Shown one piece after another: positions 1-37,771 of a stretch of 37,771 nt of DNA. This DNA comes from a virus. Lineage: Duplodnaviria > Caudoviricetes. The position numbers were made by a program, and so were the translations under genes. The stretch lies in IMG/VR virus record IMGVR_UViG_3300037722_000170, positions 1 to 37,771 of that record; one strand, written 5' to 3'. Numbering within the stretch: the stretch's first letter is position 1; every line of letters starts with the position of its first letter. Below the pieces are notes generated by a model that had not been told where the DNA came from, ran no database searches, and was given only the letters and a program-made list of their open reading frames with translations.

Positions 1-9
1 ATCTGTGTT
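1..9. repeat. 9-nt terminal direct repeat ATCTGTGTT (also 37763-37771), consistent with a circular assembly overlap
   Basis: Identical 9-mers at both ends. Collapsing them keeps both the MTase and HNH frames intact. Confidence 0.85.
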
Positions 10-310
10 GCATTATGTAGCCGTCTTTCCTCGCCATCGGTAGAAATTCCCTCGGACACCTGACGTACATAACCCCCTGATAATTCCCGTGACTTCGTTT
101 CATCATTATCCCGCCCTTCCATGCTGGGTTGTCCTTGCCAAATTTCGGAGGAGGAAAGTTGCGTCCGTCTGGTAGCGGGTATGCTTTGTTCCGACAAGCC
201 CGACTGCAAAACTTCCCCTTGTTTATCTTGAGAGTTGATGGTCTGCGGTAAATCGGCTTCTGGCACAGGTCGCAGGTGTGATTGGGTCGTCTGTTGGGTG
301 GCTTTCTCAT
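1..310 (-). CDS. HNH endonuclease nested in the +1 frame of the methyltransferase, N-terminal part (159 aa total, ends at 37593)
   Basis: ATG 310 gives MRKPPNRRPNHTCDLCQKPIYRRPS...GKFCSRACR...GKDNPAWKGG...DGYIMQHR. The CxxC...FCSxxC zinc finger and NPxWKGG motifs are typical of phage HNH endonucleases. Confidence 0.88.
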   Translation of the reverse strand, partial: MRKPPNRRPNHTCDLCQKPIYRRPSTLKINKGKFCSRACRNKAYPLPDGRNFPPPKFGKDNPAWKGGIMMKRSHGNYQGVMYVRCPREFLPMARKDGYIMQHR

Positions 311-758
311 ACGCTTCCATATTACCACAAGTACAGCTCTTTTTCAACTGTTTAAATACATTTAGCGATTTAGGGAAACCCGTGGAATAAATCCACATAA
401 TACAATCTCGTATCTCAAATCCCGCGTCTTCTATAGCACACGCCATTCGGTGATAGGTCCTTGTTCCACCAAAAGAGAGTAAGTATCCGCCCGGTTTAAG
501 AACTCGTAGAGCTTCAGCCCACATCTTAGGATTAAAAGCAATTCCTGTAGAATCCCACTTCTTACCCATAAATCCACCTGACAATCTCGCAAAGCTACCA
601 TCCTTACCATACTGTGCAGGAGCAGAACCCTCTTTACCAAAGCGTTTTTGAATACTAACTAAATCGTATGGAGGATCGGTGACGATTGAATCAATAGAGT
701 TATCCTCTAATGTTTTCATCACCTTTAAGCAGTCGCCTTGCAAAACTTTATTTATCAT
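1..758 (-). CDS. N4/N6 DNA methyltransferase (beta class), N-terminal part; continues across the circular join to 36835 (561 aa total)
   Basis: Manual translation from ATG 758 gives MINKVLQGDCLKVMKTLEDNSIDSIVTDPPY...LRVLKPGG...HRMACAIEDAGFEIRDCIMWIYSTGFPKS, with the DPPY catalytic motif. No stop down to base 1. Missing from the ORF track. Confidence 0.93.
   Translation of the reverse strand, partial: MINKVLQGDCLKVMKTLEDNSIDSIVTDPPYDLVSIQKRFGKEGSAPAQYGKDGSFARLSGGFMGKKWDSTGIAFNPKMWAEALRVLKPGGYLLSFGGTRTYHRMACAIEDAGFEIRDCIMWIYSTGFPKSLNVFKQLKKSCTCGNMEAYEKATQQTTQSHLRPVPEADLPQTINSQDKQGEVLQSGLSEQSIPATRRTQLSSSEIWQGQPSMEGRDNDETKSRELSGGYVRQVSEGISTDGEERRLHNATQ
319..347 (-). promoter_or_regulatory. Sigma70-type promoter inside the MTase gene, upstream of the nested HNH
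   Basis: TTGAAA (347-342), 17-nt spacer, TG-n-TAATAT (324-319). HNH ATG lies 8 nt downstream. Confidence 0.65.
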
Positions 759-760
759 AG

Positions 761-1078
761 TTAAAACGGCACGTCCTCCGGAGTTAACTCATCCTCTCTC
801 TTTTGACCTTCTTTATCTAAAAGCTCTTGAAATTCCTGTGAATCTGTTTTTTTCTCTTCTTTGTCTTGTTTCTCAATAGGGTGGAAGTAGTTATACAATA
901 CCTTAAAATCAATCATTTTAAGCCCTTTTTCAAATGATTCGGTCGTAGGTGTACATACATTACCTATAAGTGCTTTAATCTCCTCAGGAGACTTGCATTC
1001 TCTAACCAACTCACCTCGATTTTGACTGAAAATCCAACGCAGGGTTAAAAATGTAATTCTATTTATATATTCGTTCAT
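761..1078 (-). CDS. Hypothetical protein with SSB-like acidic C-terminal tail (EDVPF)
   Basis: ORF track; tightly coupled to neighbours; ends in DxPF. Confidence 0.65.
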   Translation of the reverse strand: MNEYINRITFLTLRWIFSQNRGELVRECKSPEEIKALIGNVCTPTTESFEKGLKMIDFKVLYNYFHPIEKQDKEEKKTDSQEFQELLDKEGQKREDELTPEDVPF

Positions 1079-1251
1079 AAATCTTTTAAGTTGTAATTAA
1101 CTAATAAATCTGTAAAGGTATCATTACAAGGCTTTAGATATGGGTATCTCATAAAATCATCATATCCGTAGGTTTTTCTCATAGCAATTCCTATAAATTC
1201 TTCTAGATAAATTACAAAGTCTGCGTGTTCTTGTTCTGTCATTTGTCTCAT
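1075..1251 (-). CDS. Hypothetical protein, 58 aa (not in ORF track)
   Basis: MRQMTEQEHADFVIYLEEF...NYNLKDL*; ATGA overlaps with both neighbours. Confidence 0.65.
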   Translation of the reverse strand: MRQMTEQEHADFVIYLEEFIGIAMRKTYGYDDFMRYPYLKPCNDTFTDLLVNYNLKDL

Positions 1252-1475
1252 GTTTTTTGTGGTAATTTTTTATAATTATCTTTTGTCAGCTCTCTATCTA
1301 ATGTTATATCTATTATAAAGGACCTGTTAATAACTGATCCGTCTGGTAGTTGAATAAACTGCGTGTCTGAATTAAGTATCGCATCTTTCTCTACTCCATT
1401 AACCTTATAAGTGTTTCTATTAGATAGATGAATTAAGTAAATCTTTTTGTCTTCTGTAAGGTCTGTAATTTTCAT
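1248..1475 (-). CDS. Hypothetical protein downstream of the initiator
   Basis: ORF track; 4-nt overlap with the initiator stop. Confidence 0.65.
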   Translation of the reverse strand: MKITDLTEDKKIYLIHLSNRNTYKVNGVEKDAILNSDTQFIQLPDGSVINRSFIIDITLDRELTKDNYKKLPQKT

Positions 1476-2215
1476 AATTTAGTAACCCCTCCTCGTTTTC
1501 CTTTAATACCCTCTTGTTTTAGAAATATCAATAACTGCCCCATTTTAGTCTCAAGCTCGTAAGGCGTGGTAATTCGTGGGGCATATGGTTTTGCAGTAAT
1601 AGAGGGTAGGTTTTTTAGTAAATTGGTCATCTTCTCATATCCGTATTTTTTAACCAGTCTGTCAAGAGCAGACCTTTGAGTTTTATTTGCATATAATCTC
1701 TCATAAGAGGGGTTAATTTTTTCAAATAATTTTATTAACCCGTTAATAGTATCTATTGTAATAGTATCTTTATTATCTATATTATCTATTGTGTGTTGCT
1801 TTTTCGCTACTAGTTTTGGTTGCTTTTTCGCTACTAGTTTTGGTTGCTTTTTCGCTACTACCCTAGTAGCGAAATAGCTACTAGTATCCTTTTTGCTACT
1901 AGTCCACTCCGTATAGAGCTTATTAAAGCTATAAATGTTAGTAAATGATTGTTTTTTTACTACTAGTACCTTTTTAGCTACTAGTCGTTTAATTGCTAGA
2001 ACTATCGCAGGTCTTGAAAGTCCTGTAAGCTCTTGTAACTTAGTAAGAGATATTGCGTCTTCTTTTTTTTGCCATCCCCAAGTTTTTCGCCAGACAGCCC
2101 ATACAATTTGCCACTCATTGCCTGATAAGTGTAGAAAAGCTAACTGGTCTACCAACTCGGATGCAATTTTTACGAAGCCATCTTCAGTTTGCGGATTATT
2201 CTTTCTGTCCTTCAT
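1472..2215 (-). CDS. Phage replication initiator, lambda O-like N-terminal wHTH
   Basis: GFVKIASEL...VWRKTWGWQKKEDAISLTKLQELTGLSR. Internal iterons present. ATG 2215 preferred over TTG 2251. Confidence 0.85.
   Translation of the reverse strand: MKDRKNNPQTEDGFVKIASELVDQLAFLHLSGNEWQIVWAVWRKTWGWQKKEDAISLTKLQELTGLSRPAIVLAIKRLVAKKVLVVKKQSFTNIYSFNKLYTEWTSSKKDTSSYFATRVVAKKQPKLVAKKQPKLVAKKQHTIDNIDNKDTITIDTINGLIKLFEKINPSYERLYANKTQRSALDRLVKKYGYEKMTNLLKNLPSITAKPYAPRITTPYELETKMGQLLIFLKQEGIKGKRGGVTKL
1795..1985. repeat. Iteron array (replication origin) inside the initiator gene
   Basis: 24-bp repeat GTTGCTTTTTCGCTACTAGTTTTG at 1795 and 1819, partial copy at 1843. Inverted core at 1864-1874. Further (G)CTACTAGT cores near 1877, 1895, 1960 and 1977. 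AT-rich tract at ~1720-1790. Confidence 0.85.
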
Positions 2216-2414
2216 TTTCTGTATTCTGTATTGAACTTTTAACTTGAGCAATTAGCTCAGTATATGCTTTGATTATTTTTTTCGCCTGTTCATCGGTCTC
2301 AATATCATTAAGTCGGTATTTGTTGTACAAAGTCTTATAAGCATAGGACACATCAGATATGGAATTAAGTATGGATCTTAGTTTAAATATTTTTGATTGT
2401 AGTTCTATTTTCAT
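2196..2414 (-). CDS. Hypothetical protein
   Basis: ORF track; first gene after the promoter at 2492-2520. Confidence 0.6.
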   Translation of the reverse strand: MKIELQSKIFKLRSILNSISDVSYAYKTLYNKYRLNDIETDEQAKKIIKAYTELIAQVKSSIQNTENEGQKE

Positions 2415-2491
2415 ATTTCAAATTTCAAATAACAGCGCTTCGTCCCTCGCAACCTACTAAACCAAGCGCTAGTATCTAAACGCTAATAAAC

Positions 2492-2520
2492 AATATACGA
2501 TAAATATTTTAACGTGTCAA
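2492..2520 (-). promoter_or_regulatory. Sigma70-type promoter for the replication operon
   Basis: TTGACA-17 nt-TATATT. Confidence 0.75.
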
Positions 2521-2528
2521 GCTTTTTG

Positions 2529-2604
2529 TGGATCTGGGAGGATTTGAACCTCCGTAATTATGATATGTCTTCAGAAATATCACAATCCTTATCCTGTCAG
2601 ACCC
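2529..2604 (-). ncRNA. 76-nt tRNA-like RNA resembling the tmRNA tRNA-like domain (G3-U acceptor, T arm, no canonical D stem)
   Basis: Acceptor stem GGGUCUG/CAGAUCC plus discriminator A. T arm GGAGG-UUCAAAU-CCUCC. 10-bp central stem AUUGUGAUAU/AUAUCAUAAU. CCA is not fully encoded. Confidence 0.75.
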
Positions 2605-2606
2605 AT

Positions 2607-2730
2607 AGCTTGTCTCGTGTATACATGAAATGGTTTAGAGTTTGTAGATATGTCAGAATAACACACAAGACAAGCTCCTTAGAACCACACTACCGCTGAC
2701 CCATAGACACGAGTAGTATCGTACCCTAGT
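2607..2730 (-). ncRNA. Two hairpins 5' of the tRNA-like RNA, likely on the same precursor
   Basis: 16-bp stem 2661-2676/2607-2622 (2 G-U on minus strand) around a 38-nt loop. Second stem includes 2713-2719/2687-2693. Confidence 0.55.
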
Positions 2731-2732
2731 AA

Positions 2733-2761
2733 ATAATTACAGATTAAAATACTTTTGTCAA
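2733..2761 (-). promoter_or_regulatory. Probable promoter for the hairpin/tRNA-like precursor
   Basis: TTGACA (2761-2756)-17 nt-TG-n-AATTAT. Confidence 0.55.
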
Positions 2762-2803
2762 GTTTTTCAATTTAGTTTTTTTGTGTTTTATAATTAGGCC
2801 CTC

Positions 2804-2941
2804 AATGCTGGGGACTATACTCCCTTAGAGAGTATAGTCTACCGTCCGTTAAACCGTGCTACGGTTTGCACGTAGCTATCTTTTAGTTAAGTACGGACTT
2901 TGGCGTATAAAGCACTTAACTTATCGACACGTCCCAGCATT
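2804..2941 (-). ncRNA. Multi-stem pseudoknotted structured RNA of unknown family (strand inferred)
   Basis: 9-bp closing stem 2804-2812/2933-2941, three internal hairpins, and a 6-bp cross-pairing 2844-2849/2893-2898. Confidence 0.6.
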
Positions 2942-2960
2942 CAAAGCTTAAATAAATTCT

Positions 2961-3275
2961 TTACCGTTTCCTAAAACTGTCTACTATCGCCTGTGCCGTA
3001 TCCATCTGCCCCATCTCACACATTATGTTATAAGCATCAACCGCCAATGACTGAAATATCGCATCTTTAAGAGCGTAAAAATCAACAGAGAAATGCCGAC
3101 CTTCTGCTTCTATAATGACATTTCGTTCAAGTTTGTAAGGTGCTTTACCATCAAGTAAAACATCATCAATATACTCCCATGCACCAAGTATTTGCGTTAA
3201 GCCCATTCCACGTTGGACTATCTCGCCATCTATTACACCCTCAACCTCTGCTTGAAATTCTCTCTCAACTCCCAT
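2961..3275 (-). CDS. Hypothetical protein
   Basis: ORF track, 104 aa. Confidence 0.6.
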   Translation of the reverse strand: MGVEREFQAEVEGVIDGEIVQRGMGLTQILGAWEYIDDVLLDGKAPYKLERNVIIEAEGRHFSVDFYALKDAIFQSLAVDAYNIMCEMGQMDTAQAIVDSFRKR

Positions 3276-3362
3276 ATTTGTTTAATAAAATACCATAACA
3301 ATTTTATATTACCCATAAAATACCTATAAGGATAACTACTAAAAACAATTTAACTGCCCACA

Positions 3363-3632
3363 TTAACCTATTTGTTTTTTAACTTCTTCAGTTGGTCTTT
3401 TAATTACTTCCCAAGCTCCTGTTGATGTTAGTCCTATCATTAAAGATAAGATAAAACTCCACCCTAAAACAAAAAGCCCAAGACATGTTCCAATAACCAA
3501 TGAGATTAAAGGAAGATATCCTTTAGGCAATTTTTCAAGAATAGAGATTTTTAACACAGTAACCAAAGCAGTTGTTATTCCTGCATAAAAAGCTATGTCT
3601 TTTACAAATTCGTCTATAATAATTGCATCCAT
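3363..3632 (-). CDS. Holin-like membrane protein
   Basis: Three hydrophobic segments; YLPLISLVIG...GLTSTGAWE pattern resembles small phage holins; SD present. Confidence 0.75.
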   Translation of the reverse strand: MDAIIIDEFVKDIAFYAGITTALVTVLKISILEKLPKGYLPLISLVIGTCLGLFVLGWSFILSLMIGLTSTGAWEVIKRPTEEVKKQIG

Positions 3633-3650
3633 TATTTATTCCACCTGCCT

Positions 3651-3794
3651 TTATTTATTTAAAAGTAATAATATAAATCCTATTATTCCAATTATACCAG
3701 CAAGAGAAATACCTGCAATTCCCTGAAGTTGCGGAAATGCAATATATACTACAACAGCTCCCCATAAACAATAATTCGCTAATTTTATCTTCAT
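3651..3794 (-). CDS. 47-aa two-TM membrane protein (not in ORF track)
   Basis: AGGAGGTG SD, then MKIKLANYCLWGAVVVYIAFPQLQGIAGISLAGIIGIIGFILLLLNK*. Confidence 0.7.
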   Translation of the reverse strand: MKIKLANYCLWGAVVVYIAFPQLQGIAGISLAGIIGIIGFILLLLNK

Positions 3795-3807
3795 CTTAAT
3801 TCACCTC

Positions 3808-4011
3808 CTATTCTCCAAATAGTCTTTTCCAAAAAATATTAACTCCAACTGTTATTCCTGATATTAGAAGTGTCATATAAACCGATGCCTTACTTGTAAA
3901 ATCTTCTAAATAATTTACTCTTTTATCAAAATCTCTAAACTTTACATCCATTCTATCTTCAAACCTGTCAAAGCGGTTATAAATATCTCGCAATGTTACT
4001 TTATCGTTCAT
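3808..4011 (-). CDS. Coiled-coil plus C-terminal TM protein (XhlA-like lysis accessory)
   Basis: Heptad-rich N-terminus, one C-terminal TM, located in the lysis cassette. Confidence 0.6.
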   Translation of the reverse strand: MNDKVTLRDIYNRFDRFEDRMDVKFRDFDKRVNYLEDFTSKASVYMTLLISGITVGVNIFWKRLFGE

Positions 4012-4199
4012 AGGTTAGGTAAGACTAAGAAATTTATAGAAATAATTAATAAAACCACTAAAATAAAAATCATTGCATAAGTATAAGAAGTAAACTTTTT
4101 TATAGTTTCTTTGTTCTTTTCGTCTAATCCATCAAGTTTCGTCTCAAGAACAACAACCCTCTCTAATATGTCTTGTAGACTTATGTCTTTATTTTTCAT
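4008..4199 (-). CDS. Coiled-coil plus C-terminal TM protein (XhlA-like lysis accessory)
   Basis: ERVVVLETKL heptads followed by a C-terminal TM. Confidence 0.6.
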   Translation of the reverse strand: MKNKDISLQDILERVVVLETKLDGLDEKNKETIKKFTSYTYAMIFILVVLLIISINFLVLPNL

Positions 4200-4200
4200 A

Positions 4201-4623
4201 TTATAAAAACCTACTCATAAAACTAATAATTGCTATAATCAATCCAACTACTCCAACTAAATAACCCCAAAAAGCATTAAGTCCTGCACTTTTACCACTT
4301 GATGTATCTATTCTGCGTTGCAGTTCTGCCAATTCTGCCGGGCCTATATCTAATCTGCTTCTTAAATCTGATACTTGCTTTGATAACTCTTTATATAATT
4401 CATTTACGTTTTTTATAGATGACTCCAATTCTCGTCTTGTTGCCATATTTCTACCTAAATCATCTAACGCACCACGAAATTCATTTGTTTTAACAAAGTC
4501 TGACTCAGTAGTTTTTTTAAATACCTGTAGGCTTTCTGTAATTGAAACCACATGCAACTCCACTAACTCTTTTAGAGTATCTACAGTCCACCCTGATACT
4601 TGTCGTTCTGTTTCTCCGCTCAT
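4201..4623 (-). CDS. Coiled-coil plus C-terminal TM protein
   Basis: Start reassigned to ATG 4623, which gives an ATGA overlap with the endolysin stop. C-terminal WGYLVGVVGLIIAII. Confidence 0.65.
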   Translation of the reverse strand: MSGETERQVSGWTVDTLKELVELHVVSITESLQVFKKTTESDFVKTNEFRGALDDLGRNMATRRELESSIKNVNELYKELSKQVSDLRSRLDIGPAELAELQRRIDTSSGKSAGLNAFWGYLVGVVGLIIAIISFMSRFL

Positions 4624-5522
4624 TTTGCCCCCCAAATTTCTAATATCCCAATCCACTTCTCTTTCCATGTTTTTTTAGAAAATCTATCGGCTAAAGGTGT
4701 TTCAACTTCCACTTTTTCTACCTTTACATTATCTTTAATTATTTGATTTAATTGGTCAATATTCTCTTTGAGAGGCTTTTTCTCTACCTCACACTCGTTT
4801 AAGCATTCTACCCTTTGGTCTGATAACCTTTTATCGCACTCACTATCGGCTACCTCTTTGATGTGTTTTATTTCATTATCTTTTAACAACAATTCTTTTT
4901 GGGCGTTTGTATACTTCTCTTTAAACTCCTCATACCCTCTGTGGTGAGCCTTGTTATCCTCTATAAGCTTATCTATACCTTTCCATACTTTATTTTCATT
5001 GTCTTTAAAGTATTCGCTATCATCTCTGCTTAATAGTTCCCGTCCTTTCAGTCCAATTAGAACCCTGTCATAATAGGATTTTTTCCAATCATCAGTTGAT
5101 CCTACTACTGGTGCTTCTGTTGGCGCATTTATAAACTCAACTGACATGTTTATATTTCCAGCATTTCGGTATTCTGAATGAAGATGTGGACCTGTAGAGT
5201 TTCCTGTATTTCCAATTCTTGCTACAATCTGTCCTGCTTTTACCTGCGTTCCTATCTCTAAAGATGAGCCTTTTTTTAAGTGTGCGTGAAGCTCAAAAGA
5301 GCCATCTTTGTGTTTTATTTTAATGTAATTTCCGTAATCACGAGTTGTAAGACGACCTGTATTTCTCCAGTTGTTTACATATAGGTCAACTCTTTCTATA
5401 ATAACCCCGTCTGCCCCTGCTCTAACCTCATCTGGTAGGTTTAGCCCTACAAAGTCATATGCTTTGTGTCCTGTTGTAAATCCTCTAACTAATCTGTTTT
5501 TTGTTGGTTTAATTATTTTCAT
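4620..5522 (-). CDS. M23 family peptidase (endolysin) with C-terminal coiled coil
   Basis: HKAYD (HxxxD), YGNYIKIKH, AHL and GNTGNSTGPHLH (HxH) motifs. Confidence 0.92.
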   Translation of the reverse strand: MKIIKPTKNRLVRGFTTGHKAYDFVGLNLPDEVRAGADGVIIERVDLYVNNWRNTGRLTTRDYGNYIKIKHKDGSFELHAHLKKGSSLEIGTQVKAGQIVARIGNTGNSTGPHLHSEYRNAGNINMSVEFINAPTEAPVVGSTDDWKKSYYDRVLIGLKGRELLSRDDSEYFKDNENKVWKGIDKLIEDNKAHHRGYEEFKEKYTNAQKELLLKDNEIKHIKEVADSECDKRLSDQRVECLNECEVEKKPLKENIDQLNQIIKDNVKVEKVEVETPLADRFSKKTWKEKWIGILEIWGAK

Positions 5523-5557
5523 ACTCTATTGGTAATGTTATATTCATAGGTTTATAA

Positions 5558-7969
5558 TTATATTTCGTATATAATTGTCGCTATCTGTATTCTTTTCCCA
5601 CCACTTGCAGTCCAACTTCCTTGTGAAGGAGAAGGATAAGCGTTAATAATAGATGCTCCAGAAACTATAAGAATGTTTGTTGGTGTTGACAAAGTAGCCC
5701 CATTATCTGTTCCTGTTCCATAAGCTACCCAAGCCATATTAGTCGAGGTTTTAGCTGTGAAAGGAAGTGAAACCGTCAAGTTAGTAGCATTTGAAGTCCC
5801 TACTGTTGCTTGACGAAGTCGTAAATTAATAGTATCCATTACAATTTGATACTTATAAATAGTATTTGTCGGGTCGGCTGAAAATCCAACCAATGTCGGC
5901 ACCCAATCGAGAAACCGTGTTTCATAAATCGGTCTTTGAATTAGGTTTTTATTCGTAAACGTAGGAACAGTCCAAGTATATCCAGCCCCAGCTGATAAAG
6001 TTGCGGCAAAACGCCCAATTAACACATAATCGTCCCCTGCTGCTGCATTACTAATATCTGAAATAGCACAGTAACCATTAGCGGTTGTGGTTGCCGAAAA
6101 GTCATCGTATTCATTAGCATAAGGAATACGAGCAAATCCTATTACTACGCCATCTGTTGCGTTATATCCTAAATAAACAAAATAATCTATCTCTTTAGTA
6201 GCTAACTCATCACTTCCTGCGTTAAACCAATTAGTACCATCATTTTTAGTTACAGAAAGAGCCGCTGTTATTGAACGTATTGTATCCCCAATTCTTACAT
6301 AAACAGGATTGGTTGCTGATGGGTCGTTACCATCCATTCCTTTAATTGCGACAGTGAGGTCATCTCCTGCTACAGAAGGAACGATTTGTCCGTTAAGTAA
6401 AAAGCCGTTAGGAGAGTTTTTAAGTATACTATCCGCTATTGCTTTAGCTGTTGCAAATTTAGCATCATCTGTCCCTGTGTTAATTTCTGCTCCTGTGGCT
6501 TTGACTGGGACAGGAGAGGCGTCCACATACGCTTTAATAGATTGTTGAGAGGCTAGCGCTGTGGCAGAGTCGGATACCATATCGTCCTCGTCTTTAAAGT
6601 CAAACAAATCAGCAGTCCCAGACCCTGTGAAATAAGGAATTTTATTTGCAGCGGATGTAAGACCTGCTAAAGCCGCCAGCTCCGCATCATAAGCTTGTAC
6701 ATCCGTACCTATCTCAAGATTTACAGTAGCTTTAAATGTGGCCTCGTTAGCGTCATCAAGAATGGATCTAGCAAAAGCAGTAAAATCAGCGACACTAGCC
6801 GTACCGGATCCTGTAAAGTATGGTAGTTTATCAGCCGCTGAAGTCAATCCAGCAAGCGCGGCTAGTTCGGCGTCGTAGGCCTGAACGTCTGTGCCTATGG
6901 CCAATCCAATAGCTGTTCTAAAATCACTCGCAGATAAGGCGCTTACCGTATTTCCTGAGTTAATTCTAATAAAAGTAGTGGCTGAAGGATTGCTAAAATT
7001 TATAAGATTTCCGCCAAGCGTGGTAGGTACAAAAGAACTGTCTTTTAATAGCTTTCCTGTTGTGCTATCCCATACGGCTAAAGCGTTATCTGTTGCAGAC
7101 GCTGGTCCGACCACGTCTCCTGCGCCCTCTCCATCCGCTCCTTTATCTCCAACTCTTGCAAACTCAACTGAGATTTCATCATTGTTGGAAAAGGAACCAT
7201 TAGAGGCGATATGAGAAACCGTGACCTTTCTATACCCCGTTCCATCTGTAACCGAGCCTGTTACGCTAAATATTGCAAAATTTTCCTTAGCAGATACTTT
7301 TCTAACAAGAACCAACCCTCTTAAAGCAGAATTAGTGCTGTCATCCCAAATATCAACAAAAGAAGAAACATCTCCACCGTTGCTTTCTAAGTTATCTAAA
7401 AACAGCGAAGTAACGCTTGCAATCGTTGCGTTGTTAAATCTAAGTTTACCAGCCCCCGGATCGCTATCTGTTATTGTGGTGTCGAAACTATAACCAAGTC
7501 CAGCGGATACTCCCGCGTCTCCCTGATCACCTTGGTCTCCTTGAACGCCCTGAATGCCTTGCTCACCTTGATCGCCCTGATCTCCTTGAGGACCCGTAGC
7601 TCCTGTTGAACCGGTAGGACCAGTCGCTCCGGTTGCGCCAGTTGAGCCGGTATCTCCTTTAGAGGCTAATTTATCCCAGTCTGTAGGCGTTCCTGTAGGC
7701 TCTTCTGTAGTTGATGTAGTGTTTACAATCCAAGCTGAGCCATCGTTTGATACGGCTTGGTTTTTAGTATATGTTCCGGCCGACCATGAGTCTTTCCATT
7801 CAATCCCAGAGGATAAAAGCGCCCAATATGAAGCGTTAGGTGGTTCTTGATTAGTGTTGTTTGCAATACAAACATAACTACTACTTAGGTGGTCTACAAT
7901 ATCTCCTATTGTATAGGCAGTTCCCGAATCCCATGCGCCTGTAGCTAATTCTGATAGTAATTTTGTCAT
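5558..7969 (-). CDS. Tail fibre/adhesin with CBM5/12-like modules, collagen segment and shaft repeats
   Basis: [13 protein letters not shown]...P...W motifs, 17 Gly-X-Y triplets and a duplicated 34-aa repeat. Confidence 0.85.
6611..6898 (-). repeat. Duplicated fibre shaft motif, 62-aa period
   Basis: [22 protein letters not shown][D/N]K[L/I]PYFTGSGTA at 6898-6797 and 6712-6611; 32/34 aa identical with many synonymous changes. Confidence 0.9.
7505..7657 (-). repeat. Collagen-like (Gly-X-Y)17 segment
   Basis: [15 protein letters not shown]...GDQGDAGVS. Confidence 0.9.
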
Positions 7970-8005
7970 AAGCGTTGTTTATTTCACAACGCTTAATTTA
8001 TTATA
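7970..8005 (-). promoter_or_regulatory. -10 box plus AAGCGTTGTG leader hairpin (copy 1)
   Basis: TATAAT AAATT AAGCGTTGT-GAAATAA-ACAACGCTT immediately followed by ATG. Confidence 0.75.
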
Positions 8006-8012
8006 GCAAATA

Positions 8013-8240
8013 TTATGGTTCTATTTTTGTTTTTAATGTGAAGCTTCCCGCCTCCTCTTTAGATTTTAAATCCCAATTTATAAAAGCTTCTTGATATAAC
8101 AAGACCTTATCCTCATCTGCTCCAACTAAAATTTGATGACCATCGGGAGTATGTATTTCCTCATCCTCTCCAGACTGCTCGATTTTAGTCCTAAGAGTAG
8201 AAGATCCCTCACTCTCTTTAGATTTTAAATCCCAAGTCAT
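8013..8240 (-). CDS. Small, probably structural protein with terminal repeat
   Basis: WDLKSKE..GS.TL.TKIE occurs at both ends. Confidence 0.65.
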   Translation of the reverse strand: MTWDLKSKESEGSSTLRTKIEQSGEDEEIHTPDGHQILVGADEDKVLLYQEAFINWDLKSKEEAGSFTLKTKIEP

Positions 8241-8242
8241 GG

Positions 8243-8539
8243 TTATTTATAATAACTTATACTTAATTTAGCATCCGATCCCGTTCTTATTGCTTTAAAA
8301 GCGTCTAATGACTCTTTACCATAAAGAGTAAAGATTACATCTGCTTTTGCTTGTGAACCAACAGAGGCTGTTGGAGTAGTCCCATCGTCTGTCCATCTGA
8401 TAGGATTATCCTCCACAACACAAACCGCTCTAACCGATCCCGCAGGAACAGTAAGAGATCGCGCTGTGCCATCTACCGTTAATTGTTGATATCCGTTAGG
8501 CTTAATGCCTACTGGAAATGTACCTACTATATTGCTCAT
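8243..8539 (-). CDS. Putative structural protein, beta-rich
   Basis: AGGAGGTG SD; IRWTDDGTTPTASVG motif; located in the capsid operon. Confidence 0.6.
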   Translation of the reverse strand: MSNIVGTFPVGIKPNGYQQLTVDGTARSLTVPAGSVRAVCVVEDNPIRWTDDGTTPTASVGSQAKADVIFTLYGKESLDAFKAIRTGSDAKLSISYYK

Positions 8540-8573
8540 AATTTATAAACACCTCCTTTTACAAGGTTAAAAA

Positions 8574-8600
8574 TGGAGAGTTTTTAAATAGAACTCTCCA
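8574..8600 (-). terminator. Probable intrinsic terminator/attenuator
   Basis: TGGAGAGTT/AACTCTCCA stem followed by a T-run on the minus strand. Confidence 0.55.
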
Positions 8601-8614
8601 AAAACTATTTACGA

Positions 8615-9631
8615 CTATTGTGTCGTTATCTGTCCGTCGTAAAGCGGCAGATAATATTCCACGGCTCCAACCAACACTTTAAGTGTTGCTACCGGAGTAG
8701 CAAATGTGTTTCCTGTCTGAAACAACTCTCCACTTCCTGCGGTCAATCCTTGAATACTCATCAAGTATCCGTGTTCGTCAAACTCTCCTATTGTAGCTCC
8801 TTGAGCTGACATGTGTATAAAAGAGACTGGCGTTCCTACTCCTGCTGAAGCAAAACTTGCTGGAAGATTAAGCTCCAATTCTAAAGGAGCATAATTTCCT
8901 GTTGAGATAGCAGATCCCGGCATTGTCATTTCAGCTACAAATGCCGAACCCAATCCCGTTACAGCTCCATTAGTCTGGAAATCAACCTCCGCTTTTAGAG
9001 CGTTAGCCCAACCTCCAAGAGCTACGTTAGTTTTCATGTAAGCTCTTACACGTCCACCTACCTGTCCAGCCCCTGTTAATTCAGTACTGAATAATACAGG
9101 CTCGTATGAAGTCCCCGCATCTGTATCGCTTTGTGTGGTGTGAACTACATAAGCTTTATCAGCTTTATCTGTGTGAGCAAGTGGCGAACCTGATGTACCA
9201 AGTGCTAGTTTAAGCTCACCTGCATTGTCAAGAGTTGCGTCTCCGCTTACTGCTACTGAAGCTAAGGTAGTACCGTCTCCAACTAATATTTGAGCATCAG
9301 CTGAAGCGTCTAGTGCTACACCGACTCCGGAAGAGTTACCAACAAGCAAACTACCCTCTGCAAGGGTTATTTCTCCTACCGTAACGTCTCCGACTAAATT
9401 AAATGAAGCCGAAGTAGTAGTACCTTGATTCTCATAAAGAGCTTTTGTACCTGAAGCGGCGTCTGTTTTAATAAACAGCGCACCTTTGGCATAACCTGAT
9501 CCTGTAGGAGCGGTTAAACCACTTGCTCTTAGCACATTACCCTCGTGGTCATATTCAAGGACTCTTACAGAGATATCGTTGATAGTCCTATTGTGTCCTC
9601 CTAATTTAATACTTCGATTAAATACTTTCAT
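8615..9631 (-). CDS. Putative head fibre/decoration protein
   Basis: G/A/S/T-rich; APTGSGYAKGALFIKTD and GSLLVGNSSG/VSGDATLDNAG fibre-like motifs; follows the MCP gene. Confidence 0.55.
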   Translation of the reverse strand: MKVFNRSIKLGGHNRTINDISVRVLEYDHEGNVLRASGLTAPTGSGYAKGALFIKTDAASGTKALYENQGTTTSASFNLVGDVTVGEITLAEGSLLVGNSSGVGVALDASADAQILVGDGTTLASVAVSGDATLDNAGELKLALGTSGSPLAHTDKADKAYVVHTTQSDTDAGTSYEPVLFSTELTGAGQVGGRVRAYMKTNVALGGWANALKAEVDFQTNGAVTGLGSAFVAEMTMPGSAISTGNYAPLELELNLPASFASAGVGTPVSFIHMSAQGATIGEFDEHGYLMSIQGLTAGSGELFQTGNTFATPVATLKVLVGAVEYYLPLYDGQITTQ

Positions 9632-9679
9632 ATGATTGCTTTTTTCACCCCCTTTGTTGTTAAAAAAATTATAATATCT

Positions 9680-9764
9680 ATATTCTTTTGGCGTCCCCGA
9701 AAGGAGAATATCTTTCAGCCTAACATTTCTTACCTAGTAGAGTTGAGTAAGAAACCCTCTACTA
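9680..9764 (-). other. Structured intergenic element (H-type pseudoknot plus second element) 3' of the capsid gene
   Basis: 8-bp stem 9757-9764/9735-9742, whose loop (9747-9754) pairs with 9726-9733. Confidence 0.55.
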
Positions 9765-9776
9765 ACCGGTTCCGTC

Positions 9777-10946
9777 TTAAAAGTTTGAAGCATCCTGTTC
9801 CAAGTTCACAGCAAGGACTTTTCCGTCATCAAACATTTGGCTTCCGACACCGATTATACCTTTTGGTAAATCAGCGAAACCCTTTTCTTTGTCTGCGACT
9901 TTAAGATCCATAAACTGTAAAACTAGGTCGATAGCACCTCTAATCATAAAGGCTGCTTGCTGCTTTTGCGCACTCCAATCATCGGTATTATCCGTTAAAT
10001 CAGACGATACAGAAATGTCTCCAAATCCTGTGAAAGCCATAGCCTCAACACTTGTTGCTGCTATTCTTCTCTTTCTTCGAATAAGGAAGTTCTGCTTCGC
10101 CGTCATCTGAGTGTAGTTTGTTCCGGCAGTACCCGTATCGTTAATACAGGCAGCAAGGTTTGACCTTGATGTTCCAACAGTTGAGCTGTGTCGAAGAACT
10201 CCGACATTACCCGCTGCGACATCCGTTAGATCGTCTTGCCATTCAAACACAACGCCTGAGATAGTAATAGTATCACCATCTGTAGGGTTGGTTGCTATGC
10301 TAAGCGTAGCTGACCAAGGAAGATTGTTGTTTTGTACAACAGTCCATCCCTGCCAAGGACCGACAACTCCGTTCGCGAGAACAGAATCACCAAGTCTTGA
10401 CTCTCTGTCAGATTTTGCCCTTCTTAACTTTGCAACTGTGCGTGGTCCTAAAACCGCAGCACGAAGCATTGTCTCATAAGGAGCATCGAACGCACCAAGC
10501 TTACCCTCAGCTTCTTCCAATATATCAAGTATGTTCACAGCAGAAACCTCTACTGGAGCGCCTGATATACTATGATCCGCGCTGGTAATATTACTTAAAT
10601 ATACTTGCTCAACTCTGTTCATCAATCCTTTTCGAATTGACTCAAGAGAATGAGAAAGTAGATTATAAGGAGTTTGGCTTTGCTCAGTAATGTCGATATC
10701 CTCTGCCGCATATTCGAAAGTATCCACTTCTAGAGTTTGCTTTGTCGCTGTTTTAGTTTCAAAGCTAATATCTGAGTGGGGAGTATAAGTTCCTACTTGC
10801 GGATGAGATAGTATAGGCCTATGAGCCTTATAACCATCTGTTCGGATTATATCTTCAAGAGATTGATTAGCTAGCCATATAGCGCTATTAGCGACGTATA
10901 AGTCAGCTTGCAAATCACCCCAAAATTCTTGTCTTGCGTCATCCAT
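9777..10946 (-). CDS. Major capsid protein (HK97/P22 coat-like) with inserted beta domain
   Basis: 389 aa; follows the scaffold gene; NGVVGPWQGWTVVQNNNLP resembles the conserved coat motif; insertion NPTDGDTITISGVVFEW. Confidence 0.8.
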   Translation of the reverse strand: MDDARQEFWGDLQADLYVANSAIWLANQSLEDIIRTDGYKAHRPILSHPQVGTYTPHSDISFETKTATKQTLEVDTFEYAAEDIDITEQSQTPYNLLSHSLESIRKGLMNRVEQVYLSNITSADHSISGAPVEVSAVNILDILEEAEGKLGAFDAPYETMLRAAVLGPRTVAKLRRAKSDRESRLGDSVLANGVVGPWQGWTVVQNNNLPWSATLSIATNPTDGDTITISGVVFEWQDDLTDVAAGNVGVLRHSSTVGTSRSNLAACINDTGTAGTNYTQMTAKQNFLIRRKRRIAATSVEAMAFTGFGDISVSSDLTDNTDDWSAQKQQAAFMIRGAIDLVLQFMDLKVADKEKGFADLPKGIIGVGSQMFDDGKVLAVNLEQDASNF

Positions 10947-10966
10947 AATTTTTTTCTTAATTATTA

Positions 10967-11074
10967 CTAATTAAGTAATATCACCTCCTTTTTCCAACTT
11001 GATTTAATATCAGTAGGCAAATAAGAAACGTGTCTAGCGTGTTTTTTTGTTCTAACATAAACTTCTTTTAACAT
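10967..11074 (-). CDS. Possible 35-aa basic peptide
   Basis: AAGGA SD, then MLKEVYVRTKKHARHVSY...VILLN*. Confidence 0.3.
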   Translation of the reverse strand: MLKEVYVRTKKHARHVSYLPTDIKSSWKKEVILLN

Positions 11075-11126
11075 AGTAATATCCTTTCAATATAAATATT
11101 AAAAATATAAAGGAAGACTTAGGGGA

Positions 11127-11804
11127 TTATTTTTGAGCCATGTATTTTTCTCTCGCAGCTTTTGCTTCTTTCCATGCTTTAACTCCTTCTTCAGAATTAA
11201 AGTCGAAATCTTTCGGATCCAAAGGCTTAGAGGGATCTATACTTGACTTGTAAGAACCCGTCTTTGATCGCGTAGGTGTTGCGTTTTTTATGCGCGCCTC
11301 CTTTTCTACTGCCTCTTTCCTGTTAAGGATATAAGGTAGTTGCGATGCTTCCCTTATAGAAATCCCTTTAAGTTTAGCAAGCTCTCTGACCTCAGTTTCA
11401 ACTTCTTCTGGAAGATTAAGACTTTGTAGGTCTCTCTCTTCTAGTTTTTCGTTGAGTTTTTGGTCAACTAACTGCTCAACATCAGGGGTTCCCTGATTTT
11501 GGGTATTACCCTCCTCTGGATTAACCTTTGGTTTCTTTGGAAGTTCCGCTCTTTCTCTCCAAGCTATCTTTTGCTTAATAGCGCCTGATAGCTTTTCACG
11601 ATTTAAGCGTTCTTTTTCAACGACTTTGTCAAGTAAATCAGATTGGTCTTCGTCATCAGGGTCAATCCCTAAATCTTCAGCAATCTTTTCTCTTAACTCG
11701 TCGTCCTTAACTTCCTTTAATGCCTCATTCTCAGCATCTTGCTCTTCCTGAGACACTTCTTGAGATTTATTCTCCTCTTCGATCTCTTTTTTATTTTTGT
11801 CCAT
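11127..11804 (-). CDS. Capsid scaffolding protein
   Basis: Highly charged and helical, acidic N-terminus, directly upstream of MCP. Confidence 0.75.
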   Translation of the reverse strand: MDKNKKEIEEENKSQEVSQEEQDAENEALKEVKDDELREKIAEDLGIDPDDEDQSDLLDKVVEKERLNREKLSGAIKQKIAWRERAELPKKPKVNPEEGNTQNQGTPDVEQLVDQKLNEKLEERDLQSLNLPEEVETEVRELAKLKGISIREASQLPYILNRKEAVEKEARIKNATPTRSKTGSYKSSIDPSKPLDPKDFDFNSEEGVKAWKEAKAAREKYMAQK

Positions 11805-11847
11805 AGGACCTTATTTTTTTGCCCATCGGGCTAATTTTTAATAATCT

Positions 11848-11958
11848 CTGACGATGTTATAAGGAGAAGATAAGCGTTGTGACGAATCTTCTCCTGACAA
11901 AACCGTCAGGATCACAACGCTTAAATATAATATATAACAAAAACTAATATAATGTCAA
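11848..11958 (-). promoter_or_regulatory. Promoter plus structured leader (AAGCGTTGTG copy 2) of the scaffold-capsid operon
   Basis: TTGACA-18 nt-TATATT; 12-bp stem 11912-11923/11871-11882 plus crossing stems. Confidence 0.7.
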
Positions 11959-11959
11959 G

Positions 11960-12313
11960 TTATTTTTCAGGATAGAACAGCTTGCCACAATGCGGACAAA
12001 CTATACCGGGCTTAACGTTTTTTGTTTCTACCCTATAGTTCTTATCTCTTTCTGCGTATTCTAATGCCATGTCAAGAAATCTTTTACCGTGCATATCACG
12101 AGTATATCTTCTAACCTCATGGTTATTGTCGTAAATAATGGCGGTATTTATAGCCTCTTGTGTGTTTTCTGGAGATTTAGGAGCAGTAGACTCTTCATCG
12201 TTAGATGGTTGAATTTCGGCGTTTTGAATGGCAATTTTAAGGTCTTTAGCTTTTACGCCTACAAACTTTATTCCAAGTTCTTTTGCTTTTTTTTGTAATT
12301 CCTTATATGACAT
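11960..12313 (-). CDS. Rho-N/SAP-like helix-extension-helix protein with C-terminal CPHCG
   Basis: MSYKELQKKAKELGIKFVGVKAKDL; leaderless start 6 nt after TATAAT. Confidence 0.65.
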   Translation of the reverse strand: MSYKELQKKAKELGIKFVGVKAKDLKIAIQNAEIQPSNDEESTAPKSPENTQEAINTAIIYDNNHEVRRYTRDMHGKRFLDMALEYAERDKNYRVETKNVKPGIVCPHCGKLFYPEK

Positions 12314-12327
12314 AATTTAATTATACA

Positions 12328-12834
12328 CTAATTGGTAATTTTGTCTACCTTTTCCAATTCGTCATCAATCATCGGAAGTATTCCGGTTATTTGATTTGCA
12401 GTTATTCCCTCTGGGATATATTTTGGACTAACCTTATGAATTATAATCTCTACCTCTTGTTTTAAAAACTCTTCGATCTCTTTAAGTTGTTTTGCTCTCT
12501 TATCTATAACTTCTATATGTTTTTTCTTTAAAACATCCCACTCTTTGTTAAATTTTTCTCGATCTTCAATAACATACTCTTGAACTCCGTTTACTACTTT
12601 TGTTTGGGGTTCTCCTTTTACTTTTACAGCGTGTTTTTTTGCAAGCTCCGATCTTTCTTTATCATAGGCTATAAACTCTTCTGTAGGGGCGTGAGCTTTT
12701 TGTAAAGCTTCTATTTCTGGTTTAAGTTGAGAGATATTACGAGCGACACAATATGCAAAAAGCGCTCCTCCTAAATCTCCAACAGCAGCTAGTCCAGAGT
12801 TAAAGTTTATGATTTCGTGTCGTGTAAGTTTCAT
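12328..12834 (-). CDS. Hypothetical helical protein
   Basis: Start reassigned to ATG 12834 (MKLTRHE), downstream of TG-n-TATAAT. Confidence 0.65.
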   Translation of the reverse strand: MKLTRHEIINFNSGLAAVGDLGGALFAYCVARNISQLKPEIEALQKAHAPTEEFIAYDKERSELAKKHAVKVKGEPQTKVVNGVQEYVIEDREKFNKEWDVLKKKHIEVIDKRAKQLKEIEEFLKQEVEIIIHKVSPKYIPEGITANQITGILPMIDDELEKVDKITN

Positions 12835-12860
12835 ATTTAATAAATTATAACATAATTCTA

Positions 12861-13004
12861 TCAAAATCCATACATTTTTTCTACTTTTTTAGCTTTTTCC
12901 ATTCTTTTTCTACGTATTTGTTCTTTTTTCGATGGGTTTTTGGCTTCGTCTACAGCATTTTGTAAAAACCGCCTAATCTGTTCTTTAGTAGATTCGTTTC
13001 CCAT
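12861..13004 (-). CDS. 47-aa basic protein (not in ORF track)
   Basis: MGNESTKEQIRRFLQ...KVEKMYGF*; starts 2 nt after the upstream stop. Confidence 0.55.
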   Translation of the reverse strand: MGNESTKEQIRRFLQNAVDEAKNPSKKEQIRRKRMEKAKKVEKMYGF

Positions 13005-13006
13005 GA

Positions 13007-13270
13007 CTACAGACCAAACTTATCTTTCCTACTTTGGACTTCTTCTTCCGTTGGTTCTTTCTTTTCCGTTAAACCTAAGAAAGGATTTAACATCTCAATA
13101 AGTCTCTCTTTAGTTTTTTCTCTAATCTTAGCCTCTTCTCCCGCCTTATCATTAGAAAGTTTGTCTAATCCAGCTACTGTATCAATATCTTTTATTTGTT
13201 GAATAATATATCCTTGTAGGTCTTGAAAGAAAGGGCTGTCTTTTATTTTCTTTATAAGGTCAGGTGACAT
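13007..13270 (-). CDS. Small head-module protein
   Basis: 87-aa helical protein directly after TerL. Confidence 0.6.
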   Translation of the reverse strand: MSPDLIKKIKDSPFFQDLQGYIIQQIKDIDTVAGLDKLSNDKAGEEAKIREKTKERLIEMLNPFLGLTEKKEPTEEEVQSRKDKFGL

Positions 13271-13279
13271 AGTTTTATT

Positions 13280-14776
13280 TTAACCTAATCCATAGTTCTT
13301 TGCAATTTTACCTTTTCTCTGTTCTCTTTGATGTTTTAATATCGCCTGCTTAAACTCATCAACAGGGGCTTCGGCTATCTCATTTTGCATAGCCGCCGAA
13401 TCAAGAGCGTCATCATTTGCGCCTTTTGGAAAAACTACCATTTCTTTTTCTAAGTCAGTACACTCGCCATCAATATGATAAATCCCCCCGCTTGAGTATC
13501 TAGGAACAAGTCCTCTAATTCTAACTTCTTTTTGTGTTTTGTTATGTTTTAACGGATCTATCGTTGGAAATAGATTTCTTTTAATACACTCGTCTTTAAA
13601 AAACGGCTCAATAGCTTTAAGGTAAACCGTCTCCTCAATACCTATTTTCTCAGCTCCCTCGTTGTGTAGAGTAAAGAGATAGTTCATCAGCTCTTTAGAA
13701 TCAAAATGTACTCTCATTGATTTAAAATTCCACTTGTTTTGCTTATCAACATAATTTCTAGTAATTCCCGTGTAGTCGTTTTCTGCCTCTTTTCCGCCGG
13801 GATCGATTGAAACAAATAAACGAGTGTCTAACGCTTCAACCTCTGTCCACGACCTTGTTTTTATCCATTCAGGCTTAAACTCCTGATTTGCAGATGTAAT
13901 TGGTGATGCCTGATATAAAGATGCGAACTCATAAGGCCCCAAGGTATTTTCAGTTTTTTTTAATTTTTCAATAGGAAACCTTTCAGGCCAAAGAGCCTCA
14001 CCTTTCTTTCTATACGGCTCATCCTCTATCGCTATAGCTGGAAACGTAATAACTGTCCACTTATCAAAATCCTCGACCCCATCAATCTCGTCTTTAGCTT
14101 GTTGTTCTAGTAAACGACCAATCAGATCGTCCATGTGCCATCTTGTGTTAATTATAATAATAGCCGTATTCCCTTTCTGCCTAGTATAAAAGGTAGACCT
14201 ATACCAATCCCATCGGGAATCTCTAATTACTTGAGACTCCGCTTCCTCTCGGTTTTTTATAATATCATCAATTATTCCTATCTTAAAGTTAATTCCCGTA
14301 ATAGCACCACCAGCTCCGGCTGCGGTATAGCCTCCGCCCTCTCCGGTCATCCAATATCCCTTTGCTTTTGTGTCTTCTCTTAGTCTAGTATTAAATATTT
14401 CTTGATATGCAAAAGACTGCATTATATCTCTTGTTTGTTGGCCGAATTTAGTAGCAAGGTCTCCAGAATATGAGCTTACAATAACAGGCCAATCGGGATG
14501 ATGACCAAGCGCCCATGCTGGAAACTTTTTAGTAGCAATTTCTGATTTTCCTACCTGTGGTGGTGTTTGTATAATAATTCTCGCATCTTCTCCTTTTTCT
14601 ACTTTTTCAAGAGCGGTTTGTAGGATAACCGCAACGGTCTCATGAAACCAAGTATCTTGATAGTTAGGATCTGTTGCTATAGCAAAATCAATCAGATTTT
14701 TTTGTGCTTGATGCAGTACCATCGCTTTCTTTTCTTCCTGCGATACGTTCTGCAATTCTGTCAATTTGTTCATCAT
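13280..14776 (-). CDS. terL: Terminase large subunit
   Basis: Walker A PPQVGKS, Walker B IGIIDD, coupling motif NTRWH, nuclease acidic residues IDPG, NDYT and NDDALD. Confidence 0.95.
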   Translation of the reverse strand: MMNKLTELQNVSQEEKKAMVLHQAQKNLIDFAIATDPNYQDTWFHETVAVILQTALEKVEKGEDARIIIQTPPQVGKSEIATKKFPAWALGHHPDWPVIVSSYSGDLATKFGQQTRDIMQSFAYQEIFNTRLREDTKAKGYWMTGEGGGYTAAGAGGAITGINFKIGIIDDIIKNREEAESQVIRDSRWDWYRSTFYTRQKGNTAIIIINTRWHMDDLIGRLLEQQAKDEIDGVEDFDKWTVITFPAIAIEDEPYRKKGEALWPERFPIEKLKKTENTLGPYEFASLYQASPITSANQEFKPEWIKTRSWTEVEALDTRLFVSIDPGGKEAENDYTGITRNYVDKQNKWNFKSMRVHFDSKELMNYLFTLHNEGAEKIGIEETVYLKAIEPFFKDECIKRNLFPTIDPLKHNKTQKEVRIRGLVPRYSSGGIYHIDGECTDLEKEMVVFPKGANDDALDSAAMQNEIAEAPVDEFKQAILKHQREQRKGKIAKNYGLG

Positions 14777-15221
14777 TAAAAGCGTTTATAGGTTTCCCTC
14801 CAGATGTGGCGTCGATATTCTCTCTCATCCCATGATTTGAAGATAGTATAAGTTTAGCTATTGTCGGATTGTAATACCCTGCCAGTCCCATATCAAGCAA
14901 TCTTTTCTTTTGTTCGTTGTTTATCTTTTCTAATACACGAGCAAATTCAGGGATATCTTCAGCCCAATTATATAGGGTTTTATTAGATACTTTTAAAAAA
15001 TCAGCATATCCCTCAATAGTTGGAAGCCTTACCTCAAACTTTGTAGTAAATACCTTTCCACCTTTTTTTGTAGTCTTTTTTACAACAGTAACAAAATCAT
15101 CCTGTCTTGATTTAAGATAATCTTTTAATCTTTTACGCGAGTAAACCTTTTTGTATTTAGAATGAGCCTTACTCATTTTGTCTTTTTGTTCTTGTGATTT
15201 TTTATACACTCCTTTTGGCAT
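14688..15221 (-). CDS. terS: Terminase small subunit (P22 gp3-like)
   Basis: PTIEGYADFLKVSNKTLYNW HTH and IAKLILSSNHGM; overlaps the TerL start. Confidence 0.85.
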   Translation of the reverse strand: MPKGVYKKSQEQKDKMSKAHSKYKKVYSRKRLKDYLKSRQDDFVTVVKKTTKKGGKVFTTKFEVRLPTIEGYADFLKVSNKTLYNWAEDIPEFARVLEKINNEQKKRLLDMGLAGYYNPTIAKLILSSNHGMRENIDATSGGKPINAFNDEQIDRIAERIAGRKESDGTASSTKKSD

Positions 15222-15241
15222 ATTTTTATTATAGCACTATT

Positions 15242-15271
15242 TTGACAAAAACAAGAAAAACTGTGTAAAAT
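15242..15271 (+). promoter_or_regulatory. Plus-strand sigma70 promoter, divergent from the terS promoter
   Basis: TTGACA-18 nt-TAAAAT; a minus-strand TG-n-TATAAT at 15236-15228 serves terS. Confidence 0.7.
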
Positions 15272-15282
15272 GTTAAATAAAT

Positions 15283-15423
15283 ATGATTATTTGGTTAAAA
15301 AATAATTGGAAAACGCTAATAACGTTTACTTTTGTCTTAGTCTTTCTTATTTTAGTAAACGTTGTATTAGATATTCTACTAGGTTACGACAGCCGACCAG
15401 AGCTAGGAAGCTGGATACATTAA
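15283..15423 (+). CDS. 46-aa single-TM peptide, candidate superinfection exclusion protein (not in ORF track)
   Basis: MIIWLKNNWKTLITFTFVLVFLILVNVVLDILLGYDSRPELGSWIH*; has its own promoter; its stop overlaps the stop of the 1505-aa gene. Confidence 0.65.
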   Translation: MIIWLKNNWKTLITFTFVLVFLILVNVVLDILLGYDSRPELGSWIH

Positions 15424-18400
15424 AAACTAATAGACGGAATGTCTACGCTAGGAATATCAACGCTTGGGATATTCACGCTAGGAATTTCAATTCCTGACTC
15501 ACCTTTTGATTCCTCGTCTCCTAGAGCGTATTCAGAAAATATAATTGACCTAGGATCATCTGTCTTACCAGTTATAAAGCTAGCTAGTCCTTTTGTTTGT
15601 CTAATCGCTGGATCTGTTGGAACTCCTGTAAACTGTCCTCCAACAATAGCCATATCTTCAATCGTTTTCCACACGTCTTCTTGCGTCATATCTTGGCCTC
15701 GGATTTTCTTAATTGCTCGTGCTAAAGTAGTCGCTAGTTTTCCACTAATTGTAAGAGGAGGAGGGGCAGATGAAGAAAAAACATCATCTCCTGTAAAAGC
15801 TCTTACAACATCTTCTAGGTTTTCACCAACAACAGGTATTCCATTTAATGGCCCAAGAATTACAGCTCTTGCTTGTCTTTTTGGATCTACTCTAAATCCA
15901 TCAGATACGAACTGAAATATCGATGGTAAAACAACCCATGAAATAACAAGGTTTCTTAAATTGATACTTTTACTTCCCACTCTATATCTTAAGTTTCTCA
16001 AGCTCCTACTTGCCATTCTGTAATATTGATTTGGTGCTGTTAAAAACATAGTAAACAGTTTTCCAAAGGACCCTCCCGTTGTTTGCAGGCGTGCTAAGTT
16101 TTCTATTTCTCCTGCCTGCTGTGTTCTTACCGTTACTCTTTCAAATATTCTTAGCGCTTCTTTGTGAGCTTCTATACGCGACACTCCTTTTTTTATTAAG
16201 TTATCAAAGTTTGACTTATAAATAGCCCATCCTCCCTGTAAAATAGCACCTCTGTCTCCTGATCGAACAGTTATCATTGTCTTATTTAAAAAACTATCCT
16301 TACCTGCTAATACTCTTTTTGCAGTACCCTGCCTCATTAACTGCTTAATATCACGCTCCATATTAGAATACCTAGCTTTCATCATCTCAGACTTCATTAG
16401 GGTTCTTGTGTTCTTTATAGGGTTTTTCCAAAAGCTAGTTTGAAGTTTAAAAAACTCTCCTGTTCCTTTAATCGCACCCCCGGGCATCTCTGTAATATAA
16501 GCTGGAATTGAAGCAAGCTGTTTTAAAGTAACAGTAGGATTTAATCCAAGAACGGCTCTTGTAAAATTACCTCGGAGAGTATCTAAAAATCTAACCGTAG
16601 CGGCCGCATCTATTCCGTCACGAGCAATATTATCTATTAGATGATTAACGTTTCTTAAAATATCCGATCCATGTTTTTCAGTAATAGTTGCTCTAATTGA
16701 TGGATCTTTAAAGAACCCTCTCCATGTTCTAATTGTTTCATCAAACGCTTTAAAATGCTCCATTTCCGTAAAGTGAGATATTAAAACACTATCTCCATCT
16801 ACAAACTCTAGTCCGTGAACGTTCTTAACACGAGACTTTAAACTACCGGGAATATTAGAGGCCATGTGATATGCGTTATCAAGCAACGACTTCTCTGCAT
16901 CTAGATAAATATCTACCGTACTTCGCCTTATAGGAGAATAAGCTTCTCTTGCAGAAAATGGCATGTTAAACCTTGTCTCATAAATTGGAGCGATTGTTTT
17001 ACCATATTTTGGATAAAATTCATTAAGCTGCCACTCAGCCCATGCTTTTAGCTTCGGGTTTTTACTCATATAGTCGTTTATAAACTTAAACTGTTCATCT
17101 CCCCAGCCCATAGCTTTGAAAGTTGCCTCAAGCGTTGGATCTTGCATCTCCATCCATTTTTTGTATATTTGATTTGGACTAAGGTTTCGGCTTTGATTTC
17201 CTACCTTAAAAACAACTGTTTCTTTTTTATTATCGTTAACAATTTTTGCTAACTTTCTACCCTCCTCTTTCCAAATTCTTTGAAAGTTAGACTGTATCTC
17301 CTCGGTCCAAACCCTCAATCCTTTGTTTTGAGCCTGTCTTGAGTTGTGTACCAACTCTCCTAGTTTTTTATTTAAGAATCCATCAAGGCGCCCTGTGTTA
17401 GCTTTATCAAAAATAGACAACTTATCAAGCAAAGTATCTACACCCTGAAGCCAATTATCAACCGTATGTAATGCGCCTCTGATACCCTTATACGGCTCAA
17501 CAATACCTATTCCTGCTACTTTTGGATCTATCGCACCACCTAACGCAGTCAATCCTTCTTTTACTGTTGCTGTTTGTTCTTTTAGTCGTTTTATAGCTTT
17601 TATCTCGTTTATCGTTCTTCCTTGAGTTTTTAATATCCGAACATTGGCTAGCGTTTGTGCTAATCCTGTTTGAGTAAAACCAGTATTTCCTCGACTTAAT
17701 CCTCCAGCCATTCTTAATATATCAATCTTTCGCGCAATCTCTGGAGTCATATTATCAACATTAGCTATAGCAAGATCTGACGCTTCAGCAAGAGCCTCTG
17801 ACCTTTTTATTCTAAACGCTGATTTTATTTCATCTAATGTTCTTTGTGTTTCTGCCGTAAACTTTCCACGAGAGATACCCGGACCTTTAAACGGTTTTAT
17901 TGTTTTTAACTCTTTAACCACTCTATATCTTAAGTTTCTAACAGTAGATGCCGACTCTAGTCTATCAATCCTCTCTACTATTCTTGGTAATGCACGCTGT
18001 AATTGTTCGCGAGTTTGAACGTTTTTAATACTAGATAAAAATTTACCCTTGTCTTTAAGGTCAAGACTAGACTCTCTTATAAGTTTTGTTATTTGTTTTT
18101 GTGTTTCTGCAATCTGTCTTTTTGTAGAAATGGTACCCTCTCTAACTCCTTGCATAAATGTTTTTACCTGACCGCTTAAGCTTCGGGCTTTAATTATTTC
18201 TGCAGGGATTTTTGCTGTAGCCTGTAGTTTCGTTGGAAGAGACAGAGCATACTCTAGTGCTTCAACATCTGACATATCTATTCCATGAATATCAGTCTGC
18301 TTTGCTTCTCTAACGGACTCAACAACTCTATCAACTAACTTTGGATTTGCTTTTCTTAAAGTCTCAATATCTCCCTCAATAAATGCTTTTGACCGAGACA

Positions 18401-19937
18401 TTGTTTTTAATTTGTTTATATCGGCAATTTCTGACTTTGAGAAAAGATCGCGCTCTAACCTCGCAGCTTCAGCTGATACTTGCGACTCCTCTAGAGCTTC
18501 TGCTCCAGCTTTCTCTAAATCTGCTTTCTTTTGTACTGGTGTTTTTCTAGGCTCTACTTTTTTTACAGTTTTTCCCGCTCCTTTATAAATATCTTCAAGC
18601 GTACTTAATCCTTCAATTTGTCCTTTCCTCACAACAACCGGAGCCTCAAGTCCTATCTCTTGATAAGCTTTTCCCGTATTGCTTCCATCTATTGTTATTA
18701 TCTTTCCATCAACAACTTCAACTTGTAAAGGGTCTAATTTCTTTCCACTTTGAATTGCTTTAACTTTTTCTGCTACAACAACAGGGTCTGTTGGATCTCT
18801 TAGAACTATTTTTTTAGAATCTACTAAACCAAACTGTTGAGTTGGCTTTGCTTCAAATTCTGCTTTTGCAAAATCAGACGCAGAGGTATATTTTCTTGCC
18901 TCTACTTTAAGAGCATCTAAGCCTGTGTCTGCGGTTTTAGTGGCTGACCTAATTACGCTTTTACTACCATCTAAATTAAGATTATTTGCCTTATTCCACG
19001 CTAAAGTTAAGTCTCCAATTTCTGTGTTTTTAAGAATGTCTTTAACCTCACTATATCCCTTACCCGTAATAAACTCGTTAAATTCTTGTTTAGTTTTAAA
19101 TCTTTTAGCGATTCTTGCTAACGCATCAATAGGGGCTTCTTTTCCTCCTTTAAGTTTTGCAACTTGTGTCTTTAGAGCATCCTGTTCTTTAACTATTCCA
19201 GTTAATACACTTTCAATCTCTTTAGGATTATTTGCTTTAACAAACCCTTCAGCAACAGCAAGAAGCTCATCATCTCCACCTTTGAAAACATTTTTTAATT
19301 CTTTAACAATAAGCTGTAAGTCTGTAGTTTTTGCGATATTTTTAGAGACTGCACCAATTCCTTTAGCCGTTATCTTAAAAGGCGGGATAACATCTAGCGT
19401 TGCAAAGGCAATAGCAAGAGGAATAGATAACTCTTCCGCCCTCTCCTCACTTGCTCCAAAGGATATAGCCGCTCTCCTAACCTCTTCTTTGTAATCATAA
19501 ATAGGCTCATCTCCAAATAATATCTTCTCTATTTTTGATTCAGGGACAAATTCTTTTGGCTTACCATCGGTTAATATCCTGTCAAGCGATGCGGCCATTC
19601 TAACTCCAATGTTTGTAGATATCTCCCTAGCAAGTGTTTCTCCAGTCTTTTTTAATTTCTTAGGATCTGCGGCAAACCTACCTACCTTTTGAAAGACCTC
19701 TTTAGCCGTCTCTATAAAAAGCCCTGCTGGACTATTTAACCACTTAGCTTTCTCGCTGGAATCAAGCGCTCTTTGTTGAGCCTCACGTAGTCTTTTTTTT
19801 TGCTCTTCATCCTGACTGCTAAAAGACGATAGATTAAGATTTTCAGTAGAGCTTTGTTTAAACGCTCTTAAATTTAACCCCTGTGATTGTGCCTCTAGCT
19901 TCGGTTGCTTACCAAACGCCTGAAGATTTAATACCAT
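15420..19937 (-). CDS. Large internal virion/DNA ejection protein (polyvalent-protein-like)
   Basis: 1505 aa, helical, last of three genes after the tail module; degenerate ParB-like segment; hydrophobic C-terminal helices. Confidence 0.7.
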   Translation of the reverse strand: MVLNLQAFGKQPKLEAQSQGLNLRAFKQSSTENLNLSSFSSQDEEQKKRLREAQQRALDSSEKAKWLNSPAGLFIETAKEVFQKVGRFAADPKKLKKTGETLAREISTNIGVRMAASLDRILTDGKPKEFVPESKIEKILFGDEPIYDYKEEVRRAAISFGASEERAEELSIPLAIAFATLDVIPPFKITAKGIGAVSKNIAKTTDLQLIVKELKNVFKGGDDELLAVAEGFVKANNPKEIESVLTGIVKEQDALKTQVAKLKGGKEAPIDALARIAKRFKTKQEFNEFITGKGYSEVKDILKNTEIGDLTLAWNKANNLNLDGSKSVIRSATKTADTGLDALKVEARKYTSASDFAKAEFEAKPTQQFGLVDSKKIVLRDPTDPVVVAEKVKAIQSGKKLDPLQVEVVDGKIITIDGSNTGKAYQEIGLEAPVVVRKGQIEGLSTLEDIYKGAGKTVKKVEPRKTPVQKKADLEKAGAEALEESQVSAEAARLERDLFSKSEIADINKLKTMSRSKAFIEGDIETLRKANPKLVDRVVESVREAKQTDIHGIDMSDVEALEYALSLPTKLQATAKIPAEIIKARSLSGQVKTFMQGVREGTISTKRQIAETQKQITKLIRESSLDLKDKGKFLSSIKNVQTREQLQRALPRIVERIDRLESASTVRNLRYRVVKELKTIKPFKGPGISRGKFTAETQRTLDEIKSAFRIKRSEALAEASDLAIANVDNMTPEIARKIDILRMAGGLSRGNTGFTQTGLAQTLANVRILKTQGRTINEIKAIKRLKEQTATVKEGLTALGGAIDPKVAGIGIVEPYKGIRGALHTVDNWLQGVDTLLDKLSIFDKANTGRLDGFLNKKLGELVHNSRQAQNKGLRVWTEEIQSNFQRIWKEEGRKLAKIVNDNKKETVVFKVGNQSRNLSPNQIYKKWMEMQDPTLEATFKAMGWGDEQFKFINDYMSKNPKLKAWAEWQLNEFYPKYGKTIAPIYETRFNMPFSAREAYSPIRRSTVDIYLDAEKSLLDNAYHMASNIPGSLKSRVKNVHGLEFVDGDSVLISHFTEMEHFKAFDETIRTWRGFFKDPSIRATITEKHGSDILRNVNHLIDNIARDGIDAAATVRFLDTLRGNFTRAVLGLNPTVTLKQLASIPAYITEMPGGAIKGTGEFFKLQTSFWKNPIKNTRTLMKSEMMKARYSNMERDIKQLMRQGTAKRVLAGKDSFLNKTMITVRSGDRGAILQGGWAIYKSNFDNLIKKGVSRIEAHKEALRIFERVTVRTQQAGEIENLARLQTTGGSFGKLFTMFLTAPNQYYRMASRSLRNLRYRVGSKSINLRNLVISWVVLPSIFQFVSDGFRVDPKRQARAVILGPLNGIPVVGENLEDVVRAFTGDDVFSSSAPPPLTISGKLATTLARAIKKIRGQDMTQEDVWKTIEDMAIVGGQFTGVPTDPAIRQTKGLASFITGKTDDPRSIIFSEYALGDEESKGESGIEIPSVNIPSVDIPSVDIPSISF

Positions 19938-19939
19938 AG

Positions 19940-20782
19940 TTATTTCCCTCCCGGTAATAATCGTTGAAGTAAGGTTCTACCTTGTTTTTTACCCTCTTTT
20001 TCAGGAAACTCCTCGTCTATTAACTCTTTTATTCTACTAATTTGTCTGCTTGATAACGTCTTTTCTTTATCATTTATTTTAATCTTACCAACATCTATTT
20101 GAGATTTTGCTTTTTCGACTCCTTCTTCTTTCTTCCCAAAAAAACCCGTATTCTTTTTAACCAAATTTACTGCAATAGCCTTAAGATTTTCCTCTGTTAA
20201 GCCCTCCTCTTTAATAACTCCTGCCTCACTAAGTAGTGAGCTTACATCTGTCACATCAAGGTTGGTATGTTGTCTAATTGCAAGTTTAAGCTCGTCTATG
20301 GAAGCGTCTGGGTTATCTGCTATAAAACCTTTTGCCTTTGCAAAATTTTCTTGTTTTATCTCCTCATCAGTTAAATCTCCCTTACCCGTTACCAAATCGT
20401 AAACGTCCCCAATTTCTGTTAACGCTTTAATGCTTTTAACCCCTGACTGAAAGGCAAACTGCATTACCTCTTGCTTGCTTCGTCCACCAAAGGGATCTAC
20501 GTTATCTTGAGGGAATACTTCCTCTTCCTCTTCTGACAAAACGCCCTCTGCTACTAATTGATTTGTTATTTTATTATCTACCGTTTCGTCTGTTTGTGCG
20601 GTTAATACTTGCTTCTTTTTCTCTAACCCTTTCATTATCTGATCCTCTGTCAACCCCGCGGACTTAGCTTTCTTTACAAAATATTCATCTTCTGGATTAA
20701 CAGAAAAAGTACCCTTTTTCTTTATATCTTTTAATATATTTGGCGGTGCGTTTGTTTGTAAGTTTCTATTTATTATTACCAT
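19940..20782 (-). CDS. Putative ejection/internal virion protein
   Basis: Gene position; start reassigned to ATG 20782 (TAACTATG junction). Confidence 0.55.
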   Translation of the reverse strand: MVIINRNLQTNAPPNILKDIKKKGTFSVNPEDEYFVKKAKSAGLTEDQIMKGLEKKKQVLTAQTDETVDNKITNQLVAEGVLSEEEEEVFPQDNVDPFGGRSKQEVMQFAFQSGVKSIKALTEIGDVYDLVTGKGDLTDEEIKQENFAKAKGFIADNPDASIDELKLAIRQHTNLDVTDVSSLLSEAGVIKEEGLTEENLKAIAVNLVKKNTGFFGKKEEGVEKAKSQIDVGKIKINDKEKTLSSRQISRIKELIDEEFPEKEGKKQGRTLLQRLLPGGK

Positions 20783-20784
20783 AG

Positions 20785-22125
20785 TTATAACATCCTCCAG
20801 CCTTGTCTTGTGTATTCCCAAATTATACCTGTCTTTGGATCAACCCAAATAGCACCAACTCCACCGGCTGGGGTAAATTGTGGACCCGCTACTGTCTTTT
20901 TTGTAGACGTTCCTGTCGTATTAAAAATGTCCTCAAATAACTCTAAAAAGTCTGTTGCGCTATCTGTTGAGGTTTTAGCTTCGGCTTTAATCTTAAAGTA
21001 ATGAACTTGTCCTCTTGAATCTGTAAATGATGAAAGTTGAGCTGATGGGACTGTCGATGGGTCATATACCGAAGTTGCACCCTCTAAAGTAAATTCGTTT
21101 GTCATATCTCGTACTTCTTTTAGATAAGAGGCTTGAGTTAATTTACTGTTAATCTGATCAACTGAGTCGTTAAGAGATATCCCTGCCTCACCCATAAGAG
21201 AGGCGGTTGCTGGATTTATCATAAGTTGTTTAACATAATCAGCCGTTGCTTGCGCTCTTTCTAAGTCGCCTTTCAAAAGACCAAGCTGTTCTCTTGCTAT
21301 TTCTTTAGAATCATTGTCAAGTGATAATATATCTTGTCTATTAAGGGTTAAAATCGTATTGTAGTATGATATTTGGTCCGCTCTGTCTTGAGATATTGCA
21401 TTTACCGATCTATCAATCATATTCTGCGCCTGACCTATTTGGCCGTTTCTTGCATTTATTACAGCCTCAATAACTCCCGCTCTTGCCGCAACATCACTCA
21501 TAGCCTTTTGAATACGAGGATTTCGAATAGCCGCAAGTCCTGTTATATCCTGTTGTTGACGAATTAGCTCATTACCCTCGGTTAAAAGTTGATCTAACTC
21601 ATCAACTAATTTTTGATTCTCTTCAAAGTTTTGATTTATAAATAATCGCTCGCGCTCTGCTGTTTCAAGCTCTTCTCTAAATGGAGTTGTCAATTCCCCG
21701 ACTTTTTCTAAAGTTTGAGACTCTTTTTCTCGAAGTGTTACTAGTTTTGCATCTGCCTCTGCTTTTTTAGTAGCAAGTTCTTTTTCAAGAGCAGCTCTTG
21801 CTTTCTCAACTTCAGCTGAAAGACCTGACACAAACTGACTTCCTGCATTTTGAGAAAAAGGAATTTGCACAGGAGAGTGTATCCCACTTCCTAAGAACTG
21901 ATCAAATTGTTGAACAGATACTCCCTGTTGTGCGGCAGATTGTGCGTTTACCTCAGCAGATACCATTGTACCTGCGTCTTGTTGGTTTGATGAAGGATGA
22001 ATTTGGCCAGGTTGACTTAATGTTCCACCCCATAGCTGTTGTCCGTCAAACCAGCCACCTTCAGAACCAGTTACTATTTTTCCACTACTTAACTTTATTT
22101 GATTACCGCCAAGTACTTGTGCCAT
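20785..22125 (-). CDS. Putative ejection (pilot) protein, coiled-coil
   Basis: Q/A/E-rich helical sequence; first gene of the ejection trio. Confidence 0.6.
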   Translation of the reverse strand: MAQVLGGNQIKLSSGKIVTGSEGGWFDGQQLWGGTLSQPGQIHPSSNQQDAGTMVSAEVNAQSAAQQGVSVQQFDQFLGSGIHSPVQIPFSQNAGSQFVSGLSAEVEKARAALEKELATKKAEADAKLVTLREKESQTLEKVGELTTPFREELETAERERLFINQNFEENQKLVDELDQLLTEGNELIRQQQDITGLAAIRNPRIQKAMSDVAARAGVIEAVINARNGQIGQAQNMIDRSVNAISQDRADQISYYNTILTLNRQDILSLDNDSKEIAREQLGLLKGDLERAQATADYVKQLMINPATASLMGEAGISLNDSVDQINSKLTQASYLKEVRDMTNEFTLEGATSVYDPSTVPSAQLSSFTDSRGQVHYFKIKAEAKTSTDSATDFLELFEDIFNTTGTSTKKTVAGPQFTPAGGVGAIWVDPKTGIIWEYTRQGWRML

Positions 22126-22634
22126 TAGATACTACCTCCAATTCTATTTAAATTTGCATATTCTCCAAAATATTTTTTAGCCAACTGACCATATGCTTTG
22201 GAGGCTTCCTCTGGAGTTTCAAACATCCCTTTAAATATTCGTTTTCCCTCTACAACAATTTGTGCGCCCCACGGCTTACTGATGTTGTAAGGCTTGTTTT
22301 TATTAAGTTGCACAACGCCCCTATATCCACTTGTATTTGTTTGCCATTGTTTAGCATTTGCCTGATTTTGTGAGTTTGTAGCGATTCGTAAGTTGGCTTT
22401 TCTATTATCGAGTCTATTTCTGTTAATATGATCTAAATAAATACCAGCAGAGACTTTCATTATTGCCCTGTGCATTTTTACCATTTTTCTCTGTCTATTG
22501 CCATATTCGCTTTTTTGTTCGTGTCTGACAGCGTATCCTTTAGCATCGCAACACCATTTCCATTGATTTAACCACTCAAAATTTTCATCATCGACTATTG
22601 CGAATTTTCCTTGAGTTAGGAGTATTTTTTCCAT
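22125..22634 (-). CDS. HNH-AP2 homing endonuclease
   Basis: MHRAIM...DHINRNRLDNRKANLR (HNH) and NTSGYRGV...WGAQI...GMFETPEEASKAY (AP2). Confidence 0.93.
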   Translation of the reverse strand: MEKILLTQGKFAIVDDENFEWLNQWKWCCDAKGYAVRHEQKSEYGNRQRKMVKMHRAIMKVSAGIYLDHINRNRLDNRKANLRIATNSQNQANAKQWQTNTSGYRGVVQLNKNKPYNISKPWGAQIVVEGKRIFKGMFETPEEASKAYGQLAKKYFGEYANLNRIGGSI

Positions 22635-22675
22635 AGCGTTGTTTTTTTATAATCCACAACGCTTAATTTATTATA
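22635..22675 (-). promoter_or_regulatory. -10 box plus AAGCGTTGTG leader hairpin (copy 3)
   Basis: TATAAT AAATT AAGCGTTGTG...ACAACGCT ATG. Confidence 0.75.
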
Positions 22676-22681
22676 AACTAA

Positions 22682-23050
22682 TTATTTCTTTTTGACTAAT
22701 CTTTTTGTTTTAAGATTGACTTTATAATCATATATTTTAGACGATTGCTTATCAAGTTTGATAAATATATCCCTTTGAGGATGATCTGGTTCAAACTCTA
22801 CATTCTTTTCTTTTCTTTTTTTAGTACCAACTTGATGAGTTTCAGTAAATCCTTCATCGTCAACGTACTCTTCAAAAATAGGTTCTTCAATAATTATTAC
22901 TGTTTCTTTTCCTGTTGGTTTCCATTCAACAATAAGCCTATCAGTTTCATCCTTATCACCAACCCACATTTTTAAATGGTCAGAAGTATGTATCCTATCT
23001 TGAACAGTTCCAACAATATCTCCCGTTTTTTTATTAAAAAAAATTATCAT
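22682..23050 (-). CDS. Hypothetical tail-associated protein/chaperone
   Basis: MIIFFNKKTGDIVG start; last gene of the tail operon. Confidence 0.6.
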   Translation of the reverse strand: MIIFFNKKTGDIVGTVQDRIHTSDHLKMWVGDKDETDRLIVEWKPTGKETVIIIEEPIFEEYVDDEGFTETHQVGTKKRKEKNVEFEPDHPQRDIFIKLDKQSSKIYDYKVNLKTKRLVKKK

Positions 23051-23409
23051 TATGGTATAAAACTTCTAGTAAAAATTATAATTTTATAATAATTGCTTCC
23101 AAAACCACTATCTCTATGTAAGTGTATCACATTGTCAGTTATATAATAATCATAACCTGTACCAACCCCAGTAAGAACAGGAATCCTATTTCTAAAAGTA
23201 CTAGAAGAATTTGTAGCGTATAAAATCCAAACTTTAGGGACATAACCTAATCCATGAGTAATATCATCATCTGTATCTGTACCAGAAAATTGAAAAGTAA
23301 CAATTGAATATATCATGTGTGTTGCAAGTTCTGAACTAAAAATTAAATCTTTATTGCCTACAGTTAAAACATTCTTTGTAGTTTTTGATACTTTCATTAC
23401 TTGTGTCAT
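23050..23409 (-). CDS. Small tail protein, paralog 3
   Basis: VSK..NVL...LIFSS...HGLGYVP. Confidence 0.65.
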   Translation of the reverse strand: MTQVMKVSKTTKNVLTVGNKDLIFSSELATHMIYSIVTFQFSGTDTDDDITHGLGYVPKVWILYATNSSSTFRNRIPVLTGVGTGYDYYITDNVIHLHRDSGFGSNYYKIIIFTRSFIP

Positions 23410-23804
23410 CCTACATCCTCCTTAAAAATAAAGTAAAAACCTTCAACCGTTTCGCTTCCATTAGTAGGAGCACCAACTCGTATTTCAATTCTATCAGTAT
23501 GTAAGGTTGTAAAACCAAATATTTCTCCTCCTAACAAAATATCCCAACTATGTTGGTAGAACTTATTTGTTGTTACAGTTCCATCGTCTGCTACAAATTC
23601 AGAAAATACTATAGCAAACGCATAATAACCAAGATCATGTGTTATTGTCGTACCAACTGAACCTGCGGGGCTGTTTATAGAAAAAGTACCAGACGCATGT
23701 ACTTTTAAATGTGGGTAATCCGAATGAAAATAAAAATCATTTAAACTTAATGAACCATCTAAAACATTTTTTGTTGGTTTACTTACTAGTATTTTTTGTG
23801 CCAT
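23406..23804 (-). CDS. Small tail protein, paralog 2
   Basis: VSK..NVL...FHSD...HDLGY. Confidence 0.65.
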   Translation of the reverse strand: MAQKILVSKPTKNVLDGSLSLNDFYFHSDYPHLKVHASGTFSINSPAGSVGTTITHDLGYYAFAIVFSEFVADDGTVTTNKFYQHSWDILLGGEIFGFTTLHTDRIEIRVGAPTNGSETVEGFYFIFKEDVG

Positions 23805-23806
23805 AT

Positions 23807-24202
23807 TTAATTTCCTTCATAAAAAAACTCATATTGTAGTTCGATTGTTCTTGAAGAAGCGTTATCATTGAAAAAGTAAAATTTGAGATTTGTTGTATCT
23901 ACCTCTACAGAAACATTCAAATCTATAAGTGGTCTTGAAAGAATTTCTGCTGCTGGTTGACTCATAATAATAAACCAATTAGAATTTGCTGTGTTTCTAA
24001 AATAACCGAGAACTAAAGGAGAAATAGAAAGTCCATGAGCTACAGTTTCTGAAGTACTACTATTCCCAGATAAGGTTTTTTGTATAGTCCCCGATCCTGC
24101 AGTTTTTAACGAGTTTAAATCACTACTGAAAATTAGGTTTCTTGGATCGGTTTCAGTAAGGGCATTAAATGTTGCTTTACTAACAATAATTTTTTGTCCC
24201 AT
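23807..24202 (-). CDS. Small tail protein, paralog 1
   Basis: VSK..NAL...LIFSSD...HGLSISP. Confidence 0.65.
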   Translation of the reverse strand: MGQKIIVSKATFNALTETDPRNLIFSSDLNSLKTAGSGTIQKTLSGNSSTSETVAHGLSISPLVLGYFRNTANSNWFIIMSQPAAEILSRPLIDLNVSVEVDTTNLKFYFFNDNASSRTIELQYEFFYEGN

Positions 24203-24205
24203 ATT

Positions 24206-24775
24206 TTATACATTTCCAATAACAATTCTATTACTTGTTCCATCATTTACTAAAATTCTATTATTCCCCCCATCAATTCGCACAAAACCTGATCCTGAAC
24301 CAACAGTGACTATAGCTCCTAAAGTAGTGTTTGTACTTTGTAAAAGAGCATCTGCGGCTCTTTGATCATCTACCGCCTCCCATTCGCCTACAGCTATTTG
24401 ATCTGCCCCAACAGAGGCCGCTCTATAAACTTTATTATCATCATCTGTATCAAACCAAATATCGCCCTCTGATAAAGATGTGGGGATAGCATCTTGTTTG
24501 AAAACACTAATCGCCCCTCCTATTGTTGCAGACGAAGCAAAGACATTCCCATCCATATCAACTCTAAACGGAGCGCCTGTAAAATCAGCCTTTCCAAGCC
24601 ATATTCCGTTTTTATCACTACCAAACACGGCATCGCCATATCCTCTCTTAAAAACGTTAGAAAACATAGAAAGTCCGCCTTGTCTACCTCCCATCTCTGA
24701 TACAGCAGGTTCAAGCCGAAGCTCTTTATCTGCGCTAGATATCCTCATTTTTGGTGATAGGTCTTTTATTTTCAT
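24206..24775 (-). CDS. Tail tip/needle-like protein
   Basis: APFRVDMDG, EGDIWFDTDD and NRIVIG motifs, common in tail-tip proteins. Confidence 0.6.
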   Translation of the reverse strand: MKIKDLSPKMRISSADKELRLEPAVSEMGGRQGGLSMFSNVFKRGYGDAVFGSDKNGIWLGKADFTGAPFRVDMDGNVFASSATIGGAISVFKQDAIPTSLSEGDIWFDTDDDNKVYRAASVGADQIAVGEWEAVDDQRAADALLQSTNTTLGAIVTVGSGSGFVRIDGGNNRILVNDGTSNRIVIGNV

Positions 24776-26208
24776 TATCTTTCAACAAATACTCCTAACA
24801 AAGTAATTTTTCTAATAGGGCAGTCGTTTGAAGCGTGTCCATTCTCAAAATCTACGACAACTCTAACATCCTCAACAGGTGCAAGGTCAATGCTAGTAAA
24901 AACATGTCTTGTTTCGTTTGTGCCTGTGACTTGTAGTGCGGTTGACGTCTCAGCGCCCTGATTACCCTCTAGGGTAATATCTGCTCTAGCACTTGCACCA
25001 AGAGCCTTAGTCGTTACTATTATATCTGTTACCTTTCCTATATGTTTGTTTCGTGTTATATCAACAAACACAGACTTCCAATTAGAGTTAGTAGAGTATC
25101 CTGAAAACTTAGCCAAACGATACGAGCTATCCTCATCATATGAGGCAATAAGAGGTACGCCAAAAGGAGAAGCTATCCCCCCTACTGTCTCGTATCCTGC
25201 GTCTGCTAATCGAGACATTTGAATAGGAAGTTGTTCAACCGAGGCTCCAACGCTGTATATATCCTCATCTGATATAAATAGAATTGTGTTTTTGTATAAA
25301 GCTTTTTGTCTATGGTCTGGAAGCGTACCTGAGAAATATCTTAGTGGTTTAATTTGGGTCCCAGAAATCCAACCTATTGAGAAGCCATCAGAGGATGTAT
25401 CATTATATGCAACATAAACAATCCCATTTAGAACATATAAAAACCCTATTTCTTGATCTCCAATACCAACCTCATCAGATAAGATATTAGATATTGCCGA
25501 GCCGTCATAAAGATATATTTGACCTCTCTTTCCCTCTCCAAAGTTTACAGCTATCCACCACATATTTGAGTGAAACACAACGTCTACTACCTCTGTACCC
25601 TCTCCAAAATCAAGCTTTTGTACATTAAGAACAGCCAAGCCCTCAACATAAACTCCTAAGTATCGACCGTTTCCAAATACCATAATATCTTCCTTTACAG
25701 CTGACGGATGAGGAGCTAGTTCAAGATCGGTATCTGTATCAGATCCCCAGTCAGGATCTATTGTTTCAGTTGACAAAGGCATTTTTAATATATCCCCACC
25801 TGACGACTTGTTAAAAAATCCATATAAATTAGCTTTTAATCTAATAAGGCTCTCGCCCTCTGTCATATCAGTTACCGCCTGTGGCCAAGATGGAGACCCA
25901 TCACTTGTTACGGTAGTTGAACTTAATTTAAACAACTTTGTAGTTCCTATGGCATATGTAGTATTTGATGCTGTAGGTTTGTCTAATATAAATCGAATAA
26001 GTTGATCAACAACTCCAGCTTGCGTTCCGTTTGTAAGGTCAGCTAGTGCAGGACTTTGCGTAAGAAACCCCGGCTTTGAGATAATATCGGCTCTCATCTC
26101 AGAAGCCTGCCCTTTGTTGCCCACAAACGTTTTAGTATCTATGTGAGCTAACGGAGCATATCCTTCGTTAAATCCCGTAAAGTCTATAGAGAAGTCTAAG
26201 TCTGCCAT
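24775..26208 (-). CDS. Tail nozzle/stabilisation protein (P22 gp10/T7 gp12-like beta-propeller)
   Basis: Beta-rich, 477 aa, positioned after adaptor and portal. Confidence 0.6.
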   Translation of the reverse strand: MADLDFSIDFTGFNEGYAPLAHIDTKTFVGNKGQASEMRADIISKPGFLTQSPALADLTNGTQAGVVDQLIRFILDKPTASNTTYAIGTTKLFKLSSTTVTSDGSPSWPQAVTDMTEGESLIRLKANLYGFFNKSSGGDILKMPLSTETIDPDWGSDTDTDLELAPHPSAVKEDIMVFGNGRYLGVYVEGLAVLNVQKLDFGEGTEVVDVVFHSNMWWIAVNFGEGKRGQIYLYDGSAISNILSDEVGIGDQEIGFLYVLNGIVYVAYNDTSSDGFSIGWISGTQIKPLRYFSGTLPDHRQKALYKNTILFISDEDIYSVGASVEQLPIQMSRLADAGYETVGGIASPFGVPLIASYDEDSSYRLAKFSGYSTNSNWKSVFVDITRNKHIGKVTDIIVTTKALGASARADITLEGNQGAETSTALQVTGTNETRHVFTSIDLAPVEDVRVVVDFENGHASNDCPIRKITLLGVFVER

Positions 26209-26209
26209 T

Positions 26210-27982
26210 TTATTGTTGAATTGTTGGTACCTGTTCCTCCGCTACCTCTGGCGCTTCTGCTGTTGCTCCTGATGGAGCTAACATTTCCACTTTAGGTTCT
26301 TCTTTCTTTGGAGGAATTGGAATACCTCGAACTTTATAAATCATATCAAGTATCCAAGCTATTCTCTCTGGGTCCTGTTCAAGCTGTATAAGGTTTGTCA
26401 AATCTTGTAGTTGGTCTTGGATGTCTGAGTTCTCGCCTGTAATTGTGATAAATAATCTAGGTAATACCCCTTTCCAAATCTCTTTCGTATTTACGATAGT
26501 AGGATCGATGTTTTTCATCTCGTCTAACTTCTCAGCTTTTATAGCTTCGGCTATTTCTTTTGTGTGCGGACCTATACGAACTAAGTTTTCAACATACCAA
26601 CTCTCAGCCATAATCTCACGGAACTGATCTATTATGTCAGTATCTCCAACTAATCTAAATACGTCTTCCCCTTTCAAATCAGATATCAACTCCGGTAAGA
26701 CCCATTCCCGAAACACTCTTTTGTAAGGTAATGATATTTTCTGCCGAAGAAGTACAAACATACGACCCGCATTCTGATCAAGCAAAAGTCCTAATCTAAA
26801 TGGAGTATTTGCAGGTAGGCTTTCACCTCTAACAATCTCCCCAGAGTTTGCTAATCTGTCTGCGTCTGCTAGCAATCTATTCCAATCGGCTATCAACTGA
26901 TCCAATCCTCTCATCCTAACATCAACTTGAGATAAGTCGTCTGTGATAACAACATCTCCATTGTCAAGATCCGCTCGAATATTTTGCAATACTTTAGAGT
27001 CTTTGCTTCGGAATATAACCTTTGAAGCCCAATCAAGTCCCCTAGCTAGTTGATTACCTATCTCGTTTGCTCTTATCTGATGGTCAAATAAAAGCTCGTG
27101 CATTCCAATCCTCCAAAATCTACCACTATATCGACCCCTGTGTGCATATATATAATGATCAGACAACTTACCATCTAATTTTTCAGCAAATAAAACACAT
27201 TTCTCACCACTACCACTTGCTTTTAAGCCTGCAACTATTATCTTAGCTAAAAAGTATTTATGCTCATCTCCTTCTGGTTTGTAAGTTGCATCATTAAACT
27301 CTTTCTCAGAAACTTCTCCTGTAAACTCGTAAATTTCATATCTCTTAGAGGTTGTTTCTGTAGGTGTAGTTAGTGCACCTGATTTAAAAGATTTATTTCC
27401 TAAAGTTTTAATAGTCTCATCCACCTTATCCGAGTCCCACTCAGTCATGCTTTTAAGCTGAGAAGCTGTCATTTCATGCTTTTCTATTATATCTGTGTCA
27501 TCTATTGTCTCGGCCATTTGATTTGCAATATAGGTGTTTAATGAATTAACCAACTCATATCCTCCATTTATTCTCTTAAACCCTACATTCCCATTTTCAA
27601 CAAACTCTTCAACTGCAGCTTTTAGCTTGTCATCCTCTCCGTTTTCTGCCATCCATGACGAGAGCATAGCATTTGCTATAAAAACAGCTGCAAAATCTTT
27701 TCTTGGATTTTGTGAGAAAGCTAGAATATGTTTTGTATCAAACCTTAAGTTTTTTACTTCGGAATCGGCTCGCGGAGATATAATATCAAAATAGTAGTCA
27801 TAAGATAGGTCCGGATTAAGTTTGCTTCCTGACAGATCTCTGTTTTTAAACTTAAAGATTCTGTTAATTAACTTATATTGGCTAAAAAACACCCCAGAAC
27901 TTAACTCTATTTGATTTGAGATGTAATTGTTAATTTCGCTTTCAATCCTCGAAAATAGCGCTGATTTTGTCTGTTTTGGCAT
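26210..27982 (-). CDS. Portal protein (P22-like)
   Basis: 590 aa; NGNVGFKR, GRFWRIGMHELLFDHQIRANEIGNQ and RGESLPANTP segments; acidic tail. Confidence 0.8.
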   Translation of the reverse strand: MPKQTKSALFSRIESEINNYISNQIELSSGVFFSQYKLINRIFKFKNRDLSGSKLNPDLSYDYYFDIISPRADSEVKNLRFDTKHILAFSQNPRKDFAAVFIANAMLSSWMAENGEDDKLKAAVEEFVENGNVGFKRINGGYELVNSLNTYIANQMAETIDDTDIIEKHEMTASQLKSMTEWDSDKVDETIKTLGNKSFKSGALTTPTETTSKRYEIYEFTGEVSEKEFNDATYKPEGDEHKYFLAKIIVAGLKASGSGEKCVLFAEKLDGKLSDHYIYAHRGRYSGRFWRIGMHELLFDHQIRANEIGNQLARGLDWASKVIFRSKDSKVLQNIRADLDNGDVVITDDLSQVDVRMRGLDQLIADWNRLLADADRLANSGEIVRGESLPANTPFRLGLLLDQNAGRMFVLLRQKISLPYKRVFREWVLPELISDLKGEDVFRLVGDTDIIDQFREIMAESWYVENLVRIGPHTKEIAEAIKAEKLDEMKNIDPTIVNTKEIWKGVLPRLFITITGENSDIQDQLQDLTNLIQLEQDPERIAWILDMIYKVRGIPIPPKKEEPKVEMLAPSGATAEAPEVAEEQVPTIQQ

Positions 27983-28698
27983 TATAATCCGTAACTTCTA
28001 ACTGATTTCTGTCTTAGTCTAAACCTTGGCCTCTCATCAGGTGATCTCATTTGATAATGCTCTCTCATAGCATTTCTTATTAACTCTTTCTCTGCCCGAA
28101 GCTGATTAGTTTTCTTTTCCATTCCATGTGCTATGGCGTATTTTAAAGCAGCCCCAACTGATAAGAATTGATGAAATTGTGAATTGAACCCCGGCTCTGC
28201 TGTTGTGTCTGCTGTTGTAAAGTGATTTGCTCCTCTTTGAAACTCAATCTCAACTCCGTCTCCTGCGGAATAATCAGGAACAGGAATAGGAAATACTGCA
28301 CCGCCAAGTTTGTAATATTTGCTAGGACTACCTGTTGAATTAAGCTCTGTGTCTGACAACTCACTTCGAAGTCTTGGAGTTAATGTTATCAGCTGACCAT
28401 TTGAATCTTTCATCCTTACCCTGTGAATAACTAATGCCGAATCAAGTAAAGTGTAATGGTCCTGGTTTCCTGTTAAATCAAGAGTAGCAAAAGGGAAGTC
28501 TGTATTTGATGTGTCATCCCATTTATGATTTGGATCTGCTTTGTAAAGTTCAGCTACTGCCTCATCCCAAACAATGTTTACATTCCTCGTTCTGTCTGCT
28601 AAGGAGTAAGCCGTGTTTAATGTAGCGCTATCTCCAAAGAGTAAAAAATCTATATCTCCTATAATCGAAATTGATTTATCGCTTGGGTTAAATTGCAT
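27982..28698 (-). CDS. Head-to-tail adaptor (tail tubular protein A-like)
   Basis: GSPSKYY...PIPVPD...EPGFNSQFHQFLSVGAA pattern. Confidence 0.7.
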   Translation of the reverse strand: MQFNPSDKSISIIGDIDFLLFGDSATLNTAYSLADRTRNVNIVWDEAVAELYKADPNHKWDDTSNTDFPFATLDLTGNQDHYTLLDSALVIHRVRMKDSNGQLITLTPRLRSELSDTELNSTGSPSKYYKLGGAVFPIPVPDYSAGDGVEIEFQRGANHFTTADTTAEPGFNSQFHQFLSVGAALKYAIAHGMEKKTNQLRAEKELIRNAMREHYQMRSPDERPRFRLRQKSVRSYGL

Positions 28699-28737
28699 AC
28701 GTTGTAAAAAATATCCACAACGCTTAATTTAATTATA
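28699..28737 (-). promoter_or_regulatory. -10 box plus AAGCGTTGTG leader hairpin (copy 4)
   Basis: TATAAT TAAATT AAGCGTTGTG...ACAACGT ATG. Confidence 0.75.
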
Positions 28738-28858
28738 CACTCAAAGAATGTAATAATAAAAGGATACAACATACTATACTCTTTTTTCAATAGCCTTATT
28801 TAGCGAATTAGAGCTATATTTTTTAGCCTATAGAACGATTTTAGCCTATTCTAACAGT

Positions 28859-28993
28859 TTAATTGTATTTTCTGCCTCTTTTCTTTTTCGCATTAAACAC
28901 TATAACTGAATTACAGTTAGGACATCTTGGTGGAATCTGTAAGGTTTGTGGATCTACCGGGTAATTACATTCAGGACAAGTTGGTTGATTCAT
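28859..28993 (-). CDS. 44-aa zinc-ribbon protein (not in ORF track)
   Basis: MNQPTCPECNYPVDPQTLQIPPRCPNCNSVIVFNAKKKRGRKYN*; ATGA overlap. Confidence 0.7.
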   Translation of the reverse strand: MNQPTCPECNYPVDPQTLQIPPRCPNCNSVIVFNAKKKRGRKYN

Positions 28994-29238
28994 AAAGAAA
29001 GCTGCCAACAACTTCTATGCATAACTCCACCCTCGTAAATTACAATCTTACCCGCTAACCTCTTATAGCATGAATCACATTTATCTGGCTCAACTTTCGG
29101 AGGGGCCTTTCTCGTTCTTATCTCAAGAAACTTTCTTACCCCCATACTTCTTATCGAATGCTCCTCACAATACTTTGTACTAAACATCGACACTTCTTGA
29201 CCACAATAGCAAAATTTATTTTTTCGCTGATCCTTCAT
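28990..29238 (-). CDS. Cys-rich zinc-binding protein
   Basis: CxC..CxxH and CxxC..HxxC. Confidence 0.6.
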   Translation of the reverse strand: MKDQRKNKFCYCGQEVSMFSTKYCEEHSIRSMGVRKFLEIRTRKAPPKVEPDKCDSCYKRLAGKIVIYEGGVMHRSCWQLSL

Positions 29239-29611
29239 TTTGAAAATATTTTACAACATCGTTTAGTCCATAAGCAACTAAACTATATCCTCCTCTGTTT
29301 GAAACTTCTTTTAAAAAGCTATCCTGCGCAATTGTTGGTTTATTAGATCCAATCTTAACCTCAATAGCAATAAACCTCCCATTCTTATGGACCCCTAATA
29401 TATCAGAGCTACCTTTTCTACCAAACCAATACATACCTTTTTGTGTTTTAAATGCTCCTGTGTTATTTCTCCAACAAAAATGCCCCGCATAATTTAGGTA
29501 CTCAACAATAGCATTAACTATATCCTGCTCTTTCATTTTCTTTTGTGTTTTATTTACAACATCTAGTAATTGATCTGCGTTTTTGATTATATAACTCTTT
29601 TTCTTAACCAT
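29216..29611 (-). CDS. VRR-NUC / Holliday junction resolvase-like nuclease
   Basis: EQDI...WRNNTG...GSSDILG...IAIEVK...PTIAQ. Confidence 0.9.
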   Translation of the reverse strand: MVKKKSYIIKNADQLLDVVNKTQKKMKEQDIVNAIVEYLNYAGHFCWRNNTGAFKTQKGMYWFGRKGSSDILGVHKNGRFIAIEVKIGSNKPTIAQDSFLKEVSNRGGYSLVAYGLNDVVKYFQNEGSAKK

Positions 29612-29625
29612 ACTTTAATTATATA

Positions 29626-29823
29626 CTACCCCTTTTTTAAATCTTTTTTAATAGCCTTTTTAATAGCTTTAACTACCTCATCTGGGATTGATAACTGATG
29701 TATTTGTGTCGCCTCGTCCCAACACTTCTTACAAAAAGGAACTCCCAATAGCCCAACATAAACCCAATAAGATTGTTTTCTACCACATCTATTTATACAA
29801 TAACTTACTGCTTGAGCTGACAT
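29626..29823 (-). CDS. Small Cys-containing hypothetical protein
   Basis: CxxxC...CxxC. Confidence 0.55.
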   Translation of the reverse strand: MSAQAVSYCINRCGRKQSYWVYVGLLGVPFCKKCWDEATQIHQLSIPDEVVKAIKKAIKKDLKKG

Positions 29824-29826
29824 ATA

Positions 29827-30081
29827 CTACCCTAACATTTCTTTTAACTTAGCTTTCATCTCATCAACAGCTTTATTAAATCCATAATCCCAAGTGTTTA
29901 CTCTACTCTGTCTTTCTTTATCAAACTGTTCTCCTGACCTATCGCTTTTTTCTGGTAAACACTCCTCTACTACTTGTTTTATGAGGGATAGGATTTTATT
30001 TGTGGCTTGTTCATTGGTATAATTTTCTTCCCCACCATATATAGTAAGTTCGTGTTCTATTTCTTCTCTTATGTTTTTCAT
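29827..30081 (-). CDS. Hypothetical protein
   Basis: ORF track; GFNKAVDEM motif. Confidence 0.6.
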   Translation of the reverse strand: MKNIREEIEHELTIYGGEENYTNEQATNKILSLIKQVVEECLPEKSDRSGEQFDKERQSRVNTWDYGFNKAVDEMKAKLKEMLG

Positions 30082-30368
30082 TTCTTTTTATTAACTGATT
30101 TTAGGGATTTAACAAACTTCATTAACTCTCTACCAAACTTACATTCTGTGCAAGGCTCTTCACAACTACCTATTCTTTTACCAGCCCATTCTTCTATCCT
30201 ATCTCGTTCCCTCTTTACAGCTTTGTCAATCTCGGCTTGTATGAAGGCTTTAATCATTGTTTCTGCCCCAGCGTGTCCCTTTCCATCCTCTGATACAAAT
30301 TCAACATACCAATCTTTACTTGGTTTTAACCGCTCCCATTTTTTAACCCAATCTGTGTTTTGTTTCAT
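30078..30368 (-). CDS. Hypothetical protein
   Basis: ORF track; ATGA overlaps. Confidence 0.6.
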   Translation of the reverse strand: MKQNTDWVKKWERLKPSKDWYVEFVSEDGKGHAGAETMIKAFIQAEIDKAVKRERDRIEEWAGKRIGSCEEPCTECKFGRELMKFVKSLKSVNKKK

Positions 30369-30583
30369 AAATCAATAGTTTTAATTAAATAACGAGTATT
30401 CCTAAACTCTACCCAATACATTTTAAGACGTTCACTTTTTAAAGTATGTCCTTTAACTAACCATAATGCCCACAAGAAAGGATAAAACCACCATTTGATT
30501 ATAAAATCATCTTGAGGCAATCTCTCAACAGCTTTATATAGTTTTTTAAGCTCTTTAAGACTTAATGTTCCTTTTCTTTTCAT
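30365..30583 (-). CDS. Hypothetical protein
   Basis: ORF track; ATGA overlap. Confidence 0.55.
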   Translation of the reverse strand: MKRKGTLSLKELKKLYKAVERLPQDDFIIKWWFYPFLWALWLVKGHTLKSERLKMYWVEFRNTRYLIKTIDL

Positions 30584-30599
30584 ATCTTATATATCTAAC

Positions 30600-30734
30600 T
30601 TGAGGACTAAGTGCCATACCCAAAGGAATTTTCTGTGATTTTGTTTTGTATTGTCAAAAAAACTTACTTACCTTGTGCCCTCTCACCTTTAATACAATTA
30701 TGTGAGCCAGTTAGGTATGACACTCAACCCTCAA
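30600..30734 (-). ncRNA. Candidate structured RNA: 24-bp stem enclosing an 87-nt loop
   Basis: 30711-30734 pairs with 30600-30623 with no mismatch and 5 G-U on the minus strand. Confidence 0.65.
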
Positions 30735-30735
30735 A

Positions 30736-30828
30736 TTAAAGAGCTTTAATTAAAAACCAAATTATAACCCCCACCATTACCAAAAATACAAAACTTACTA
30801 ATATATCGTTGTTATAAAATTGGTTCAT
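30736..30828 (-). CDS. 30-aa membrane peptide (not in ORF track)
   Basis: MNQFYNNDILVSFVFLVMVGVIIWFLIKAL*; ATGA overlap with the nucleotidyltransferase stop. Confidence 0.55.
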   Translation of the reverse strand: MNQFYNNDILVSFVFLVMVGVIIWFLIKAL

Positions 30829-31658
30829 AGGTTAAGAATATCAACTAATAGTTCGTTTATTTTATTGCGGTTGTTTTCTTCGGGGAGTTTTGATTTTGCA
30901 TACGCCCTTTCATTTAACTTAAACTCTTTATCAGATAATTTTTGTAATTGTTCTAATGTTAGACTGCCTTTTTTAATGTTTAATAATTCATCTCGGTCTT
31001 CCTCCCTATAAACAATAAGTGTTTTATCAAGTAATAGCTCTCTTGCGTTGCGAAGAAGTCGGATTAAAGTCATTGCATTTTTAGTATCATAGCCAATCTC
31101 GTCAACAATTTTTTTTCTTTTTTCTCCCATATATCCTCTATATGCCCCAGTTTGTAGTTTTTTAAGTTGTCCGTAAGCATAGCCTGAATATCCCATATAA
31201 ATACGCCTTTTTGCTAAAAATAAATCTCTATTCTCAATTAGTGTTTTTCCACCTTCTGATGTTATAAAATAATGTTCGGGCTTATTGTAAAGATAGGTCA
31301 TTACATTAGGATTACAGTTTGATAAAAGATGAAAAGTTTTTCTAACCTCGTAAGAAACTTCATCAATAGCACCTTCCTTGCGTTCTTTAACCTCTGCTCT
31401 GTGATAATAGCTTTCAAGTGATAAATAATACTCTGTTGGGTAGCGGTAAATCTCAAAAGTATCTTCGTCATCAATCCCATACATTTTATCTTCTTCAGGT
31501 TTAATAGTTAGTCCGTGAGCAATAGAGCCACGAAAACCTGAAAGGATTGTTTGCTTATCAAATATAAATCCATATAGCTTACGAACCTTATGTTGAAAAC
31601 CCTCGCTTCTTTTTATAAATGGTTGTTCTTTCTTTATATCCTTTGTGTGAAATGTCAT
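30825..31658 (-). CDS. Pol-beta superfamily nucleotidyltransferase, RlaP/Nuc-transf (YcgL-like) family
   Basis: RGSIAHGL...DDED, YEVRK...CNPN, GYAYGQ, GYDTKNAMTLIRLL, LLNIKKG and SKLP motifs; ATG 31658 preferred as start. Confidence 0.88.
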   Translation of the reverse strand: MTFHTKDIKKEQPFIKRSEGFQHKVRKLYGFIFDKQTILSGFRGSIAHGLTIKPEEDKMYGIDDEDTFEIYRYPTEYYLSLESYYHRAEVKERKEGAIDEVSYEVRKTFHLLSNCNPNVMTYLYNKPEHYFITSEGGKTLIENRDLFLAKRRIYMGYSGYAYGQLKKLQTGAYRGYMGEKRKKIVDEIGYDTKNAMTLIRLLRNARELLLDKTLIVYREEDRDELLNIKKGSLTLEQLQKLSDKEFKLNERAYAKSKLPEENNRNKINELLVDILNL

Positions 31659-31662
31659 AGGG

Positions 31663-31791
31663 TTAATCAAAAATAACTCGTAATAATAAAAGCACAATTC
31701 CTATAAAAATTATAGTAGTGGCTATGCCTACGCCTTTAACTGCCGCCTCAATAAACAAAGCGAATAAAACTAATCCTATTATAAATCCCAT
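31663..31791 (-). CDS. Small two-TM membrane protein
   Basis: MGFIIGLVLFALF...; start reassigned to ATG 31791. Confidence 0.55.
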   Translation of the reverse strand: MGFIIGLVLFALFIEAAVKGVGIATTIIFIGIVLLLLRVIFD

Positions 31792-31793
31792 AT

Positions 31794-32111
31794 CTATCCC
31801 CAAAATGCAACTCCTAACAACAGACCCACTATAACACCTAACCAAAATCCCCAATTCTTGCGTACCTTGTTCTTACTCTTTTTTGATTGCAATTTCGTGG
31901 TGTCAGGTAAATGCAATTTCTTCTTCCTCACAACCTTTTTAACTAATTCTACTTTGGAGGCGACGCAATATCCTTTTTTCAACTGAACTTCATAATTTCC
32001 ATTATTATTAAATTCAACAAATTCACCAATTTGTCCATTGTGGTGCGGTGTGGTGAAAGGAAACAAACACTCAACTACTCTAACTTTAGTGCCTATTTTG
32101 TATTTTGTCAT
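31794..32111 (-). CDS. SH3-like domain plus C-terminal TM protein
   Basis: YKIGTKVRV start; hydrophobic C-terminus. Confidence 0.6.
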   Translation of the reverse strand: MTKYKIGTKVRVVECLFPFTTPHHNGQIGEFVEFNNNGNYEVQLKKGYCVASKVELVKKVVRKKKLHLPDTTKLQSKKSKNKVRKNWGFWLGVIVGLLLGVAFWG

Positions 32112-32132
32112 ATTTGTTTATATAATCCGATA

Positions 32133-32450
32133 CTATAAGGCTCCTATTCCTTTCAAAAACTCTGTCGCAGACTTAAATTTCGTAGGAACTGCACCCTTTA
32201 ATTTGAAAACTATTAAATCATCAACTTCATTTTGGTAATAACATTCATTCATACCTATTTTTTTCAACCAAACCCTCAGTTTTCTTTTATTTGTAAAACT
32301 TTCTATTTTTTTAAGTAAGTCTTTAATAGTCGCTACTTCACTTACCTCTCTACAATAAGGACATATATCATCCTTAAAAGTATCGTTAAGTCCTATGTAT
32401 TCTTGTTTGCTGTCGCATATCGCACAGCATTTATAATCTCCGTGTGCCAT
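32133..32450 (-). CDS. Cys-rich hypothetical protein
   Basis: CxxC...CxxC. Confidence 0.65.
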   Translation of the reverse strand: MAHGDYKCCAICDSKQEYIGLNDTFKDDICPYCREVSEVATIKDLLKKIESFTNKRKLRVWLKKIGMNECYYQNEVDDLIVFKLKGAVPTKFKSATEFLKGIGAL

Positions 32451-32451
32451 A

Positions 32452-32628
32452 TTATTTTTGTTTTAGTAAATCTTCAAGGTTATAAGCATAATCCTCATTA
32501 AACTCCGCCCCACAATACCAACAAAAAACATCTTCGCCTTCAATCAAAGCAAAACAATCACCACAGCCTAAAGCATCATCTGTATCCTTGTCTTTGAGTA
32601 CAACTCTTTTTATTTCTCTCTGTTTCAT
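32452..32628 (-). CDS. 58-aa zinc-ribbon protein (not in ORF track)
   Basis: ...GCGDCFALIEGEDVFCWYCGAEF... Confidence 0.7.
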   Translation of the reverse strand: MKQREIKRVVLKDKDTDDALGCGDCFALIEGEDVFCWYCGAEFNEDYAYNLEDLLKQK

Positions 32629-32633
32629 AATAG

Positions 32634-32744
32634 TTATTTAGTTAACCCTCTAATCAAACTTATAACTCCTTTTATATTTAATTGAACTTCTGGGTTTTCT
32701 TTGTCGTATTTTTCTAACATTTTAATGATTTGTTTAATTGTCAT
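32634..32744 (-). CDS. 36-aa hypothetical protein (not in ORF track)
   Basis: MTIKQIIKMLEKYDKENPEV...GLTK*; fills the intergenic gap exactly. Confidence 0.55.
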   Translation of the reverse strand: MTIKQIIKMLEKYDKENPEVQLNIKGVISLIRGLTK

Positions 32745-32746
32745 AG

Positions 32747-32974
32747 TTATTTAGTTTTTAATAAACTATTTAATCCTTCAATTTTTCCTGTAAGATATAC
32801 TGACTTCATCATTATCCTAATTAAATCCTCTTTTGAGGTGGTTAAACCCATAATTGATTTCAAATCTTCTATTGCTTTATTTATTTCTGTGTTCATATAA
32901 GTTTTAGGCGTTCTTTTATTTCGCTTTTTTTGTTCCATTTTAACTTTGGTTAATAAAAATTCTTCTACATCCAT
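32747..32974 (-). CDS. Hypothetical protein
   Basis: ORF track. Confidence 0.55.
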   Translation of the reverse strand: MDVEEFLLTKVKMEQKKRNKRTPKTYMNTEINKAIEDLKSIMGLTTSKEDLIRIMMKSVYLTGKIEGLNSLLKTK

Positions 32975-32979
32975 AATAG

Positions 32980-33171
32980 TTATTTAGTTAAAGTTAAACT
33001 GATGACCTGATAGCAAGTTGGCTTTGTTCCCTGAAAGCAAACCACTTTTTTCTCGTTAAAAAACTCAAATGAGGTGTCTGTTGCTAAGGTCGTTCCAAGT
33101 AAAACAAGCCCATATCCTATTAAAAGTCCAAGTAGTATCCAAGCTGTGTATTTTTTTAGAAAGTCTTTCAT
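32980..33171 (-). CDS. Membrane-anchored small protein
   Basis: N-terminal TM and a C-terminal Cys pair. Confidence 0.6.
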   Translation of the reverse strand: MKDFLKKYTAWILLGLLIGYGLVLLGTTLATDTSFEFFNEKKVVCFQGTKPTCYQVISLTLTK

Positions 33172-33395
33172 CTTTTATCCCACTTGTCAGGTGCGTATTC
33201 TTTAACATAATTTATAAAGGTTTCTGCTAATTTTCCTCTATTTTCGGTATTGGCTGCAAACAAACATTCGCCAAGAGCCCTAACAAAATTTCCTCCATGC
33301 TCGATCATGTTTTTTGAAACTGTAAGTCTAGTTTCATCATCAAGAATTATTATGTTTATTACGTCTATATCTTCAATGTTATCAAAGCTATCCAT
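33168..33395 (-). CDS. Hypothetical phage protein
   Basis: HGGNFVRALGECLFAA motif; start reassigned to ATG 33395. Confidence 0.65.
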   Translation of the reverse strand: MDSFDNIEDIDVINIIILDDETRLTVSKNMIEHGGNFVRALGECLFAANTENRGKLAETFINYVKEYAPDKWDKR

Positions 33396-33396
33396 A

Positions 33397-33504
33397 TTAT
33401 CCGGCAAATAAAACTAATAAGAAGAAAATAAAAGCGTAGATCCAATGGATTGGCTTTAAAGGTGGTGTTCTCTGAATTGCTCGATATTCTCTATTCTCTT
33501 TCAT
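33397..33504 (-). CDS. 35-aa membrane peptide (not in ORF track)
   Basis: MKENREYRAIQRTPPLKPIHWIYAFIFFLLVLFAG*. Confidence 0.5.
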   Translation of the reverse strand: MKENREYRAIQRTPPLKPIHWIYAFIFFLLVLFAG

Positions 33505-33691
33505 AATCCATGGCTTGGCCAATTGGTAAATTATCAATAACTTTTAAGTCTTTTTTAATTTTAATTCCGCGTTTGCTTGGTCCTCTTTTAGATTTTTTAC
33601 CCATAGCTGAAAAATGCTTATTACCATATTTTTTAAGAGTAGCTAAACCGCCCTTTTTACCTAGTTCTTTTGCTGATTCTTTTATGCCCAT
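33491..33691 (-). CDS. KGG-repeat basic protein
   Basis: LGKKGGLATLKKYGNKHFSAMGKK. Confidence 0.75.
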   Translation of the reverse strand: MGIKESAKELGKKGGLATLKKYGNKHFSAMGKKSKRGPSKRGIKIKKDLKVIDNLPIGQAMDYERE

Positions 33692-33696
33692 GCTTT

Positions 33697-33725
33697 ATGA
33701 TATAACCACCGCTTGTTAATGTCAA
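33697..33725 (-). promoter_or_regulatory. Sigma70 promoter, leaderless
   Basis: TTGACA-17 nt-TATCAT, with ATG 5 nt later. Confidence 0.75.
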
Positions 33726-34102
33726 GGGGCAACTGATAACTGCCCACAATGATTGCAATATAATAAGAACGTTATCTTTTTACATTTAATACACGGATGT
33801 TCTTTAGCCCAATTAGCTTTTTTAGATTTTGGTTTTTTATTCATAGGATCTCCTAAATTATCACGCTTTGTATGGCAAAGACACGGAAACTCGTTGCATA
33901 CCCAATCAATATTTTCTTTAGTATGCCCTCCGCCCTGACTTCTTTTAATCTTATGATCTGGCGTTAAATAGTGAGTATGAGAACAATCGACACAATATCC
34001 GTAAGGTCGGTTCTCTTTTAGTACAAACCTACCCTCTAATAGCGCTTCCTTGACGAGCTTTCTTTTTGCTCTTTGCCAGTCTTTTGTTTTTCTTCCTACC
34101 AT
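33722..34102 (-). CDS. HNH endonuclease with C-terminal zinc ribbon
   Basis: CVDC...DHKIKRSQGG...N...C..CH. Confidence 0.85.
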   Translation of the reverse strand: MVGRKTKDWQRAKRKLVKEALLEGRFVLKENRPYGYCVDCSHTHYLTPDHKIKRSQGGGHTKENIDWVCNEFPCLCHTKRDNLGDPMNKKPKSKKANWAKEHPCIKCKKITFLLYCNHCGQLSVAP

Positions 34103-34268
34103 GGTGTTTTAATCTTAAATGCTGAATCTTTCTAATATGATCGCATTTTTCTTTTCTAAATATAAAAGCCGGGCAGTCGCACCTAACATCTCCCATTGGC
34201 AGTTTTCTAACCGTATAGAAAACGCTCTTGTTAGTAAAAGACCTTACCTTATAGAACTTAGCTAACAT
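34029..34268 (-). CDS. SWIM zinc-finger protein
   Basis: VRS...YTV...CDCPAF...CDHI. Confidence 0.8.
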   Translation of the reverse strand: MLAKFYKVRSFTNKSVFYTVRKLPMGDVRCDCPAFIFRKEKCDHIRKIQHLRLKHHGRKKNKRLAKSKKKARQGSAIRG

Positions 34269-34270
34269 AA

Positions 34271-34588
34271 TTAAAATAACTCTGACTGCGACTTATCATC
34301 TCTTAAATCTTCCTCTTGATATTGTTTCATTTGTTGGTTTAACTTTTCCGTGTCATCTACATAAAAAAACTTAGTAGTGCCATTACTTAAAGTTTTGTTT
34401 TTAATATGCTCTTTTGCAAAACAAATACTTGAATGCTTACAATGACAGTCAAATTGCTCTCTGAGATCATAAATCCGAGCATTATATTGCCAAATTTTTA
34501 AGTCCATAATAAAAACTTTAGGATGACAGCCGCCGCTTCCTGCTTCTTTAAGCGCCCTTAATATTCTCATAGCTTGTGTTGATTTCAT
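34271..34588 (-). CDS. Winged-HTH DNA-binding protein
   Basis: TQAMRILRAL...YNARIYDLR. Confidence 0.7.
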   Translation of the reverse strand: MKSTQAMRILRALKEAGSGGCHPKVFIMDLKIWQYNARIYDLREQFDCHCKHSSICFAKEHIKNKTLSNGTTKFFYVDDTEKLNQQMKQYQEEDLRDDKSQSELF

Positions 34589-34707
34589 ATAGATAGGGCT
34601 AAGTAAATAAAAAAATCAAACGAAACAAGAGCTAAAAATAGCGGTAAAACTATCGCTAAAATAATACAAATAATATAATCGGTTTGTGTGTGGTTAAAGT
34701 CTATCAT
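34585..34707 (-). CDS. 40-aa membrane peptide (not in ORF track)
   Basis: MIDFNHTQTDYIICIILAIVLPLFLALVSFDFFIYLALSI*; ATGA overlaps on both sides. Confidence 0.55.
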   Translation of the reverse strand: MIDFNHTQTDYIICIILAIVLPLFLALVSFDFFIYLALSI

Positions 34708-35363
34708 TTAAATTGGCAGTTGTAGCTATAGAGGCACCAACGGTTAATACATTTACCATCTTGACTTAATCCGCTTGATTTTTCTCTATTTTTAATAGCG
34801 GTTTTTATGTCTTTTAATAAGGCTATACCTTTCATGACCCAATCTTCTGCATCTTTTACATCTTTATCTGTTGGCGATAAGTGCATAAGTTCTAATTTTT
34901 GTTTATCCCAAACATTTGGATCTCTGGGTCCTGTAATAAGGTAGTCATCCTTATAGGTTTTATCAAACCAAACGTATAGCTTTCTTTGATAAGATTTTTC
35001 AAACTTTCCAATACTCCAAGGGGTTGAACTTAGTTTAATCTCAAGCCTTTGCTTTAAATAGGGATTAAGTCCGTCTGCAAACCCTTGAAATATGTACTCT
35101 ACTCCACCTAAATTAAGAGTTTTAACAAACCTAAGTCTATCATCAAAGTCTCTTTCCTCAACAATAGGAAACGTTATATTAAGATATGATAACCGGGAGT
35201 CTTTTTTCTTACCAGATACATGAGCTTGAATGATTCTATGCCCTACTTTACCCTCGGTTAAATAAATAATCTCTGGCACTTCAGCGCCTAATAATTTATT
35301 AAGATACTCATGCGAGCTATTGTGTAGTTGGTTGAGGGAGCTATACGATAAGTATATTTTCAT
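34704..35363 (-). CDS. PD-(D/E)XK RecB/Cas4-like exonuclease
   Basis: LSYSS, G..H, GFADG, EIK and YQRKLY motifs, C-terminal Cys cluster. Confidence 0.8.
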   Translation of the reverse strand: MKIYLSYSSLNQLHNSSHEYLNKLLGAEVPEIIYLTEGKVGHRIIQAHVSGKKKDSRLSYLNITFPIVEERDFDDRLRFVKTLNLGGVEYIFQGFADGLNPYLKQRLEIKLSSTPWSIGKFEKSYQRKLYVWFDKTYKDDYLITGPRDPNVWDKQKLELMHLSPTDKDVKDAEDWVMKGIALLKDIKTAIKNREKSSGLSQDGKCINRWCLYSYNCQFK

Positions 35364-35745
35364 TCTGTCTTTTTTTAGACCAATAATTTCTAACTGCTAT
35401 TAGATGATTGTGTTTCCAAGTTTTTGAGAACTTCCTTCCTTTTCTCTGTTTGGCCATTTTTTCCTTAGTTTCTTGAGTATGTTTTTTACCCTTAAAAGGA
35501 TGACCAAACAACTCGTGTCTAAGTTTTATATTTTCAGAAGCAGTTACTATTCTCAAATTATCAATTCTATTATCTGTCTTAATTCCGTTTATATGATCTA
35601 TTTGCTCATCCCTTAAAAGAGGTCTCTGCAAAAAATTAGACATTATGAACCTATGCTCATATACCCACCCTCTACAATCAGCGTTTGGATGGCTTGGCAT
35701 TTTAACAAGAATATATCCTGTAGCTGTGTGCTTATATTTCTTCAT
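35341..35745 (-). CDS. HNH (HNH_3) plus NUMOD3 homing endonuclease
   Basis: YEHRFIM...DHINGIKTDNRIDNL and GKKHTQETKEKMA. Confidence 0.92.
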   Translation of the reverse strand: MKKYKHTATGYILVKMPSHPNADCRGWVYEHRFIMSNFLQRPLLRDEQIDHINGIKTDNRIDNLRIVTASENIKLRHELFGHPFKGKKHTQETKEKMAKQRKGRKFSKTWKHNHLIAVRNYWSKKRQNENILIV

Positions 35746-36106
35746 TGTCCTCGATAACTGCTATTCTTAATCTTTCACCTTCAACAACTCCCGGCACCTT
35801 ACCCCCAGCCTTAACTATTTTTTTAAGCTGTGATGAGTCTACTTTTTCTGTCACTTTTGTTGCTCCAAGCTCTCTTGCCTGATCCAGAGTAGTTTGGAAT
35901 CTTGTATCAATATATCTTGTTAAAAGCCATTTGCCTATTTTGTCGGACTTTAAATCCATTTTTTTAAGCCTTTCTGTAAGCTCCATTTTTATCCCAACAA
36001 TATCTTCTGTTGCCGTACTTATAGCAAGTTCTAAGTTTTCTTTTATCTCAAGAAGCTCTTCTGAGGTGTATTTTGTAATTTTTACTGGATCTATTATTTT
36101 TTTCAT
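35732..36106 (-). CDS. Recombination-module coiled-coil protein (Gp157/Gam-like)
   Basis: VDSSQLKK...GKVPGV C-terminal pattern; adjacent to the annealing protein. Confidence 0.55.
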   Translation of the reverse strand: MKKIIDPVKITKYTSEELLEIKENLELAISTATEDIVGIKMELTERLKKMDLKSDKIGKWLLTRYIDTRFQTTLDQARELGATKVTEKVDSSQLKKIVKAGGKVPGVVEGERLRIAVIEDNEEI

Positions 36107-36759
36107 TTGCCGGTTAATGATTTAATTTTTTCTACTGCTTGGTTAAAAGTCATATCTTTATTAAATTCTCCACCCATATTAGCTATTGTGTTTAACTGAG
36201 CCTCTGTGGCCGGAGCGTTATTATCAGGAATATTTTTATCTTTATTTTCAATCTTTTCTTTGACTACCTCTTGTGTTTTTTCTTCGTGTCTGTAAAGATC
36301 TAACCCAAGTCCAAGTCTTGCGGCACAATTTTTAAGAAGATCTGATGTTGCAGATTTAAATACATCCGCCCACGTTTGATTTCGGTTTGCTATAATTCTT
36401 TTTGCACCGCCAAATCCGTGCTTTCTTATAACGGCCTCTTTAGTTCGTACCTCAAGATAACCCTCAACCAAAGCTTCTTGATCTATTCTTTCACTTCGTG
36501 TAACAATAAGATCCCAATTAAGAGCAAGTGCAAAGTTTAAAGTCTCAGAAACGTAAGCGTGTTCTAGGTATGAAAACTCAGGATTGTCCGGTCCTTTTGG
36601 CTTTGATGGATTAAGTAGTCTCTTTCGAACCTCTCGTCCCGGTGTTTTTTGAAGAAGAATTGCCGCTTGAGCTAACCCTATTTTGGTAATTAAATCGTTT
36701 TTAAGATCTTTAATGTATGTCTCTCTGTCTTTAAATGTTAGCGCAAATTCATTTTTCAT
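36103..36759 (-). CDS. Rad52/Sak-like single-strand annealing protein
   Basis: FSYLEHAYVSETLN...W...KSATSDLLKNCAARLGLGLDLY; C-terminal ATEAQL motif. Confidence 0.88.
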   Translation of the reverse strand: MKNEFALTFKDRETYIKDLKNDLITKIGLAQAAILLQKTPGREVRKRLLNPSKPKGPDNPEFSYLEHAYVSETLNFALALNWDLIVTRSERIDQEALVEGYLEVRTKEAVIRKHGFGGAKRIIANRNQTWADVFKSATSDLLKNCAARLGLGLDLYRHEEKTQEVVKEKIENKDKNIPDNNAPATEAQLNTIANMGGEFNKDMTFNQAVEKIKSLTGK

Positions 36760-36786
36760 ATTTCTAATTTAACTAGCGATAGTTAT

Positions 36787-36816
36787 ATTATAAACTAGCT
36801 AATTATCGTTTGTCAA
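36787..36816 (-). promoter_or_regulatory. Consensus sigma70 promoter for the recombination operon
   Basis: TTGACA-18 nt-TATAAT. Confidence 0.8.
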
Positions 36817-36834
36817 GTCCTTTTTAATATAGCC

Positions 36835-37771
36835 TCAAAACAACTCTCCCTGAACTATTACCGCCTTAATCCGAGCCTCTGCTATCTTTACATACTCCCC
36901 GTCTTGTTCAATTCCTAAATAATTAAATCCTTGACTTTTACACGCCATAGCGGTTGTACCTGACCCTAAGAATGGATCAAGACATATTCCGTTAGGTGGT
37001 GTTACGAGTTTAACGAGATATTCCATAAGTTTCAGAGGTTTAACGGTTGGGTGGACGTTTTTCATCGTAGGGGCGTTTTCTCCTTGTTTATCTAATCGTT
37101 TCTCAACGCTTATCTCCCTACCAATACCACCACTATTTAACTGACTTGGCTTTTCCTCAAACCCCTCAAGTCCCATATTTCTTTCTGCTCTTGAGGCTTT
37201 GGCTACATAGAAAAATCTACTTGCACTTCCACTATCAGCATATTCAGGAGTATTATCATTTGGCATACCAAAACTACCTATTGTATTTCTATTTCTCTTT
37301 TTGTCACTACCCTTCTTTGTATTCGGAAACCCCCTCACTACTTCATCAGAACCATCGTGGATTAGGTTGGCTGGGAAGCGACCTGTCGCTATATTTTCTA
37401 CTTCCTTTGGCTTCCAATTATCATCTCTAAATGTTCCTGCTCCGTCTGGCTGTTTACTGCTCATTCCTTTATTTACTCTCTCTTCTGTCCCCACCCTACT
37501 CCCATCTATATTTATCCCACCCGTACCCCACTTTAAGACATTACTTGCTACGTTCTTTTCACTTAGGGGTTTTCTTGCAACAACAATAGGTTCTACTGCG
37601 GGTTTAAGAGCTGTACCGACCCCGAATGTGCTATTCGCCTGTGTTCCCCATTGTTTGCAAAAAGCACAAGGTTTTCTATCTGGTTGTTGCTTGGATTGCG
37701 GTCTATGTGATGCACTACTTCTATCCTCGTTAGAAGTCTGTTCAGATGTTGAGCCATTACCAATCTGTGTT
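36835..37771 (-). CDS. N4/N6 DNA methyltransferase, C-terminal part (joins 1-758)
   Basis: Frame is open from the window end: GTALKPAVEPIVVARKP...GRFPAN...SRFFY...HPTVKP...LDPFLGSGTT (SAM-binding motif). Confidence 0.93.
   Translation of the reverse strand, partial: TQIGNGSTSEQTSNEDRSSASHRPQSKQQPDRKPCAFCKQWGTQANSTFGVGTALKPAVEPIVVARKPLSEKNVASNVLKWGTGGINIDGSRVGTEERVNKGMSSKQPDGAGTFRDDNWKPKEVENIATGRFPANLIHDGSDEVVRGFPNTKKGSDKKRNRNTIGSFGMPNDNTPEYADSGSASRFFYVAKASRAERNMGLEGFEEKPSQLNSGGIGREISVEKRLDKQGENAPTMKNVHPTVKPLKLMEYLVKLVTPPNGICLDPFLGSGTTAMACKSQGFNYLGIEQDGEYVKIAEARIKAVIVQGELF
37593..37771 (-). CDS. Nested HNH endonuclease, C-terminal catalytic part (joins 1-310)
   Basis: HRLVMAQHLNRLLTRIEVVHHIDRNPSNNQIENLVLFANNGEHRRIAH...Q*; TAG at 37595-37593. 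Confidence 0.88.
   Translation of the reverse strand, partial: HRLVMAQHLNRLLTRIEVVHHIDRNPSNNQIENLVLFANNGEHRRIAHSGSVQLLNPQ

What the first reader, a model, noticed from the sequence alone, without database searches (positions are those of the whole stretch)
2529..2604. Stand-alone tmRNA-TLD-like RNA with alanine identity and no mRNA domain
Seen: 7-bp acceptor with G3-U wobble and discriminator A, a perfect T arm, an unstructured ACAGGAUAAGG D region, a 3-nt UAC linker, and a 10-bp stem replacing the anticodon arm. Established: G3-U70 is the AlaRS identity element, and a stemless D loop with a long stem is the tmRNA tRNA-like domain architecture. Inference: a decoy for SmpB/AlaRS/EF-Tu that modulates ribosome rescue, a decoy for tRNA-targeting defence nucleases, or an RNase P processing tag. 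Both halves are present and there is no integrase, so it is unlikely to be an attP fragment.
Basis: partly seen in the sequence, partly recalled or inferred. Interest (0 to 1): 0.78.

Follow-up and report, generated by a model that had tools for sequence, protein, structure and literature searches.

The report
Phage tag-less mini-tmRNA
This phage carries a 76-base sequence shaped like the alanine-accepting head of the bacterial ribosome-rescue RNA (tmRNA) with the tag-coding part missing, a form already reported from one mycobacteriophage and common in phage sequences, and it likely competes with the host's tmRNA so that stalled proteins would escape the normal degradation tag.

Summary
Observation confirmed, on the minus strand (2604→2529). 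The anatomy is as described, and the fold is stronger than all 200 shuffles (z −3.64). CCA is not encoded (CAA follows). The window is a 37.8-kb phage contig with no integrase, SmpB or Ro60 hit. The element is a new member of the known 'TLD-only' tmRNA class: a model built without mycobacteriophage DS6A finds DS6A's RNA at 52.3 bits. In IMG/VR, 103 of 119 pattern hits pair fully (2 are tmRNA 3' ends), against 0 of 5 G3-C70 and 0 of 33 A3-U70 control hits, so alanine identity appears selected. None of 35 capsid-related phage records has it. Best mechanism (inferred, 0.5): processed, alanylated and SmpB-bound, it enters stalled ribosomes in place of tmRNA and supplies no tag. A split-tmRNA partner, suggested by earlier notes on other phages, is not supported here. 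An adjacent 165-nt structured element is unexplained. There are no expression data and the host is unknown. This scan has reported the same class on other DNA several times.

The parts
2529..2604 (-). TLD-only (tag-less) tmRNA-like RNA, 76 nt, from G1 to discriminator A
   Evidence: Fold z -3.64; RF00023 35.2 bits; model R1 60.1 bits, by construction; same model finds DS6A
2598..2604 (-). Acceptor stem 5' strand, with G3
   Evidence: Sequence
2588..2597 (-). Stemless D region with GG; keeps equivalents of E. coli tmRNA A15 and G19, while the U17 equivalent is A
   Evidence: Sequence; contacts from PMC8363625 section 6; register inferred from 70 natural tmRNA 5' ends
2556..2587 (-). Closed central hairpin (11 bp + mismatch + 2 bp + UGAA loop) in the place of tmRNA helix H2 and the whole mRNA-like domain
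   Evidence: family covariation
2537..2553 (-). T arm, 5 bp with 7-nt loop, preceded by the AC connector (A334 equivalent at 2555)
   Evidence: Sequence
2526..2536 (-). Acceptor 3' strand with U70 equivalent, discriminator A (2529), then C-A-A (CCA not encoded)
   Evidence: Sequence
2733..2761 (-). Sigma-70-like promoter (TTGACA, 17 nt, AATTAT with TG), predicted start near 2726
   Evidence: 10 of 12 matches; 7 sites found vs 4.5 +/- 2.2 in shuffles, so not significant alone
2605..2726 (-). Predicted 5' leader of about 120 nt with a long hairpin (arms 2676-2663 and 2620-2607) ending 2 nt before +1; U at -1
   Evidence: (z -2.52)
2791..2954 (-). Separate, strongly structured 165-nt element of unknown identity; link to the TLD not shown
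   Evidence: z -6.60, 0 of 200; no Rfam match near a gathering score; no homologs

Best explanation
The element is a phage-borne, tag-less tRNA-like domain of tmRNA (DS6A type) that is likely processed, alanylated and bound by host SmpB, and would then enter stalled ribosomes in place of host tmRNA without supplying a tag reading frame. Shown: the sequence, the fold, the family, membership of the DS6A class and retention of G3-U70. Inferred steps: (1) transcription from the 2761 promoter; (2) 5' cut by RNase P, 3' trimming and CCA addition; (3) AlaRS charging through G3-U70 and the A discriminator; (4) SmpB and EF-Tu binding through the D region, connector and T arm; (5) A-site entry and transfer of the nascent chain to one or more alanines, with release left to other host factors. 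The expected net effect is less ssrA tagging and less free SmpB during infection.
For: Anatomy matches the TLD as defined in PMC3968760 and PMC3985003 passages. R1, built without DS6A, finds DS6A 28478-28560 at 52.3 bits, E 1.3e-9. PMC4131195 says a molecule similar to the DS6A RNA strongly inhibits tmRNA, perhaps by titrating SmpB (citing Mao 2009, not read). TLD plus SmpB makes polyalanine in vitro without a template (passages in PMC2481249 and PMC3929946). G3-U70 pattern: 103 of 119 viral loci fully paired; G3-C70 control 0 of 5; A3-U70 control 0 of 33 true cases (5 were G3-U70 in a shifted register). A15, G19 and A334 equivalents are kept. No SmpB gene in 50 of 50 related records or this contig, so any SmpB partner is the host's. 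Three bacterial bins with a TLD-only copy also hold a full-length tmRNA.
Against: No expression, processing, charging or binding data. The D region departs from the GG-H-UUYGA consensus of 58 of 70 natural tmRNAs; the U17 and C18 equivalents are A, so SmpB affinity may be lower. CCA is not encoded (23 of 78 unique family sequences encode it). The published inhibition occurred whether or not the RNA was chargeable, so inhibition need not involve ribosome entry. Only two alternative position-3 pairs were scanned. The host is unknown and the benefit to the phage is not shown. The element is absent from 35 capsid-related records, so it is not essential to this phage group.
Confidence: 0.5

Rival explanations
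1. Pure sink: the RNA titrates SmpB (and perhaps EF-Tu) off the ribosome and never acts as an alanine acceptor of nascent chains.
For: PMC4131195 passage: inhibition whether or not chargeable, perhaps by titrating SmpB.
Against: It does not explain why non-G-U position-3 versions are missing from the control scans, unless charging is needed for stability.
Confidence: 0.15
2. Decoy or surrogate against host defence that cuts or senses tRNA/tmRNA.
For: It has no anticodon loop to cut (sequence). CoCoNuT systems are predicted to carry SmpB-like domains (PMC11090510 passages). The phage encodes an RlaP-family RNA-repair nucleotidyltransferase. Patchy distribution among relatives.
Against: No direct link to any defence system; CoCoNuT-tmRNA binding is itself a prediction; only 16 of 104 loci have a tRNA within the fetched flanks.
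Confidence: 0.12
3. RNase P processing or punctuation tag that sets the ends of neighbouring transcripts.
For: A long hairpin ends 2 nt before +1; upstream 75-nt windows fold at z < -2 in 11 of 48 loci vs 2 of 48 further upstream.
Against: Downstream windows do so in 8 of 48; the leader holds no listed ORF; alanine identity is not needed for RNase P; neighbours vary widely.
Confidence: 0.07
4. Split tmRNA: the 165-nt upstream element supplies a short tag frame in trans (UA at -5/-4, then GCA AAC, reading ANRSTV-stop at 2869-2849).
For: The motif sits inside a z -6.6 structure 270 nt upstream on the same strand. A looser motif lies upstream on the same strand in 8 of 64 family loci vs 0, 4 and 2 in control windows.
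Against: The same motif occurs 6 times in the window. Its -1 triplet CGU is one of two that were completely inactive in E. coli tmRNA (PMC2481249). The UA is predicted paired. The TLD loop has no notable complement upstream (best ranks 906, 172 and 157 of 15052 windows). No homolog of the element was found. Some of the 8 upstream motifs look like ordinary gene ends.
Confidence: 0.06
5. Non-functional relic: an attP fragment, a decayed tRNA or a deleted tmRNA pseudogene.
For: RF00023 score below gathering; no close ortholog to show conservation of this exact copy; CCA absent.
Against: All acceptor and T pairs intact; no workable cloverleaf; both halves present; no integrase; family-wide compensatory change, 8 of 8 central pairs.
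Confidence: 0.05

Closest known systems
TLD-only ('standard, no CDS') tmRNA of mycobacteriophage DS6A (tmID 11587; PMC4131195, PMC11915505)
   Same: Phage-encoded, about 80 nt, Ala acceptor with G3-U70, stemless D region, closed central hairpin, T arm, no tag frame, CCA not encoded; found by the same model.
   Different: DS6A keeps a UCGA-type D region and an internal loop plus small inner hairpin, as do many relatives; this copy has an AUAAG D region and a nearly continuous A/U-rich helix. Unrelated phage, unknown host.
CDS-less organellar tmRNAs (jakobid and other mitochondria; ~65-bp Mallomonadaceae plastid genes; PMC11915505)
   Same: Tag-less TLD, thought to work with SmpB.
   Different: They are the organelle's own tmRNA and the mitochondrial ones are usually permuted; this is an extra copy carried by a virus.
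Standard one-piece tmRNA (Rfam RF00023)
   Same: TLD anatomy and alanine identity.
   Different: No mRNA-like domain, pseudoknots or tag; 76 nt against about 350-440 nt; below the gathering score.
YrlA bacterial Y RNA (description recalled, not from a call)
   Same: tRNA-like D and T arrangement with a long stem.
   Different: No Rfam Y RNA match, no Ro60/TROVE gene; here the ends form an alanine acceptor stem.

Membership tests
TLD-only tmRNA (DS6A type) | 7-bp acceptor with G3-U70 and A discriminator | tested here: met
TLD-only tmRNA (DS6A type) | Stemless D loop with GG and a T arm | tested here: met
TLD-only tmRNA (DS6A type) | H2-like helix closed by a short loop; no tag frame inside | tested here: met
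   32-nt hairpin; ARAGORN no tmRNA
TLD-only tmRNA (DS6A type) | Falls in one model with the DS6A RNA | tested here: met
   R1, built without DS6A, scores it 52.3 bits
TLD-only tmRNA (DS6A type) | SmpB contact bases (A15, U17, G19, A334 equivalents) | tested here: inconclusive
   3 of 4 kept, U17 is A; register inferred
TLD-only tmRNA (DS6A type) | Expression, alanylation, SmpB binding, inhibition of tmRNA | not testable with these tools
   No RNA holder listed
Standard tmRNA (RF00023) | mRNA-like domain with tag frame and pseudoknots | tested here: not met
   Model centre deleted in the alignment, 35.2 < 47 bits
Permuted two-piece tmRNA | 3' half of the TLD encoded before the 5' half | tested here: not met
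   Standard order
Canonical tRNA | D stem and 5-bp anticodon stem with 7-nt loop | tested here: not met
   ARAGORN none; no 5/5 anticodon stem, best 4/5, all at the cost of the central helix. tRNAscan-SE not available.
YrlA Y RNA | Rfam match and neighbouring Ro60 gene | tested here: not met
attP fragment of ssrA | 3' part only, next to an integrase | tested here: not met
   Both halves present; no PF00589; serine recombinases not searched by family, none seen in the PHROG scan

The most novel reading that the evidence does not exclude
The phage encodes its own ribosome-rescue module in two unlinked RNAs: the alanylated TLD and the adjacent 165-nt structured RNA, which would act in trans as the message and release stalled ribosomes with a short ANRSTV tail instead of the host degradation tag.
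Probability: 0.06. Interest if true: 0.85.

Novelty: new member of a known kind. Interest (0 to 1): 0.4.

Why it matters
The tmRNA database paper counts 9 'standard, no CDS' sequences among 97,179 and names one phage case (PMC11915505). One restrictive pattern gave 64 distinct viral sequences here, and ARAGORN made an overlapping call at only 4 of 104 loci, 2 of them the full-tmRNA false members. Tag-less TLDs therefore look like common, unannotated phage cargo. Retention of the alanine identity pair, which pure SmpB titration would not need, makes a clear test: do these RNAs act on the ribosome? This copy is a natural D-loop variant for that test. The class is published and this scan has met it repeatedly, so this instance adds modestly. 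Searches listed no paper describing the wide family; the library lacks most subscription journals, and the supplements of PMC11915505 were not read.

Tried and rejected
Plus-strand fold: not significant; the Plastid-ycf2 hit there is E 3.1. Close homologs of the locus: none with the neighbouring 104-aa ORF in IMG/VR, none by blastn in cultured phages, none in earlier scan notes by sequence or place. Capsid-related phages: 0 of 5 and 0 of 30 records match R1 (3 at least 90% complete; 15 metagenome loci not held, so not searched; positive control rang). Partner-RNA reading tested and not supported for this locus. A second resume-like spot in the leader loop was noticed by eye (-1 triplet UCU, also inactive in the PMC2481249 table; no stop before +1) and dropped. 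A group I intron resemblance of the 165-nt element (recalled motifs) is not supported by Rfam or the pattern scan. Host: a guess at Patescibacteria gave 1 weak capsid match in 401 genomes; names are uninformative; host unknown. Expression: no RNA holder listed; the one DNA run that covers the element may be the source sample. PMC11662646 (AcrIIIA1) passages were read and not used. Bacterial genome scan: 73 of 120 hits were 3' ends of full tmRNAs, 13 tRNAs, 23 other fragments, 11 strict TLD-only.

Full report
Setting. The window is a whole 37,771-base virus record (CheckV 52%, though capsid-related records rated 100% complete are 38.3 and 41.0 kb). PHROG and Pfam scans give terminase, major head protein, tail fibre, M23 peptidase, holin, an O-like replication protein and an RlaP-family nucleotidyltransferase; all 58 ORFs scanned lie on the minus strand. 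The element lies in the 545-bp gap between a 104-aa ORF that follows the holin and the small ORF before the replication gene. There is no tyrosine integrase, SmpB or Ro60 hit. The host is unknown.

Observation. The described features are present on the minus strand, 2604 to 2529. The fold is -27.4 kcal/mol, z -3.64, better than all 200 shuffles, and it persists in the predicted precursor. The genome continues C-A-A, so CCA is not encoded. ARAGORN finds nothing. RF00023 matches both ends with the centre deleted (35.2 bits, gathering 47). tRNA-sized matches reach 35-48 bits on that model in bacterial genomes, so the case rests on anatomy and family, not on that score.

Family. Allowing the 5' register to shift, 103 of 119 pair at all 7 acceptor and all 5 T positions, although 7 of those pairs were free in the pattern; these are 65 unique sequences. 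Two loci (L004, L024; one sequence) are 3' ends of full tmRNAs, leaving 101 loci and 64 sequences of 62-94 nt. The same pattern in GTDB genomes gave 120 loci, of which 13 passed the pairing test; by ARAGORN overlap 73 lie in full tmRNAs, 13 in tRNAs, 23 are other fragments and 11 are strict TLD-only. Controls in IMG/VR: G3-C70 gave 5 loci, 0 strict; A3-U70 gave 33 loci, 5 strict, all G3-U70 in a shifted register. Other position-3 pairs were not scanned. The central hairpin, which was not selected for, folds at z < -2 in 44 of 78 unique sequences (mononucleotide shuffles). On alignment A1 (72 of the 78; L111, L168, L207, L227, L236 and L241 left out, the false member L004 left in) 80.0% of cells pair against 58.1 +/- 1.0% in shuffles, and all 8 central pairs show two-sided changes, though only 64.7% of those cells pair and MAFFT misregisters about 20 acceptor rows. 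Acceptor and T pairing in A1 is partly by selection. C follows the discriminator in 66 of 72. In 50 of the 101 records, SmpB was found in 0 and integrase in 2. Neighbours vary: head genes, exonucleases, helicase, unknown pairs (58 of 87 neighbours scanned). None of 35 capsid-related records holds the element (control), so it is accessory cargo here.

What is known. PMC11915505 (passages and section 12 read; supplements not read) lists 9 'standard, no CDS' tmRNAs and names DS6A as a previously reported phage form shown to inhibit endogenous tmRNA in E. coli. PMC4131195 (passages) words this as a similar molecule inhibiting tmRNA whether or not chargeable, perhaps by titrating SmpB; Mao 2009 itself was not read. 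Model R1, built without DS6A, finds its RNA at record 28478-28560, 52.3 bits. The DS6A RNA would not match my GGAU pattern, so the family is larger than counted. Passages in PMC2481249 and PMC3929946 report template-free polyalanine synthesis by TLD plus SmpB (original not read). PMC8363625 section 6 names A15, U17, A334 and G19 as SmpB contacts. Aligned by the GG and by the GG-H-UUYGA consensus of 58 of 70 natural 5' ends, this RNA keeps A15, G19 and A334 and has A for U17; the register is my inference.

Mechanism. Shown: a TLD-only RNA gene of the DS6A class with alanine identity. Inferred: transcription from a promoter-like site at 2761 (weak alone), RNase P and CCA maturation, alanylation, SmpB and EF-Tu binding, entry into non-stop ribosomes and transfer of the chain with no frame to resume on. 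I favour ribosome entry (0.5) over a pure SmpB sink (0.15) because published inhibition did not need charging, yet non-G-U versions are missing from the control scans. A defence decoy (0.12; PMC11090510 passages) and a processing tag (0.07) remain open without specific support. A relic is unlikely (0.05).

Partner RNA. Earlier scan notes suggested split tmRNAs in other phages, so I tested that here. A 165-nt element at 2954-2791 folds at z -6.6 and holds UA-NNN-GCA-AAC reading ANRSTV-stop. Against it: the motif occurs 6 times in the window, its UA is predicted paired, and the TLD loop has no notable upstream complement; its -1 triplet CGU was completely inactive in E. coli tmRNA (PMC2481249 Table 1 and text); no homolog was found. 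One result leans the other way: the D region pairs with the leader hairpin's 5' arm at rank 10 of 15052 windows, but that arm is predicted to be locked in its own hairpin. I give the split reading 0.06 and leave the element unexplained.

Verdict. Real, well formed, a new member of a known but thinly studied class, and found by this scan on other DNA before. Interest 0.4.

Noticed in passing
window 2791-2954 (-): Strongly structured 165-nt multibranch element (z -6.6) with a near-perfect 13-bp hairpin at 2813-2839; no Rfam family and no homolog found.
   Followed up: partly
window 2598-2608, 2698-2706 and about 2645-2660 (-): The predicted leader repeats short pieces of the TLD: a 9-nt direct repeat across the +1 site and short matches to the 5' end and central stem seen by eye; arms 2704-2713 and 2614-2623 allow an alternative leader fold.
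   Followed up: partly
window 2492-2520 (-): Near-consensus sigma-70 promoter (11 of 12) starts 8 nt after the discriminator and points into the replication genes; no minus-strand terminator was found between.
   Followed up: no
window 30825-31697 (-): RlaP-family (PF10127) RNA-repair nucleotidyltransferase gene.
   Followed up: no
window about 1795-1870: Tandem 24-nt repeats inside the O-like replication gene, iteron-like (interpretation recalled from lambda).
   Followed up: no
L011, L020, L050, L052 (and L180): A sub-family of TLD-only RNAs sits between the same two unknown genes (phrog_8424 and phrog_7813) in several phages.
   Followed up: no
L022, L043, L069, L090: Very short 62-63-nt TLD-only RNAs with a 5-6-bp central hairpin, close in size to the ~65-bp plastid forms.
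   Followed up: no
L187, L197, L235: Bacterial bins holding a TLD-only copy in addition to a full-length tmRNA.
   Followed up: partly
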